Positions 1-64,000 of a stretch of DNA of 64,000 nucleotides are shown here, piece after piece. Under the pieces are notes generated by a model. That model did no database searches, was not told the DNA's origin, and saw only the letters and a program-made list of their open reading frames with translations. Every line of letters begins with the position of its first letter. Position 1 is the stretch's first letter. The DNA comes from an uncultured Gemmatimonadales bacterium (GTDB taxonomy: Bacteria; Gemmatimonadota; Gemmatimonadetes; Gemmatimonadales; GWC2-71-9): positions 32,001 through 96,000 of the forward strand of contig CAWHFW010000005.1 of assembly GCA_963828735.1 (NCBI GenBank). The letters run 5' to 3'. The translations under genes and the position numbers were made by a program.

Positions 1-1809
1 GCGGATCTCGTCGTCCGTCCGTCCGTTGCGGGCCCCATCCACCAGCACGTCCACCACCTCGCTCAGGCCGATCGGCAGCGCGCCGTTCCTGGCGCACAGC
101 ACCTTGGGGTGATCGGTCGACACGGCGCTCTCGGAATCGAAGAACAGCTCCTCGTACAGCTTCTCGCCAGGTCGCGTGCCGCTGAAGCGGATCTCGATGT
201 CCTCCCCGACCTCGAGCCCGGAGAGCCGAATGAGATCCGTGGCGAGGTCGAGCACCTTGATCGGCTCACCCATGTCGAGCACGAAGACCTCTCCGCCCCG
301 CCCGATCGCGCCGGCCTGCAGAACGAGCTGGACCGCTTCGGGGATGGTCATGAAGTAGCGACGCATCTCCGGATGGGTCACGGTGACGGGACCGCCCATC
401 TGGATCTGGCGGAGGAAGGTGGGCACCACGCTGCCGCGGCTCCCGAGCACGTTGCCGAACCGGACGGCGACGAACTTCCGCTCGTGCGCCTCGGCGATCT
501 CCTGCACGATCTGCTCGGCGACGCGCTTGGTCGCGCCCATGATGTTCGTGGGCCGTACGGCCTTGTCGGTGGAGATCAGCACCAGGTGCTCGACTCCGAA
601 CTCCGCCGAGAGCTCCGCCACGTTCTTGGTGCCGAGCACGTTGTTGGTGACCGCCTCGGCGATGTTGAATTCCATGAGCGGCACGTGCTTGTGCGCCGCG
701 GCGTGGAAGACCGAATACGGCTTGTATTGCTCGAACACCTGGCGCAGCCGCTCCCGGTCGCGCACGTCGGCGATGATCGGAATCGCGGTGACGTTGGGAA
801 ACCGCTCGGTCAGCTCGGCCAGGATGTCGAAGATGGAATTCTCGCCATGGCCCAGGATGAGCACCTGCGCGGGCTCCAGTCGGGCCAGCTGCCGGCACAG
901 CTCGCTGCCGATCGAGCCGCCGGCGCCGGTGACGAGCACCGTCTCGCCGGTGGCGAGCACGCGCACCTGCTCGAGGTCCGTCTGGATCGGGTCACGGCGG
1001 AGCAGGTCTTGGATTTCGACCTGACGCAGGGAGGCCACGGCGACGCGCCCGGAGAGAATGTCGAACATGCCGGGCACGGTTCGGGTCTTGACCCCGGCCT
1101 CGAGCGAGGCGCGCACCACCTCGCGGACCACGGAGCCCGAGGCCCGCGGCATCGCGATGATGATCTCCTCGACCTCCAGCCGACGGGCCAGCTCCGGAAT
1201 CCGGCCCAGCGGACCGAGGACCGGGAGGTCGCACAGGCGATGGCCGTGCTTGGTCCGATCGTCGTCGATGAAGGCGACCGGGTTGAGGCCGAGCTGCGGG
1301 TGGCCCAGCAGCTCCTTCACGATCATCTCGCCGGCCGCCCCCGCGCCGACGATGAGCACCCGCCGCGCGTCCTCCAGGCGACGCCGCTGGACCCGCCGAT
1401 TGAGCAGGCGTACGAGAAGCCGGGGCAACGAAACGAGCGCGGCGGTCAGGCAGGCGTCAATGAACAGGACCGAGAGGGGCACCCGAACCGGCGTGATCCC
1501 GAGGACGGGGAGCACCACCGCGCCCAGGATCGCCGTGGCGATGGCCGAGATGGTCGTCGCGAGAAGGATGCGCTCGAGTTCCGCCACCCCGGCGTGACGC
1601 CAGAGCCGGCGGTAGAGACCCACCCCTTGGAGGATCGCGAGCTTGATCGGGACGCTGAAGACGACGAAGAGCAGTGCGGTCCGGGAGTCCTGAGGGCCCC
1701 ACTCGAAGCCTTCGAAGCGGACGAAGTAGGACCATAATGGCGCGGCGGACAGGGTCACCGCGTCCATTAGAAACAGGTAGCGGTTGCGGATATGGCTCAG
1801 TTTTACCAT
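1..1809 (-). CDS. CapD/PglF/WlbL-family UDP-GlcNAc 4,6-dehydratase, membrane-anchored (3' end runs off the window)
   Basis: Not in the ORF track; translated by hand from ATG at 1809 (MVKLSHIRNRYLFLMD...). Motifs TGAGGSIGSELCRQL, FHAAAHKHVPLME, ISTDKAVRPTNIMGATKR, RFGNVLGSRGSVVP, RYFMTIPEAVQLV. Confidence 0.93.
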   Translation of the reverse strand, partial: MVKLSHIRNRYLFLMDAVTLSAAPLWSYFVRFEGFEWGPQDSRTALLFVVFSVPIKLAILQGVGLYRRLWRHAGVAELERILLATTISAIATAILGAVVLPVLGITPVRVPLSVLFIDACLTAALVSLPRLLVRLLNRRVQRRRLEDARRVLIVGAGAAGEMIVKELLGHPQLGLNPVAFIDDDRTKHGHRLCDLPVLGPLGRIPELARRLEVEEIIIAMPRASGSVVREVVRASLEAGVKTRTVPGMFDILSGRVAVASLRQVEIQDLLRRDPIQTDLEQVRVLATGETVLVTGAGGSIGSELCRQLARLEPAQVLILGHGENSIFDILAELTERFPNVTAIPIIADVRDRERLRQVFEQYKPYSVFHAAAHKHVPLMEFNIAEAVTNNVLGTKNVAELSAEFGVEHLVLISTDKAVRPTNIMGATKRVAEQIVQEIAEAHERKFVAVRFGNVLGSRGSVVPTFLRQIQMGGPVTVTHPEMRRYFMTIPEAVQLVLQAGAIGRGGEVFVLDMGEPIKVLDLATDLIRLSGLEVGEDIEIRFSGTRPGEKLYEELFFDSESAVSTDHPKVLCARNGALPIGLSEVVDVLVDGARNGRTDDEIR

Positions 1810-1984
1810 GGCGTGGCGGCGTTCATGCCGTGCTCCCGCCGGGATACGGTCCAAAGATGAAACAGCGTTTCAAGTCATTCCGAAACAACGATTTGCGTTG
1901 TCTGGAGACCGGGCCGTTGCGATATCTTGGGGCCAGCCAACTGCGCCAAGTGTCGTAGAATCTAACGGTGCCTGGCCCCGATGC

Positions 1985-3706
1985 CTAACGATTTGCACCG
2001 TCTAGCTGCTCGGCGGGATATACAAATGGTGTGCCTTGCAGAATTCCGGCGCAGACCACGTCGAGCCCGGGGCTCCGTCCGGGGAGCAAATCGTCCACGG
2101 TCCGCACCGCCAGCCGGAACTGCGGCTGCCCTCCCGTCGGCTCGACCTGGTCGATCGGAATCATCCTCCGGAAGAAGAAGTGGTAGGCATACTTACGCGC
2201 TCGCCGGGTCGTGGCATCGGGCATCCGCGAGCGGAACGGCAGCCGGGAGAGGATCTCGAAGTAATCGGCTGCGGAGCTGGCGTCCGTGGTGAGGCCCTTG
2301 TTCCGGATCCAGGCTTCGCCGGCGACGATGACCGGTATCCCGAGGCTGGTCAGCTCCACCCCGGTCTTGGTCCCGTAGATGATCACGGCGTCGCACGCCT
2401 CGGCGGCGGCATAGGTGCTCATCGGGCTCTCGGGAGGCACCACGAACACGTTCGGTGCCAGTACAGGGAACGTCCGGCGCAGCTCGTCCGTGACCAGCTG
2501 TCGGGATGGGATGTCGCCGGAAAGCTCCGCGGGGTGGACCCGGATGAGGAGCTGGAGATCCGGACGGCGCGCGAACCAGCGGACGGTGCTCGTGATCCAC
2601 TCGATCATGTCGGGGAACGCGTTGGCCGGGTAGTGTAGCTGCGCGTCCCAGGCCACGTTGGTGAGGAGACCGATGATGGGTCGGCCGAGATCGATCGCGC
2701 GGAGCTCCGGGGTGGACCGCCGAAGATCTTCCACCGGCTTCGTGTTGTGGAAGACGATCCAGTCCCGGCCCCCACGTCGCCGGCTGCTCAGGTAGTCGAC
2801 GATCTCGGCCTCCCGCGCAGGCGTCCAATCGACGTCCTCCCATTCGCTCACCGGCTCGGACAGCAGCGTGTGGTGGTACGTCTCGCCGTGGCTGAAGACG
2901 AACGATCGCTTGCGGTAGGCCACGTTCCAGGCCACCACGCGCCGTCCTTCGCGTCGGGCCACCTCGGCGACGATGCCATGCGGCACATAGATCCCGTGGT
3001 TCACCACCACGACCTCGATCCCCTCCTGGCGCAGGAGTCGGCGGGTGGCCCGCGCGGTGAGCAGGGCGCCCTCGACGAATCGGCGGAGCACGGCTTCCCC
3101 GTGCGGCTCCCCATCCAGCGTGGATCGGGCGTAGTACCGGAGTGCGCCGGCGCGCGCATGCTCCCCGATCGGCAGATCGTCGACCTCGAGGGTGGCCAGA
3201 CGGTCGGCCGGGGTCCCGGCCGCGAGCGCGGCGGCGGACTGCCGCTCCTCGCTGGTCAGGAGCTCGCTATAGCGATGAATCGGAAGGCCGAGCGGACGGT
3301 AGAGCTCGGCGGCGCGGGGGTAGCACTCCGCACACATGTACCGTTGAGGGCCGCCGGCCGTGAAGGAGGACGGACGCTGGAGGCCGATCTCCACCATCTG
3401 GCACGCCGGAAGAACCCCGTCGCACAGGAGAAAGCTCGCTCTCGCGCCCCGCATCGTGAGTGAGGCGGCCAGGAGCGTGTCCATGAGCGGCGCCGACGGG
3501 TGCGCGCCCGTGCTCGTGGCCAGCAGCACCCGTGTGCCGCCGGTCGTGGTGGCCAGGGCTTCGGCCCAGCGGGTGCCGGAGTCGGCCACGACGCGGCCCC
3601 AATCCGGCTCGTACGCCTTCGACTGGCGCCGGCGGATATCGTGATAGACGCGGTTCGCGACCGGCGACCGCCGGGTCACGGCCTTGAGGATGTCTTTCAG
3701 GGTCAT
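1985..3706 (-). CDS. Capsule polysaccharide biosynthesis protein (KpsS-like), candidate CMP-ulosonate glycosyltransferase
   Basis: 573-aa ORF with C-terminal LLTNVAWDAQL, LLIRVHPAE and YGTKTGVELTSLGIPVIVAGEA motifs typical of Capsule_synth-type GT-B proteins. Confidence 0.7.
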   Translation of the reverse strand: MTLKDILKAVTRRSPVANRVYHDIRRRQSKAYEPDWGRVVADSGTRWAEALATTTGGTRVLLATSTGAHPSAPLMDTLLAASLTMRGARASFLLCDGVLPACQMVEIGLQRPSSFTAGGPQRYMCAECYPRAAELYRPLGLPIHRYSELLTSEERQSAAALAAGTPADRLATLEVDDLPIGEHARAGALRYYARSTLDGEPHGEAVLRRFVEGALLTARATRRLLRQEGIEVVVVNHGIYVPHGIVAEVARREGRRVVAWNVAYRKRSFVFSHGETYHHTLLSEPVSEWEDVDWTPAREAEIVDYLSSRRRGGRDWIVFHNTKPVEDLRRSTPELRAIDLGRPIIGLLTNVAWDAQLHYPANAFPDMIEWITSTVRWFARRPDLQLLIRVHPAELSGDIPSRQLVTDELRRTFPVLAPNVFVVPPESPMSTYAAAEACDAVIIYGTKTGVELTSLGIPVIVAGEAWIRNKGLTTDASSAADYFEILSRLPFRSRMPDATTRRARKYAYHFFFRRMIPIDQVEPTGGQPQFRLAVRTVDDLLPGRSPGLDVVCAGILQGTPFVYPAEQLDGANR

Positions 3707-3716
3707 CGCGCGGAAT

Positions 3717-4577
3717 CTAGTCCGAGAAGCACCGGCGGTGGCCCGGACGCACCCGGGCGAGCCAGTAGCGCGGCGGCTCGTAGTGGTTTTCCGAGGTGTA
3801 CGGTGCCAGGAAGTGGTGGCCGAGCAGGTCCTCGCGCACGAAGAACGCGTTCATCCCGGCCAGCCCGCAGCCCACGAGCGCATAGCCCATGCGGCGGCCC
3901 AGCAGCTCGTAGCTCTTGAGGCTCGCACCGAAGTAGTTCGTGCCGTTCCAGAGCTTGGCGGCGTCGTACGCCACCACCCATTCGTCCGACGGCGGCATGG
4001 TAGCGTTGTACTCGACGACCACGGCGCGAGGCCGCCAGGCGGCGAGGGCTTCCCAGATGTACCACGTGTTCCGGTCCACGTCGACACTCAGGAAATCGAA
4101 CTCGGCCGGGATGCCGAGGCTCGTTAGCGAGGCCGCGACGCTCTCCGCGGTCACGATCGTTTCCTGGATCGCGAGGCCGCCCGTCTCGATGGGCCGGGCG
4201 AAGTGCCGGCGCGCTTCCGCGACTGCCGCGCGATCGCCCTCGAGCCAGGCACCTCGCCAGCCTCGAGCAAGCAGGTACGTCGTATTGTTCTCCAGGCCGT
4301 CGCCGACGCCGATTTCGACGAACCGCCGATCCGTCGTGCCGATCCGGCGGAAGATCTCGGCGATGATGCCGTCCTCGCCGCTCTGCGAAAAGACCTGGGC
4401 CTCGAAGCGGTTGAGGCGCCGGGCGTCCTGATATCGCGCGTCGGCGAGGAGGTCGCGCGTGGCCGCATCCGCGGCGAGCGTCAGCAGCTCGCGCTGCCAG
4501 CGCGCCGCGGCGGCGGCCGTCGCGTTGGTGGCCAGAATGCTTCGAATCAGGGGCAACCGTCCGAGCAGGGATCTCAT
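3717..4577 (-). CDS. FkbM-like SAM-dependent methyltransferase
   Basis: FSQSGEDGII, FVEIGVGDG, DFLSVDVD, VVVEYN, GASL and NAFFV motifs. Start reassigned to ATG 4577 (MRSLLG). Confidence 0.75.
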   Translation of the reverse strand: MRSLLGRLPLIRSILATNATAAAAARWQRELLTLAADAATRDLLADARYQDARRLNRFEAQVFSQSGEDGIIAEIFRRIGTTDRRFVEIGVGDGLENNTTYLLARGWRGAWLEGDRAAVAEARRHFARPIETGGLAIQETIVTAESVAASLTSLGIPAEFDFLSVDVDRNTWYIWEALAAWRPRAVVVEYNATMPPSDEWVVAYDAAKLWNGTNYFGASLKSYELLGRRMGYALVGCGLAGMNAFFVREDLLGHHFLAPYTSENHYEPPRYWLARVRPGHRRCFSD

Positions 4578-4596
4578 GCGGCCTCGCCTCGGAAGA

Positions 4597-6024
4597 TCAT
4601 GGCGGCGCGCCTGATGGTCTGAGCGTGCGCAGGCGCGCGGCGACCACGCGGAGGAGCGACTGGTCGAGCCACGCCAGCGCCGTGCCGTACACGGCGACCG
4701 GAAGCAGCACGAGGACCGACGCCCGGAGCCACGAAGGCTGGCCCTGCAACCGGCCGACGGCGTATCCGGTCGCGAGCATGACGAGCGCGGCCAGGAACGC
4801 CATTCCACACGTGCGCCAGAGCTCGGCCGCCCCGAATCCGATCAGCGCCGAGGTCATGCGCATGATCACGAGCGCCCCGAGCGCGTAGGCGATCGTGATA
4901 CCCCATACGGCCCCGCCGACCCCACCGCGCTGAACCCCCGCCCACAGGAGCACGGCCACGGTCGCCGTGATCCCCACCGACCACCAGAGCAGCCAGCGCG
5001 GGCGGTCGAGCGACTTGAGAAGCTGCCCCACCGGCGACATGTACGCCTGGAACACCGCCAGCAAGCCCATGACCTGAATGAGCGGAACCGCCGCGACCCA
5101 GCGCTCGCCCCAGATGAGCGGCACGATCGACGGCGCCGCGAGCGCGCAGAGGACCGCGGCTGGCAGCGCGATCACGGCCAGCCAGCGCATGGCATCGCCA
5201 TAGGCGCGGCGCATCGCGTCCCGATCCTCCTGCAGGCGCGACAGGAACGGGAACAGGTAGGTCCCGACCGCGCCGACCAGCGTCGAGATCGGCTGCACCA
5301 CCAGCCGGTAGGCGAAAACGTACAACCCCACGGCCGTCGATCCCAGGAAATGCCCCAGGAGGATCCGGTCGAGGTTCTGCACGAACGATTTGAAGACGTT
5401 GAACAGGAAGAGCTGGCTGCTGTACGGCCACATCTCCCGGAGGAGGGCGCCCGAATACTGGCTGATGCGCGGACGCCATGCCGACAGCGGCCAGATGAGC
5501 ACGGCCGAGGCGAAGCTGGACACGAGCGACTGGGCCACCAGACTCCAGACCCCGAAGCCCATCGCGGCGAGGGTGATGCCCACTCCGCCGCCGATCAGGG
5601 ACGCACTGATGTCCCGCAGGGCCAGCTCGCGAAACCGGAGCTCTCGCTGGGCCATCGCGGTCTGGGCGGCGGAGAGGGAGCCCACCACGAAGTTGAGCGA
5701 CAACGCCATCGCCACCGGCTGCAGGGCCGGCTCGTGGAAGAACCACGCGCTGGGCCACGAGAGTCCGATGCCGACCGCGGTCAGCAGCACACCCACTGCC
5801 AGGTTGAGCGCGAAGACCGTGCTGAAGTGGGCCGGACCGACGTCGCGCCGCTGCACCAGCGCGGCACCGAGGCCGAGGTCGCTGAACGACTGCACGACCG
5901 ACAGCCACGCCATCGCCATGCCGACGAGCCCGAAGTCGCGTGGCGCGAGCAGCAGGCCGAGCACCGCGAAGACCAGCAAGGACGTGAGCTGGCGGCCGCC
6001 GACCTGCAGGATGGCCCAGATCAC
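4597..6024 (-). CDS. wzx: Wzx-type (PST family) oligosaccharide flippase
   Basis: Multi-TM protein; LLAPRDFGLVGMA, DLGLGAALVQR, GFGVWSLV, NLDRILLGHFLG..VGLY. GTG start overlaps the upstream stop. Confidence 0.9.
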   Translation of the reverse strand: MIWAILQVGGRQLTSLLVFAVLGLLLAPRDFGLVGMAMAWLSVVQSFSDLGLGAALVQRRDVGPAHFSTVFALNLAVGVLLTAVGIGLSWPSAWFFHEPALQPVAMALSLNFVVGSLSAAQTAMAQRELRFRELALRDISASLIGGGVGITLAAMGFGVWSLVAQSLVSSFASAVLIWPLSAWRPRISQYSGALLREMWPYSSQLFLFNVFKSFVQNLDRILLGHFLGSTAVGLYVFAYRLVVQPISTLVGAVGTYLFPFLSRLQEDRDAMRRAYGDAMRWLAVIALPAAVLCALAAPSIVPLIWGERWVAAVPLIQVMGLLAVFQAYMSPVGQLLKSLDRPRWLLWWSVGITATVAVLLWAGVQRGGVGGAVWGITIAYALGALVIMRMTSALIGFGAAELWRTCGMAFLAALVMLATGYAVGRLQGQPSWLRASVLVLLPVAVYGTALAWLDQSLLRVVAARLRTLRPSGAPP

Positions 6025-7229
6025 CCTCGGCCCTCCGCCGCGCCCTCGAGGACGTTGGCCATGTGGCCGAGCACGATGCGCGTGTCCCACTCGCTCTCGA
6101 TCCATTGACGGCCGCGCGCGCCGAGGGCGCGGCGGCACTCGGGATCCGCGGCCAGGCGCAGCGCCGCGTCAGCCAGCGCGCGCGGATCGTTCGCGGGCAC
6201 GAGAATACCGGTCTCACCCTCGCGCACCAGCTCGGGAATCCCCCCCACCGCGGAGGCTACCACCGGCCGAGCGGTCGCGAGAGCTTCGGCGGCGGCCAGG
6301 CTGCTGCAGGCGCGGTCGCCGGCGGTCGGGGCGACCAGCAGATCCGCCCCGGCATAGACGGCCGGCAGGTCGTCATAGGGCACGTTCTCGAGGACCGACA
6401 CGCGGCCCTCGGCGCGCGAGGCGAACGCCCGCGCCGACGCGGCGAGCTCATCGGCGGCGCCGGCCACGATGAGACGCAAGGACCGGTTTCGCTCGAGCAT
6501 CCCCGGCGCGGCGGCGAGGAGCGTGTTCAGCCCCATCTCACGGTTGAGACGGCCCAGGAAGAGGACCACCACGTCACCCGCGGCGGCGCCCGCCCGCCGG
6601 CGGACCTCACGGCCGTCCACGTCCGGGCGGAAACGCGCCGCATCCACGCCGTAGGGAATGACCTGCACCGGCGGCCGGAGGCCGAACCGCTCGTAGGTCT
6701 GGGCGCAGTGGCGGCTGCCCGAGACCAGCCGCGCGGCGTTCATGCAGATGAACGGGAGCACCCGCGGATTGTCCTGGAAGAACCGGCCATTGCTCAGCAG
6801 CTCCCCGAAATTGTTGACGACGAGCGGTATGCCTCGCTCCTGGGCGATCGCCGCCCCGATCAATCCGCCCCGGGACAGGTTGAATCCGCAGATCACCCTG
6901 ACATCGTGGCGCCGGACGATCTCGCGCCCCACGCTCGCGAGAGCGACAAGCCAGGCGCTCACCACGCGGTCCGCCGAGGTCCGCGCGCGGACGGCCAGCG
7001 GCGAGCCGCGGAACGCGACCGCGTGGCGAGCCGCGAGCGGAAGTTTGCGCCACCACGGAAGCCTGTAGACTGTAACCCGCCCATGGTGCTCGAGACCGGT
7101 CCGGCCGGTCGAGATCACATGCACGTCCCAGCCCCGGTCGGCGAGGAACGGTGCGAGGTTTTCGATGTAGCGGGGAACGCCGCCGTACGGCGGCGGATAG
7201 TTGCCGATGAGCAGCGCCGCGCGGCTCAT
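6021..7229 (-). CDS. Glycosyltransferase family 4
   Basis: YPPPYGG N-terminus, IPYGVD, FLGRL, EALATARPVVASAVGGIPELV. Start ATG 7229. Confidence 0.9.
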   Translation of the reverse strand: MSRAALLIGNYPPPYGGVPRYIENLAPFLADRGWDVHVISTGRTGLEHHGRVTVYRLPWWRKLPLAARHAVAFRGSPLAVRARTSADRVVSAWLVALASVGREIVRRHDVRVICGFNLSRGGLIGAAIAQERGIPLVVNNFGELLSNGRFFQDNPRVLPFICMNAARLVSGSRHCAQTYERFGLRPPVQVIPYGVDAARFRPDVDGREVRRRAGAAAGDVVVLFLGRLNREMGLNTLLAAAPGMLERNRSLRLIVAGAADELAASARAFASRAEGRVSVLENVPYDDLPAVYAGADLLVAPTAGDRACSSLAAAEALATARPVVASAVGGIPELVREGETGILVPANDPRALADAALRLAADPECRRALGARGRQWIESEWDTRIVLGHMANVLEGAAEGRG

Positions 7230-7975
7230 CGTTCCTGGGGCGCCGGCGAAGGCCGGGCCACGACCAGAAGGTTCTGGGTGACGATCGGATGCACCGGCCC
7301 CATCTCGGCGACGATGGCCGTGACGATCGCGGCCTCGATCACGCGCCAGGCGACCGCGCGGAGCCACGACTTGACCCCGTAGATCACCGGCCGCACCGGG
7401 TGACAGACGACGCTGGCGAAGCCGGCCGCGCGCAGGACCTGCCCGATGCTCGCCTGGGTGAACGCGGTCTCGTGCGTGAAGTCCCCGTAAATGATGCGGC
7501 CCGCGAGCGGAGACTCCCCGTTGGGGACCTGCATCAGGAGCGCCCCGCCGGGACGAAGCGCCTCGCGGCACAGCGTGAGAGTCTCGACGGTGTCGCACTT
7601 GGCGAAATGCTCGAACAGATCGCGAGCCACGAGCAGGTCATAGCGGCCTGTCGCGCCTTGCAGGAACTCGAGCACGTCGCCGTGATGAAGATTCCGCACG
7701 CCGAGTCGCTCGCCGTGCTCGATCTGATCGCGGCTCACGTCCAGGCCGGCGGCGTTGGTATAGCCGATCTGCTGGAGCCACCACACGAGGCTGCCATACC
7801 CGCACCCGAGGTCGGCGATGGCTGCGTCGCGGTCGGTGGGCAGGAAGCCCCGCAGCGTGCGCTCCCATCGGAGCGCCTTGTCGCGGAGCCCCTCCGCCGA
7901 CGCCCCGCCCTTGCGTGGCGTCAGGTGGTCCGCGAGGTAGCTCGCGTACAGCCGGTCCTTGTAATCGGGCGTCAT
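7226..7975 (-). CDS. Class I SAM-dependent methyltransferase
   Basis: DLGCGYG motif I, GLDVS, DLFEH, LRPGG, VPN, DFTH. Confidence 0.9.
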   Translation of the reverse strand: MTPDYKDRLYASYLADHLTPRKGGASAEGLRDKALRWERTLRGFLPTDRDAAIADLGCGYGSLVWWLQQIGYTNAAGLDVSRDQIEHGERLGVRNLHHGDVLEFLQGATGRYDLLVARDLFEHFAKCDTVETLTLCREALRPGGALLMQVPNGESPLAGRIIYGDFTHETAFTQASIGQVLRAAGFASVVCHPVRPVIYGVKSWLRAVAWRVIEAAIVTAIVAEMGPVHPIVTQNLLVVARPSPAPQER

Positions 7976-8934
7976 GCCGAGGCCCTCGCGTCGAGCGCGG
8001 CGAACCAGTCGGCCACCCGGCGCACACCCTCGCGCAGCGGGACAGCCGGCGCGTATCCGAGGGCCCGGAGGCGGGTGACGTCGCCCACCCAGTGCAGCGC
8101 GTCCCCCGGCCGAACCTCACCGGTGTAGCTCACCCGCGGGGACAGGCCAAGCACCGCGGTCACGTGCGCGACCAGCTGCTTGATCGTCACGCCCTCGCCC
8201 GACGCGACGTTGTACACCTCGCCGGCGAGCGGCGCGCGGGCCGCAACCGCGAGCGCCGCGGCGACGACGTCCTCGACGAACACGAAATCACGCATCTCGG
8301 TGCCGGCGCCGATCACCTCGAGACGGCTCGCATCCGCCGCCAGCTTGGCGATCAGGTCGAACACCACCTGCTTCCGCTGGCCGGGGCCGAACACCGAGAA
8401 CAACCGGAGCGAGGCGGTCCGAAGCCCGTGCAACCGCGCGTACAGCGACACGTATTGCTCCGCCGCGTACTTGCTCACGCCGTACGGCGACACCGGCACG
8501 ATCGGCGTGTCCTCCGAGATCGGCAGCGTTGTGGGCGAGCCGTACACGGCCGCGGACGAGGTGAAGACCACCGGCGTGCCGGGACTTCCGTGACGCACCG
8601 CCTCGAGCAGGTCCAGTGCGACCTCGGCGTTGTTCGCGAGGTCGCCCGCGGGATCGTCGATCGAGGGAGGGACATAGGCCGCTCCCGCGAGGTGGTAGAT
8701 ACGGTCGAAGCGCCCCTCGGCGACCAGCCCGCGGAGACGCGAGTCGGGAAGCCGGAGCCGATGCCACGTCACACCAGCCGGGACCGCCTGGGCGGATGGC
8801 GCGCTCAGGTCGTCCACGACCGTCACGTGCGCGCCGTCGGCGACCAGGCGCCGCACGAGATGAGTGCCGATGAACCCGGCGCCGCCGGTCACCAGCGCCC
8901 GGCTGGTCGCTCGCGGTCGATGGGCGGGGCTCAC
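7972..8934 (-). CDS. NAD-dependent epimerase/dehydratase (GalE-like extended SDR)
   Basis: VTGGAGFIG, SSAAVYG and PYGVSK (YxxxK). Confidence 0.92.
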   Translation of the reverse strand: MSPAHRPRATSRALVTGGAGFIGTHLVRRLVADGAHVTVVDDLSAPSAQAVPAGVTWHRLRLPDSRLRGLVAEGRFDRIYHLAGAAYVPPSIDDPAGDLANNAEVALDLLEAVRHGSPGTPVVFTSSAAVYGSPTTLPISEDTPIVPVSPYGVSKYAAEQYVSLYARLHGLRTASLRLFSVFGPGQRKQVVFDLIAKLAADASRLEVIGAGTEMRDFVFVEDVVAAALAVAARAPLAGEVYNVASGEGVTIKQLVAHVTAVLGLSPRVSYTGEVRPGDALHWVGDVTRLRALGYAPAVPLREGVRRVADWFAALDARASA

Positions 8935-10913
8935 TGGGGCGCCTCCAGGGTGTACGCCTCCTCACTCGGGGCCGTGGTCACCACGGACAGGTCCCCGCGC
9001 CACGCCAGCAATCGCTCGGCGAGCGCGCCCGCCTCGAGTCCGTGGTGCCTGAGCACCTCGCCGGGCGCGCCGCAGGCGGGATAGCCCTCGACCCCGAGCG
9101 CGAGGAACTCCCGGCCGTCGAGGAGGCCGTGATCGGCCAGGGCGCGCGCGACCCGATCGGCCAGGCCGCCCACCGGCGCGTGGTCGTCGACGACGCACAC
9201 GCGCCGGTAGGGCGCCACGAGCCGCGCAAGCCACTCGGCGTCGACCCGGTTGAGCCACGGGTGGTTCACCACGGTGAGCCCGCCCCCGCGTGCAGCCATG
9301 GCCTCGGCCGCGCCCAGCGTCTCGTGCAGCAGCACGGGCCCATACGCCAGCACCACCGTGTCACCGCCCTGCGTAAGAGTCACGCCGCGGCCCGGCGTGA
9401 GCGCGTAGTTCGCCGGCAGCGCGATCGCCCGCGGCGACGGTCCGATCGCGAGTCGCAGCATGCCCACCCCATCGTTCCGCTCGACCAGGTACTCGAGCGC
9501 CAGGCGCGTCTCGAGCGCGTTGCAGGGCTGGAGAATGGTGCAGTTGGGAAGGGCTCCGAACAGGGAGATGTCGCGGAGGCTCTGGTGCGACTTGCCGGGA
9601 CCCGCCGGAATCAAACCGCCGAAGTGGCAGACATAGATGACCTTCGAGCGCTCGGTCGCGTTGTTGTAGATCTGCTCGTTGGCCCGCGACGCGAGGAAGC
9701 TCGCGAAGCTGTTCACCACGGGCAGTAGTCCGGTCCGCGCGAGGCCTCCCGCCATCGAGACCATGTCCTGCTCGGCGATGCCGTTCTCGATGAACCGGTC
9801 GGGGTATTGCTCCTCGAAGGCACGCACCCGGCAGTCGGCGGCGAGGTCGCCGTCGAGCACGACGATCTCGGGATGCCGGGCGGCCAGGCGCACCAGCGCC
9901 TCGCCGTACGCCTCGGCGACGAACTCCCGCGGACCGCCCGCGAGGGAGGGCGCCGCGTCGGCGGCCAGCTCCTCGACCGCCGGCGCTCCGAGACCGAACC
10001 GCTCGAACCGCGCTCGCACCCCGCCCAGCAGCTCGTCGCTCGCGCGCGTGAAGCTCTCGTCGTCCGGGGCGCCCGCGTGCCACCGGTACAGGCCGCGTCC
10101 GTCCGCCAGCGCGCGCGGATGCTCCATGAACGACACGCCTCGTCCCTTGATCGTATCGGCGATGACGATGGCCGGCACGTCGCGTGGCCGCCGGAGCTCC
10201 TCGAACGTGCGCGCGAGCGCATCCCAGTCGTGACCGTCGCACCGCAGCACCTTCCAGCCGTAGGTCCGGAACCGCGCCTCGATGTCGCCGAGGTCGCTGA
10301 TCTCCGAGACCGGCTTGTCGGTCTGCAGCTTGTTGTGGTCGACGATGACGGTCAGATCGGGTACACCCTGTCGCGCCGCGTTGAGCAGGGCCTCGTAGTT
10401 CTGGCCTTCCTGCAGCTCACCATCGCCCGTCAGCACGAAGACGCGGCCGCCGCGGCCCTGGCGACGCTTCGCCCACGCCATGCCCTTCCCCTTCGAGATC
10501 CCCATGCCCAACGAGCCCGAGTTCGCCTCGATGCCCGGAACCCCCACGTCGGGATGGCCGTCGAGACCGCCCAGGCGCCGGAGCTTGAGCAGCTGCTCGC
10601 GGCTCAGGACCCCGGCGGCGTGAAGGACGGCGTAGAGGCCAGGCACGTCGTGGCCCTTGGACGAGAAATACACATCGCGGTCCGGATGGCGGATGCCCTT
10701 GGCCAGGGTGTTCATCTCCCGGAAGTAAAGCCACACCACGATGTCCATCGCGCTGAAGCTCGATCCCAGGTGGCCCGAGCCCGCCCGCTTCACCGCCGAC
10801 AGCGTGTTGAACCGGCACATGTCGGCCAGCAGCGCGAGACGTTCGGCATCGGGGGTGCCGGCGCCACGGACGCGGGTGAATTCGGGCTGCGGGATCAGGC
10901 GAATACCGGTCAC
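8931..10913 (-). CDS. Transketolase-family ThDP enzyme (single chain, atypical)
   Basis: GHLGSSFS, SKGH, GHP, GSLGMG, GDGELQEG...VDHN, TIKGRG, GIAEQDM, SHQ. Confidence 0.88.
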   Translation of the reverse strand: MTGIRLIPQPEFTRVRGAGTPDAERLALLADMCRFNTLSAVKRAGSGHLGSSFSAMDIVVWLYFREMNTLAKGIRHPDRDVYFSSKGHDVPGLYAVLHAAGVLSREQLLKLRRLGGLDGHPDVGVPGIEANSGSLGMGISKGKGMAWAKRRQGRGGRVFVLTGDGELQEGQNYEALLNAARQGVPDLTVIVDHNKLQTDKPVSEISDLGDIEARFRTYGWKVLRCDGHDWDALARTFEELRRPRDVPAIVIADTIKGRGVSFMEHPRALADGRGLYRWHAGAPDDESFTRASDELLGGVRARFERFGLGAPAVEELAADAAPSLAGGPREFVAEAYGEALVRLAARHPEIVVLDGDLAADCRVRAFEEQYPDRFIENGIAEQDMVSMAGGLARTGLLPVVNSFASFLASRANEQIYNNATERSKVIYVCHFGGLIPAGPGKSHQSLRDISLFGALPNCTILQPCNALETRLALEYLVERNDGVGMLRLAIGPSPRAIALPANYALTPGRGVTLTQGGDTVVLAYGPVLLHETLGAAEAMAARGGGLTVVNHPWLNRVDAEWLARLVAPYRRVCVVDDHAPVGGLADRVARALADHGLLDGREFLALGVEGYPACGAPGEVLRHHGLEAGALAERLLAWRGDLSVVTTAPSEEAYTLEAPQ

Positions 10914-10924
10914 GAATGCTCCGA

Positions 10925-11680
10925 TCAGGCGTACGGTGGTGCGTCGACCTTCGGCAGTGCCTCGGGCTGCTCACGGGCCAGCTCCTCGGCCCAGGCCCAG
11001 TCCCGCGGGCTGTTGACGTCGAGGCCCTCGAGCGCCTCCGTCAGGAAGGGCACGATGGCCGATCCCGCGATCGTCCCGGTGTCGGTGACGACACGCGTCC
11101 AGGCGATCTCGAGGCTCGCGTTCTGAACGTATACCTCCGGCAGCGCCTGGTACTGTGCACTGTGCCACGGTCGCTCCGCGGGACTCAGCGGGAGCAGGGG
11201 AAGGAGTCTGCCGCCCCGGATCACCCACATCTTGCCCGGGTGCTGGGTCACCTTCTCCACGGCGCGAAGCGAGTGCACGCCGGCCGCGCCGGTGAAGAGC
11301 GACCACGCGCGCCGGATCGTCTCCGCACGGCGGAAGGGGCTCGTCGGCCGCAGGATGCTGAAGACCTCGTATCGCCGGCCGGCGGCCGCGAGCGTTCCCA
11401 GCATGTGCTCGACCCATTCGACGTCGGGCGAAAGGTCGCCCGCCATCGCGCCGGGACGCAGGCACGGGACTTCGGCCCCATAGTGTCGAGCGATGTCCGC
11501 GTACATCTCGCTGTCGGTCGAGCAGACCACGGCCGAGAAGACCCCGCTTGCCCGGGCACCCGCGATGGCGTAGGCCAGGAGCGGGTGCCCCGCGAGGCGC
11601 CGCACGTTCTTGTCCGGGACCCGCTTGGAGCCGGAGCGGGCGGGGACGAAGGCGATGGCGGGTGCCGGGGAAGAAGCCAC
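10925..11680 (-). CDS. neuA: Acylneuraminate cytidylyltransferase (CMP-ulosonate synthetase)
   Basis: PARSGSKRVPDKN, CSTD, LRPTSPFR, QALP..Y.QNAS. Confidence 0.9.
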   Translation of the reverse strand: MASSPAPAIAFVPARSGSKRVPDKNVRRLAGHPLLAYAIAGARASGVFSAVVCSTDSEMYADIARHYGAEVPCLRPGAMAGDLSPDVEWVEHMLGTLAAAGRRYEVFSILRPTSPFRRAETIRRAWSLFTGAAGVHSLRAVEKVTQHPGKMWVIRGGRLLPLLPLSPAERPWHSAQYQALPEVYVQNASLEIAWTRVVTDTGTIAGSAIVPFLTEALEGLDVNSPRDWAWAEELAREQPEALPKVDAPPYA

Positions 11681-11684
11681 GTGA

Positions 11685-13148
11685 CTAGAGCCGGCCGGGG
11701 TCGGTCTGGACGAGGATGTTCTTGAGCGTGCTGTACACGTCGAGCGCCTCGGTGCCCGGCTCCCGGCTCCCGTTGCCCGACGCCTTCACCCCGCCGAACG
11801 GCATGTGGGGCTCGCTGCCGTAGGTGCCGCCATTCACCACGGCCACGCCCGCTTGCACGCGCTGCGCGAACTCGGTCGCCCGATGGACGCTGGTCGTGTG
11901 GATGCAGGCCGTGAGGCCGTAGGGCGAGCGGTTCGCGAGCGCGAGCGCGCCCTCGAAGTCCGGCGCGCGGTACAGCGTGGCCACGGGTCCGAACAGCTCG
12001 GTGGCCGAGATCGCCGCATCGGCGCCCGCTTCGAGGAGCGTCGGCGCCAGGTAGAAGCCGGCGCGGTGCGCGGGATCGAGCAGCCGAGCGCCGCCGGTGA
12101 GCACCTTGACCCCCTCGCCCTTCGCCGCGTCGAGGCAGCGGAGGATACTCTCGAGCTGCCGCTCGTTGATCACCGGACCGTAGTCGTCGCCGTCCGAAGG
12201 ACCCACGCGGAGGGACTCGGCACGCCGCACGAGCGCGTCCCGGAATCGGTCGTAGACGGCGTCGAACACGATGATCCGGCTCCCCGCCGCGCACCGCTGG
12301 CCCGCGTTGCTGAACGCCGACAGCGTCGCCCATTTGAGCGCCGCGTCCAGGTCGGCATCATCGGCGACGACGAACGGGTTCTTGCCGCCGAGCTCGAGCG
12401 AGACCCGCGCCAGCCTGGCTCCCGCGATCTGCGCGATGCGCCGCCCGACCGCCGTCGAACCGGTGAAGCTCAGCACCGCGACGTCCGGGTGCGCCACGAG
12501 CGGCTCCCCGGCCTCGGCGCCGAGGCCCTGCACGACGTTGAGCACCCCGGCGGGGACGCCCGCGTCGTGCGCGATGGCGGCGAACAGCCACGCCGTGAGC
12601 GGCGTATCCTCGGCGGCCTTGAGCACCGCCGCGTTTCCGCAGACCAGCGCCGGAAACACCTTCCAGGCGGCGTTGGCGATCGGCGTGTTGGCGGCGATGA
12701 TGAGGCCGGCGACGCCGATCGGCTGCCGCACGGTCGACGCATAGCGGTCGGCCATCCCACTCGTCGTCGTGCGGCCGTACATCCGCTGGCCTTCCCCGGC
12801 CATGAACCGGCCGAGGGCGACGGCGCCGTCCGTCTCGCCGCGCGCCGAGGCCGGCGACTTGCCCGTCTCGAGCGCCACGACCTCGGCCAGCTCGTCGCGG
12901 CGTCGGGCCATCGCATCGGCCACCGCGTACAGGATCTCGCCTCGCCGGATCGGCGTCTCGCGCGACCAGCGCGCGTACGCGGCAACCGCCGCCGCCACGG
13001 CGCAGCGCACGTCCGGCTCGCGCGACCGCGTGAGGCGGCAGATCTCCCGTCCGTCGTGCGGGCTGAGCTTGGGCAGGGTATCCCCGCCGTCGGCCGCGAG
13101 CTCACGACCGCCGATCCAGTTGGGGACGAGCGCGGGGATCGCTACCAT
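11685..13148 (-). CDS. Aldehyde dehydrogenase
   Basis: FTGSTAVG, LELGGKNP, NAGQRC (catalytic Cys), ELFGPV, PFGGVKASG. Start ATG 13148 (or 13157). Confidence 0.93.
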   Translation of the reverse strand: MVAIPALVPNWIGGRELAADGGDTLPKLSPHDGREICRLTRSREPDVRCAVAAAVAAYARWSRETPIRRGEILYAVADAMARRRDELAEVVALETGKSPASARGETDGAVALGRFMAGEGQRMYGRTTTSGMADRYASTVRQPIGVAGLIIAANTPIANAAWKVFPALVCGNAAVLKAAEDTPLTAWLFAAIAHDAGVPAGVLNVVQGLGAEAGEPLVAHPDVAVLSFTGSTAVGRRIAQIAGARLARVSLELGGKNPFVVADDADLDAALKWATLSAFSNAGQRCAAGSRIIVFDAVYDRFRDALVRRAESLRVGPSDGDDYGPVINERQLESILRCLDAAKGEGVKVLTGGARLLDPAHRAGFYLAPTLLEAGADAAISATELFGPVATLYRAPDFEGALALANRSPYGLTACIHTTSVHRATEFAQRVQAGVAVVNGGTYGSEPHMPFGGVKASGNGSREPGTEALDVYSTLKNILVQTDPGRL

Positions 13149-13939
13149 GCGGTCCATCCGCCGTCCATGACCAGGTTGGCGCCGGTCATGTAGCTCGACG
13201 CATCGGAGCAGAGGAAGACGATCGCGCCGTTGTATTCGTCGGGGCGCGCCATGCGTCCGACCGGCATCCGGGCACAGTAGCCCTCGAGAAATCGAGGATC
13301 CTGGTCGTTGAAGACGCCGGCGAGCGTGAGGGTATTCACCCGGACGCCGCGAGGCGCCCAGTAGGTGGCGAGGTACCGCGTCAAGTTGAGAAGCGCCGAC
13401 TTCGACGCGGAGTAGGCCACTGGCTTCACGAACGCAGTGCCGCCCTGGGCGCGATACTCGTAGATCCGCTGGTCGGGCGACACGACGCCGTAGATGCTCG
13501 AAATGTTCACGATCGCGCCCCGCCCCGCCCTGGCCATCGCCGCCCCGAACACCTGGCAGCAGAGCATGAGGCCGGTGACGTTGACGTCCATCACCCGGTT
13601 CCACGACTCGAGCGGGTAGTCCTCGAACGGGCCGTTCTCGCTCGCCGGCGCATCGGGCGGCGAATCGATCGCGGCGGCGTTGACCAGTGCGTGAGGCTCG
13701 CCCAAGTCGCGCCGAATGCCGGCGAGTGCGGCCTCCAGCGCGTCCCGGCGGCGGACGTCCGCATGCAGGACGGCGACGCCTTCGGGCGCCGACGGGACCC
13801 CGGTGCCCGGCGACAGGTCGAGCGCCACCGCCCGGGCTCCGCGGGCCTGGACCGCCGCGCAGAACTGGCGCCCCAGGAGGCCCAGGCCGCCGGTGACGAC
13901 GACGACGCGGCCGGTGAGGTCGAACGGGTCGGCGCTCAT
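13142..13939 (-). CDS. Short-chain dehydrogenase/reductase, PtmA-like type found in nonulosonate clusters
   Basis: TGGLGLLG, NISSIYG..PDQRIY, YSASK, SSYMTGANLVMDGGWTAW. Confidence 0.88.
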   Translation of the reverse strand: MSADPFDLTGRVVVVTGGLGLLGRQFCAAVQARGARAVALDLSPGTGVPSAPEGVAVLHADVRRRDALEAALAGIRRDLGEPHALVNAAAIDSPPDAPASENGPFEDYPLESWNRVMDVNVTGLMLCCQVFGAAMARAGRGAIVNISSIYGVVSPDQRIYEYRAQGGTAFVKPVAYSASKSALLNLTRYLATYWAPRGVRVNTLTLAGVFNDQDPRFLEGYCARMPVGRMARPDEYNGAIVFLCSDASSYMTGANLVMDGGWTAW

Positions 13940-13943
13940 CGGG

Positions 13944-14492
13944 TCAGGACGCGCGGCCGGCCGGCCGGCCGGCGGCCTCGTGGGCGGCGACGAGGAGGTC
14001 GCACACCTCGCGCACGGCGCCGTGACCGCCTGGCCGGGTGGTGCGGAGTCGCCCCGCCTCGGCGACCGAGGGATGCGCGTCGCTCACGACGATGGGCACC
14101 CGTACCGCCTGGAGGCAGCCGAGATCGTTGACGTCGTTGCCGACGTAGGCCACCTGATCGAGGGTGAGCCCGAGATCCCGCACCACCGCCAGCAGCCGCT
14201 CGCGCTTGTCCTCGCACCCCTGAATGCACTCGACCTTGAGCTTCCGACTCCGCACCGTGACCACCGGGTTGATCTCGGTGGAGAGGATCAGCGCCTGAAT
14301 GCCCCGACGCTGCAGCGCCTGGAGGCCGAGCCCGTCGCCGCGCCAGCAGCGGACGGTTTCGGTGCCGTCCTCCGAGACATAGACCGTGTTGTCGGTGAAG
14401 ACCCCGTCGAAGTCGAACACGACGAGACGGACCGCGCGCAGGTCCGCCGCCACACCGGGTGGCATCGGCGGCCACCCACCCGCCACCGTCAT
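13944..14492 (-). CDS. HAD phosphatase, KdsC/Kdn-9-phosphate phosphatase-like
   Basis: DFDGVFTD, DGLG, ILSTE, YVGNDVND, GGHGAVREVCD. Start ATG 14492 overlaps the neuB stop. Confidence 0.88.
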   Translation of the reverse strand: MTVAGGWPPMPPGVAADLRAVRLVVFDFDGVFTDNTVYVSEDGTETVRCWRGDGLGLQALQRRGIQALILSTEINPVVTVRSRKLKVECIQGCEDKRERLLAVVRDLGLTLDQVAYVGNDVNDLGCLQAVRVPIVVSDAHPSVAEAGRLRTTRPGGHGAVREVCDLLVAAHEAAGRPAGRAS

Positions 14493-15550
14493 GCGACCGA
14501 CGCGAGCAGGTGTTCGAAGCGGATCATGTCGTCGGCGCGAAGCGCCTGGGAGAGCCGGCGGCCGAGGAGCCGGTCGAGCTCGTAGGGAGGAAGCCCGCCA
14601 CCCGGGCTCTTGACCGCCACATCGGCGGCCGTGAGGAGATGTCCCGCGGGCAGGTCGCGCGCGGCCACGAGGGTCTTGCCCATCTTGGTCATCGCGCTCT
14701 CTTCGGCGGGCACGACGCGCTTGACGCCATCGCCCAAGGCCGCCCGCGCGCGGCGCAGGTCGCGCACCATCTTCCGCATCCCGACCGGCTCGAGCGAGAG
14801 CGCGTGATCGGTGCCGCGCCAGGTGTGGTTGAGCGTGAAGTGCTTCTCGATGATCCGCGCGCCGAGCACGTAGGCCGCCACCGCCATCGCGATGCCGTTG
14901 TAGTGGTCGGAGAGCCCGATGCACGCCTCGGGGAACTGGTCGCGCAGCGAGCTGATGACGCGCAGGTTCATCTGCTCCGGCTCGGTGGGGTAGGTTGCCG
15001 TGCACTGCAGAATGCCGAGCCGCGGATTGATCTCGCCGATTGCGTCGGCCGCGCGGCGCACGTCGTCGAGCGTGGCGCCGCCGGTGCTCACGATGACGGG
15101 CCGGCCGATGCGGGCCACGTATCGGAGGAGCGGCAGGTTCTTGAGGTCGCCCGAGGCGATCTTGTAGGCGGGCACGTCGAGCTCGGCGAGAAAATCGGCG
15201 CTCGGGACGTCGAACGCGGTGGCGAAGAACGTCACCCCGAGCTCGGCCGCGTAGCGCTGCAGGTCGACGTACGCGTCGCGCCCGAGCTCGAGCGCCTCGC
15301 GGTGCGCGCCGTAGGTCGGGCCGAAGCTGTTCTCGTTTTCGTAGGGCTTGTCGTACATCGCCCGCGTGTACAGCGAGCGGTTGTCGCGCTTCTGCAGTTT
15401 GACCGCGTCCGCCCCACACTCCTTGGCGGCCCGGAACAGCTCCCGGCACTTCTCGAGACTGCCCTGATGATTATGGCCGATCTCCGCGATCACATAGCAA
15501 TCACTGTCGTCCGTGATCGTGGAATGGTCGATGGTCAGGGACCGGGACAT
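14489..15550 (-). CDS. neuB: N-acetylneuraminate synthase family protein with C-terminal SAF/AFL domain
   Basis: IAEIGHNHQG, GADAVKLQK, KIASGD, STGG, GLSDH, EKHFTL..GTDH..SLEP. Confidence 0.93.
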   Translation of the reverse strand: MSRSLTIDHSTITDDSDCYVIAEIGHNHQGSLEKCRELFRAAKECGADAVKLQKRDNRSLYTRAMYDKPYENENSFGPTYGAHREALELGRDAYVDLQRYAAELGVTFFATAFDVPSADFLAELDVPAYKIASGDLKNLPLLRYVARIGRPVIVSTGGATLDDVRRAADAIGEINPRLGILQCTATYPTEPEQMNLRVISSLRDQFPEACIGLSDHYNGIAMAVAAYVLGARIIEKHFTLNHTWRGTDHALSLEPVGMRKMVRDLRRARAALGDGVKRVVPAEESAMTKMGKTLVAARDLPAGHLLTAADVAVKSPGGGLPPYELDRLLGRRLSQALRADDMIRFEHLLASVA

Positions 15551-15577
15551 AGTCTCCGCTCGAGGTGGGACAGCCGC

Positions 15578-16624
15578 TCATCCACGTCGGGCCCGAGTAC
15601 GGGCGAGGCTCCGGAACATCGAGGAGCGCAGCGAGGCGAATTCGGCATAGTCGGCGGGGTGCCGTTGGCGCTGCGCTTCAAGGTACTCACGGGTGAAAAT
15701 CACCACAAGCGCGAGCGCCAGGCCCAGTAAGAGGCCCAAGAACAGGTCCAGCACGAGGTTGCCGTGCTCCGGCTCGGCCGATCCTTCCGGGCGGGTGATG
15801 ACCGTGGTCACGGGGGTGTTCCGGACCTCCTCGATGCGCGCGTTCTCGTAGTTCTGGGCCAGGGAGCTGTAGACCTGCTGGCGCAGGTCCACCCGTCGCT
15901 GGAGCCGGTTGGCCTCGAACATGAGCTGCGGTGATTGCTGGTAGCTGCGGTTGCGCTCGAAGAACCGCTCGAGCTCCTCCTCGCTCGCCTGCATCTCGTT
16001 CTTCGCCTCGGCGAGGCGGCCTTCCACGAACCGGCGCTCGGCCGCGGCGCGGGTCTGCCGGCGGGTCAGGTTGTAGCGGTCCACCAGGTCGAGCATCCGG
16101 CGGTTCACCTGGGTGGCGAGCTCCGGCCACGGCATGTCGACCCGAAGCGTGATGATCCCGGTCTTGAGCGCCACGCTCACGTTGGTGCGATCGCGCAGCT
16201 TCTGCAGGGTCCGCCGCAGCCGGATGTCGGGCGTGTTGCCCTTGGGCTTGAGCAGCTGAACCAGCGTGCCGTGGATGCTGTCACCGTCAGGCGTGCGGAA
16301 CCGGTAGTCGGTATCCGCCACGTCGGTGAGCAGCTCGCGCGAGTCCAGCAGCTCCGCGTAGAAATCGGGTGACTCCGGATTCGCGGGGCCGGCGCCCAGG
16401 GTGAAGCCGAACTGCGCGGCGAGCCCGGCGAGCTGCGGGCCCCGGGTGTCGCTCGTCTGGGGCATGAACTGCGAGGCCGCGAGAAAGCTGTGGCGCGGGA
16501 GCAGGGCGACGACGAGCGCGACGGCCACCGCCACGAGTGGCACGGCGACGGCGACGCGCCATTGGCGCAGGATCGCGTTGATCACTATGAGCGGCGCCCG
16601 ATCGGGCGCGCCAGCGTTGGTCAT
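15578..16624 (-). CDS. Wzz/GNVR-type polysaccharide chain-length determinant
   Basis: N- and C-terminal TM helices flanking a coiled-coil periplasmic region; located in a Wzy cluster. Confidence 0.8.
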   Translation of the reverse strand: MTNAGAPDRAPLIVINAILRQWRVAVAVPLVAVAVALVVALLPRHSFLAASQFMPQTSDTRGPQLAGLAAQFGFTLGAGPANPESPDFYAELLDSRELLTDVADTDYRFRTPDGDSIHGTLVQLLKPKGNTPDIRLRRTLQKLRDRTNVSVALKTGIITLRVDMPWPELATQVNRRMLDLVDRYNLTRRQTRAAAERRFVEGRLAEAKNEMQASEEELERFFERNRSYQQSPQLMFEANRLQRRVDLRQQVYSSLAQNYENARIEEVRNTPVTTVITRPEGSAEPEHGNLVLDLFLGLLLGLALALVVIFTREYLEAQRQRHPADYAEFASLRSSMFRSLARTRARRG

Positions 16625-17241
16625 TGCGGTCTACCTCCCACCACGGCGCCAAGCGTTCGAAGGATCAGGGACAGGTCGAACAGGACCGACGACCGGCGCA
16701 CGTACTCGCGCGCCAAGCGGATCTTGTCCGGCAGAATCACCCGCACGTATTCGGCGCCCGGGTCGGCCGCCGCCGCGAGCAGCGCCGACTCATCGCGATA
16801 CTTGAGGCTGGCGAGATCGGTCATCCCCGGCCGGACGGTCAGGATGTCCGCGTAGTCGGCGCGGTAGCGCTCCACGTATTCGGGCACCTCGGGCCGCGGC
16901 CCGACCAGGCTCATGTCACCGGCCAACACGTTGAAGAGTTGCGGCAGCTCGTCCAGCTTGAGCCGCCGGAGCCAGCGGCCCACGCGCGTGACGCGCGGGT
17001 CGGCCCCGATCGAGAGCGGGCCTCCCCGACGCGCGGCATCCTCCACCATCGTCCTGAACTTGATGATCCGGAAGGGGCGGAACCCTCGGCCTACGCGGAC
17101 CTGACGGAAGAACACCGGTCCCGGAGAGTCGAGCGCCACGCTGGCGGCCACGACGGCCAGGAGCGGGCTCAGCACGACCACGCCGAGGCCGGCAAGGGTC
17201 AGGTCCAACGTCCGCTTCGCCAATCCGGCACGTGACGTCAC
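16621..17241 (-). CDS. PglC/WlbG-like phosphoglycosyl transferase (initiating sugar transferase)
   Basis: KRTLDL, FFRQVRVG, KFRTM, DPRVTRVG, DELPQLFNVLAGDMSLVGPRPE. Confidence 0.95.
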   Translation of the reverse strand: MTSRAGLAKRTLDLTLAGLGVVVLSPLLAVVAASVALDSPGPVFFRQVRVGRGFRPFRIIKFRTMVEDAARRGGPLSIGADPRVTRVGRWLRRLKLDELPQLFNVLAGDMSLVGPRPEVPEYVERYRADYADILTVRPGMTDLASLKYRDESALLAAAADPGAEYVRVILPDKIRLAREYVRRSSVLFDLSLILRTLGAVVGGRPQ

Positions 17242-17251
17242 CTGGGAACTT

Positions 17252-17956
17252 TCATGGCCGACGGAGCACGCCGAGGTAGTGGGTCCGAAGGAAGGGCGCC
17301 GCGGCCAGGGTGCGCGCGAACCACGGCGCCCGCGGCGCCAGGAGACGCGTGAGTGGCGGGGCGAGGGTCGCCCGGGTCAGCGCCACGCGACAGCCGGAGA
17401 ACAAGGCCTCGATCTCGTCCCGGGCCACCCGACGCACGTCGGGATTGTCGGGATTGTCCACCCGGATGTCGTACCAGAGCACGGTGCCTCCCGGGCGAAG
17501 CACCCGCAGCATCTCGGACGCGATCGCGTGGCGGACGCCGTCGTCGAGAATCGAGCTGAGCACCGTGGCCTGCAGCACGAGGTCGAACGTGCCGTCGCCG
17601 TACGGCAGGGCCGTGGCCCCGCACTGAGTCAGCGTCACCCCCGGCGCGCACACGCGGCGCGCCCGGGCAATCCGCTCGGGCAGCAGGTCCACGCCGTGAA
17701 GCCGATCGGGCCGCGCCCCCCATCGGACGAAGTCGAGCAGCCACTGTCCGCTCCCGCAGCCCACTTCGAGAATTGCGCGGTCCCCCAGGGGCAACAGGCC
17801 CTCGCGGCCGAGTAGCGAGAGGACGGCTGCCTCCCGCTCCTGCATCATGTACAGGTGCGCGGGGTTGCTGAACGCGTAGCGGTCTCCGGTCCGTCGGCGG
17901 GCGTACGCCTCGCGTACCCTCGCCTCCTCCGCGCGCTCGGCGTCCGGCGTGGTCAC
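17252..17956 (-). CDS. Class I SAM-dependent methyltransferase
   Basis: LEVGCGSG, GVDL, LPYGDGTFDLV, RVLRPGG. GTG start 17956 overlaps the upstream stop. Confidence 0.88.
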   Translation of the reverse strand: MTTPDAERAEEARVREAYARRRTGDRYAFSNPAHLYMMQEREAAVLSLLGREGLLPLGDRAILEVGCGSGQWLLDFVRWGARPDRLHGVDLLPERIARARRVCAPGVTLTQCGATALPYGDGTFDLVLQATVLSSILDDGVRHAIASEMLRVLRPGGTVLWYDIRVDNPDNPDVRRVARDEIEALFSGCRVALTRATLAPPLTRLLAPRAPWFARTLAAAPFLRTHYLGVLRRP

Positions 17957-18996
17957 CGGCTGATCGCCACGTCGGCGAGCGGCGAGACGCGGCGCCCCCG
18001 AAGCCCGAGCGGGATCCCGAACAGATAGCCGAGGCCGTAGGCGCCGTGCATCACCGGAAACACCAGCGGAAGTAGCGCCGCGGCGGGACGACGCGTGCGC
18101 CACCAGGTCGAGAGCGTGGCGGCCAGCAGCCCGACGGCGTAGGCCCCCGCGACCGCGCCCAGCGCCGGCCGACCGACCGTGGGCGCCACCCATGCCAGCA
18201 GCGCGGAGCCGGCCAGCGCCACCAGCAGGCCCGCCGGCACGAGCTGACGCACCGTCGGAATCTGGCCGAGCTTTCGGACCACGAGCGGTTTGTAATAGCC
18301 GTACTGGAAGTACATCCGCGCCAGCTTGCCGAGCGTCCCGCGCGCGAAGTAGTCGATCGCGAGGTCTGGAAGCAACAGTATCCTGCCGCCCGCGCGGATG
18401 ATGCGGCCGTTGAGCTCGTCGTCCTGATTGCGGGCCAGTTCCGGATCGAATACCCCGATCCTGTCGAACAGGGATCGGCGGAAGCAGCCGAACGGCACCG
18501 TGTCGACCCAGGTGGGGCCGTCGGCGCCCGTGCGAAAGCGCGCGTTGCCGACGCCGAACGGATGGGTCATGGCCAGCGCGATGGCCTCGGGCACGGGACC
18601 CGGTGCTCCGGGCAGCGTATGGAACCTGCCGCCCACGTTGTCCGCGCCCGTCGCGAGGAGGGTGTCGACCAGCCGCCGAATGTAGTCCGAGGGGTACTGT
18701 CCATGGGCGTCCATCCGGATGACGATCTCACCCCGCGTCTCGGCGATTCCGGTGTTGAGCGCCGCCGGCGTGACCTTCGACGGGTTGTCCAGCATGCGCA
18801 CCCGCGGCTCCCGCGAGGCGATCTCCAGGATGCGGTCGCGGGTCCCGTCGTCGCTCATGCCGTCCACCACCACGACCTGCAACAGGCCGGCCGGATAGTC
18901 GCAGCGGAGGATGGACCTGAGGCACGCCTCGATGTGGCGCCCCTCGTTGCGGCACGGCACGACGACGCTCACCGTGGGGAGCGCCGCCTCAACCAT
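17953..18996 (-). CDS. Glycosyltransferase family 2 (ExoA-like)
   Basis: VSVVVPCRNE, VVDGMSDDGT, RMDAH, RNQDDELN; C-terminal TM helices. Confidence 0.92.
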   Translation of the reverse strand: MVEAALPTVSVVVPCRNEGRHIEACLRSILRCDYPAGLLQVVVVDGMSDDGTRDRILEIASREPRVRMLDNPSKVTPAALNTGIAETRGEIVIRMDAHGQYPSDYIRRLVDTLLATGADNVGGRFHTLPGAPGPVPEAIALAMTHPFGVGNARFRTGADGPTWVDTVPFGCFRRSLFDRIGVFDPELARNQDDELNGRIIRAGGRILLLPDLAIDYFARGTLGKLARMYFQYGYYKPLVVRKLGQIPTVRQLVPAGLLVALAGSALLAWVAPTVGRPALGAVAGAYAVGLLAATLSTWWRTRRPAAALLPLVFPVMHGAYGLGYLFGIPLGLRGRRVSPLADVAISR

Positions 18997-20362
18997 CGGA
19001 CCGCCCCGTGACCGGCGCGGGCGTCGTGGCCACGGGCGCCGTGGTGGCCAGGGTATGGAACGCGCGGCGGACGGTCACGTAGGCGGCGGTGAGCCCGACG
19101 GCGGTGGTCCCGAGCATCCCGCTCGCGAACATGCCAAGGAACCCGTTGTGGATGAGATTCGTGGCGCCTTCGACGAGCGAAATGTGCAGATACCACACGA
19201 GCATCAGGATCGGCGTATCCCGCGCCGAGATGAACCGCCGCAGCAACCCCAGCCCGAAGGCGCCGAAGAACAGATAGACGATCACGCTCCGGAGGCCGAA
19301 ATCGGCCCAGGCGTACCCGACCAGGGTGGGCGCGTATACCGTGTCCAGGCGGCTCGAGTAGTTCTCTCGGATGAGGTAGCCGATGTCGCGGAACGGGTGC
19401 TCGGGCTTGCCGGGAAAGACCAGGTGCGGCACCCAGGCGATCAAGGTGTAGGCCAGCACGCGGCCGTGCATGAACAGGTCGGGTGAGGACGACTGCCGGT
19501 CGACCATCGTGGCGTAGCCGGCGTACACGCCGGCGCTTCCGAAGCGCGTCCCGAACGTCGAGAGTGCCTCGGCGGCCAGCTCGGGCCAGTCGGTGCGCAC
19601 GCCGGTCGACGTGCCCGGGAAGAACCGGAGCTGGGTCTTGATGCCGCTCGTCACCACGAGCATCGCCAGGAATGCGGCGACGAGGCGGGGACGCAGCCAT
19701 TGACGCCACGTCGTGGGGTTGAAGGCCACCGCCACGATGAAAAACACCAGGGCACCGCCCACGATGCCGGCCCGCGAGGAGGTCAGGAAGAACGCGAGCG
19801 CGGCCATCAGCACCGCGAGCGCGAACTGCCGGATCGGCCGGTGCTCGTATCCGGCCGACGCGATCGCGCAACCGAACATCGCGAGCTCGGTCCCCCAGTC
19901 CCAGAAGGTGCCGAGCTCGCGCTGCTCCACGTTGTAGGCGTAGATGTTGGCGAAGTATTCGGGAATGCTGTGGATGCCCTGCGAGCCCAGCGCCACCATC
20001 TTCATGCCGACGCCGAACACGAGGAGAAAGGAGCCCGCCCAGCGAAGCTGGCGAGCGTCGTCCTCCGAGAGGACGCGGCGCACCTTGGGCGGATTGGGCG
20101 ACACCACCAGCAGCCCGAGGCCGAAGCAGACGATGCCCAGGAGGTGGACGACTCCAGGCCAGATCCGGAGCGCCACCATGGCCTGGACTTCGGGTGAGCC
20201 GCCGGTGAGGACGAGCGCGATGCAGAGTCCCGCGAAGTCGGTCCCCACCACGACCGCGAGGAGCGCCATCCCGAGCCCCTCGAACGACGTGATACCCCGC
20301 CAGCGCGCGATCGCGATCAGGAGCGCGATGTTCCAGCCGGCGATGACGCTGTAGGCCAGCAC
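18989..20362 (-). CDS. wzy: Probable Wzy polysaccharide polymerase
   Basis: Roughly 10-12 hydrophobic segments, SSRAG motif, large loop with VPHLVFPGKP, WADFG; located in the cluster. Confidence 0.72.
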   Translation of the reverse strand: MLAYSVIAGWNIALLIAIARWRGITSFEGLGMALLAVVVGTDFAGLCIALVLTGGSPEVQAMVALRIWPGVVHLLGIVCFGLGLLVVSPNPPKVRRVLSEDDARQLRWAGSFLLVFGVGMKMVALGSQGIHSIPEYFANIYAYNVEQRELGTFWDWGTELAMFGCAIASAGYEHRPIRQFALAVLMAALAFFLTSSRAGIVGGALVFFIVAVAFNPTTWRQWLRPRLVAAFLAMLVVTSGIKTQLRFFPGTSTGVRTDWPELAAEALSTFGTRFGSAGVYAGYATMVDRQSSSPDLFMHGRVLAYTLIAWVPHLVFPGKPEHPFRDIGYLIRENYSSRLDTVYAPTLVGYAWADFGLRSVIVYLFFGAFGLGLLRRFISARDTPILMLVWYLHISLVEGATNLIHNGFLGMFASGMLGTTAVGLTAAYVTVRRAFHTLATTAPVATTPAPVTGRSDG

Positions 20363-21487
20363 TCAGAGCTCCCGGTACACGTCGTCGATCTCCCGGAACA
20401 CGCGCGCCAGGTCGTACTTCACCGCAGCCTCCCGGGCATTGAACCGCCCCATGCGCTCGCGCAGCGCGGCATCGTCGGCGAGGCGCTCGATCGCCGCGAC
20501 GAGGCCCTCGACCGAGCGGGGCGGGATGACGATTCCGTTCGATTCCCCGACGACCTCCGGGATCGATCCGACCGTGGTCGAAAGGATCGGGAGTCCCGCC
20601 GCCATCCCCTCCAGGATCGCGATCGGCTGCCCCTCCGCGTGGCTCGGCAGCGCGAACACGTCGCTGCCGTGGAGGAGCGCGACGCGCGACGCGTCGTCCA
20701 CCGCCCCGGCCAGGCTTACGTTCGCGAGTCGTCGCTCGGAGACGAGGGCCTGGAAGCGATCGAGCTCCCCGCCTCCGACAAAGATGAACCTGATCTCGGG
20801 CCGGCGCATCTGCAGTCGCTCGGCCGCCTCGAGCAGATCGAAGGTGCCTTTCCGCTCGCCGAGCGTCCCGAGCGCCACCACCCGGACGGTGGTGCCGTCG
20901 GAGTGCGCCCAGCCACCGGGCGGAGCCAACTCGGCGATGCGCACCCCGTTGAAGATGGCGTGGACGGGACGGCGGGTCATGCTGCGCAGCAGGTCGGCCA
21001 GGCCGGGGGACTGGACGATGTGAACGTCGGCCAGGTCGAGCGCTCGGCGCATCGCGGCGCGCACCGCCGTCCCCGAATCACGGTACAGGTCGTCGAACTG
21101 ACCGAGCAGGTGGAAGATGGTTCGGGCGCCGTGGCGGCGGGCGATCCGGATATGCACCGCGTTGCGGAAGAAGCCGTAGCCGGCCGTGGACAGCACGTGG
21201 ACGATGTCCACCGGCTCGCGACGGCAGATCCGGTCGAGCTCGACGAACTTCCGGCCGACGAACTCCAGCACGCGCGCGCTCGCGATGACGCCGTCTCGGC
21301 CCACGAAATTCCAGCCGAACGCCTCGGTGTTGACCTTGGGACGCAGGACCGACGGGACGTTGTCGGCGAGCAGGGTGAGCCGGTGTCGCTGGGCGAGGTC
21401 GGAGGCGAGGAGATCCTGCGCGTAGCGGGCCATGCCGCCCATCGGCGGCGGAGCCGGCCCCACGAGCACGATGCGCCGGGACGTCAG
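20363..21487 (-). CDS. Glycosyltransferase family 4 (start CTG 21487 or GTG 21469)
   Basis: GPAPPPMGG, IFNGV, RKGTFDL, LPSHAEGQPIAILEGMAAGLP. Confidence 0.9.
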   Translation of the reverse strand: MTSRRIVLVGPAPPPMGGMARYAQDLLASDLAQRHRLTLLADNVPSVLRPKVNTEAFGWNFVGRDGVIASARVLEFVGRKFVELDRICRREPVDIVHVLSTAGYGFFRNAVHIRIARRHGARTIFHLLGQFDDLYRDSGTAVRAAMRRALDLADVHIVQSPGLADLLRSMTRRPVHAIFNGVRIAELAPPGGWAHSDGTTVRVVALGTLGERKGTFDLLEAAERLQMRRPEIRFIFVGGGELDRFQALVSERRLANVSLAGAVDDASRVALLHGSDVFALPSHAEGQPIAILEGMAAGLPILSTTVGSIPEVVGESNGIVIPPRSVEGLVAAIERLADDAALRERMGRFNAREAAVKYDLARVFREIDDVYREL

Positions 21488-22722
21488 GCCCGGAACCGCT
21501 CCGCGACGTCGGCCACGGCGGCGATGACGGACTCGACGTCGTCGTCCGTCATGCGGGAATAGATCGGCAGGGACACCAGTCGGGGATACTCGGACTCGGC
21601 GACGGGGAACTGAGCCGGGGTGTAGCCGTACTTCATCGCGTAGAAGGGCTGGCGGTGCAGCGGGATGAAGTGGACGCTGGTCCCGATCTGACGCTCCTTG
21701 AGCTCCTCGATCACCCGGGCGCGGTCGATCCGCAGGCGCTCCAGGCGGAGGCGGATGGCGTAGAGGTGCCAGGCATGGCCGATCCCCGCCTGCACGACCG
21801 GCGCGTCGACGGCGTCCAACCCGGCGAACGCCGCGTCGTAGCGCGCCGCGATCCGCGCGCGCCCGTCCCGCATCTCGTGCAGCCGCCGGAGCTGGACCCG
21901 GCCGAGCGCGGCCGCCATGTCCGTCAGGTTGTACTTGAACCCGGCATCGGCCACCTCGTAGAACCAGCTCCCGCCGGCGGTGTAGCGCTTCCACGCGTCG
22001 CGCGTGATCCCGTGCAGCGCCATCATCCGCGCTCGCGCTGCCAGCGCGTCGTCGTCGGTCGTGAGCATCCCGCCTTCGCCCGTGGTAAGCGTCTTGGTGG
22101 CGTAGAAGCTGAACGCGCTCGGATACCCCATGGCGCCGACCAGCCGGTCGCCCACCGTGGCCGGGAGCGCATGGGCCGCGTCGTCCACCACGAAGAGGCC
22201 GTACTCCGAGGCGATCGCGCCGAGCCCCGCCATGTCGCACGGGTGGCCGCCGTAGTGGACCGGGATCAGCGCCCGGAGCCGGCCGCCGGTCTCGCGGTGC
22301 GTCCATTGCTCGCCGCGTCGCACATATTCGCGCTCGATGAGGGTGCGCACCGCCCCCGGATCCAGGTTGAGCGTCTCGGGGTCGACGTCCGCGAAGCGGG
22401 TGCGCGCCCCGAGGTACTCCACGACCTCGCCGGTGGCGGTGAAGGTGATCGTGCTCGTGAGCACCTCGTCACCGGGGCCGATGCCGGCCGCCTCGAGAGC
22501 GAGGTGGAGCGCCGCCGTGCACGAGTTCACCGCGACCGCGTGGCGCACGCGCAGGTACGCGGCGAACTCCCCCTCGAAGGCCTGGACCTCGGGCCCGGTC
22601 GTGATCCAGCCCGACCGGAGCACCCGGACCACCGCCTCCACTTCCTCGTCGCCCAGGTCGGGCAGCGCGAACGGGAGAAAGCTGCCGCGCCGCACGAGAG
22701 CGCCCGACGCGGCCACGGTCAC
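21484..22722 (-). CDS. DegT/DnrJ/EryC1/StrS PLP-dependent sugar aminotransferase (WlbF-like)
   Basis: SGWITTGP, NSCTAALHLAL, PVHYGG, DAAHAL, FSFYATKTLTTGEGG, GFKYNLTD. Confidence 0.95.
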   Translation of the reverse strand: MTVAASGALVRRGSFLPFALPDLGDEEVEAVVRVLRSGWITTGPEVQAFEGEFAAYLRVRHAVAVNSCTAALHLALEAAGIGPGDEVLTSTITFTATGEVVEYLGARTRFADVDPETLNLDPGAVRTLIEREYVRRGEQWTHRETGGRLRALIPVHYGGHPCDMAGLGAIASEYGLFVVDDAAHALPATVGDRLVGAMGYPSAFSFYATKTLTTGEGGMLTTDDDALAARARMMALHGITRDAWKRYTAGGSWFYEVADAGFKYNLTDMAAALGRVQLRRLHEMRDGRARIAARYDAAFAGLDAVDAPVVQAGIGHAWHLYAIRLRLERLRIDRARVIEELKERQIGTSVHFIPLHRQPFYAMKYGYTPAQFPVAESEYPRLVSLPIYSRMTDDDVESVIAAVADVAERFRA

Positions 22723-23780
22723 ACCTCGAGCGGCAGGGCGACCCGCCGGCCGTCCCGCGCGGAGATGTACGTGGCGATCAGAATCTCCAGCGAGTGCAGG
22801 CCCTCGCGCCCGTCGGTCTCCGGCATGGCCTCGCCGCGGAGGGACTTGATGACGTTGTCGTAGTAGAGTGGATGGCCGAAGCCGTAGACCGAGGTCGTGT
22901 CGTAGCTGGCCTGCTCGACGGACTGGTCGTCCGGGTCCTCGTCGGCGAATACCCAGTGCTCGATCTTGTTTACCGCCATGCCGCCCACGCGCACCGTTCC
23001 CTTCTCCCCGATGATCGTGATCGAGCCCTCGAGGTTCTTCGGGTAGGTCAGCATCGTGACGTTCATGCTGCCGAGCGCGCCCGTCCGCCAGCGGATGCTC
23101 ACGACGCCGGTGTCCTCGACCTGGATGTTGCGGGCGAGCGTCGCGGTATAGGCCTGGACGCTTTCGACCGGACCGATCAGCCAGTCGAGGAGGTCCACGT
23201 AGTGGCTCGCCTGATTCATGAAGGCGCCGCCGTCGAACTCCCAGGTGCCGCGCCAGGGCGCGCTGTCGTAGTAGGCCTGCGGGCGGGTCCAGAACACGTT
23301 GATGTTGACCATGTAGATCCGGCCGAACCGCTTCTTCTCCACCGCCCGCTTCACGAGCTGCAGCGTGGGGTTCCGCCGGTTCTGCTTGACCACGAACAGG
23401 TGAACGCCAGCCTGGTCGCAGGCCTGGACCATGCGCTTGCCATCCCGCCAGTGCGTGGCCATCGGCTTTTCGGTCATCACGTGGCGACCCGTCGCGGCCA
23501 CCTGGATCGCCTGGTCGGCATGGAGGCCGCTCGGAGTGCTCAGGATGATGATGTCGGGGTCGGAGCCGGCGAGCAATGCGTCCAGCGTGCGGAAACCTGG
23601 GGCCCCGGTCCGCGCCTCCGCCGGAGCGAGGGCTTCGGGGTCGATGTCACACACCGCGACCAGTTCGGCGCGCTCCTGGTGCCGCTCGAGGGCCTCGAAG
23701 TGGTTGGCGGAAATGCGGCCACACCCCACGAGGGCGAACCGGATCTTCCGATCCCGCACGAACGGTTTGGTAATGAACAT
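22719..23780 (-). CDS. Gfo/Idh/MocA oxidoreductase, WlbA/WbpB-like UDP-GlcNAcA 3-dehydrogenase
   Basis: ALVGCGRI, TPSGLH, EKPMA, VKQNRRN, WRGTWEFDGGAFMNQASHYVD. Start ATG 23780. Confidence 0.9.
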   Translation of the reverse strand: MFITKPFVRDRKIRFALVGCGRISANHFEALERHQERAELVAVCDIDPEALAPAEARTGAPGFRTLDALLAGSDPDIIILSTPSGLHADQAIQVAATGRHVMTEKPMATHWRDGKRMVQACDQAGVHLFVVKQNRRNPTLQLVKRAVEKKRFGRIYMVNINVFWTRPQAYYDSAPWRGTWEFDGGAFMNQASHYVDLLDWLIGPVESVQAYTATLARNIQVEDTGVVSIRWRTGALGSMNVTMLTYPKNLEGSITIIGEKGTVRVGGMAVNKIEHWVFADEDPDDQSVEQASYDTTSVYGFGHPLYYDNVIKSLRGEAMPETDGREGLHSLEILIATYISARDGRRVALPLEV

Positions 23781-23881
23781 GGGTGCCAAAGTATAAGCAG
23801 GACCGGTTCCTGCATGAAGTTGCGTGGTCCGGTGCAACAGCCCAAACTGGGGTCTGGCGCAACCGGGGGGGATTTGCCATA

Positions 23882-23899
23882 TTGTGAATAGTTTCACAA
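23882..23899. promoter_or_regulatory. Palindromic operator TTGTGAA-TAGT-TTCACAA (Rex consensus; also fits CRP-type TGTGA-N6-TCACA)
   Basis: Perfect 7-4-7 inverted repeat in an AT-rich patch of the divergent wlbA-like/aceA intergenic region. Confidence 0.75.
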
Positions 23900-23990
23900 A
23901 CCCTTCGCCCACCGCCCTCCGGTGTGGCCGAGACTTGCGGCGCCTCGCTTCCCGCGGCGGCGCCGCGATCCATTCGAAGGAGAGCGATCC

Positions 23991-25127
23991 ATGGCGACTG
24001 CTGCCACGACCCCGGTGTCCTCGAAGGTCTCCTACCCCGCCGAGGCGGTGAATCGCCTGTTCGCGCCGCCCGAGCGTGAGGTCCCGGCCGACAAGCTGCG
24101 CCGACTGCTTCACGAGGCGCGGGACCAGAAGTCGTTCCTTCATACGGCCGGTGCGTACGACGCCTTCACCGCCGCCATCATGACGACCCTCGGGTTCAAG
24201 ACGCTGTACGGCAGCGGATGGCAGCTGGCCGCGACTAAGAGCCTGTATCCCGACATCGGGATCTACCAGTCGCACCAGATGGTGGAGCTCGTCCTCGAGC
24301 TCAAGAAGGGCATCGAGGGCGCGCGGAACACGCGCTGGTACGACAGCGAGGGCAAGGACCTGATCGACGCGCCGCCCGCGTTCGTGGACATGGAGGCCGG
24401 GTTCGGCGGACCGACCCAGACCTTCACCCTGGCGACCGAGCTCATTCGCGTCGGGGCCGCCGGCGTGCACCTCGAGAACCAGGACCCCTCGAACCGCACC
24501 TGCGGCCACATCGTCAACGTCGGCAAGCAGAAGCGGAACAAGGTGCTGGTCACGCGGCAGCAGTGGCTGGCCAAGCTCAAGGCGATCAAGGCCGCCGCCG
24601 AGGCCACGGGCGTAAATGTCGTCGTCATCGCGCGGACGGACTCGATCGACGGCGCGCTCCCCGATCAGGACTCGGGCGGCGTGAAGATGGCGATCGAAGA
24701 TGCGTGGGAAGCCGCCGAGCTCGGCGTGGACGTGATCTGGCCGGAATTCAACAACACCGAGCTGGAGCAGCCGCACGAATTTTCCGAGGGCGTTCGCAAG
24801 TACTACCCCAACCAGATGCTGGGCTTCAACCTCTCGCCCTCGCTCTACTTCGGAAAGGCCAAGAAAGCCGGCACGCTGATCACCAACCAGCAGCTCGCCG
24901 ACCTTGGCTTCATCCTGCAATTTTCGACGCTGTTCAACTTCCGGACGGCAGGGATGGCGCTCGAGAAGGGACTGCGCAAGTTCCTGAAGAGCGGAATCGA
25001 GGCGCTCGCCGACCTCCAGATCGAGGAGGACGGCCAGGAGATCGCGCCGATCACGAAGATGCACCAGAAGTTTGCAGGGATGAACCGGTGGCTGATCCTG
25101 GAGCAGGTGCTGAGCAACGGGGAATAG
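23991..25127 (+). CDS. aceA: Isocitrate lyase (divergent active-site loop)
   Basis: LYGSGWQLAA, LYPD, VDMEAGFGG, HLENQ..RTCGH, IARTD, NLSPS, QFSTL, HQ. SD GAAGGAG precedes ATG 23991. Confidence 0.8.
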   Translation: MATAATTPVSSKVSYPAEAVNRLFAPPEREVPADKLRRLLHEARDQKSFLHTAGAYDAFTAAIMTTLGFKTLYGSGWQLAATKSLYPDIGIYQSHQMVELVLELKKGIEGARNTRWYDSEGKDLIDAPPAFVDMEAGFGGPTQTFTLATELIRVGAAGVHLENQDPSNRTCGHIVNVGKQKRNKVLVTRQQWLAKLKAIKAAAEATGVNVVVIARTDSIDGALPDQDSGGVKMAIEDAWEAAELGVDVIWPEFNNTELEQPHEFSEGVRKYYPNQMLGFNLSPSLYFGKAKKAGTLITNQQLADLGFILQFSTLFNFRTAGMALEKGLRKFLKSGIEALADLQIEEDGQEIAPITKMHQKFAGMNRWLILEQVLSNGE

Positions 25128-25147
25128 ACGGGAAGTAAGACCAACGA

Positions 25148-25184
25148 ACGGCGGGCCGTGCGCCACACGCGCACGGCCCGCCGT
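25148..25184. terminator. Hairpin, probable bidirectional terminator
   Basis: Perfect 16-bp stem ACGGCGGGCCGTGCGC/GCGCACGGCCCGCCGT with 5-nt loop between convergent genes. Confidence 0.75.
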
Positions 25185-25193
25185 CTCTTGTGG

Positions 25194-25347
25194 TCAGTTG
25201 CGGAGGTACCCAGGGCCCGGCGAAGGTGTCGCTGCCGCCGCTATCCGGCGAAGTCCTGGTGTTGTTCGGGGCGTTGTAGTTGCTGCAGCCCAGAGCGACG
25301 GCCAGCGTGCCGACGGTCAGCGCTGCAGCAGTCCAGTGGATTCGCAT
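25194..25347 (-). CDS. Small (~50 aa) putative lipoprotein, probably with a 1-nt insertion near 25223
   Basis: SD GAGGA; MRIHWTAAALTVGTLAVALG-C lipobox. Removing one base gives ...DTSPGPGYLRN* ending just before the terminator hairpin. Confidence 0.55.
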
Positions 25348-25420
25348 TCGACTGTCCTCGAATCCGTGGTGCTCTGCCGGCGTAGCCCCACGACCGGGCA
25401 GCAGCGGTGATCGCCATCAC

Positions 25421-26738
25421 TCAGCCGGCCGCCAAGCGCTCCTCGCCCCGACCTCCGATCACTTCGACGCCCTCCCGCTGCAGCCTCTGGATCTGCCAGC
25501 GGTCGAGCCGCACGTGGATGTCGAGCATGCCCTCGTTGGCCTCTCGCGAGAGGACCTCGCCCTCGCGGTAGAGGGCGGCCAGCCTCGCACCGTCGCTCAT
25601 GGGCAGACGCACCCGAACCGTCGGGCGGCCGGCGCGGTCCAGCTCGCGCAGGGTCGATTTCAGCGAAGCGATGCCGTCGGTCCGTTGGGTCGTCGTCGTG
25701 ATCGCGCCGGGATACAGTTCACGGACCCGCCCTGCGAAGCCGACCGGGTCGGGCACGGCGTCGATCTTGTTGAATACTGGGACGATCGGCCGGTCGGCGA
25801 GGTCGAGCTCGGCGAGCACCCGCTCGACCACGTGCATCTGGCCTTCCCAGTCGGGATGGCTGGCGTCGACGATATGGATCAGCGTGTCCGCCGCTCGCGC
25901 TTCCTCGAGCGTGGCCCGGAAGCTCGCGACCAGATGGTGTGGGAGCTTGCGGATGAACCCGACCGTATCCGTGACCCGCGCGCGATGTCCCTCGCCGAGA
26001 TCCACCTCGCGTGTCAGCGTGTCGAGCGTGGCGAAAAGCCGGTCCTCGACGAAGATCTCGTGCTGGCCGGAGAGGGCGCGCAGCAGGCTCGACTTGCCGG
26101 CGTTGGTGTAGCCGACGAGCGCGACGCTCAGCATCGGATCCCGGCCGGCGCGGAGGTTCTCGCGATGCCGCTCGACGCCCTTGAGCTTGGCCTTGAGCCC
26201 CTGAATGCGCTGCCGAATGATCCGTCGGTCGGTCTCGAGCTGGGTCTCGCCGGGTCCGCGGAGGCCGATGCCGCCGCGGATACGCGAGAGGTGGGTCCAC
26301 ATCCGGGTGAGACGCGGCAGCATGTACTGGAGCTGTGCCAGCTCGACCTGCAGCTTCGCCTCGTGACTGCGCGCCCGGGTGGAGAAGATGTCGAGGATCA
26401 CCTCGGGACGATCCATGACACGCACCTTGAGCTCGCGCTCGAGGTTGGCGCCCTGCACCGGGCGTCAGTTCCTCGTCGAAGATGACCAGCGTGGCGCCCG
26501 CTTCGGCGACTGCGCCGGCCACTTCCTCGACCTTGCCTTCGCCGATCAGCGTGGCGGGGTTGGGCGACGCGATCTGCTGGGACATCCGGCCGACGACCTC
26601 GGCGCCGGCGGTATCGACCAGGCGGGTGAGCTCCTCGAGATGCTCGGTGACGTGGCGCGCGTCACTCGATCCCTTGCGCGGCGCTGCGATAAGCACGGCG
26701 CGTTCGATCGGATCGCGAACTTGAATCAGTGTCCGAAT
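25421..26738 (-). CDS. hflX: GTPase HflX (1-nt frameshift near 26461; probable ATT start)
   Basis: N-terminal part in one frame (LEELTRLVDTAG..LIGEGKVEE..FDEELTP) continues in another (QGANLE..ILDIF..KLQVELAQLQY, GPGETQLE, GYTNAGKS, DTVGFI, NKID). Confidence 0.93.
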
Positions 26739-26918
26739 GACGTCTCCTCGGCGCGTCGCCTCATTGCCCGGTGGTCGGCCGAACGAGCCCGCTCACCTGA
26801 CTCAGCGGCGCACGGCCTTACCGCGTGAATGCTACCTGCTGGTCGCCGATCGGTGTCGCCACCGACGGCTGACCCTTCATCGGATGCGGTAGCTCGCAAC
26901 CCCGTCCCCCGGAATATA
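26739..26918 (-). promoter_or_regulatory. -10 box (TATATT, 26918-26913) and ~170-nt structured 5' leader of hflX
   Basis: Nested stems GCTACC/GGTAGC, GGTC/GACC, GCCG/CGGC and TCGGTG-GCGA-CACCGA (GNRA loop), then GGCCG/CGGCC with CCGCT/AGCGG. Confidence 0.55.
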
Positions 26919-26944
26919 GTTGACCGGACCATCGGACCAGACGA

Positions 26945-28344
26945 CTACTCCCGCCCCTCGTCGGGGTCCGCAGGCCCCTGCCCCTGGGCCTCCCCCTCGG
27001 CCTCGGCTCTCTTCCGCGCCCACCACGCGAGCCGCTCCGCCACCTTCTTCTCGTGACCCGAAGGATCCCGGCTGGTACAGCGTGGTACCCCGCAGCTCGT
27101 CCGGCAGATACTCCTGCGCCAGGTACGCATCCGGTGATCGTCGTGCGCATAGCGATATCCCTTGCCGTAACCCAGCTCCTTCATGAGGCCGGTAGGCGCG
27201 TTCCGGATGTGCATCGGCACCGGCGCGGCCGGGGTCTCGCGCGCCGCCTCGAGGGCGGCGCCGAGCGCCAGCCTTGGCACTGTTCGACTTGGGCGCCGTC
27301 GCCAGGTAGATCGTCATCTCCGCGAGCGGCAAGTAACCCTCGGGCGGGCCGAGCATGTGGAAAGCGTCGCGCGCCGCGACGGCCATGATCAGCGCGTTGC
27401 GGATCCGCCAGCCCGACGTCCTCGGCCGCCATGGCGATGGCGCGCCGGAACAGGGTCATCGGGTCCTCGCCGCCGTCGAGCATGCGCGCCATCCAGTAGA
27501 GCGCGCCCTGGGGATCGCTTCCGCGCAGCGACTTGTGATACGCGGAGAGCAGGTTGTAGTGCTCCTCGCCCGACTTGTCGTACCGGGCGAAGCGCTTCTG
27601 CATCGCCTCGCGGGCGACGTCCGCGGTAACGTGATCCGCCCGCTCGCCGACGTGGGCCGCCGCCGCTTCGAGCACGGTGAGCGCGCGTCGCGCGTCGCCG
27701 TCGGCTTCGACCGAGATGGACCGCATCGCGTCATCGTCCACCCTGAGGCGCTGGCCGCCGACGCCACGCTCATCATCCTCGAGCGCCCGACGAAGCAGGG
27801 ACTCGATGTCCTCGGGTGTGAGCGGCTGCAGCACGAACACGCGCGTCCGCGAGAGGAGCGCGCCATTGATCTCAAAGCTCGGATTCTCGGTGGTGGCGCC
27901 GATCAGGGTGATGGTGCCGTCCTCGGACGGCGGGAGGAGGCTGTCCTGTTGCGCCTTGTTGAGCCGGTGGATCTCGTCGACGAAGAGGATGGTCTGGGCG
28001 CCACCGGACTCGAGGCGTCCGCGCGCCGCGCCGACGATCTCCCGGATGCGCGGCACCCCCTCGGTCACCGCGCTGAACGGGACGAACACACGCTGGGACG
28101 TGGTCGCCACGAGATGGGCGAGCGTCGTCTTCCCGCTCCCGGGCGGACCCCAGAAGATCATGGAGCCGGGAACGCCACGCTCGATCGCCTCCCGGAGCGG
28201 CTTCCCGGGGCCGAGCAGATGCGCCTGTCCGACGAACTCGTCGAGCGTGCGTGGCCGCATGCGGGCGGCCAGCGGCTGCGCCTCCCGGGCGGTGGCGGCG
28301 AACAGCGAGGTGCCGCCTTCCTCTCTGCCCTGCTTCCTGGCCAT
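26945..28344 (-). CDS. rarA: Replication-associated recombination protein A (RarA/MgsA), 4 apparent frameshifts in the 3' third
   Basis: [76 protein letters not shown], spread across three frames. Confidence 0.92.
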
Positions 28345-29060
28345 CAGCGAACCCATCCCTCCAAGCGCGCTCGGCGAGGAAGAACGCCAGCGCGCCCCCG
28401 AAGAACGCTGCCGCGGTGAGTCCGTCGCGCTTCGCCTGAAACTCGGGCACCAGGTTGGACGCCGCTACGTACAGCGTCACACCCGCCGACACCGCGAGGC
28501 CGTGCCGCGCCAGTCGGCGCTATCTGCTCGGTCAGGAGCACCCCAAGCACTGTCGCCACGCCGAGGACCGCGGCGCCGCCGATCGCCCGGCCGCGTCCCT
28601 GCCCACCGGCCACCATCACGCTGGCGATGGTGACCCCTTCGGGGAGCTTGTGCAGCAGTACGGCCAGGAAAAGCAGAACGCCGAGCCGCCCCGAGACCAG
28701 GAATCCGGTCGCGATCGCGACGCCGTCGAAGAACGTGTGCAGCGTGAGGCCCAGGAGCGCCGAAATCCCGGCCGTGGCGCTCACGCGATGGGTCTCCTCG
28801 CCGAAGTGGAAGTGTGGAGTCAGTACGTGCTGGGCCAGATGCACGGCGAGATACCCGCCGAGCACATAGACCGCGGCGCTCGGCGAGGTGCGCATCACCT
28901 CCGGCAACACGCCCAGTGTCGCCACCGCCAGCATGAAGCCCGCTCCGAACGCGAGGCAGGCGTCGATGAAACGCAGACTGCGGCGCTCACCGCGCACCAC
29001 GGCGAGCGCGCCGGCGACGTTGCCGAGGGCCGCGGCGAGCGCGAACACCAGGGGACTCAC
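28344..29060 (-). CDS. ZIP-family metal transporter (frameshift near 28514, probably another near 28370)
   Basis: FGAGFML, HFHFGEETH, HTFFDG, HKLPEG. C-terminal SAGVTLYVAASNLVPE lies in another frame. Confidence 0.85.
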   Translation of the reverse strand: MSPLVFALAAALGNVAGALAVVRGERRSLRFIDACLAFGAGFMLAVATLGVLPEVMRTSPSAAVYVLGGYLAVHLAQHVLTPHFHFGEETHRVSATAGISALLGLTLHTFFDGVAIATGFLVSGRLGVLLFLAVLLHKLPEGVTIASVMVAGGQGRGRAIGGAAVLGVATVLGVLLTEQIAPTGAARPRGVGGCDAVRSGVQPGARVSGEARRTHRGSVLRGRAGVLPRRARLEGWVR

Positions 29061-30247
29061 AGCGACTCCCGGGCGAGCGCCAGCAGCGCGTCGCGCGTGT
29101 TGAGTGACGGATCGTCCAGCACACGGTCCAGCAGGAGGCCCAGCACCTCCCCGATGCGCGCGCCGGCGGCGCCGAGTGCCTGGAGGTCGCGGCCGCTCAC
29201 CGCCAGGTCACCGCGGGCGAGGGGATCACGGCGTGCCCGCGTGTGCGCGACCGCATCCGCCCACGGCACCGGGCTGCCGGTGCGCAGCGCGTGGAGCGCC
29301 ATCAGATCGTCGGCCGCCTTGCCCACGGTGGAGAGCCAGTGGCGCACGGCGCGCGGGTCGCTGCCGGCGGGCGCGGCCGGCCCTCGCCCCATGGCGGCCG
29401 CGCGCTCGATCTCGGCGTTCGACGCCCGGAGGCGGCGCAGCACGTCGGCGGCGTCATCGACCAGGAGGGCGGTGAGCAGGACCGGATCGCGGCGCTCGAG
29501 CGGGGCCGCACCGGTCCGCGCCACCCGCTCGGCGGGCGCGGCCGTGAGCTCGGGCATCCACCATTGTGCCGCTCCGATGCGAACCCACAGATCCACCAGC
29601 TCCGGGACGGCGCGCGCGGTGCGAAGGCCCTTGACCCATTCGTCCCGGACGCGCTCCGCAGAGAGTTGGGCCAGCCCCGGCGCCGACTCCACCGCGGCGG
29701 CCCACGTGGCGGGCTCGATGGCGAATCCGAACCGGGCCGCGAAGCGAACGGCCCTCAGGATGCGCAGATAGTCCTCGCGAAAGCGCTGCGCTGGATCGCC
29801 GACCGCCCGGAGCACGCCGCGATCGAGGTCGGCGCGGCCGCCGTACGGATCGCGCCACTCGTGGCGGATCGGATGATAGGCGATGGCGTTGATGGTGAAG
29901 TCTCGCCGCGCGAGATCGTCCTCGAGCGAAACTCCGTACGCCACGACCGCATGGCGCCCGTCGGTCGTGACGTCGCGGCGGAAGGTGGTTACTTCGTGGA
30001 GCACCCGGTGGCGGTCCAGCACGCCCACGGTGCCGTACTTCTCGCCGACGGGCGCCGTGCGTCGGAACAACGCGAGGACCTGGGCCGGCGTGGCCGACGT
30101 GGCGAAGTCGTAGTCGGTGTGCGGGTGGCCCAACAGGGTGTCGCGAAGGGCGCCGCCGACGCACCAGGCCTCGTGCCCGGCCGATTCGAGCGTCCGGGCG
30201 ATCTCGAGCACCTCCTCCGGCATCGCCGGAGCGGTCGGCGCGCTCAT
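29057..30247 (-). CDS. cca: CCA tRNA nucleotidyltransferase (class II, no HD domain)
   Basis: VGGALRD, DYDFAT, EVTTFR, DLARRDFTINA, FREDYLRILRAVRF, ERV. Confidence 0.88.
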   Translation of the reverse strand: MSAPTAPAMPEEVLEIARTLESAGHEAWCVGGALRDTLLGHPHTDYDFATSATPAQVLALFRRTAPVGEKYGTVGVLDRHRVLHEVTTFRRDVTTDGRHAVVAYGVSLEDDLARRDFTINAIAYHPIRHEWRDPYGGRADLDRGVLRAVGDPAQRFREDYLRILRAVRFAARFGFAIEPATWAAAVESAPGLAQLSAERVRDEWVKGLRTARAVPELVDLWVRIGAAQWWMPELTAAPAERVARTGAAPLERRDPVLLTALLVDDAADVLRRLRASNAEIERAAAMGRGPAAPAGSDPRAVRHWLSTVGKAADDLMALHALRTGSPVPWADAVAHTRARRDPLARGDLAVSGRDLQALGAAGARIGEVLGLLLDRVLDDPSLNTRDALLALARESL

Positions 30248-31194
30248 CGACCCCCGTACGCCACGCCGGCCGACAGCGCCAGGACCAGCTCCATGCGTGC
30301 TTGCGACGGCGTGCGGGGACCGGCCGGAATCGCACCCATCGCCACCGTGCGCGCGCCCCCGCCCTCGAACGCGTAGATCGGCGTGACCTCCCCCTGGGCG
30401 CACCGCGTCGCCAGAACGACCGGCTTGCCTTCATCCAGCCAGCGCCGCACGGCGGGCACCGCGCCCGGCGGCATGTTCCCGCTGCCGAACGCCTCGACGA
30501 CGACACCGTCGTGTTCGGGTCGGGCGAGGTCGAGCAGCGTGCCATCGTCGCCCACGACCAGTGAGACCAGCGCGACGCGCGCGCCGAGGTGCTCCGGCCG
30601 CGTGGGGGGCGCCCGCCTGGGCGACACGGCGCCGAAGGTGACCCGGCCGCCTTCGACCCGCCCGATCGGCGCCGCGTGGGGCGCCGAGAATGCCGCCAGG
30701 TCGGTGGCGTGGGTCTTGACCGCCGTCTCGCCGGCGAAAATCTGGCCATTGAACACCACCATGGTCCCTCGTCCCGCGCTCTCCGGGCTCGCGGCCACGC
30801 GCGCGGCGTCGAGCAGGTTCCGCGGGCCGTCCCATCCTTCGTCACTCGACGTCCGCATCGCGCCGGTGATGGCCACCGGCACGCCGGCGGGCAGAGTCCT
30901 GGCCAGCAAGTACGCCGTTTCCTCGATCGTGTCGGTCCCATGCGTGATGACGACGCCGCCAACCTCGCCGCCCTCGGCGATCTCGCGCACGCGCTCGCGC
31001 AGCGCCCACAGGCGATCCTGCCCGAGATGACAGGCGGGCAGCTTGGCCCAGTTCTCGATGCGGAACGGAGAGATCTCGTCGAGTCCCGGCGCGAAGCTCA
31101 CGAGCGCCTCGCCCCCGTGCGTCGGCACGTTGCCCCCCGCGGCGACGTCGCGCTGCATGGAGATGGTGCCGCCGGTGAACAGCAGATGAATCAT
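30244..31194 (-). CDS. L-asparaginase
   Basis: TGGTISM, THGTDTIEET, TGAMR, DGPRNL, FGSGN. Confidence 0.92.
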   Translation of the reverse strand: MIHLLFTGGTISMQRDVAAGGNVPTHGGEALVSFAPGLDEISPFRIENWAKLPACHLGQDRLWALRERVREIAEGGEVGGVVITHGTDTIEETAYLLARTLPAGVPVAITGAMRTSSDEGWDGPRNLLDAARVAASPESAGRGTMVVFNGQIFAGETAVKTHATDLAAFSAPHAAPIGRVEGGRVTFGAVSPRRAPPTRPEHLGARVALVSLVVGDDGTLLDLARPEHDGVVVEAFGSGNMPPGAVPAVRRWLDEGKPVVLATRCAQGEVTPIYAFEGGGARTVAMGAIPAGPRTPSQARMELVLALSAGVAYGGR

Positions 31195-31249
31195 GCCGCC
31201 ACCTCGGCCGACGCGAGGCACCGTTCGCGCACGCCGGCCCCTTCCCCGT

Positions 31250-32002
31250 TCACCCGCACAGGACGCTTCCGCCGTTCACGTTGACGATCTCGCCGGTGAC
31301 GTGGCGCGCGAGGTCGCTACAGAGAAACAGGATCGGCCCCGCGATGTCCTCGGGCGCTGGGATCCGTCGCAGCGGGATCGTGGCCTCCACCCGCGACCGG
31401 CCTTCGCCCTCGAACGCCGGAATGCACATGTCCGTATCGACCCAGCCCGGAGCCACGCAGTTGACCAGGATGTCGGGCGCGTACTCGATCGCCAGCGACT
31501 TGGTGAGCGCGATGACGGCGCCCTTCGTCGCCGCGTAGTCGCCGTGGTAGGCCTCCCCGCGTTGACCCGCCGTGCTCGACACGAGCACGACCCGCCCACC
31601 CGGGCCCATCAGGCCGAGCGCGGCCTTCGTGCTCAGGAAGATCGCATCGAGATTGGCCGACATCGTCGCCCGCCACCGCTCCACTGACAGTGCGCCGAGG
31701 GGCACGTCGGCCGGCGGCCAGATACCGGCGTTGGCCACGAAGCAGTCGAGCCGGCCGAACGCCCGGCCCACGCCGTCCGCCATTGCCTCCACGACTGCGG
31801 GATCGGCCAGGTCGCCGCCGAAGACGGCCGCCCGGCGGCCGAGCGTTCGGATCTCCGCTCCGACCGCCTCGGCATCCGTGTCGCGCGTGTGATAGGTGAT
31901 GGCGACGTCCGCGCCGGCCCGGGCCAGGAGCAGCGCGGTGGCGCGCCCGATGCCTCGGCTCCCGCCCGTGACGAGCGCCGTGCGGCCCGCGAGCGAGATC
32001 AT
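31250..32002 (-). CDS. SDR-family oxidoreductase (FabG-like)
   Basis: TGGSRGIG, NAG, YAATK, NCVAPGWVDT, VNGG. Confidence 0.9.
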   Translation of the reverse strand: MISLAGRTALVTGGSRGIGRATALLLARAGADVAITYHTRDTDAEAVGAEIRTLGRRAAVFGGDLADPAVVEAMADGVGRAFGRLDCFVANAGIWPPADVPLGALSVERWRATMSANLDAIFLSTKAALGLMGPGGRVVLVSSTAGQRGEAYHGDYAATKGAVIALTKSLAIEYAPDILVNCVAPGWVDTDMCIPAFEGEGRSRVEATIPLRRIPAPEDIAGPILFLCSDLARHVTGEIVNVNGGSVLCG

Positions 32003-32009
32003 CGGAGCC

Positions 32010-32585
32010 TCACGAGCCGCCGAGGAGCGATGCCTCGACCAGCTCGACGACGATGTGCTCGAGCGCGAGGTGGAGGACCTGGATCAGCCCGGTCTCGTCG
32101 GCGGGCACCACCACGGCCTCGTCCACCGCCTTCGCCAGCTCCCCACCGCCCCGGCCCAGGAAGCCCACGGTCGCCGCGCCGAGGGTGCGGGCCGCGCGGG
32201 CGGCCTCGAGCAGGTTGGGGCTCTTGCCGCTCGTGCTGTGGAGCACCAGCAGGTCGCCCGGCCTGCAGTGGGCTTCCACCTGGCGGGCGAAGATCCGGTC
32301 GAAGCCGAGGTCGTTGCCCGCCGCGGTCAGGATCGATGTGTCCGTCGTGAGGGCGACCGCCGCGAGTGGTCGGCGGTCCGCGGCGTACCGCACCACGTAC
32401 TCGGTCGCCAGGTGCTGCGCGTCAGCAGCGCTGCCGCCGTTGCCGCAGAAGTAGAGCGTGCCGCCGCCGCGGAGGACCGCCACGTAGCGGTCGGCCACGC
32501 GAGCGAGCTGCGGCGCCAGGAACTTGCTTGCGCCCGCGAGCGACGCGAGACGGTCGAGCGCGGCCTCGATCCGCTGTGCGCTCAC
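32010..32585 (-). CDS. gmhA: Phosphoheptose isomerase (SIS domain)
   Basis: CGNGGSAADAQH, TAAGND, FARQV, STSGKSPN, IQVLH. Confidence 0.9.
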   Translation of the reverse strand: MSAQRIEAALDRLASLAGASKFLAPQLARVADRYVAVLRGGGTLYFCGNGGSAADAQHLATEYVVRYAADRRPLAAVALTTDTSILTAAGNDLGFDRIFARQVEAHCRPGDLLVLHSTSGKSPNLLEAARAARTLGAATVGFLGRGGGELAKAVDEAVVVPADETGLIQVLHLALEHIVVELVEASLLGGS

Positions 32586-33343
32586 TGGTCGCCTCCGAGC
32601 AGGTGGCGCAGGCGCTGCATCCAGGTCCGGCGGATCTCCAGCGGCGGGACGTCGATCAGCGGTTCGTCCCGGAGGATCGCCCCGGGATTGCGCACCGTGA
32701 GGAGCTCGGCCTGGGTCTCGCCGTCGAGGGCGCGGAGGAAGTCAGCGCCCCCCGCGATGGTGCGATCATCACCGTGATTGTCTCCCGCGAGGATGTCCGC
32801 GAGTCCGGCCGCGACCAGCTGGCGCGCACGCTGCCCGCGCGTCTGCGGCGAGTGCAGGGTGGTGGCATCCACCTGCATGCGCGCCCCCAGGCCCCGCCAG
32901 AACGCGACCGCCTCGACGGAGCAGCAGCCGTAGCGTTCGGGGTGAGCCAGCACCGGCACGAGGCCGGCGTCGCGCACGCGGGTGAGCGCGTTGGTGACGG
33001 CATCCGCGGCGACGAGCCGGGGAAACTCCACGAGGATGTAGTGCGTGCCGCCGAGCGTGATGCGCCGCATGCGATCGGGCTCGACCGGCAGTGGTCGGTC
33101 CAGCATGACCTCCGCGCCACGGTGAAGCCGCGGGAGCTCCGGCGCCTGGGCGCGAAGCGCCGCGAACGCCTGGTCGTGGCGTGCGGGCGGCGCGTCCACC
33201 GTTTCATTGGCTCGGAGATGGGGCGTGAGGCAGACGTCGGTGATGCCCCGCTCCGCCATCTGCCGCAGCACCTCGACCGACTGCTCCACCGTTCGGGAGC
33301 CGTCATCGACCGCGGGCAGCAGATGGGAGTGCAGGTCGATCAC
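32582..33343 (-). CDS. CpsB/CapC-family PHP protein-tyrosine phosphatase
   Basis: IDLHSHLLPAVDDG, TPH, LVEF, LAHPERY, DNH. Confidence 0.88.
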   Translation of the reverse strand: MIDLHSHLLPAVDDGSRTVEQSVEVLRQMAERGITDVCLTPHLRANETVDAPPARHDQAFAALRAQAPELPRLHRGAEVMLDRPLPVEPDRMRRITLGGTHYILVEFPRLVAADAVTNALTRVRDAGLVPVLAHPERYGCCSVEAVAFWRGLGARMQVDATTLHSPQTRGQRARQLVAAGLADILAGDNHGDDRTIAGGADFLRALDGETQAELLTVRNPGAILRDEPLIDVPPLEIRRTWMQRLRHLLGGDQ

Positions 33344-33642
33344 GTGCCGGGTCGCGAGGCCTGGAGCAGCGAGGTGGCGAAAGCGCCGAGCGCCGCCGGC
33401 GCCTGCTCCGCCTGCGCAAGCAGGGCCAGGGTGATGAGCGCATCCGCCGCGAGGAGGTCGAGCGCCACGGAGCGATCGCCGGGGTGGGCCACCACACCAG
33501 ACAGCGCCTGGGCGCCCGCGGTTGCGAGCGTCGTCGGAATCGAGGCCTCGGCTCGCACGGCCAGCGCGTGCTGGCGAACCCGGTCGCGCAGCGCCGCCGG
33601 CGCGGCGGCGGTGTGGCGGTCCAGCCACTCGGAGAGTGTCAC
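33340..33642 (-). CDS. Hypothetical protein
   Basis: ~100 aa, overlaps both neighbours by 4 nt; ALDLLAADALIT segment. Confidence 0.7.
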   Translation of the reverse strand: MTLSEWLDRHTAAAPAALRDRVRQHALAVRAEASIPTTLATAGAQALSGVVAHPGDRSVALDLLAADALITLALLAQAEQAPAALGAFATSLLQASRPGT

Positions 33643-36272
33643 GCCGCCGCGTCCGAGAGCCATGCGGACACGACCCCCTGCGCGGCCGCCCGCGCGGCGG
33701 CCAGCTTCGACGGGTCGCCCGCGCCCGCGGAGGCGAAGTGGGGTCGGCCACCGCCCTTGCCGCCGCTCAGGGCGGCGATGCGGTTCACCAGGTCGCCGGC
33801 CTTGCGCCCGGCGCCCACCAGATCGTCCGTCAAGGCCACGTGGATCGCCCCGCGGCCCGCGTTGCTGAACAGCACGAGCACCGAGTTCCGCTTGCCTTCG
33901 CGGAACCGGTCCGCGATCTGGCCCACCTCGCCCCGGTCGTCCGTCGCAACCTCGGCGATGGTGACCTGCACGCCCCGGACCTCCGCGGTGTCGCCGGCAA
34001 TCGCCGCGCCGCCGCCCGACTTGAGCGCGTCCGCCAGACGGGCCTCCAGCCGGTCACGCTCCTCGAGCAGCTGTTCGATCCGCCGGACGACGTGCTCGGG
34101 CTGCGCCTTGAGCGCCTCGGCGACCCGGGCCAGACGCTGCTCGATCTCGCGCACGGCGCGAAGCGCGCCCGTCCCCGTCACGGCCTCGATCCGACGCACG
34201 CCGGCCGCGACGCCGCTTTGCCCCAAGAATCGGAAGGTGCCGATCTGGCCCGTGGTGCGGACGTGCGTGCCTCCACAGAGCTCGATTGACGGACCCATCT
34301 GCACGACGCGCACCCGGTCCCCGTACTTCTCCGAGAAGAACGCCATCGCCCCGAGCGCCAGCGCGTCGGGGTAGGCCATCTCGCGCGTGGTCACCGGATC
34401 GTTCGAGAGCACGAGACGGCTCACGTCCTCCTCGATCGCCTGCAAGGTCGGCGGGTCGATCGGCCCGTGGTGCGAGAAGTCGAAGCGCAGGCGGCCCGGC
34501 TCGACGAGCGAGCCCTGCTGCCGCACATGCGTGCCGAGGTGCTTGCGCAAGGCGTGGTGCACCAGATGAGTCGCGCTGTGGTTCCGCTCGATGTCGTGGC
34601 GCCGCGGCGCGTCCACCTCGGCACGGACGATCTCGGGCTCGAACGTCCGCTCGAAGGTCCCGCTCACGATGGTGCCCTTGGCGTCCTTCCGCACCGCGTC
34701 CACCGGCACGGACCAGCCTGAGCCCCCCACCGCGCCGACGTCGCTCACCTGACCGCCGGACTCGGCGTAGAACGGGTTCTCGCGCAGCACCAGGTCCACT
34801 CGCGGTCCGTCCTGCCGGAACGCGAGGATGTCGGTGTCCGCCTCGGTGGACTGATAGCCTACGAACTTCTGTTTGCCTCGCTTGACGCTACGCCACTTGC
34901 CGGCCTGGGAGGTGTGGACCGCCGGGGCGCCCGCGGTGGTCTTGCCGGAGGTGCGCGCGGTCCTGGAGCGGGTCCGCTGTCCCTCGAGCGCCCGCTCGAA
35001 GCCCGCCGTGTCCACGCTGACGCCCCGCTCCTCGGCGATGATCGCGGTGAGATCGATCGGGAAGCCGAACGTATCGTAAAGCTTGAACGCATCGTCACCG
35101 GAGATCTGGCGCCCACCCGACGCGAAGATCTCCTCGAGACGGCGCAACCCGCCCTCGATCGTCTCGAGGAACCGGTGCTCCTCGTTCTCGGTGACCTCGC
35201 GCAGGTAGCCGGCCTTGGCCTCGAGCTCCGGATAGACGTCGCCCATCTCGGCGACGACCACGTCGGTGAGCGGCGCCAGCGTCGGCTCGCGGCGCCCGAG
35301 CAGCCAGGCGTGGCGCACCGCCCGGCGGAGAATGCGGCGCAACACGTACCCGCGCCCTTCGTTGCTCGGGTACACGCCGTCGGCCAGCAGGAAGCTCACC
35401 GCGCGAGCATGGTCGGCCAGCACGCGGTAGGACGCGCGCTCCTCCGACGCCCGATCGTAGGGGCGTCCCACAAGCTCGCCCACGCGGTCGATGAGCGGCT
35501 GGAACGCGTCGGTGTGAAAGTTGTCGTCCTCGCCCTGCATGACCGCGGCAATGCGCTCGAGGCCGGCGCCGGTGTCCACCGAGGGCTTGGGGAGCGGCGT
35601 GAGGGTCCCGTCCGCGGACCGGTCGAACTGCATGAAGACCAGGTTCCAGATTTCCAGAAACCGCCCGGCCTCCGCCAGCTCCTCGAACTCGGCCTGCGGG
35701 ATCTCGACGGGGCGGTCGCCCGGGCGCCATTCGAGGTCCACGTAGATCTCGGTGCACGGCCCGCACGGGCCAGTATCACCCATCTGCCAGAAGTTGTCCT
35801 TGTCACCCAGCCCGTAGATGCGGTGGTCGGGCAGGCCCGCGACGTCGCGCCAGTAGCCGCGTGCCTCGTCGTCCGTATGGTGCACGGTGACCCGCAGCCG
35901 GTCGGCGGGAATGCCGAGATACGCCGGGCTGGTGACGAACTCCCACGCGAAGTCGATGGCGTCGCGCTTGAAGTAGTCGCCGAAGGAGAAGTTCCCCAGC
36001 ATCTCGAAGAAGGTGTGGTGCCGCTTGGTGTGGCCCACCTGTTCGAGGTCGTTGTGCTTTCCCCCTGCCCGGACGCACTTCTGACAGGTGGTGGCACGCG
36101 CATAGTCGCGCCGCTCCTGCCCCAGGAAGGTGCGCTTGAACTGCACCATGCCGGCATTGGTGAACAGCAGCGTCGGATCGTCGGCAGGCACCAGTGACGA
36201 AGAAGGCACCTCACGGTGCCCCTTGGCGACGAAAAAGTCGAGGAATAGGCGTCTGATCCTGGCGGACTGCAT
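33639..36272 (-). CDS. alaS: Alanine--tRNA ligase
   Basis: DPTLLFTNAGMVQFK, HHTFFEMLGNFSFGDYFK, DTGAGLER, NHSATH, ELCGGTH, GKGGG. Confidence 0.99.
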   Translation of the reverse strand: MQSARIRRLFLDFFVAKGHREVPSSSLVPADDPTLLFTNAGMVQFKRTFLGQERRDYARATTCQKCVRAGGKHNDLEQVGHTKRHHTFFEMLGNFSFGDYFKRDAIDFAWEFVTSPAYLGIPADRLRVTVHHTDDEARGYWRDVAGLPDHRIYGLGDKDNFWQMGDTGPCGPCTEIYVDLEWRPGDRPVEIPQAEFEELAEAGRFLEIWNLVFMQFDRSADGTLTPLPKPSVDTGAGLERIAAVMQGEDDNFHTDAFQPLIDRVGELVGRPYDRASEERASYRVLADHARAVSFLLADGVYPSNEGRGYVLRRILRRAVRHAWLLGRREPTLAPLTDVVVAEMGDVYPELEAKAGYLREVTENEEHRFLETIEGGLRRLEEIFASGGRQISGDDAFKLYDTFGFPIDLTAIIAEERGVSVDTAGFERALEGQRTRSRTARTSGKTTAGAPAVHTSQAGKWRSVKRGKQKFVGYQSTEADTDILAFRQDGPRVDLVLRENPFYAESGGQVSDVGAVGGSGWSVPVDAVRKDAKGTIVSGTFERTFEPEIVRAEVDAPRRHDIERNHSATHLVHHALRKHLGTHVRQQGSLVEPGRLRFDFSHHGPIDPPTLQAIEEDVSRLVLSNDPVTTREMAYPDALALGAMAFFSEKYGDRVRVVQMGPSIELCGGTHVRTTGQIGTFRFLGQSGVAAGVRRIEAVTGTGALRAVREIEQRLARVAEALKAQPEHVVRRIEQLLEERDRLEARLADALKSGGGAAIAGDTAEVRGVQVTIAEVATDDRGEVGQIADRFREGKRNSVLVLFSNAGRGAIHVALTDDLVGAGRKAGDLVNRIAALSGGKGGGRPHFASAGAGDPSKLAAARAAAQGVVSAWLSDAAA

Positions 36273-36391
36273 GGGGGGAAAATATAGTCCGGCCCCGACT
36301 TAGGGGCTATGGTCGGAGTGTGCGCGAACGTGAGCGGAATGCGAAGCCGAGAGGACCGGCTGGCGGAGGGAAGCCGGCCAGCTCCGAAAGA

Positions 36392-37042
36392 TCAGCGCGC
36401 TCCGACCCGTGCGTCCACGACCCGCGCGACCAGATCGGTGATGTCACGTCCGGAAAATCCGCGCCGCGCGAGATAGGCCAGGACGCGCCGCCGCTTGACG
36501 GACCGCGGCAGATCGCCCAGCTGGGCGGCTCGTTTGGCGGCGAGCGCCGCCGGCACCTGGGTGCGATCGCTCCCCTCCGGCCACTCCGCGGCGAGCGCAC
36601 GATCGATGAGCGCGCGCTCGACCCCCATCGCGAGCAGGTCACGCGTGAGGCGCGACGGACCGCGCCCCCGCTGTGCGCGCGTCTGCACGTACGACACGGC
36701 GAACGCCGCGTCGTCGAGCAGCCCGAGCGCGGTGGCGCGCTCCACGGCGGACTCCACCGCGGGCCGCGGGTGACCCTTGCGGATCAGCCTGCGGGCGAGA
36801 TCGGTCCGCGCGAACGAGCGGCGCTCGAGCGCCCGGAGGAGCGTCCGGAACGCGCCTTCCGCGTCCGCCGCGGCGACGAGTCGTTCGTGCAGCTCGGCAT
36901 CCACCGTGCGGCCCACCGCGAGTCCGGCCGCCTCGGCGAGCTCCATCGACACCACTCCGAACCGGACGCCATCGACCGTGACCCGAAGCGTACCGGGGCG
37001 CCGCGGATCCGGCTCGAGGCCCGTGAGAACCGGCAGGGTCAC
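36392..37042 (-). CDS. recX: Regulatory protein RecX
   Basis: Directly downstream of rec[29 protein letters not shown]. Confidence 0.92.
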
Positions 37043-38097
37043 TCGTCGTCGTCCGCGGCGGTACCGGTGCCGGCGCTCACGCCGGCGTGCATGCCGAGCA
37101 GCTCCTTCACCTTGCCCTCGACCTCCGCCATGAGCGGCGGGTTGTCGCGCAGGAACAGCTTGGCATTCTCCCGGCCCTGGCCGATGCGCTGATCGCCGTA
37201 GGAGTACCAGGCGCCGGACTTCTGGATGATGTTCGCTTCGGAGGCGAGATCCACCAGCAGCGAAGTGTGGCTGATGCCCTCGTCGAACATCACGTCGAAC
37301 TCCGCCTGGCGGAACGGCGGTGCGACCTTGTTCTTCACGACCTTCACGCGCACGTGATTGCCGATGACCACCTCCCGCTCCTTGACGGGCCCGATGCGGC
37401 GGATGTCGAGGCGGAGCGAGGCGTAGAATTTGAGCGCCTTCCCGCCGGTGGTGGTCTCCGGGTTACCGAACATCACGCCGATCTTCTCACGCAGCTGGTT
37501 GATGAAGACCACGGCGCAATTGGAGCGGTTGATGGCGCCGGCCAGCTTCCGGAGGGCCTGGCTCATGAGCCGGGCCTGGAGGCCGACATGGCTGTCGCCC
37601 ATTTCGCCCTCGATTTCGGCCTTGGGGACGAGGGCGGCGACCGAATCGATGACCACGATGTCCACCGCGCCCGAGCGCACCAGGATCTCGACGATCTCGA
37701 GCGCCTGCTCGCCGGTATCCGGCTGCGAGACGAGGAGGTCCTCGACGTTGACGCCCAGCTTCTTGGCGTACTCGATGTCGAGCGCATGCTCCGCGTCCAC
37801 GTAGGCGGCGACGCCGCCCGCCTTCTGCACATTGGCCGCGAGATGAAGGGTGAGCGTGGTCTTGCCGGAGGATTCGGGGCCGTAGATCTCGGTGATCCGG
37901 CCGCGCGGGATGCCGCCCACGCCGGTGGCGGCGTCGAGGTTGATGGCGCCGGTGGGGATGGCGGCCACCTTCACCCGGGCCGACTCGCTGCCCATCCGCA
38001 TGATGGAGCCCTTGCCGAGCTGCTTCTCGATCTGGGAGATGGCGAGCCCGAGGGCCTTTCGGCGGTCGGCGTCGAGCCGGGATTCTTCTGCGGCCAT
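37039..38097 (-). CDS. recA: Recombinase RecA
   Basis: [49 protein letters not shown]. Confidence 0.99.
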
Positions 38098-38155
38098 GGC
38101 GATCCTCTGGAATGTTGTTGTGACCGATTTTGCTACACATCAGTAGCTGCGAGCC

Positions 38156-38184
38156 AATGTAATACCGAACGATTGCCGAATCAA
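38156..38184 (-). promoter_or_regulatory. sigma70-type recA promoter TTGATT-N17-TACATT overlapped by a TTCGG direct repeat (candidate SOS box)
   Basis: Exact 17-bp spacer; CCGAA at 38165-38169 and 38176-38180 (11-bp period). Confidence 0.65.
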
Positions 38185-38221
38185 TAGTTCTCTCGTGACC
38201 GATTTTGAGTCACATAACGTA

Positions 38222-38620
38222 TCATCCTCGCCAGGCATCCTCCAAGTGCTCGACCCGGCCCCGGCCGCCGCGGCGAAACACCTCGATCACGTCGAACCGG
38301 AAGACGTCCCCTACCCGTCCATGCCGCTCCCGCCAGACCTCCGCCACCCGCGTGATGGTCCGCCGCTTTCGCCAGTGCACGCTCTCCGCCGGTGAGCCCC
38401 AGGCCGACGACGTGCGCGTCTTCACCTCGATGAACGCCACCAGCGCGCCCTGCCGCGCGACCAGATCCAGTTCCTGGTGGCCCAGCCGGAACCGATGGGC
38501 CTCGATGGACCAGCCGCGCCCGACGAGGTACGTCATCGCGAGGCGCTCGCCCCACAGTCCGCAGCGCTGACGCGCATCCTTCCACTCGTGGCTGGGAACG
38601 AACGGGGGCCGCGCAGGCAT
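38222..38620 (-). CDS. yraN: YraN-family predicted endonuclease
   Basis: G.WGE.LA..YL, ELDLVA, FIEVKTR, FRFDVI. Confidence 0.9.
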   Translation of the reverse strand: MPARPPFVPSHEWKDARQRCGLWGERLAMTYLVGRGWSIEAHRFRLGHQELDLVARQGALVAFIEVKTRTSSAWGSPAESVHWRKRRTITRVAEVWRERHGRVGDVFRFDVIEVFRRGGRGRVEHLEDAWRG

Positions 38621-38747
38621 GCCGCACGGTAGCGGCACGCACGCGGACGGTCGCCACCATTCCGGCGGGAACGGTGGCGTGAAATCGCCGTGCGATGATG
38701 ATGTCTGAGCTGATCCTTCGGCGATCGAAGGGCGCGATGCTGCGGCG

Positions 38748-40232
38748 CTACGGCCGTCGTCCCCGTCTTCCCGCGTTCCAGTCGTCCCAGACGCCGAACG
38801 TCTTCATCTGGTCCGACAGATCGGTGTTGCGGACCAACGAATCCACCTGCGGCGCGGTCTGGCGGGGCAGCGCCAGGTCGCCGTTGGCGAAGCCCCACGT
38901 CACCGCCGCCGCGATGGCGGCGTTCAGGCGAAGCTGCCGCAGGTCGGCCCGGCCGAACTCGTCCGAGCGGGCGTGGTAGTTGGGTCCGTAGTTGGCCGAT
39001 TCCTGGTTGCCGACGAGATTCGCGACGCCCTGCATCATGAAGTCGTAGTTGTCGGTGCCGACGATGGGAAGGTTGATGGGCGTGAACGGCCCGAGTCCGG
39101 CGACCGGCGTCAACGCCCGAGCGAGCGGCTCGAGGAGGTCCGACCTCCCTCCGGTGAAGAACCCGGTGATCCGCCCCGTGCCGATGTCGTACGCCGACGC
39201 CATGACGGTGTGGTCCAGCTCATCTCGATGGGCCACGGTGTAGCCGAAGGAGCCGAGCAGGCCCTGCTCCTCCCCGCTCCACAGGGCGAAGCGGATGGTC
39301 CGCTCCGGGACGAGACCGAGCCGGTGCATCTGACGCGCGATGTCGAGCACCATCATCGCGTTTGCGCCGTTGTCGAGTGCCCCCGTGCCCAGGTCCCAGG
39401 AGTCGAGATGTGCGCCGATGAGCACGATCTCGTCCGGCCTCGAACGGCCCCGGATCTCGCCGATCACGTTGTAGCTCTCGTACGCCGGGCCGGACTGCAC
39501 GTCGAGCGCGGCCGTGAGCGTGAGCCGCTTGCCCGCGCGCAACAGGCGGAGCGCGCGGGCGGCCGCGTCGCGCTCCATCATCATCATCGGGTGGGTCGTC
39601 GCCAGGCCGGTCGAGGCGTTGTGCCTCGCGAGCAGATCGTTCGGCCGGGAAGACATGTACACCAGGCCAGTCGCCCCCGCCGCGAACGCCCGACGCTCGA
39701 TACCGACCGCCTCGTTGTACTCCTTGAAGAGCCCATCGATGTCGTGCAGCTCTTCCGTCTCGATCAGGACGAAAGCGCCCCGTGCCGCGGTGCCCAGACG
39801 CGTGAAGTCCGCCTCGGCCCCCGCCCCGGCGTCGACCAATGGGAGGGTGAGGCCGGCCGCCGGGGTGCCGGTCGAGAACGGGAGCGCGGCGATCCTGGGA
39901 CGGAACTAGACGCCTTCGCCCTTCACCGTCGCGGAGGCCGAGCGCTCGAGCCAGAGCCCCGGCATCGTGAATGGCTCGCGCCGGACCGTGACGCCGGCCT
40001 CGCGAAACCGTCCGACGGCCCAGTCGACGGCTCTGAGGTTGGCCGGCGAGCCCGTCGTCCGGCCGCCGATCTCGTCGGTGAGGGTCTGCAGGTCCTGGAC
40101 GAGCGGCGTGTCCTCGAGAAGAGAGCCGACTAGGCGGCGGGCGCCGTCGTCCTGGGCGTGGAGCGGTCCGCTCGCGAGGAGCACCAGCAGCAGGGTGCCG
40201 GGCACGATGGGCGGGAGAGGGCGGCGCGTCAC
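38748..40232 (-). pseudogene. Secreted M28 metallopeptidase (carboxypeptidase Q-like) interrupted by an in-frame TAG at 39906-39908
   Basis: Signal peptide plus LTDEIGGRTTGS. The same frame resumes after the TAG (FRPRIAALPFS) to GAHLDSWD, GALDN, GEEQGLLGS, YH. Confidence 0.85.
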
Positions 40233-40264
40233 GGTCGACTCCGCGATGTGGAGGGGGAAAAGAG

Positions 40265-42517
40265 CTAGCTGCAGTACTCCTCGATCTGGTCGATCCCGAT
40301 GCGGACGTCGCGCGGCTTGCTGCCGTTCGCCGGCCCGAGGATCCCCGCCTCCTCGAGCTGATCCATGATGCGCGCCGCTCGCCCGTAGCCGATACCGAGC
40401 TTCCTCTGCAGCAGAGACGTCGAGCCACCCTGGTTCTGGACGCAGGCGATGGCGGCCTCCTTGAACTGCGGATCGCGCTCACCGGCCTCGGCTGCCCCCT
40501 CCCCGGCCCCTTCGCCCTCGCCCTCGGGCACCTCGTCGAGGATATTGGTCTCGGCGGACTCGACCACTCCGCGCTGGTCTCGCTCCACCTTCCACTGGCG
40601 GTACCGCTCCAGGATCTTCTCGCTTTCCTCCGTGGAAATGTAGGCACCCTGGAGCCGCATCGGCTCGCTCTTCCCCGGCTCGAGGAATAGCATGTCGCCC
40701 TTGCCCAGCAGCGCCTCCGAGCCGTTCTGGTCGAGGATGGTGCGGCTGTCCACTTTCGACGCCACCCGGAAGGCGATCCGGCTCGGGAAGTTGGCCTTGA
40801 TGAGCCCGGTGATGACGTTCACCGACGGCCGCTGCGTCGCGAGAATGAGATGCAGCCCGACCGCGCGTGCTTTCTGCGCCAGGCGGGCAAGCGGCGTCTC
40901 CACCTCGGACTGGACCGTCATCATCAGGTCCGCCAGCTCGTCCACCACGACCACGATCAGCGGCAGCTTGCCCTCGGTGTACGCCTCGGCCTCGGGCGGT
41001 GGCGGCGGCGTGTCCGGCGCCTCGGCGGCGATGTCCGTGAGCGTCACGCGCCGCGGCGCCGGATGCCGGAGCGACTTCCCCTCGAGCACCTTGCGATTGA
41101 ACTCGGTCATGTTGCGCGCGCCGTTGGCCTCGAGCAGCGCGTAGCGCCGCTCCATCTCGCCGACGGCCCACTTGAGCACCCGCGCGGCTTCCTTGTTGTT
41201 GGTGACGACCGGATGACGGAGATGGGGCAGGTCCTTATACATGGACAGCTCCACCATCTTCGGGTCGATCATCAGGAGGCGCAGGTCCTCCTTGTGCTGG
41301 TAGTGGTAGATGAGCGACGTGATGATCGCGTTGATCCCGACGGACTTGCCGGTGCCGGTGGCGCCCGCGATGAGCAGGTGCGGCATCTTGGCGAGGTCGG
41401 CGATGACCGGGCGGCCTTCGAGGTCCAGGCCCAGCGCGACCGGCAGAAGCCGCTCTTCGCCGCTCCACAGATCGTCCTCCAGCAGCTCGCGAAGGACGAC
41501 CACGCGCGACTTGGGGTTCGGGACCTCGACCCCCACCATGTCCCGGCCCGGGATGCGTGCGACCCGGATGGACCGCGCGCTCATCTTGAGCGCGAGGTCG
41601 TCGGCCAGGTTCACCAGCCGATTCATCTTCACGCCCGGCCGGAGCCGGACGCCGTACTGCGTCACGACCGGACCGGTGGTCCGGCCGGCCACGTCGCCTT
41701 CCACCTTAAACTCGGCCAACGTCTCCTCGAGACGCTCCTGCAGAACGTCGAGCTCACCCTCGCCGGCGTCGATGCCCCTGGTGCGCGGCGCCTCCAGCAG
41801 CTCGACCTCCCAGACGGGCCCCAGGTCCTTGTCGCCCGGCGCGCGGCGGGGCTCGGGCTTCTTCGCCGACTTGGCCTTGGTCGGCTTGCCATCGGGCTTG
41901 GGCGCCGTCTTCGGCTCGTCTCGCGCCTTGGCCACCTGGAGCTCGGCCGCCTCCGGCGTCTCCTTGGGGGCGTCCTTGGCCGTCTTCCGTCTGCCCTCGC
42001 CCTTCGCGATCTCGCCCTTGGCCGCCGCCGGTGCCTGCGGCTGGCGCTCGAGACGCTGCAGCGGATGCCAGGCGAACGTGCCGAGGGTCAGTGCCGACAG
42101 CGCGAGGAATCCCGCCAGCACCGCGCCCGCGGGGCCGATGCCGCGCGGAATGGCGACCGCGAAGAAGCCGGGGAGGGCGCCAACCATCTTGCCGAGGAAG
42201 CGACCGTTGTCGATGTCGAACACGGTGACGTGTCCGAGCACGCCGGCGAGATAGGGCAGCAGCACGCTCAGGCCGACGATGAGAAATGCCGAGCGCTTCA
42301 TGTCGAGGTTGCCCAGGCGCTCGAACCCCGCGAGCGCGAGCCCGATGCCGAGCAACGGGATGCCGAGTGCGCCCGCCCCGAGCCACTCCCAGAGTGTCTG
42401 GCCCAGGGAGTGGCCGATCGGGCCGGTCAGCGGGAACGGCAGGAGGGTCAGGCCGACGAAGAGACCGACGACGAGGGCGGTGATCGCGCCCAGCCGCCGG
42501 CGTGAATCGGAGCTCAT
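40265..42517 (-). CDS. ftsK: DNA translocase FtsK
   Basis: N-terminal TM helices, PHLLIAGATGTGKS, VDELADLM, ATQRPS, gamma domain STSLLQRKLGIGYGRAAR. Confidence 0.97.
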   Translation of the reverse strand: MSSDSRRRLGAITALVVGLFVGLTLLPFPLTGPIGHSLGQTLWEWLGAGALGIPLLGIGLALAGFERLGNLDMKRSAFLIVGLSVLLPYLAGVLGHVTVFDIDNGRFLGKMVGALPGFFAVAIPRGIGPAGAVLAGFLALSALTLGTFAWHPLQRLERQPQAPAAAKGEIAKGEGRRKTAKDAPKETPEAAELQVAKARDEPKTAPKPDGKPTKAKSAKKPEPRRAPGDKDLGPVWEVELLEAPRTRGIDAGEGELDVLQERLEETLAEFKVEGDVAGRTTGPVVTQYGVRLRPGVKMNRLVNLADDLALKMSARSIRVARIPGRDMVGVEVPNPKSRVVVLRELLEDDLWSGEERLLPVALGLDLEGRPVIADLAKMPHLLIAGATGTGKSVGINAIITSLIYHYQHKEDLRLLMIDPKMVELSMYKDLPHLRHPVVTNNKEAARVLKWAVGEMERRYALLEANGARNMTEFNRKVLEGKSLRHPAPRRVTLTDIAAEAPDTPPPPPEAEAYTEGKLPLIVVVVDELADLMMTVQSEVETPLARLAQKARAVGLHLILATQRPSVNVITGLIKANFPSRIAFRVASKVDSRTILDQNGSEALLGKGDMLFLEPGKSEPMRLQGAYISTEESEKILERYRQWKVERDQRGVVESAETNILDEVPEGEGEGAGEGAAEAGERDPQFKEAAIACVQNQGGSTSLLQRKLGIGYGRAARIMDQLEEAGILGPANGSKPRDVRIGIDQIEEYCS

Positions 42518-43257
42518 ACCGGCACTGCTGCGAGGGTCACCCGGCGTTCGTGGAAATGCGCCAGCACAGGATAGACGTCGAGGCGCGCGGCGTCGAGCAC
42601 GTCGTCCAGCAGACCGAGCTTGATCAGCTCGCGGCCTGCGCGGCTGCGACGGAGGGGGCGCTCCCAGTTCTCGCCATACCGGCGGACGAGATCCAGGCTC
42701 GCGATCGCCGCGTCGTTGAGGCCGCGTCGCGACCCGTGGCTTCCCAGAGCCGCGGCGATCAAACGGCCCGCGCAGTAGGCGTCGTCGAGCGAGAAGGCCC
42801 CGTCCCGACCGGCGCAGACGATGAGCAGGTCAGCGTCGCGCTCGAGCGTCTCGCGCGCCCTCTCGGCGGCGACGCCCAGGTTCGCGGCGCACGTGCCAAA
42901 CACCGCCGCCGCGCCTTGGCACGCCAGCAGCGCCTTGGTGCCGTTGGTGGTGGTGACGATCAGCGTCTTCCCCCGCACCGCCGGTTCGGTCATCTCCAGC
43001 GGGCTATTGCCGAGGTGGAACCCCGGAATGCGGAGGCATTGCTTCTCGCCGGCCAGCAGCACGTCCGTGCTGCCGATCGTCTGGGCGAGCCGGAGCGCCT
43101 CCTCGGTCGACGCCACCGGAATGAGCGCCTTGGCGCCGTGATGGAGCGCGGCGCACATCGAGGTCGTGGCGCGCAGGATGTCGATGACGAACGCCGTGCG
43201 GCCCTGGACCGCCGCGGGCGCGAGGCCGGCCGGCGCGAAGACGACGTCGATCCTCAT
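42514..43257 (-). CDS. comB: 2-phosphosulfolactate phosphatase-like protein
   Basis: [29 protein letters not shown]...SLDD.YCAG. Confidence 0.88.
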
Positions 43258-44612
43258 GCCTCGGGCCGGAGGAGGTGGGACTCGCGCTCGAGGAATCGGG
43301 TGTCGACGCGGCCGGCGGCGAAGTCGGGATGCCGGATCACGCGGGCGAGGAACGGGATCGTCGTGGTGACCCCTTCGAGGATGAAGCTGTCCAGCGCCTG
43401 GCCCATCCGGGTGAGAGCCTCCTCGCGGTCGTTGCCGTGCACGATCACCTTGGCGAGCAGCGAGTCGTAATACGGCGGCACCGTATATCCGGCGTAGACA
43501 TGGGTGTCCACGCGCACCCCGGGACCGCCCGGAGGGTGGTAGGCGGTGATGAGGCCCGGACAGGGCTGGAAGTTCCGGTAGGGATCTTCCGCGTTGATAC
43601 GGCATTCGATCGCGTGCCCGCGAAGACGCCGCCCGTCCCCCTGGAAGCTGATCGGCTCTCCGGCCGCGACCCTGATCTGCTCCTTGACGAGGTCGAAGCT
43701 GGTCACCATCTCGGTGACCGGATGCTCCACCTGGATCCGGGTGTTCATCTCCATGAAGTAGAACGAGCCGTCCGTGTCGAGCAGAAACTCGAGCGTCCCC
43801 GCGCCGACGTAGGCGATGTTCGACGCCAACGCCACGGCGGCGTTGCCCATCCGCTCACGCAGGTCCGATGTGAGCGCGGGGCTCGGGCTTTCCTCGATGA
43901 GCTTCTGGTGGCGCCGCTGCACCGAGCAGTCGCGCTCGCCGAGGTGGACGACCTTGCCGTGCGTGTCGCCCATGACCTGAATCTCGACGTGGCGCGGATG
44001 CTCGATGTACTTCTCGACGTACACCGCGCCGTTGTTGAACGCGGCCAGGGCCTCGTTCTGCGCCAGGCCGAAGAGCTGCGGGAACTGTTCCGCCTCGTTG
44101 GCGATCCGCATCCCCTTCCCGCCCCCGCCCGCGGTCGCCTTGATGATGACCGGAAAGCCGATCGACTCGGCAAAGGCCAGCGCCTCGTCGGGGTCGTCGA
44201 TGGTGCCCGGCGAGCCAGGCACGGTGGGCACGCCGGCCTCCGAGGCCAGGCGGCGGGCCGTGGCCTTGTCGCCCATCTGGCGGATCTGATCGCCGCTCGG
44301 GCCGATGAACGTGATGTTCGAGGCCTTGCAGGTGTCGGCGAACTCGGCGTTCTCGGCCAGGAAGCCGTAGCCCGGGTGGATGGCGTCGGCGCCGGTGATC
44401 TCGGCGGCGGCGATGATGTTGGGGATCTTGAGGTACGAGCTCCGGCTCGGCGGCGGCCCGATGCAGACGTCGTCGTCGGCGAAGCGGACGTGCAGCGACT
44501 CCCGGTCGGCCTCCGAGTACACGGCCACCGTCTCGAGGCCGAGCTCCCGGCACGCACGAATGACCCGCAAGGCGATCTCCCCGCGGTTCGCGATCAGGAC
44601 CTTCTTAAACAC
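43254..44612 (-). CDS. accC: Acetyl-CoA carboxylase biotin carboxylase
   Basis: [50 protein letters not shown]. Confidence 0.98.
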
Positions 44613-44633
44613 GCGGGCCTCGGCCCTTCAGCA

Positions 44634-45824
44634 TCAGGGCGTGAGGTCCAGCGCCCGCGGCGCCGACGCGTCACCCGTGATCTCGGTGAACGTCCGGTCG
44701 GATGCCGAGTCGACTCCAGACACCCGGAGCGCGAACTCGCTCGGGTTGGTCGAGTAGAACAGCGCGCTCTCGTAGGAGATCATGCCGTCCTTGAACCACT
44801 TCATCAGCGACTGGTCGAACGACTGCATACCGTAGGAGACGGTGCCTTCGGCGATGAGATCGGGAATGTTGAGCGCTTTCTCGATGTCCCGGATGTTGTC
44901 CGCGACGGCGGCCGTGTTGATGAGCACCTCGGCGCCGGGAACCCGCCCGCGCCCGTCGGCCCGCGGCACCAGCCGGAGCGACACCACCGCCTGCAGCGCG
45001 GTGGCGAGCAGCATCCGGATCTCCTGGTGCTGATACGGTGGATAGAAGGAGATGATGCGGTTGAGCGTCTGGGTGGCGTCGGTGGTATGGAGCGTGCTGA
45101 ATACCAGGTGCCCGGTGTCGGCGGCCTTGAGTGCCGTGTCGAGCGTCTCCATGTCGCGGATCTCACCGACCAGGATCACGTCCGGGTCCTGGCGCAGCAC
45201 GTGGCGCAGGGCCGATGCGAACGAGAGCGTGTCGCTGCCCACCTCGCGCTGCGAGATGTTGGCCATCACGTCGCGGTGCAGGAACTCGATCGGGTCCTCG
45301 ATCGTGATCACGTTGACCCGGCGGTTCTGGTTGACGTGGTTGATCATCGACGCGAGCGCGGTCGACTTGCCCGAGCCGGTGATGCCGGTGACCAGCACCA
45401 GGCCGCGCGGCTTCAGCGAGATCTCCTCCAGCACCACGGGCAGGTGTAGGTCGGCGATCGTCTTGACCTCGTACGGAATGGCCCGGAAGGCGAAGGCCAG
45501 CGTGCCGCGCTGCTGGTAGATGTTGGTGCGGAACCGGCCCACGCCGGGGACGCCGATGGCGAAGTCGGCCTCCTTCTTCTCGGCGAACTCCTTCACCTGG
45601 CGCGGGGTCATCACCTGCTCGGCCAGCATCTTGAGGTCCTCGGGCTTGACCGGCGGCATCTCGAGCGTGTGGAGCTCGCCGTTCACCCGGACCGTCGGTG
45701 GGCGGCCGACCTTGAGGAGCAGGTCGGACGCGTTCCGCTGCACCATCTGCGCGATGGTCTGCTTGAAGTTGAACGTCGACGCCCCCGAAGCGGGCGCCGG
45801 CGTCTGCCCGCCCGCCTCAGCCAT
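44634..45824 (-). CDS. pilT: PilT/PilU-family type IV pilus retraction ATPase
   Basis: GITGSGKST, TIEDPIEF, LRQDPDVILVGEIRD, TGHLVFSTLHT, GMQSFDQSL. Confidence 0.93.
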   Translation of the reverse strand: MAEAGGQTPAPASGASTFNFKQTIAQMVQRNASDLLLKVGRPPTVRVNGELHTLEMPPVKPEDLKMLAEQVMTPRQVKEFAEKKEADFAIGVPGVGRFRTNIYQQRGTLAFAFRAIPYEVKTIADLHLPVVLEEISLKPRGLVLVTGITGSGKSTALASMINHVNQNRRVNVITIEDPIEFLHRDVMANISQREVGSDTLSFASALRHVLRQDPDVILVGEIRDMETLDTALKAADTGHLVFSTLHTTDATQTLNRIISFYPPYQHQEIRMLLATALQAVVSLRLVPRADGRGRVPGAEVLINTAAVADNIRDIEKALNIPDLIAEGTVSYGMQSFDQSLMKWFKDGMISYESALFYSTNPSEFALRVSGVDSASDRTFTEITGDASAPRALDLTP

Positions 45825-46353
45825 TGGGATCTACCCGGTAAAGGACCTGGCCGAATTCCACCGGCTGGGCGTCGTCCACGAGGATTTCGCGAACCACGCC
45901 CGCGATCTCGGCTTCGATCTCGTTCATGATCTTCATCGCCTCGATGATGCACACCGTCTGGCCCGGCGAGACCCGCGTCCCGGCTTTCACGTAGGGATCG
46001 GCACCCGGCTCGGGCGACTTGTAGAACGTCCCGACCATCGGGGATTTGATGTCCTTGAGCGCGGAGGAGGCACGCGGCGCCTCGCGGGTCTCCGCGTCGC
46101 CCCCCGCGGCCGGGGCGCTGGCCGCGGCGGGCGGAGCATAGTGGGCCGGGGCGGCGACCATGGTGGGGACACCGTTTCCGGTACGGGTGATGACCACCTT
46201 GGTACCGAACATGCCCTTGACCTCGATCGAGCCGATCTCCGGCGAATCGCGCAGCAACTGCGCGAGGCCCTGCACGTCCTGCAGCTCGATGGCCTTCATC
46301 CCCGGCACGTTCTGCAGCAGCTCCGCGAGCTGCTTCATGTCCTGGGGCGTCAT
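45817..46353 (-). CDS. accB: Biotin carboxyl carrier protein
   Basis: SPMVGTFY, IIEAMKIMNEIE biotinylation motif, Pro/Ala linker. Confidence 0.96.
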   Translation of the reverse strand: MTPQDMKQLAELLQNVPGMKAIELQDVQGLAQLLRDSPEIGSIEVKGMFGTKVVITRTGNGVPTMVAAPAHYAPPAAASAPAAGGDAETREAPRASSALKDIKSPMVGTFYKSPEPGADPYVKAGTRVSPGQTVCIIEAMKIMNEIEAEIAGVVREILVDDAQPVEFGQVLYRVDPNG

Positions 46354-46469
46354 AGGGAGGTGACGAGCCCGTTTACGCGGCGGTCGACCCGGATCACTTG
46401 CCCCTCCTCGAGAAAGAGCGGGATCTGCACGGTAGCGCCGGTTTCCAGGATTGGCGGCGTCGTTGTCAT
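46350..46469 (-). pseudogene. efp: 39-aa ORF matching only the C-terminal part of elongation factor P
   Basis: Hand translation MTTTPPILETGATVQIPLFLEEGQVIRVDRRVNGLVTSL*, similar to the EF-P motif LETG..V.VPLF..EG..I.VD.R; sits at the usual efp position between pepP and accB. Confidence 0.85.
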
Positions 46470-46479
46470 CGTCGATGGG

Positions 46480-47568
46480 TTACACCAGCTCGAGCAGGTC
46501 GGTGCGGCCGTCGGAGAGCACCTCTGCGCCGTCCGGGCCGAGGTGGACGTCGTCCTCCAGCCGGACCCCGCCCCAGCCCGGAAGATAGATGCCCGGCTCG
46601 ACGGTCACCACCGCATGCAGCGGAAGCGCGGATTCGGCCGTCGGAGCCAGCCGGGGCGCCTCATGCACCTCGAGACCCAGACCGTGGCCCAGCGAATGGC
46701 CGAAGGCGTCACCGAATCCGCGCGCCGCGATCACCTCCCGCGCGAGCGCGTCACCTTCACGTCCGGTCATCCCCGCACGGAGGTGGTCAAGCGCGCGGCG
46801 TTGCGCCGTGCGCACGAGATCGTAGACTGTCCGCTGGCGCTCGTCCGCCCGACCACCGACCACCATCGTTCGCGTGAGATCGGCGCAGTATCCGTCCACC
46901 TGCGCGCCGAAGTCAAGCAGCAGCCACTCCCCGGCCCCGACGATGCGCGTGCTGGTGCGCGCGTGGGGCAGCGCCGCTCGCGGCCCGCTCGCGACGATCG
47001 TGGGGAAAGGGTGCCACTCGCTGCCCCGGCGGCGGAGCGCCGATTCGAGCGCGGCGGCCACCTCCAGCTCCGCCTGGCCTGCGCGGATGGTGGGAAGCAC
47101 CTCGCCCAGCGCATCCTGCGCCAGGGCGGCGGCCGCCCGGATCGACGCGATCTCCTCCGGGGCCTTTACCGCACGCAGGCGCTCGACCAGGTCCGTCGAG
47201 GGCACCAGGCGCGCCCGGGTCAGCCCCCCGAGCCTCTCCGCGTCGCGAACCGTGAGCGCCTGCGCCTCGATCCCGATCGCGCCCAGGGGCTCGGCGGCCA
47301 GCACACGGCCCAGGCGGTCCCACACGCTCTTCTGATCGATCTCGACCGTCGCGGCGCCGCCTGCTTCGTTCGGCGCCTGGACGGCGTAGCGGAAATCGGT
47401 GATCAGTGTCGTGCTCGAGGCGCGCACCAGCAGCAGCGCGGCGGACCCGGTGAACCCGGTCAGGTACCGGATGTTGGGCAGGTGCGTGACGAGGAGGGCG
47501 TCGAGCCCCTCGTCGTCCAGCGCGACCCGCAGTGCGGCCTGCCGGTCGGCGCGGCGGTCAGGCCGCAC
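46480..47568 (-). CDS. Xaa-Pro aminopeptidase (M24)
   Basis: [50 protein letters not shown]. Confidence 0.95.
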
Positions 47569-47995
47569 GCAGTCGGCCCACCAACGCCTGCAGGGCCAGC
47601 AGGTAGCTCTGCGCGCCGAACCCGGCCACCAGGCCGACGGCCAGGTCCGCGATCATGGAGTGGTGCCGCGCGGGCTCTCGCGCGAAAATGTTCGAGAGGT
47701 GCAGCTCGACGAAGGGGACCTGCACGGCCAGCAGCGCGTCACGCAGGGCGAGGCTCGTGTGCGTCAGCGAGGCCGCGTTGATCAGCGCGCCGTCGGCGCG
47801 GCCCTTGAGCCGCTGCACCGCGTCCACCAGCTCGCCCTCATGGTTGGTCTGGAGCCATTCCAGCTCGACCCCGTGATCGCGCGCCGCCTCGCGCACCATC
47901 GCTTCGATCTCGGCCAGCGTCGTGCGTCCGTAGACCTCTGGCTCCCGCTGCCCCAGGAGGTTCAGGTTGGGGCCGTTCAGGACGCTGATGCGCAT
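47558..47995 (-). CDS. aroQ: Type II 3-dehydroquinate dehydratase
   Basis: [40 protein letters not shown]. Confidence 0.97.
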
Positions 47996-49804
47996 TCAGC
48001 GCTTGAGATTCTGAAGCCAGGCGTGAAACTGGTCGAGGTCGTCGCTCTTCGGGTCGGCGGGACGCGCCGGGCGGGCGCCGCTTTCACCGGCTCCCCCGAA
48101 GAACTCGTCGTACGACACGCCGCCCGGTCCGGAGGCCGTGACGCCGCTCGCGGGCACGGCCGGCGGTGTTGGCGTGGAGTCCTCGCCGAACACCGAGCTC
48201 AACGAGAGGCTGTCGTGCGCCGGGCGCGTTGGCGCGCCGCCCGAGCCGGCATCCTGGACGGAGCGGGCCGGCTCCGCGTGCGTCATCGGGCCGGCCGGCG
48301 CTGCTGGAAGGCGCCCGGCGAGTAGTCCTTGAAGAAACAGCTGGACCGATTGTCCGCGGGTCTCGCGCACCGAGTACAACGGCGGCGGAGCCGCGACGGT
48401 CATCGGTTCGCCAGCGGCCGGCGCGGTGACGGGCTCCGCCGCGGACGCCGGTGCCGCGGCCATGCGCTCGAGCTCCGCCACCTTCTCCTCGAAGCGCGAC
48501 TCGCCGGTGCGATCCACCAGATGACGGAAGACCGTGAGTGCTTCGGCGGTGTGGCCCTGGCGGAGCAGCAGCTCTGCCATGGATTCCGTGACCACCAGGT
48601 CAGGCTCGGAAGGTCGCGGCGGCTCGGCCACAGGGGCAGCCCAGGCCGCCGGTGTTCCCGGCGCCACCAGCTCCTGTACCCTCTCGTCCGCTCCGACGGG
48701 CTCCGCGGTCGCGGCATCGGTCGTTGCCAACGGCTGTTCGTCTGCCGCCTCGGCCTCGGGCTCGGACGCCGGCTCGAAGGAACGAGGCTGCGGCGCTGCG
48801 GTCGCGGTCTCCTCCTTCTCGAGCGGCGGGCGCTCGGGCATCAGCGGCTCGGGCTCGCGGAGTCGACGAGCAGAGAGCAGCTCCTCCGAGGCGTTTGCAA
48901 CCTGGAACTCGCCGCCGCCCGAGCTCTGGAGGACGATGTCCTCGGCGGTCTCCACCTGCCACCCATCCGATGGATCGCGGGAGTCGCCGTGACGGGCTTG
49001 ATCCTCGCGTCCCACGAGACCAGAGAGCGGCTCGACGGTCTCGTCGAGGCTCACCGGCTGTTCGAGCTCGATGCCCACCGGCGGCACGGCGGCGTCGCCG
49101 GCGCTGAGGTCGAGCTCCTCCAGCTCCAGCGGCGGGGCCTCGGCCGCGGTCGAGCCGGAATCCTCCACCCAGGCAAGCGTTGCTTCCCGCGGCGGCTCGG
49201 GCATCGGCGGCAGGCGCATGGCCAAAGCGGCCGGCTCCTCCTCCGCATCCTCCAGGTCGGGCGCGGGCGATTCCGCTGTCGTCGCCTCGGCCATCGCCGG
49301 CTCGGCCAGGCCCGCGGCGTCACCGGCCGCTTCGAGGGTGGTCTCTGCCGTGACGGCCGGCGCGGCGTCGGGCGAGGCGGAGGATGCAGTCTCCGCCTGG
49401 CGGCGGCTGGCCTCTACCCGGCCGAGCTGATCGCGGGCCTCGTCATTGCTCCGATCGACGGTCAGCAGCAGCCGGAGCAACCGCTCCGCCTCGTCGAACC
49501 GAGCCTGTCGCTCGGTGATGTCGGCCAACGCCTTGAGGGCGATGACGTTCTCGGCGTCCAGCGAGAGCACATGATTGAAGGCCACCTCGGCCGCGGGCAG
49601 GTCGCCGAGGTCCAGGTGACAGCGGCCGAGCACGATGCTGGCCGGGATGTAATCGGGATGGAGTGTCAGACCCAGCCGGAGCAGCTCGAGGCCACGGGCC
49701 ACGTCGCCGTTTTTGCGGTGGACTTCGGCGAGGGGAGCGAACGTCAGTCCCTGCGGGTTTTCGGCGTACCGACGCTCCAACTTCTCGATCTCGCTAAGTG
49801 CCAT
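47996..49804 (-). CDS. Tetratricopeptide-repeat protein with long acidic Pro/Ala linker
   Basis: N-terminal TPRs (FAPLAEVHRK, LGRCHLDLG), TESMAELLLRQGH segment, C-terminal DLDQFHAWL helix. Confidence 0.8.
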   Translation of the reverse strand: MALSEIEKLERRYAENPQGLTFAPLAEVHRKNGDVARGLELLRLGLTLHPDYIPASIVLGRCHLDLGDLPAAEVAFNHVLSLDAENVIALKALADITERQARFDEAERLLRLLLTVDRSNDEARDQLGRVEASRRQAETASSASPDAAPAVTAETTLEAAGDAAGLAEPAMAEATTAESPAPDLEDAEEEPAALAMRLPPMPEPPREATLAWVEDSGSTAAEAPPLELEELDLSAGDAAVPPVGIELEQPVSLDETVEPLSGLVGREDQARHGDSRDPSDGWQVETAEDIVLQSSGGGEFQVANASEELLSARRLREPEPLMPERPPLEKEETATAAPQPRSFEPASEPEAEAADEQPLATTDAATAEPVGADERVQELVAPGTPAAWAAPVAEPPRPSEPDLVVTESMAELLLRQGHTAEALTVFRHLVDRTGESRFEEKVAELERMAAAPASAAEPVTAPAAGEPMTVAAPPPLYSVRETRGQSVQLFLQGLLAGRLPAAPAGPMTHAEPARSVQDAGSGGAPTRPAHDSLSLSSVFGEDSTPTPPAVPASGVTASGPGGVSYDEFFGGAGESGARPARPADPKSDDLDQFHAWLQNLKR

Positions 49805-49996
49805 CCGGAGTTCCGCTGGTCGAGGTTCGAGCCGGCGCGGGGGGAAACGTGCTAAGTCATTGCAGGAGGTCTGGGAGAGTAGCGAGCCACCCCGGCGCTG
49901 TCAACTGCTAACGTCTGCCCCGCCTTGAGGTTCTGTGTTGATGTGCTTAAGCTTATGGCTCTTTTGTCCCCCATAGGTCCGGAGTCGCGTCGTACT

Positions 49997-51814
49997 ATGC
50001 AAGCTTTCCGCAATGCGGCCAAACCACTGATGGTGGTCGTGGCCCTCACGTTCTTCGCCTGGCTCGTCGTCGACTTGAGCGGCATCACCGGCAACACCGG
50101 GCTGCTCACCAAGACGGCCGTCGGCAAGGTCAATGGCCGCAGCATCGACGCGCGGACCTACCAGACAGTCGTCCAGCAGAGCATCGACGCCCGACAGCGC
50201 GAAGCGCCCGGGGCGCTCGGACTCGAGGACTACCAGCAGATCCGAGACCAGGTCTGGGAGCAGTTCGTCCAGAACACCGTGCTCGACGCGGAGTACAAGC
50301 GCCGCGGCATCTCGGTGTCGGAGGACGAGATCGTCGAGGCGATGCGCAACTCGCCGCCGCCCGAGTTCCAGAAGATTCCGGAGTTCCAGACCGACAGCCA
50401 GTTCGACCTCGGCAAGTATCAGCGGTGGCTCACCTCCAGCGTCGCGCAGCAGTACCTCCCGTCCCTCGAGGCCCAGTACCGCGAGCAGATCGAGCGCTCC
50501 AAGCTGCTCCGCGTCGTCACGGCCGACATCTACCTCTCCGACGCTGCGCTCTGGGAGCAGTACCGCGACGAGCACGAGATGGTGAAGGTCGGCCTCGCGG
50601 CCGTCATCGCTCGCAACGTCGTGCCCGACACGGCGGTGAAGCTGAGCGATGCCGAGATCAGCGCGTATTACAAGGCGCACCTCGACGACTTCGACCGGCC
50701 CGCGACCTCGTATCTCAGCTTCGTGGCGCTCCCACGGCTCACGACCGCCGGCGACACCGCGATCGCCCGCGCGCGCGCCGACTCCGTCCGGGCGGAGATC
50801 GCCGGCGGCGCCCCGTTCGCCGACGTGGCGCGGCGCGAATCATCCGACAGCGTGAGCGCGGCGCAAGGCGGCGACCTCGGTGAGTGGACCAAAGGCGCCA
50901 TGGATCCGGTCTTCGATTCGGCCGCGTCCAAGCTCCCGCTCAACACCCTGTCGGAGCCTGTCCTGTCGCAGTTCGGGTTCCACATCATCGAGATGACGAG
51001 TCGGAAGGGTGACAAGAGGAAGGGCCGCCACATCCTCATTCCGATCGAGGTGGCCGGCGCACACCGCGACCAACTCGACGCACAGGCCGACAGTCTCGAG
51101 AAGCTCGCCGCGGACAAGGCGGATCCGGCGGCCCTCGACACGGTGGCGCGAGCCCTCAAGCTCCCCGTCGGCAAGACAGGGCCGGTCCAGGAAGGCACGA
51201 AGGTTCAGGTGGGCAGCCTGGCGGTGCCGGATGCCGGCGTCTGGGCCTCGACGGCCAAGCAGGGGCAGACGAGTCCCGTCATCGAGACCTCGATCGCTTA
51301 CTACGTGTTCCGGGCGGACAGCCTTCAGCCCGCAGGCGTCCCGCCGCTGGGGCAGGTCCGCGAGATCGTGGCCTATCAGGCGCGGGCCGAGAAGAAGCTC
51401 GAGCGAGGGCGTGAGATCGCCCGCGAGTTCCTCAAGCGCGTCCAGGCGGGGGGAACGCTCGAGGCCGTGGCGGACTCGATGAAGCTGCCCTACAAGGAAT
51501 TTGGGCCGTTCTCGCGGGTGAGCCCGCCGGTGGACGATCCCGTTGTGGTGGGTACGGCCTTCGGGCTCGACGTGGGTCAGCAGAGCGGCCTGATCGACAC
51601 CAAGCAGGGCATCTACGTCCTCAAGACGCTGGAGCACACGAAGGCGGACTCGGCCGCGTTCCTCAAGGAGCTCGACGCCTATCGCGCGCGGATGATCAAC
51701 CTCGCGCGCCAGGACCGGGTGCGGAACTACCTCGAGGCCCTGCGGCAGGCCGCCAAGGTGGTGGACGATCGGAAGAAGGTGCTGCAGCAGGCGGGGCCCG
51801 CGCCGACGTCGTAA
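49997..51814 (+). CDS. PpiD/SurA-like periplasmic chaperone with parvulin PPIase domain
   Basis: N-terminal TM anchor, VGKVNG, FADVARRESSD, GGDLG, SEPVLSQFGFHII. Confidence 0.9.
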   Translation: MQAFRNAAKPLMVVVALTFFAWLVVDLSGITGNTGLLTKTAVGKVNGRSIDARTYQTVVQQSIDARQREAPGALGLEDYQQIRDQVWEQFVQNTVLDAEYKRRGISVSEDEIVEAMRNSPPPEFQKIPEFQTDSQFDLGKYQRWLTSSVAQQYLPSLEAQYREQIERSKLLRVVTADIYLSDAALWEQYRDEHEMVKVGLAAVIARNVVPDTAVKLSDAEISAYYKAHLDDFDRPATSYLSFVALPRLTTAGDTAIARARADSVRAEIAGGAPFADVARRESSDSVSAAQGGDLGEWTKGAMDPVFDSAASKLPLNTLSEPVLSQFGFHIIEMTSRKGDKRKGRHILIPIEVAGAHRDQLDAQADSLEKLAADKADPAALDTVARALKLPVGKTGPVQEGTKVQVGSLAVPDAGVWASTAKQGQTSPVIETSIAYYVFRADSLQPAGVPPLGQVREIVAYQARAEKKLERGREIAREFLKRVQAGGTLEAVADSMKLPYKEFGPFSRVSPPVDDPVVVGTAFGLDVGQQSGLIDTKQGIYVLKTLEHTKADSAAFLKELDAYRARMINLARQDRVRNYLEALRQAAKVVDDRKKVLQQAGPAPTS

Positions 51815-51862
51815 GCGCCGGCCTGGCGATTCGACAGGCAATTTCGAAGGTCAGGATGGCAC

Positions 51863-51893
51863 AAGGGGGGCATGCATGAATGCATGCCCCCCT
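51863..51893. terminator. Hairpin, probable terminator between convergent ppiD-like and tatA genes
   Basis: GGGGGCATGCA-TGAA-TGCATGCCCCC inverted repeat. Confidence 0.7.
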
Positions 51894-51941
51894 TCGCTGT
51901 TCGGGAACGGCCCGAAGTCCGATCGGTGTCCGCCAGCCACC

Positions 51942-52199
51942 CTACTGCGACAGCCGCTTCGGCTCTCCGCTATTCGCGTTCGGCGCCTGCTGATTCTGCG
52001 CGTCCGGCTGGCGCGAGGCGAGATTGCGCTGCGCCTCGTCCGGCCCCATGATCGCTTCCGTGGTGTCGGTCAGGCTCCGCTTGAACTCACGAATGCCCTT
52101 GCCGATCGAGGACCCCACCTCCGGCAGCCGCTTGGCGCCGAACAGCAGGAGCACCACCACCATGATCAGCATGATTTCGGTAAAACCGAGGTTGCCCAC
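51942..52199 (-). CDS. tatA: Twin-arginine translocase TatA/TatE
   Basis: LG..E.......LLLFGAKRLPEVGSSIGKGIREFK. Confidence 0.95.
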   Translation of the reverse strand: MGNLGFTEIMLIMVVVLLLFGAKRLPEVGSSIGKGIREFKRSLTDTTEAIMGPDEAQRNLASRQPDAQNQQAPNANSGEPKRLSQ

Positions 52200-52208
52200 G
52201 GGGACCCC

Positions 52209-52478
52209 CTAGAAAATCGAGCGGGCGATCAGGTACGCCACCAGGACGCCGATCAGGGCCAGCAGCGAGACGTGCAGACCGATCGGGCCCAGGGTGAAGT
52301 TTATCACCAGGAGGTCGGCGGAGACAGGGCCGAAATTGGCCGTCCAGGTACTGGTGAAGAACGTACGCGCGGCGCTCTCCGGCAGCGTCTGCCGGAGAAG
52401 CGCGGTGAGTGCTCCGCCTCCGATGAACCCCGCGACGAGGATCCCGAGGTAGAACCCCGGCCGATGGGGACCGGCCAT
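52209..52478 (-). CDS. Small membrane protein (DUF4321-like)
   Basis: Two terminal TM segments with a DLLVINFTLG beta-like middle part. Confidence 0.7.
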   Translation of the reverse strand: MAGPHRPGFYLGILVAGFIGGGALTALLRQTLPESAARTFFTSTWTANFGPVSADLLVINFTLGPIGLHVSLLALIGVLVAYLIARSIF

Positions 52479-53467
52479 CAGCGCCTGCGATCCACGACGT
52501 AGGTGATCGCCGCCCGGAGCGCGTCGCGCGCGGGCGACGGCGGCAGCGCATCGAGCTCGCCGTCCGCCTGCTGGGCGAGCCGCAGCGCGCGCTCGCGCGC
52601 GTAGTCCAGTCCGCCCGCCTCCGCCACCGCCGCGACCACCTCGGCGATCTGCGGGTCGTCCGGCTCGGGAGTGTCCATCAGGGCATCCACCTGCGAGCGG
52701 GCCGCCGCGCCCATCCGCGGCAGCGCGGCGATGAGGGGCAGCGTGACCTTGTGCTCGCGCAGATCGGAGCCCGTCGGCTTACCGGTGACGGACGGGTCGC
52801 CGACGTAGTCGAGGAGGTCGTCCACGATCTGAAACGCCATGCCGAGCGCCTCGCCGTAGCGGCGGAGCGCGGCGCGCTCGCCGGGCGCCGCGCGCAGGGC
52901 GCCCACCTCGCATGCCCCCGACAGGAGCGACGCGGTCTTCGCCTGGATCAGGAGGTCGTACGCCTCTTCCGAGAACTGGAGCGGCTCGTGCGCCAGGAGC
53001 TGCCGCATCTCGCCCACGGTCATCTCGTTGGTCACGCGGCTCAGCACGCGGAGCGGCTCCAGGTCGTCGAGCCGCACCAGCTCGATCACGGCGCGCGAGT
53101 ACAGGTAGTCGCCCATGATGACCGACACCTGGTGGCTGAACAGCGAGTTGATGGTCGGCATGCCCCGCCGGAGCACCGAGTGGTCCACGGAGTCGTCGTG
53201 CACCAGCGTCGCCACGTGAATCAGCTCGATCACCGCGGCGAGGGTCACGGTGCGCGGGTCGCGCGACCCGGTCGCCTCGTCGGCCAGCAACAGCAGGGTC
53301 GGGCGGAACATCTTGCCCTGCATCTGGAAGAGATGCGAGTTGACCTGCGCGATCAGGCCGAAATCCGCCTCGACGATCCGGCGGACCTCGTGCGGCACGC
53401 GGTCGAGCCGGCCGCGCACCGGACTCTGCAAATCGGCGAGGGTGATCGGGACGATCTGAGAGCTCAT
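52478..53467 (-). CDS. Polyprenyl diphosphate synthase (IspB/HepT-like)
   Basis: GKMFRP, ELIHVATLVHDD...RRG, FQIVDDLLD, GKP.GSDLRE.K.TLP. Confidence 0.95.
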   Translation of the reverse strand: MSSQIVPITLADLQSPVRGRLDRVPHEVRRIVEADFGLIAQVNSHLFQMQGKMFRPTLLLLADEATGSRDPRTVTLAAVIELIHVATLVHDDSVDHSVLRRGMPTINSLFSHQVSVIMGDYLYSRAVIELVRLDDLEPLRVLSRVTNEMTVGEMRQLLAHEPLQFSEEAYDLLIQAKTASLLSGACEVGALRAAPGERAALRRYGEALGMAFQIVDDLLDYVGDPSVTGKPTGSDLREHKVTLPLIAALPRMGAAARSQVDALMDTPEPDDPQIAEVVAAVAEAGGLDYARERALRLAQQADGELDALPPSPARDALRAAITYVVDRRR

Positions 53468-55722
53468 TCGCGCCGCCCCGCCGTGAGTCGGTGGATGCGC
53501 TCGCTCAGGTCCATGAACTGGATGTCCACCGCCATCGCGCGCTCGTAGCTCGTGATGGCGTCAGCGCCCTTCCCCTGCGCCTCCAGCGCGCGGCCGAGCC
53601 AGTAGATCAGGCCGATCTTCGCCTCGTCGCCGCCGTCGACGCTATCGACGGCGCGCCGGAGCACCGCCTCGGACACCGCGAACTGGCCCTTCTCGAAGAA
53701 GGCCATTCCGAGCGCCTCCGACGTGCGGAGGCGGCCCTCGGGCGCCCGCAGGGCCTTCTGGAACTCCGCGATGGCCTCGTCGAGCAGCCCCATCTCCTTG
53801 AACGCCACGCCGAGGTCGTAGTGCGCCTGGTAGTCATCGGAATCGAGGTTCTGCTCGATGCCGCGCTTGAACTGCTCCAGGATCTCCTTGAACTCCCGCT
53901 GCTCGTCCTCGTCCTGCGGCTCGCGGCGCTCGATGCGCATGCGCGTGTCGCGGGGCGCGGACTCCTCGAAGATCATCGAGCCGAGGTCCACGAACGGATC
54001 GCTCCCGACGGCCGCCGGCGGCGGAGCTGGCGGCGGGGGTGTGGGAGGAGCCGGCGGGAGGGCGGGCATCGATGCGGCCGGCCGACTCGCCGGTGGCGCC
54101 GGCGTGCTCGCCGGTGCGGCCGGGGGCGCGGTCAGCGCCGTAACGGCCGCCGATGCGCGATCATTGGCGGGGTCGTGCTCCTGCACGCGGCGATACACGG
54201 CGAGGGCCTTGTCGGTCGCCCCTGCTCGGCCGAGCGCGTCGCCCAGCGAGAGGTAGGCATCCAAGAGCGGGGCCCGCTCACCGGTCCGGAAGGCCAGCTC
54301 GACCCGCTTCTGATGATGGTGGATCGCGTCCGGCTCCAGGGCGACGAGGCGGTCCCCGATCCCCGTTGCACCCTGCCAGTCCTCGGCACGCTCGTAGCCT
54401 TCGAGCGCGAGCCGCAGCTCCTCCGCGGCGCGGGGCAGCTCGCCCACGAGCAGCAGTCGGTCCGCCAGCTCGCGATGGAGATCCGGGTTGTCCGGATCGT
54501 CGACGATCCGGTCCTCGAACTCCGCGACCTCGTCCGCCGGCGCCCCCGCGTAGTCCTCCGCCCTCGGGTCCGCTTCCGCTCCCGCCTCGATCAGCGGCAG
54601 CCCCGTGGTGGCCGACGGCGATGGCTCCGCCGCCTCGTCTTCGATGAAATCGAGATCGAGGTCGTCCACGGCCGCCACCGTCTCGGTGAAGTCCACCTCG
54701 GTCGCCGCGAGGGACAGGTCGAGATCCTCAGCGGTATCGAGGAGGCCTTCGACCGGCGCCGCGTCCACCTCTTCGTCTATCGGCAGCACCGTCGACTCGA
54801 GGGGCAACCCCTCGAAGCTGAGATCGGCGGCCGGCGTCTCGAGCTCGAGTCCCGCCACCAGGCCGACGGGCTCGGTCGGCGCGTCGGCCTCGATCGTCTG
54901 TTCCAGCCCCGCGAGTGCCTCCGCCGCCGCCGGCTCCTCGACACCCGTGTAGTCCGGCTGAGTGAGCTCGAGTCCCTCTGGCGGCGGGGCGTCCACGGAC
55001 ACGGGCGGCTCCGCGGGCGCCGCCGCCGCGGGCGGCGTCGTCGGCACGTCGAGCCCGGTGTCGAGGAAGACGAGATCGCCCCGGCTCCGTGGGGTCGGCC
55101 GTGGGGGTGCAGGTGCCGCCGCATCTGCGCCCTCGCCGGCCGGCGCCACAGGATGCGCGGGGCCGCCGCCGGCGAGCTCGAGATCGCCGGCGATCTTGGC
55201 GAGCTGCTCGAGCGCCTCTTCTTCCCTCGAAGCCGCGCGCAGCAACTCGACCAGCATCATGCGGATTTCCTGGCTCCCCGAGAACTGATCCGCGAACTCC
55301 TTGACCGACTGAAACGCCTGGTCCAGCTGTCCGAGCCCGTTCATCCGTTCGAGGAATTCGATCAGGTTCCGCTTGGCCTCGATGACGACGTTCTTGCGGG
55401 CGTGGAGCTGGGCCAGCTTGAGGTAGGTCTGCGTTCGACCGGGGTTGACTCGCAGAATCTTTCCGCAGAGCGCGATCGCGTTGTTGAAGAACCCCTGATC
55501 CGCGTACAGGTCGACCGCCCGCTCATAGGAGCGCACCGCGGCCGCGGTATCGTTGATCTTGAGGTAGAGGTCGCCGACGCGATTGTAGAGCGAGAGGTCC
55601 GGGCTGGTATCGGCCCCGGATTCGATTTGCTGGATGGCTTTGAGGTAGACGTCGATCGCCTTTCGCCAGTCCTCCTTCTGCTCGAACTTCCGCGCCGAGT
55701 CTTTCAGCTTTTCCAGATTCAT
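53464..55722 (-). CDS. Multi-TPR protein (SgmX-like architecture)
   Basis: Three TPR clusters separated by acidic/Pro-rich linkers; C-terminal HYDLGVAFKEMGLLDEAIAEFQ. Confidence 0.8.
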   Translation of the reverse strand: MNLEKLKDSARKFEQKEDWRKAIDVYLKAIQQIESGADTSPDLSLYNRVGDLYLKINDTAAAVRSYERAVDLYADQGFFNNAIALCGKILRVNPGRTQTYLKLAQLHARKNVVIEAKRNLIEFLERMNGLGQLDQAFQSVKEFADQFSGSQEIRMMLVELLRAASREEEALEQLAKIAGDLELAGGGPAHPVAPAGEGADAAAPAPPRPTPRSRGDLVFLDTGLDVPTTPPAAAAPAEPPVSVDAPPPEGLELTQPDYTGVEEPAAAEALAGLEQTIEADAPTEPVGLVAGLELETPAADLSFEGLPLESTVLPIDEEVDAAPVEGLLDTAEDLDLSLAATEVDFTETVAAVDDLDLDFIEDEAAEPSPSATTGLPLIEAGAEADPRAEDYAGAPADEVAEFEDRIVDDPDNPDLHRELADRLLLVGELPRAAEELRLALEGYERAEDWQGATGIGDRLVALEPDAIHHHQKRVELAFRTGERAPLLDAYLSLGDALGRAGATDKALAVYRRVQEHDPANDRASAAVTALTAPPAAPASTPAPPASRPAASMPALPPAPPTPPPPAPPPAAVGSDPFVDLGSMIFEESAPRDTRMRIERREPQDEDEQREFKEILEQFKRGIEQNLDSDDYQAHYDLGVAFKEMGLLDEAIAEFQKALRAPEGRLRTSEALGMAFFEKGQFAVSEAVLRRAVDSVDGGDEAKIGLIYWLGRALEAQGKGADAITSYERAMAVDIQFMDLSERIHRLTAGRRE

Positions 55723-55817
55723 GCGGCTCGGGCTGGAGAAGGGAGACCAGAGATAAGGCTAGGAGTGAGCGAAAAGTACCGGGCTGCCACCCCCCCGGCA
55801 AGCAGGTGCGCGCGGGC

Positions 55818-57347
55818 CTACGCGACCCCCGGATCGAGCTCGCCGAGGGCCACCGCGCGGGCCAGCCGCTCGAGGTCCGGAGCGGGCGGGCGGTCGGCCA
55901 CGAGGGGGGGCACCGCGGGACTGAGCCCCCGCAGACGGCGATACAGCGTCCCGACCCCGCGTCCCGGCGCGAGGGGCTTCAGGAACTCGAGGCCCTGCGC
56001 CGCGCACAAGAGCTCGGCCGCCACGACGCGCTGCGCGTTGGCCAAGATCCGCTGCGCCTTCCACGCCGACGCCATCCCCATGGGGACGAAGTCCTCCTGA
56101 TTGGCGTCCGTCGGTATGGAGCCGATGCTTGCCGGCATGGCGATGGCTCGCGACTCCGCGACCAGCGACGCCGCCGTGATCTGCACCATCATGAACCCGC
56201 TGGAGAGACCGGGGTCGTCGGTCAGAAACGCCGGCAGCCCCTGGGAGAGATCGGGGTTGACGAGGCGCTCGACTCTTCGCTCGGCGATCGCCTGCAGGGT
56301 CGTGAGCGTCATCGCCAGCACGTCCAGCGCCTGGGCCACGGGCTGACCGTGGAAGTTGCCGCCCGAGATGACGTCGCCGTTTCCGAAGACCAGCGGATTG
56401 TCGGTCGACGCATTGAGCTCGACGGCGACCGTCTCCTCCGCGAAGCGGATCGCGTCCGCCACGGCGCCAAGCACCTGCGGCGCGCACCGGAGACTGTACG
56501 CGTCCTGCACGCGAGGATCGTTCTCCCGGTGCGACTCGCGGATCTCGCTGTCGACGAGAAGCCCGCGCATCAGATCCGCGGCTTCCGCCTGGCCGCGATG
56601 CGGGCGGGCGGCGTGGATGCGCGGGTCGAGCGGGGCCGGCGTGCCGCGGAGCGCTTCGAGGCTCATCGCCGCCGCACCCACGGCGGTCCGCCAGAGCACC
56701 CGCGCGTCGTGGGCGAGCAGCGCGAGCAGCGCGGTCTGCGCCTGCGTGCCGTTGATGAACGCGAGGCCTTCCTTCGGCGCCAGGACGAATGGAGCGAGGC
56801 CGGCGGCCGCGAGGGCGTCGTGCGCCGGAGTCGTCCCCGTGCGACCCAGGACGTCGCCCTCTCCCATCAGCGCCAGGGCGATGTGGCTCAGCGGGGCCAG
56901 GTCTCCGCTCGCGCCCACGCTGCCCTGCTCCGGGACCAGCGGGACGATGCCCGCGTTGAGCAGCGCCACCACGGCGTCCACGAGCTCCGGCCGGACGCCG
57001 CTCGTGGGACGGAGGAGGACGTTGGCACGCAGCAGCATGACCGCGCGCACCACCTCCGCGCCCATCGCCGCTCCGACGCCGGCGGCGTGGCTTCGGATCA
57101 GGTTGACCTGGAGCTGGTCCAGCTTGTCCGGTGGCACCCGCACGTTGGCGAGTTTGCCGAAGCCGGTGTTGATCCCGTAGATCGTCTGCCCCGACGCGAT
57201 CGCGGCCTCCACCAGGCGTCGGCTGCCGAGCAGCGCCTGTCGCGCGCCGCCGTCCACGCCCACGCGGACCGACGGATTCCGGGCAACGCGCACGACGTCC
57301 ATGACCGTGAGCGAGCGGCCATCGAGCGTGCAGTCTGAGGCAGGCAT
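55818..57347 (-). CDS. hutH: Histidine ammonia-lyase
   Basis: YGINTGFG, NLIRSHAAG, GSVGASGDLAPLSH (MIO Ala-Ser-Gly), QDAYSLRC, GGNFHG, NQED. Confidence 0.96.
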   Translation of the reverse strand: MPASDCTLDGRSLTVMDVVRVARNPSVRVGVDGGARQALLGSRRLVEAAIASGQTIYGINTGFGKLANVRVPPDKLDQLQVNLIRSHAAGVGAAMGAEVVRAVMLLRANVLLRPTSGVRPELVDAVVALLNAGIVPLVPEQGSVGASGDLAPLSHIALALMGEGDVLGRTGTTPAHDALAAAGLAPFVLAPKEGLAFINGTQAQTALLALLAHDARVLWRTAVGAAAMSLEALRGTPAPLDPRIHAARPHRGQAEAADLMRGLLVDSEIRESHRENDPRVQDAYSLRCAPQVLGAVADAIRFAEETVAVELNASTDNPLVFGNGDVISGGNFHGQPVAQALDVLAMTLTTLQAIAERRVERLVNPDLSQGLPAFLTDDPGLSSGFMMVQITAASLVAESRAIAMPASIGSIPTDANQEDFVPMGMASAWKAQRILANAQRVVAAELLCAAQGLEFLKPLAPGRGVGTLYRRLRGLSPAVPPLVADRPPAPDLERLARAVALGELDPGVA

Positions 57348-57412
57348 GGCCCGAAGTAACCCGGGGCGGCGCACGGATTCAACCCCCGCACGTTCCCGGA
57401 TTGCCCGTGACA

Positions 57413-57475
57413 CGCGAAGGGGCGAGGCGGCCCGTCACGACCCTCCGCCGTGGCGCACCGCCCCGCCCCTTCGCG
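57413..57475. terminator. 18-bp inverted repeat (1 mismatch), possible terminator or mRNA-stabilising stem
   Basis: CGCGAAGGGGCGAGGCGG (57413-57430) pairs with CCGCCCCGCCCCTTCGCG (57458-57475). Confidence 0.55.
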
Positions 57476-57523
57476 CGTCGGCCGTGGCTCGTGGTGGCCG
57501 CGGGGACGCTGGGAGCTGATCAG

Positions 57524-58372
57524 CTATTTCGAGGCGTGCCGCACCAGGAGCTCGGGGTTGCCCGGGTCGGTCTGATAGGCCCAGTCGAGGATCAGGAAGT
57601 CGTGCCCGACGTGGCTGACGCGGACGGCGCCGTAGCGCTTGAACCCGTCACCGCCGTTCATCTCGAACACGTACCCATATCCCGGAATCGCGAGGATCCC
57701 CGACGTCCGGTACGCGCGGTCGGCCGCGAAGTCGATCGAGGTCAAGTCCTCCACGGGATTGTTCTCGTCGTAGTACTCGACGCCGGTGCCGGCGCGAACC
57801 GGCGTGAGATAGAGATCGCCGATGCCGTCGCGGTCCACGAAGAAGTCGATACTGGCGGCCGAGCCCGCGCGGATCAGGCCCAACTCCGCATCCTGGACGC
57901 CGCCGTCACCGTTGAGGTCGTCCCAGAAGCGGAAGCCGCTGCCCGCATCCTGGAACTCGAACGCGTAGAGGATCGTGTTCCGGGAGTCGGGGCGCGGCGT
58001 GTCGGACCGAACCGGCGATTGACCGCTCTCGGACCCGTCGATGCTCACCGCGGTGACCGCGTAGCAGTGGGGCACGCCGTTGGCAAGCGCGCCGACGATG
58101 AACTCCGGCGCCACGGTGGTTCCCTCGAGCTGCCAGGTCGAGCCGCACTGATTCTGATCGAGATCGTAGGAGGTGCTGTAGACCCGGTAGTTCTGGAAGT
58201 TGCCTGGAGCCGAGACGTACGAGTTGTCGGTCCAGGTGAGGGCGATGGCGCCGTCTAGCGAGGTGCTGGACAGGCTCGCGGGCACATCGGGAGGTGCGCC
58301 GGGCCCGGTCTGGTTGTCCGACGAGCATGCGGCCACCGCGGCGAGGGCGCCGAGCATCCACCAACCACGCAT
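57524..58372 (-). CDS. Putative lipoprotein with fibronectin type III-like domain
   Basis: MRGWWMLGALAAVAA-C lipobox; P..L......I.LTW, YRVY, Y.VTAV..DG.ES..S pattern. Confidence 0.7.
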   Translation of the reverse strand: MRGWWMLGALAAVAACSSDNQTGPGAPPDVPASLSSTSLDGAIALTWTDNSYVSAPGNFQNYRVYSTSYDLDQNQCGSTWQLEGTTVAPEFIVGALANGVPHCYAVTAVSIDGSESGQSPVRSDTPRPDSRNTILYAFEFQDAGSGFRFWDDLNGDGGVQDAELGLIRAGSAASIDFFVDRDGIGDLYLTPVRAGTGVEYYDENNPVEDLTSIDFAADRAYRTSGILAIPGYGYVFEMNGGDGFKRYGAVRVSHVGHDFLILDWAYQTDPGNPELLVRHASK

Positions 58373-58501
58373 AGGTGTCTCCGAAGGGGTTTCGCCTGCG
58401 GATGAGCGAAACGCGTGCCACCGTACCGATGCCATAAACCGTTACTGTACAGCTACTTATCGCGACAAACCGGCAGCCAGCCGTCCCGATCCGGGGACAG
58501 G

Positions 58502-61210
58502 TCAACGCTCGATGGTCGTCTGATCGTAGTCGAACTTGAGCTCCGGCAGGTCGGTCAGATAGATCGTGAAGTAGAAAGAGAAGTTGCCGTTCGGATTCTT
58601 CACGAAGTTGAAAGCCGCCCGCCACTCATGCAGCTCGCGCTCGAGCCGCACTACCTGCGACTCGAACTGCCCGTCGGTGATGTTGTACTGCGACGACCAC
58701 GAGAGGGACCAGAATGGCGTCGGCGAGAAGTTGGTGCTGAAGCCGAGGCTCTGCCGGTCGGGCGTGTCCAGCGGGTTGGGAACGCCGAACGGAGGTCGAG
58801 TCCGCGTGAGCTGATAGTTGAAATTCGAGGTGAATGCGTGGCCCGGCCGCCGAATTGGCACCTGGGTGGTCGAGAAGAATGATCCCGGACGAGTATGCCG
58901 CCCCGATTCCGCCACGTACGATGTCGGCACCTCCTCGGGCCTGCCGCCCTTCGACTTGCCGCCAAGCCCGAAGATGGAGCCGATGGCGCGGAAGGTGTTG
59001 GCCGAGATCGCGAAGCTCGCGCTCACATTCTGGAGGAAGGGCTCGAACTTCGACGTGTCGCTTCCGACGGCGCCCCGCCACAGATCGTGTGTCAGGCTGA
59101 GATTGAATCCCGGCAGCAGGTCGCTCAGGATCGAATTGGTGAGGGACTGCGTGGCCCACCCGGTGAAGCCAGGCTTCTTCGCCTGCTCGAAGTCGTAGCT
59201 GACGCCGCTGGTGCTGATGCTGAGCAATCGAATCTTCCGGCTGTTCTCCGCCGAGGTCGTGTCGCCGCTCTTGGGCAGGAACTTTCCTTCGAACGCCTGG
59301 GAGAGCGAGACGGTCAGGCGCTGCTCGGCGTCGCTCCGGAGCTCAACCGGCTGGCCTGGGAGGGCGATCGCCCGCGCGAATTCCTCGGACACGTCGGCGG
59401 CCGGCTGGTAGCTCCAGGTGACGACCGGCGAAAAGCTGTGGCGGATCCGTGCCAAAGGACCGATGCCTGGATAGAACCCGAACAGCGTCGGCGAGCCCGT
59501 CGCCCCGAACCGGAATCGCTTGCCCTGCTGCACCCAGGTGCCGTTCGTGTTGCGGTTCCGGATCGCGAATGTGCCGGTCGTAGCGTTCCCCACCCCGACC
59601 ACAGGCTGAATCTTCCAGCTGCCCCGGAAGAGAACGGGCAGATTGATGCCCGTGTCCCAGTCGAGCGAGCTCTGGAAGTCGCTCAAGAAGGTCCGCTGGA
59701 CGGTGATGCTGTCCGTGGGATCGGGAGTGGCAGGGTTGTCGGTGCGGAACGTCACTACCTCCTGGCCCTCGGACGACTGGTCGGTCACCTGGAGCGAGTT
59801 CGACCAGTTGAACCCGCCGAGTCGGATCGGCGTGTCGAAGCTCAGCGCCGTGATGCGAGAGCTCGCGTCCGTCGCGACCGTGTCGAAGAGCCCGCCCGGG
59901 AGCGCCAGCAGCACCGTGTCCCTGCCCGGGTTGCTGGTCGTGTTGTTCGTGAAGCTCAGCCCCGGCGACCACGAGATGTTCGAGCCCAGCGCGATCGGCA
60001 CGGGCGAGAGAGTCACGGCAGGCAGCAGCTGCTGGACGCTGCCGTCGGTGAGACTCTGGCGCCGGTTGCCGCCCAGCGTCAGGGTGCCCCATGGCAGCCG
60101 CTTCGAATAGTTGAGCGAGCTCGTGATCTGCTGCGTGTTCTGCAGGGGGTCGATCGCGTTCCCCTGGATGACGGTGGTGTTGCTCGCGTAGTTGATGTTG
60201 AAGTTGAGCGACGTGGTCAGATTGAACTGCTGGCTGTGATCCCACCGGAAGCTCAGCCCGGATCCACCTTCGGTCTGCCGCTGCTCGTTGATGCCGATCG
60301 ATCCGCTCATGAACCGGTTCAGCCATCGATATTGGCCGCTCACGCCGTACTGGACGTACCGGTTGGCGAACCAGTCGAGCCGCCCCGTCAGATCCAGATA
60401 GTCGCTTGGCGCCCAGTAGTAGCCGAGGTTGGTGATCTGACGGTTGTAGTTGTCCGTGGGCCGGATCAGGTCGTTGATGCCGAACTGCGGCACCAGGATG
60501 CCCGAGTGCCGCCCCGGCCGCACGTCCTGGAAGATGAACGGCAGCCAGAGGATCGGCACGTCGCGCACGTAGAGAACCACGGGTCGCGCGACCAGGACGT
60601 TTTTCGAGATCCACTTCATCTCGCGCGCGCTGAAGTGGTAGTGCGGCGTGGGCAGATCGCAGCTCGTGATCTGGCTCGAGCCCGCGTAGATGCGGCTCGA
60701 GCTCGAATCCTGGGCGACGTTCCCGCGGAGGAACCAGACGGTCGAGCCTTCGGTGAAGTTGGTCAGCGCCTCGTCCACGATGCCGCGGCGCTTGCAGGTG
60801 TCGTAGCGAATTCCCTCACCGACGAGCACCTGACCGCGGTCGAACAGATGGGGGTTCCCGTCGGCGTCGAGCAGGCAGCTGTCGCGTTGATACCGGATCG
60901 TGTCTGCCTCGAGCAGCGCTCCCTGCCGTTCGGTCAGCGCCTCGCCTTGCAGCAGCACGCGCTCGTCCTTGATGAAGACGGTCGCGGAATCGGCGCGATA
61001 TCGTGTCGACTGATAGCCGTGGCGCGCCTTGAGGTCCGTGAGGACGGAATCATCCGGCGCGAAGCTCCGGCTCGGTCCCGTGGGGATGCCGAGCCGCCCC
61101 GCGGTCGCGCTGTCCAGCGACTGACCCGGCTTTTTCCGGCGGAGGGAGTCCTGAAGCGAATCCGGCACGGCCTGCCGCACCTGCCCCGGCCTCGGCTTTG
61201 CCGGCACTTG
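58502..61210 (-). other. lptD: LptD moiety of the fusion (predicted mature chain from Q269)
   Basis: OstA-like region (YRADS, L.G.A, LEADTIRY), TSCDLPTPHYHF, VLYVRDVPILWLPF, SGILVPQFG, GYYWA, amphipathic beta strands ending RELHEW..F.F..GNFSFYF.I.L. Confidence 0.82.
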
Positions 61211-62014
61211 GGCCTCGGCGCGCGGGACGCCGAAGCCGAGCCCCAGCAGCACCAGTGCCGCCGTGACGGCCGCCTTTCGGCGGCGGCGATGGATGATGAC
61301 CGCACCCGCGTATCCCACCTCGTAGAGGAGGAGCAGCGGAATGGTCATCATGATCATGCTGACGAGATCGGTCCCAGGCGACAGAATGGCCCCGGCGATG
61401 AACGCGGCGACGACCGCGAAGCGCCGGAACCGCGCCAGGTCGGCCGGGCTGATCACCTCGAGCCAGGCCAGGATCACGATGACGAGCGGCAGCTCGAAGG
61501 AGAGCCCGAGGGCCAGCACCACCTGAAGGACGAAGTCGAAGTATGCGTCGTAGGTGATGAATGGCTGGATCGCTTCGGTCTGGAAGCTGAACAGCACGCG
61601 AAGCGCCTGCGGCACGACGAAGACGTAGGCGGCGCCCGCCCCGATGAGAAACAGCACCAGGCCCACGAACAGCGCCGGCACCAGCGCGCGCTTCTCGCGG
61701 GAGTAGAGCGCAGGCGCGAGGAATGCCCACAGCTGCCACAGGATCACCGGCGACGCGAGCACGAGGCCGACGATAAAGCCGAGCTTGAAGACGATCATCA
61801 CCGGCTCGGTGGGGCTCGTGACGATGAGCTTTCCACCTGCGCCGGTGAGATACGGGGCGATCGGCTGCTTGAGGAGATTGACGAGCTGGAACCGCTGGAC
61901 CAGCCACAGGCCGAGCCCGAAGCCGACCACGATGGCGGCGAGCGAGCGGAGAATGCGCCAACGAAGCTCCTCGAGATGATCGAGGAAGGGCATCTCCCCG
62001 GGGGAGCCGGTCAT
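58502..62014 (-). CDS. tatC: TatC fused in frame to LPS-assembly protein LptD (1170 aa)
   Basis: aa 1-242 TatC (EMPFLDHLEELR, SPTEP, QLWAFLAPALY..EK, GLSFELP, AILSPG.D, PL.LLYE), a signal-like linker, then LptD. Confidence 0.9.
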   Translation of the reverse strand: MTGSPGEMPFLDHLEELRWRILRSLAAIVVGFGLGLWLVQRFQLVNLLKQPIAPYLTGAGGKLIVTSPTEPVMIVFKLGFIVGLVLASPVILWQLWAFLAPALYSREKRALVPALFVGLVLFLIGAGAAYVFVVPQALRVLFSFQTEAIQPFITYDAYFDFVLQVVLALGLSFELPLVIVILAWLEVISPADLARFRRFAVVAAFIAGAILSPGTDLVSMIMMTIPLLLLYEVGYAGAVIIHRRRRKAAVTAALVLLGLGFGVPRAEAQVPAKPRPGQVRQAVPDSLQDSLRRKKPGQSLDSATAGRLGIPTGPSRSFAPDDSVLTDLKARHGYQSTRYRADSATVFIKDERVLLQGEALTERQGALLEADTIRYQRDSCLLDADGNPHLFDRGQVLVGEGIRYDTCKRRGIVDEALTNFTEGSTVWFLRGNVAQDSSSSRIYAGSSQITSCDLPTPHYHFSAREMKWISKNVLVARPVVLYVRDVPILWLPFIFQDVRPGRHSGILVPQFGINDLIRPTDNYNRQITNLGYYWAPSDYLDLTGRLDWFANRYVQYGVSGQYRWLNRFMSGSIGINEQRQTEGGSGLSFRWDHSQQFNLTTSLNFNINYASNTTVIQGNAIDPLQNTQQITSSLNYSKRLPWGTLTLGGNRRQSLTDGSVQQLLPAVTLSPVPIALGSNISWSPGLSFTNNTTSNPGRDTVLLALPGGLFDTVATDASSRITALSFDTPIRLGGFNWSNSLQVTDQSSEGQEVVTFRTDNPATPDPTDSITVQRTFLSDFQSSLDWDTGINLPVLFRGSWKIQPVVGVGNATTGTFAIRNRNTNGTWVQQGKRFRFGATGSPTLFGFYPGIGPLARIRHSFSPVVTWSYQPAADVSEEFARAIALPGQPVELRSDAEQRLTVSLSQAFEGKFLPKSGDTTSAENSRKIRLLSISTSGVSYDFEQAKKPGFTGWATQSLTNSILSDLLPGFNLSLTHDLWRGAVGSDTSKFEPFLQNVSASFAISANTFRAIGSIFGLGGKSKGGRPEEVPTSYVAESGRHTRPGSFFSTTQVPIRRPGHAFTSNFNYQLTRTRPPFGVPNPLDTPDRQSLGFSTNFSPTPFWSLSWSSQYNITDGQFESQVVRLERELHEWRAAFNFVKNPNGNFSFYFTIYLTDLPELKFDYDQTTIER

Positions 62015-62033
62015 GCGCAGGCCGCGCCCGGGC

Positions 62034-62843
62034 TTAGCGCCCGAGCGCCTTCAGGCGATCACGTGCCAGGGCGGCCTCGTCCGACTGCGGGTACTTCTGC
62101 ACCACGCGCTGGTAGGCATCCTTGGCCTTGGCGTTGTCCTTCCGCCGCTCGGCGAGAAGGCCCAGGTTGTACAGCGCCGACGGGGCACGGGCCGAGGTGG
62201 GATACTTGTCCACCACCTGCGAGTAGTATTCCGCGGCCGAGTCCGGGTTCTCGGCCGAAAAGCTCTGGCCGATGAAGTAGAGCGCGTCCGGCGCGCGCGA
62301 GCTCGTGGGGTAGGTCCGGAGCAGCTCGCGGAGGCCCAGCCGTGCGGTGCCGGTGCTGCCCCGCCGGAGCTGTGCCAACGAGGCCTCGTACATCGCGTCG
62401 GCGGAGGCGGACGACTGGGCGGCGGGCTGCGCGGTATCTCCGGGCGCGGTCGGCCCCGGTGCCCCGGTCGGACCGCCATCGTTGTTCTGCGCGGCCCGGG
62501 CCTCCAGCTGCGTCCTGAGCTCGCTCAAGCGCTGCTGGCTCTGCCCGGTGAGCTCCTGCAGCTGCACCAGCTGCTGCTGGATGTTGTAGAGGTCCTGGGA
62601 TACGTCGCCCTTGACCTGCGCCACCGTATGGCGGGTCACGGTCAGCGAGTCCATGATCTGGCGCTGCATCTGAATCACCTCACCGAGCTGCGCGGCCCGT
62701 GTGGAGTCGCGACGCAGCGTCTCGGCCCGGAGCAGCGCCACCTCGCCCTGCACCATCTGGATGTCGCCCTTGGAGACGCAGCCCGACAGCCCTCCCGCGG
62801 CCGAGGCGGCCGCGAGCAGGGTGGCGGTCAGGCGTCGAGACAT
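62034..62843 (-). CDS. cpoB: Tol-Pal-associated protein CpoB/YbgF
   Basis: Lipobox LSG-C, coiled coil, TPRs (YPTS..APDALY); directly downstream of pal. Alternative GTG start at 62852. Confidence 0.88.
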   Translation of the reverse strand: MSRRLTATLLAAASAAGGLSGCVSKGDIQMVQGEVALLRAETLRRDSTRAAQLGEVIQMQRQIMDSLTVTRHTVAQVKGDVSQDLYNIQQQLVQLQELTGQSQQRLSELRTQLEARAAQNNDGGPTGAPGPTAPGDTAQPAAQSSASADAMYEASLAQLRRGSTGTARLGLRELLRTYPTSSRAPDALYFIGQSFSAENPDSAAEYYSQVVDKYPTSARAPSALYNLGLLAERRKDNAKAKDAYQRVVQKYPQSDEAALARDRLKALGR

Positions 62844-62848
62844 GGAGC

Positions 62849-63424
62849 TCACTGCGGGGCGACGAGGTGGTCCCCGCCGGCCGTGACCTGGAACTCGTCG
62901 CGGCGATTCTGCGCGTAGGACGTTTCGTCGTGACCCGGGTTGAGGGGACGCTCCTCACCGAAGGAGACGACGTCCATCCGGCTGGCGTCGATGCCCTTGT
63001 TCTCGAGGTAACGCTTGGCCGCCGCGGCGCGACGGTTGCCGAGGGCAAGGTTGTACTCGTCCGAGCCGCGTTCGTCCGCGTGGCCGCTGATCTGGATCTT
63101 CACGCTCGGGTTGGCGCCGAGGATGGACGCCTTCCGATCGAGCGTGGCCTGATCGGTTGACCGGATGACCGACTGGTCGTACTCGAAGTTGATCATAGCC
63201 GCCAGATCCGCCGCGACCGCCTTCGCGCGCTCGGCCGCCGCGTTGGCCGCCGCGATCGAATCCGCGCGCCGCTGCTCGGCGCTGTTATCGACCGGCGCCG
63301 GCTCGGGCGCGGGCGGGGCCTGGGTCGTAGTGTCGGGGGCAGGCTGTTCGGGCGCGGGCTTCCCACCGCAAGCGGTAGCGAGCCCGGCGGTGGCCAGGAC
63401 CAACAACAGGGTAGTGGCGCGCAT
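62849..63424 (-). CDS. pal: Peptidoglycan-associated lipoprotein Pal
   Basis: Lipobox ATA-C, F.YD.S, GHADERGSDEYNLALGNRRA, SFGEERP, NRR. Confidence 0.96.
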   Translation of the reverse strand: MRATTLLLVLATAGLATACGGKPAPEQPAPDTTTQAPPAPEPAPVDNSAEQRRADSIAAANAAAERAKAVAADLAAMINFEYDQSVIRSTDQATLDRKASILGANPSVKIQISGHADERGSDEYNLALGNRRAAAAKRYLENKGIDASRMDVVSFGEERPLNPGHDETSYAQNRRDEFQVTAGGDHLVAPQ

Positions 63425-63443
63425 CAGGACTCCACGTTCGAGG

Positions 63444-64000
63444 TTAGGGGGTGACCGCGGTCCGACTCAGGCGGCGGGACCACGCAGGGAGCCGCGCCGC
63501 GCCAGGTGATCTCAGCTGGCGAACGCGGCCCGTCTCGACGTCAATGACCCAGAGCTGTCGGGCGCCGCTCCGGTCAGAGACGAAGGTGATATGACGGCCG
63601 TCGGGCGCCCAGGTGGGGTCCTCGTTGCGGCCGGACGACGTGAGCTGCCGGACCCGTCGCCCCGCCACGTCGACGAGGAACAGCTGGGGGCTGCCGGTGA
63701 CCTCACGATGGAACACGACGTTGGCCCCGTCGGGCGACCACTCCGGGGCGTTGGAGCTGCCCGTCGCGCCGAAATCGAACGGCGCGAGCAGTTCCTGATC
63801 GGTCCCGTCGGCGGCCATGACGTAGACTTGGGGCGGTCCCGCCCGCGTGGATACGAACGCGATGCGGCGGCCATCTGGAGAAAACGTTGGAGATAAGTTG
63901 TCCGCGTAGCGTCCCACGGTCAAGCGTTGCGCGCAGCAGCGATCGGCGATGTTCGCGAGGAAAATATCCGTCCCGGTCTCGTCCGAGTGCGCGTACGCGA
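63444..64000 (-). CDS. tolB: TolB (C-terminal part; 5' end outside the window)
   Basis: PD40 repeats PTFSPDG, PEWSPDG, PTWAPDG, PAWS; upstream of pal. Confidence 0.92.
   Translation of the reverse strand, partial: AYAHSDETGTDIFLANIADRCCAQRLTVGRYADNLSPTFSPDGRRIAFVSTRAGPPQVYVMAADGTDQELLAPFDFGATGSSNAPEWSPDGANVVFHREVTGSPQLFLVDVAGRRVRQLTSSGRNEDPTWAPDGRHITFVSDRSGARQLWVIDVETGRVRQLRSPGAARLPAWSRRLSRTAVTP

Follow-up and report, generated by a model that had tools for sequence, protein, structure and literature searches.

A TatC-LptD-like fusion joined by a predicted internal signal peptide in a family of Gemmatimonadales

In an uncultured Gemmatimonadales bacterium, a single uninterrupted frame of 1170 codons with an ATG start encodes a TatC protein followed by an LptD-like protein. 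The two halves are joined by a linker that, judged by its position and statistics, is a signal peptide like those of stand-alone LptD_2 proteins, and the fusion is a trait of the family to which this soil bacterium belongs. The reading we favor, with a probability of about 0.7, is that of a natural polyprotein which signal peptidase I would cut into a TatC with a seventh helix and a mature LptD.

One frame for TatC and an LptD-like protein

The window analyzed here is a stretch of 64,000 nucleotides (assembly GCA_963828735.1, contig CAWHFW010000005.1, positions 32,001 to 96,000), and the features discussed are collected in Table 1. An earlier note, made from the sequence alone, had described the uninterrupted 1170-codon ORF, which the ORF listing and the translation of the window bear out; its placing of RRRRK, the hydrophobic stretch, and PRAEA|Q was exact on the translation. 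The joint between the two halves is spanned by contigs from two DNA runs, each belonging to a different study, which cover 60973-61347 (X4 record 22) and 61159-61470 (X7 record 30) with 0 differences and 0 gaps. Neither contig shows a stop or an indel at the joint, the flaw that the earlier note had considered, and zero insertions or deletions were listed within the ORF in the comparison with the run contigs. The ORF is therefore real and there is no assembly error at the joint. None of the contigs of the RNA runs bridges the joint, so a continuous transcript across it is putative. Profile searches of the genome, which is 97.5% complete, returned this ORF as its only TatC and only LptD-like gene, so both halves must work. 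An AF2 model of the whole protein has a pLDDT of 84.6, and LptD and TatC chains are its top PDB folds in Foldseek.

Table 1. Coordinates of the fused gene, its parts, and neighboring genes (positions in the window)
Feature	Positions	Strand	Remarks
Fused tatC-lptD	58502..62014	-	1170 codons plus stop; sole TatC and sole LptD_2 match of the genome
TatC moiety, aa 1-242, six helices	61289..62014	-	PF00902, TIGR00945, AF2 model vs 4b4a
Basic cluster RRRRK, aa 243-247	61274..61288	-	End of TatC cytoplasmic tail and putative n-region
h-region AAVTAALVLLGLGFGV, aa 248-263	61226..61273	-	16 residues; would-be seventh helix
c-region PRAEA, aa 264-268	61211..61225	-	Predicted signal peptidase I site
Predicted mature LptD N-terminus, aa 269-336	61007..61210	-	Mostly disordered, Pro/Arg-rich
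Periplasmic beta-jellyroll-like domain, aa 337-500	60515..61006	-	AF2 strands E337-E497; Foldseek
Outer-membrane beta-barrel, aa 526-1167	58514..60439	-	PF19838; AF2 strands E526-E1167, high pLDDT
Lipoprotein-like gene, downstream	57524..58435	-	Lipobox-like motif LAAVAAC; without Pfam match
tatA	51942..52199	-	PF02416, 3.6e-18; about 6 kb downstream
CpoB/YbgF-like TPR gene, upstream	62034..62852	-	TPR_6, 2e-18; YfiO, 2.1e-6
Pal-like OmpA-family gene	62849..63424	-	PF00691, 2.1e-20
TolB-like gene, C-terminal part	63444..63998	-	PD40 repeats, 4.6e-28; runs off the window

The TatC half is complete. Pfam TatC (PF00902) matches aa 12-226 with an E value of 4.7e-62 and 209.9 bits (cut-off 25.1), covering profile positions 1-208 of 208, and NCBIfam tatC (TIGR00945) reaches 206.7 bits, above its cut-off of 132.7. 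Its modeled helices reproduce the six-helix fold of solved TatC structures (4b4a, 4hts, and 9e01; E values from 1.8e-12 to 7e-11, TM-scores on target of 0.75-0.79), with a TM-score on target of 0.78 and 41% identity to Aquifex aeolicus TatC (4b4a) and ranges of 0.73-0.79 and 31-41% over solved structures such as 4b4a and E. coli TatBC (9dzz/9e01). The C-terminus of TatC proteins is cytoplasmic. Known TatCs, ∼230-260 aa long, have six helices and end freely in the cytoplasm, whereas this ORF does not end as a stand-alone protein of ∼250 aa but goes on for 928 residues, adding a seventh hydrophobic segment and then 900 further residues.

The C-terminal half is assigned as LptD-like through Pfam LptD_2 and its predicted fold. 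The domain scan proposed in the earlier note found LptD_2 (PF19838) alongside TatC, at aa 475-943, with an E value of 5.9e-35 and 121.3 bits (cut-off 22.5) over profile positions 2-431 of 464, the single match in the genome. The top 16 PDB matches in Foldseek are all LptD, with E values from 1.2e-26 to 5.8e-13 and TM-scores on target of 0.46-0.58, and the region models, as anticipated in the earlier note, as an LptD-like jellyroll and barrel. Full-length LptD chains including the N-terminal domain (e.g., 8h1s_A and 5iv9_A) align over the jellyroll part, and a weak NCBIfam LptD match lies at aa 372-515. Ahead of the jellyroll, aa 259-297 are predicted to be disordered (pLDDT < 50) and are followed by two short helices; the sequence of aa 269-336 is variable among relatives. 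With proteobacterial LptD (PF04453; 8h1s, 4q35, and 5iv9) the protein shares the N-terminal beta-jellyroll and the very large C-terminal barrel but only 11-12% identity. PF04453, the classical LptD family, was absent from both the Pfam matches of the protein and the genome search, the classical LptD equivalogs of NCBIfam (PRK03761/PRK04423) scored 21.9-23.1 bits, far under their cut-offs of 683-944, and neither LptE (PF04390) nor LptD_N gave a match in the genome.

The gene starts 19 nt after the stop of the CpoB/YbgF-like gene, and the Pfam matches of the three upstream genes agree with the position downstream of tolB-pal-cpoB given in the earlier note. The lipoprotein-like gene on the other side is present in 37 of 41 family genomes; wherever both could be placed, TatC lies ∼3.5-4 kb upstream of it and on the same strand. 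Its predicted product is a conserved lipoprotein that falls in no known family, encoded directly behind lptD in a genome without an LptE match. The product of tatA, the only TatA/B/E match of the genome (C5:84056-84190), provides a TatA-family partner. The genome also encodes one signal peptidase I (PF10502, E value of 1.8e-46) and, for lipid A/LPS, LpxC (PF03331, E value of 1.2e-82), while the genome search found no SecB.

The linker as a probable signal peptide

Signal peptides and cut sites were called by simple rule-based checks (a positive n-region, an uncharged h-region of ∼7-20 residues, and amino acids at -3 and -1 that are small and uncharged) and by comparison with stand-alone LptD_2 proteins. 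By these rules the linker qualifies as a Sec signal peptide, with RRRRK as n-region, a 16-residue h-region, and A266-x-A268, placing the predicted cut between A266-E267-A268 and Q269, that is, between nucleotides 61211 and 61210. What sets it apart is its location, since it starts at residue 243, behind six transmembrane helices. In an alignment of 18 fused proteins with 46-84% identity, R243 and Q269 are invariant and R244 and A268 nearly so. Across 59 fused DNA junctions, which were picked for being fused and are related to one another so that their counts are not independent, the n-region has a median net charge of +5, position -1 is A/G/S in 57 (A49/G6/S2), position -3 is A27/L25/V3/S2/G1/T1, and position -2 is hypervariable, with 13 different residues. 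The conserved n/h/c linker that the earlier note had expected among relatives keeping the fusion is thus found in the listed clusters, the alignments, and the 59 junctions.

The resemblance to stand-alone LptD_2 signals is close. Position -1 is A/G/S in 123/127 fused proteins versus 53/55 stand-alone signals; the median h-region length is 16-17 versus 15 residues, its hydrophobicity 2.82 versus 2.80, and the distance to Q is 4 in both. Among stand-alone LptD_2 representatives, 55/56 have an N-terminal hydrophobic stretch and 52/56 a small-x-small|Q site, and in phmmer, residues 5-25 of stand-alone proteins line up with residues 243-255 of the query. Split relatives carry a classical signal peptide with the small-x-small|Q end at the exact position of the linker. 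The h-region sequence drifts freely among relatives, arguing against specific packing of this segment with TatC. In the AF2 model, helix 6 and the linker are drawn as a single continuous helix (aa 217-258) with no hairpin, the cytoplasmic loop before the linker would comprise only ∼5 residues in this genome, and predicted disorder sets in at aa 259, some ten residues ahead of the predicted cut.

Distribution of the fusion and its possible readings

In an even sample of 121 family genomes, the TatC frame extends over 1100 aa or more in 90 and is cut by contig ends in ∼10 others, while ∼14 look split. The expectation that relatives keep the fusion was correct, and the prospect raised in the earlier note that close relatives might all have separate genes is set aside, although they are not uniformly fused. 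Both domains occur in all of the at least 120 clusters listed at 90% identity (71-86% identical to the query) and in six full-length fused representatives of the 50% library (36-56% identity). In the rest of the phylum, the two genes are separate neighbors whose stop and start often overlap as NTGA. In 27 of the 30 loci that we fetched, lptD_2 follows tatC immediately and in the same orientation; the other 3 end at contig edges. Of these 27 loci, 19 are split, and 7 of the 19 have the NTGA overlap, where an NTG codon in the reading frame of lptD lies on the tatC stop. Split pairs (e.g., loci L012, L016, L025, and L026 and the stand-alone LptD_2 proteins P0139-P0246) have the same families, order, and strand and the same signal peptide with small-x-small|Q in the same place relative to mature LptD, but TatC there terminates at a stop and LptD has a start codon of its own, which often overlaps that stop. 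In the window the frame is instead continuous and the signal peptide internal, to be left on TatC after the proposed cleavage. The state changed between fused and split at least five times on the TatC tree, with both forms inside single genera, which together with the ∼14 split genomes suggests that the fusion is tolerated and not required.

The arrangement can be explained by an ancestral adjacent, often overlapping (NTGA) tatC/lptD pair in which the tatC stop was lost via a frame change, such that the cytoplasmic C-terminal tail of TatC would now lead straight into the LptD-like precursor, beginning with its Sec signal peptide. The ribosome would make one 1170-aa chain and the six TatC helices would be inserted cotranslationally with both ends in the cytoplasm. 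RRRRK would be kept in the cytoplasm while the h-region of 16 residues goes into the Sec channel, forming a seventh helix with in-to-out orientation, and the ∼900-residue LptD part is threaded to the periplasm. Cleavage after A266-E267-A268, most likely by the genome's single type I signal peptidase, would then yield a TatC of 268 aa, to which the signal peptide stays covalently bound as helix seven, and a mature LptD of 902 aa with Q269 as its first residue. This LptD would take the ordinary route to the outer membrane.

Some related MAG loci (L097, L117, and L118) do have frame errors at or near the joint, so a frameshift error that joined two genes was considered here too, as was a TatC half that is a dead remnant. 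This is vanishingly improbable given hundreds of independent assemblies with the same architecture and a TatC half that lies above its equivalog cut-off and is the only one of the genome; for the window it is refuted by the identical joint in the DNA-run contigs of two studies, by the at least 120 listed clusters, and by the family sample. A more serious question is where translation of LptD begins. The earlier note had found no ATG and no SD-linked GTG able to initiate the linker independently. There is indeed no start codon between the basic cluster and the onset of the hydrophobic stretch, but the ATGs M220, M222, and M223 and the GTG V233 lie in frame inside TatC helix 6, upstream of the linker, and the GTG V255 within the hydrophobic stretch. 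LptD could thus be made mainly from GTG V233 or the ATGs at M220-223, with the read-through product minor or degraded, and because no clear SD precedes even the start of tatC, a missing SD excludes nothing in this organism. Scanning from the first basic residue to four residues past the h-region start, we found that 10/59 fused junctions retain an ATG where the n- and h-regions meet, which is probably the former start of lptD and in some cases has an SD-like sequence upstream, and that 14/59 have only GTG/TTG. However, 35/59 have no ATG, GTG, or TTG in this region, nor has the fused gene of the window. The GTG after the TM6 motif YE is not conserved either: it occurs in 19/59 junctions, Val at this position is absent in 27/59, and the 19/32 Val codons that are GTG compare with a background of 53%. 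A precursor started in helix 6 would moreover be atypical, carrying one more hydrophobic segment ahead of the signal, and since nothing halts ribosomes that began at tatC, the full-length chain arises regardless and has to be handled. We therefore regard predominant internal initiation as unlikely, though separate initiation may coexist in the lineages with the n/h-boundary ATG.

Nor does the linker look like a permanent seventh helix that would leave LptD covalently on TatC, bridging the membranes or held at Tat sites. Such a span of the periplasm is physically conceivable, given the ∼70-residue, partly disordered segment at aa 269-336, and the fusion is retained in most of the family. A mere anchor, however, would have no need of cleavage-site features, and the small residues at -3 and -1, the c-region Pro, and the invariant Q at +1 are kept as in stand-alone LptD_2 signals; the alternation of fused and split forms within genera is also hard to square with a new tethered function, and we consider an uncleaved protein very improbable. 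For the cleaved polyprotein, the fusion is probably near-neutral, since cleavage restores two normal proteins, and the lability of the fused state fits neutrality. That it was selected, for delivery of LptD by way of the SRP-targeted, cotranslational insertion of TatC, for a fixed 1:1 output, or for a functional seventh TatC helix, seems doubtful. If so, the aggregation-prone giant LptD precursor would reach the Sec channel without a cytosolic chaperone, and the retained helix would alter how the Tat receptor assembles; taken furthest, this reading would have cleavage be partial or regulated, with some molecules coupling Tat sites to outer-membrane LPS insertion sites.

Precedent and implications

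Our literature searches found no paper describing a TatC-LptD fusion, and in this respect the earlier note, which knew of no characterized case, stands; the principle itself, though, appears to have a precedent. The FbcH cytochrome b/c1 precursor of Bradyrhizobium japonicum, studied by Thony-Meyer and co-workers around 1989-1991, is reportedly encoded by a single ORF in which a polytopic protein of the inner membrane, with its end in the cytoplasm, is followed by an internal signal peptide and then by a C-terminal protein that is exported and set free post-translationally; cleavage is said to have been shown. The order of polytopic protein, signal peptide, and exported protein is found here too. 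The FbcH products are reportedly subunits of one complex in one membrane, whereas those proposed here would serve unrelated machines (Tat and Lpt) in two membranes after a predicted cleavage. A TatC with seven helices is not among the solved TatC structures matched by Foldseek.

The ∼1170-aa proteins, where named, are annotated only as "twin-arginine translocase subunit TatC" or a close variant, so that LptD can be counted as absent from most of the family's genomes by automated surveys; in this genome, the sole LptD-like gene is hidden within a TatC-named ORF. The family offers a natural and widespread test case of a signal peptide acting internally, behind six transmembrane helices. In evolutionary terms, overlapping, translationally coupled genes could fuse and split again cheaply when a processing site sits at the joint. 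If the proposed processing is true, one translation event would supply proteins for two different membranes in these bacteria, and their TatC, with a signal peptide permanently attached, would be a seven-helix protein.

One open frame for TatC and LptD

The fused gene is one open frame that starts with ATG and runs for 1170 codons, as seen in both the ORF listing and the translation. Its product carries a complete TatC domain (Pfam E 4.7e-62, profile positions 1-208 of 208) followed by an LptD_2 domain (E 5.9e-35). The NCBIfam tatC equivalog was exceeded, with 206.7 bits for a cut-off of 132.7; the proteobacterial LptD equivalogs gave 22-23 bits only, with cut-offs of 683-944. The earlier note had described an uninterrupted frame with a complete TatC, and this is borne out by the ORF listing, Pfam and NCBIfam; its nucleotide coordinates for the linker parts were exact when recomputed, and the HMM scan it proposed as a check matched TatC and LptD_2 in one protein.

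Features of the fused gene and its surroundings (nucleotide positions in the window; aa, residues of the product)
Feature	Position	Strand	Remarks
Fused tatC-lptD	58502-62014	-	
TatC domain	aa 12-226	-	
Basic cluster RRRRK	aa 243-247	-	Between TatC and LptD_2 domains
Uncharged stretch AAVTAALVLLGLGFGV	aa 248-263	-	After RRRRK
PRAEA	aa 264-268	-	Followed by Q269
LptD_2 domain	aa 475-943	-	
TolB-like fragment		Same as fused gene	Upstream of fused gene
Pal-like OmpA-family gene		Same as fused gene	Upstream of fused gene
CpoB-like TPR gene		Same as fused gene	Upstream of fused gene; stop 19 nt from tatC ATG
Lipoprotein-like gene	57524-58435	-	~280-300 aa; lipobox-like motif LAAVAAC; directly 3' of lptD
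Aromatic amino-acid lyase, TPR protein, polyprenyl synthase, DUF4321 gene, tatA			Downstream of fused gene
Antisense ORF	58895-62275	+	1126 codons; opposite fused gene

Contigs from two DNA runs, each of a different study, cross the joint without difference or gap (contig set X4 over 60973-61347 and X7 over 61159-61470), confirming that the junction holds neither a stop nor an indel, and no indels inside the ORF were listed when contigs were compared with the window. The four runs were compared as contigs only and two of them are RNA-library runs, whose contigs are present on both halves of the fused ORF, with none across 61194-61320. Assembly error at the joint is rejected by the DNA-run contigs of the two studies together with the conserved architecture of the 90%-identity clusters, since both Pfam domains are found in all 120 clusters listed (71-86% identical, 1138-1183 aa). 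The source names of these clusters, where given, refer to TatC only ('twin-arginine translocase subunit TatC', 'Tat protein translocase TatC' or 'sec-independent protein translocase protein TatC'). A 50%-identity library holds six full-length fused representatives at 36-56% identity.

Profile searches of the 97.5% complete genome returned one TatC match and one LptD_2 match, both in the fused ORF, and found neither a second TatC nor a classical LptD (PF04453). The idea that the fusion is dispensable through another copy of either is therefore rejected.

An AlphaFold2 model built on a 110-row alignment (mean pLDDT 84.6, pTM 0.63) shows the TatC helices, then one long helix over residues 217-258, disorder over 259-297 with its onset about ten residues before the predicted cut, strands at 337-497 and a large barrel at 526-1167. 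In a Foldseek search the top 16 PDB matches were all LptD chains (best E 1.2e-26, TM-score on target 0.46-0.58, 11-12% identity), so that the C-terminal part models as the LptD barrel anticipated in the earlier note; TatC structures came next (4b4a, E 1.8e-12, TM-score on target 0.78, 41% identity). LpxC is present in the genome by profile search, and LptE (PF04390), LptD_N/OstA (PF03968) and SecB (PF02556) gave no match. Because the LptE and LptD_N profiles find nothing, the LptD label is based on the LptD_2 match and the fold, and the periplasmic bridge of the Lpt pathway is either very divergent here or under other models.

The tolB-pal-cpoB context reported upstream of the fused gene is present in the form of TolB-like, Pal-like and CpoB-like sequences. 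The lipoprotein-like gene behind lptD is without Pfam match and without known family. Relatives of it occur in 37 of 41 genomes from the family of the source genome (hereafter the family) and, wherever TatC coordinates are known, lie ∼3.5-4 kb 3' of TatC on the same strand, that is, right behind lptD. Given that the genome has no LptE profile match, we speculate that its product could be an outer-membrane partner of this LptD_2. The long antisense ORF is of the mirror type commonly seen opposite high-GC coding sequence.

The linker and the signal peptides of separate LptD proteins

In relatives with adjacent but separate tatC and lptD genes, the TatC tail stops after the basic cluster, an NTG in the lptD frame shares bases with the tatC stop (NTGA; 7 of 19 loci), and the LptD N-terminus is a classical signal peptide with a small-x-small motif before Q. 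Among stand-alone LptD_2 representatives of 880-1110 aa, 55/56 have a hydrophobic N-terminal stretch, the sole one without it being a TatC-started fragment, and 52/56 have a small-x-small|Q site. By phmmer, residues 5-25 of many of these proteins align to residues 243-255 of the query. Since the 110-row MAFFT alignment left the stand-alone signal peptides off the linker columns, the comparison was made by rule-based statistics and phmmer coordinates. Fused linkers are indistinguishable from stand-alone signals by median h-region length (17 and 15 residues, respectively), peak hydrophobicity (2.82 and 2.80), distance from the h-region end to Q (4 in both) and the presence of A, G or S at position -1 (123/127 and 53/55).

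At 59 fused DNA junctions, position -1 is A in 49, G in 6 and S in 2, the two exceptions being cases where the anchor rule picked an earlier Q; position -3 is A27/L25/V3/S2/G1/T1, position -2 takes 13 different residues, and the median net charge of the n-region is +5. R243 and Q269 are invariant and A268 nearly so in 18 fused proteins of 46-84% identity, while the sequence of the h-region drifts. Related genomes thus keep the n/h/c linker, and its pattern is that expected of a functional signal peptidase I site. A profile search of the genome found one gene for this peptidase.

Q is also the commonest residue after A-x-A sites in this genome, at 21% vs 3.4% after A-x-A elsewhere in the same proteins, in a crude scan of 245 signal-peptide-like ORFs picked by a noisy regular expression. 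The pattern recalls, in weaker form, the Bacteroidetes Q-rule. The paper on that rule calls it Bacteroidetes-specific and does not mention Gemmatimonadetes (PMC5837995), and a profile search for glutaminyl cyclase (PF05096) found none in the genome; a Bacteroidetes-type rule was therefore set aside for the +1 Q of the linker.

Fused and split genes across Gemmatimonadota

In an even sampling of the family, TatC was matched in 118 of 121 genomes, and in 90 its frame extends to 1100 aa or more; roughly ten further frames of 539-1082 aa end at contig ends, and 14 genomes have short frames only. Close relatives are thus not all fused, about 14 genomes looking split. TatC was found in 197 and LptD_2 in 198 of 201 genomes sampled phylum-wide, and outside the family TatC frames are mostly 254-350 aa with lptD_2 just 3' on the same strand and contig. 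Such split tatC-lptD_2 pairs of the same phylum are the closest relatives of the fused gene. Among 30 fetched loci, lptD lies right behind tatC in 27 and the remaining 3 end at contig edges; 8 loci have the fusion, and in 19 the genes are split and the one behind tatC is visible.

In a maximum-likelihood tree quickly built from 90 TatC sequences, at least five changes between the two states are required, four of them forced by well-supported branches. As most of its rows were picked for being fused, the tree bears on how the fused forms cluster and how labile the state is, and not on how frequent either state is. Of the 60 family TatCs in one clade, 57 are fused rows, with split forms nested within two genera, and separate fused forms appear in a second family of the order as well as in a different order. 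Genomes flagged as unpublished (G057, G097, G157, G182 and G209) are among those counted and placed in the tree; they supply one fused junction of the 59 and a single split locus, and no conclusion hangs on them. A locus search with the 18-row alignment of fused proteins returned 61 loci, all from MAGs, and therefore no cultured carrier of the fusion was identified among them.

Some genomes, including members of the family, carry an extra, stand-alone TatC that clusters in the tree with the type of the neighbouring family (genomes G045, loci L053 and L087; G047, L021 and L088; G025, L085 and L086; G066, L084; G172, L090). Fused and stand-alone copies coexist in G045 and G047. The sole TatC of G025 is on another contig than the LptD_2 gene, and the 1.7 kb retrieved on the 5' side of this gene's LptD_2 match contained no TatC match. 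This suggests that the TatC half of the fusion is lost once a second TatC copy exists.

Two loci of one MAG, L097 and L098, are fused-gene copies ∼1.4 kb apart on opposite strands of the same contig, and L097 has a frame break within TatC; the pair is either a duplication with one decaying copy or an assembly artefact. In loci L117 and L118, from two close relatives (64% and 53% identity in the best segment), the frame is left right behind the basic cluster and an Arg-rich wrong one is read instead. The appearance is that of single-base indels, whether genuine or introduced by sequencing, in the arginine-codon run at the joint, and a small number of the 'split' calls in MAGs may have arisen through such errors.

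Cleavage of the fused product and its alternatives

TatC proteins have six helices with both ends cytoplasmic, Sec signal peptides insert with the n-region inside, and signal peptidase I cuts behind small -3/-1 residues at the outer face of the membrane. On this basis the TatC part would insert cotranslationally and the linker, as an in-to-out seventh helix, would start moving the LptD part, 902 residues long, across the membrane. Signal peptidase I would then cut after A268, LptD would continue to the outer membrane, and TatC would be left with a seventh helix, the signal peptide still covalently attached to it. We give this reading, a polyprotein cleaved by signal peptidase I at the linker, a probability of about 0.72. 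The closest mechanistic precedent is reportedly the Bradyrhizobium FbcH cytochrome b/c1 precursor.

LptD could instead be made mainly from a start of its own. The earlier note had found no independent start for the linker, and in the window ATG, GTG and TTG are indeed all absent between R243 and the first h-region residues, but in-frame candidates exist nearby, namely a GTG at V233 and ATGs at M220-223 within TatC helix 6 upstream, and a GTG at V255 inside the h-region. Between the first basic residue and the fourth position after the h-region start, 35 of the 59 fused junctions have no start codon, 14 have GTG or TTG only, and 10 have an ATG from which lptD probably once started. The YE motif of helix 6 is not followed by a conserved internal GTG start, as the Val codon there is GTG in 19/32 cases vs a 53% background and the residue is not Val in 27/59. 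Because most junctions lack a start and the YE-motif GTG is at background level, internal initiation cannot be a general route; it may operate alongside the polyprotein in some lineages, and as the main route to LptD we consider it unlikely. A permanent tether, in which the LptD part stays bound to TatC, appears more improbable still, the linker pattern being, as judged from its residues, not that of a helix which packs against a specific partner or serves simply as an anchor. With the joint crossed by contigs of two studies, an artefact is hardly conceivable. The probability left over by these four readings belongs to explanations yet unthought of.

No description of a TatC-LptD fusion was found in the titles and abstract starts searched, TatC in Gemmatimonadota included. 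A 2013 survey of TatC diversity covered one Gemmatimonadetes genome, and a look-up of the terms fusion, fused, LptD and OstA in it gave no occurrence (PMC3827258). Within this literature, the view that there is no characterized case still stands. The TatC-LptD fusion is real and widespread, is apparently hitherto undescribed and, if cleaved, is mechanistically ordinary. With two ordinary proteins restored by cleavage, a lost tatC stop would carry little cost, which fits the repeated switching between fused and split genes.
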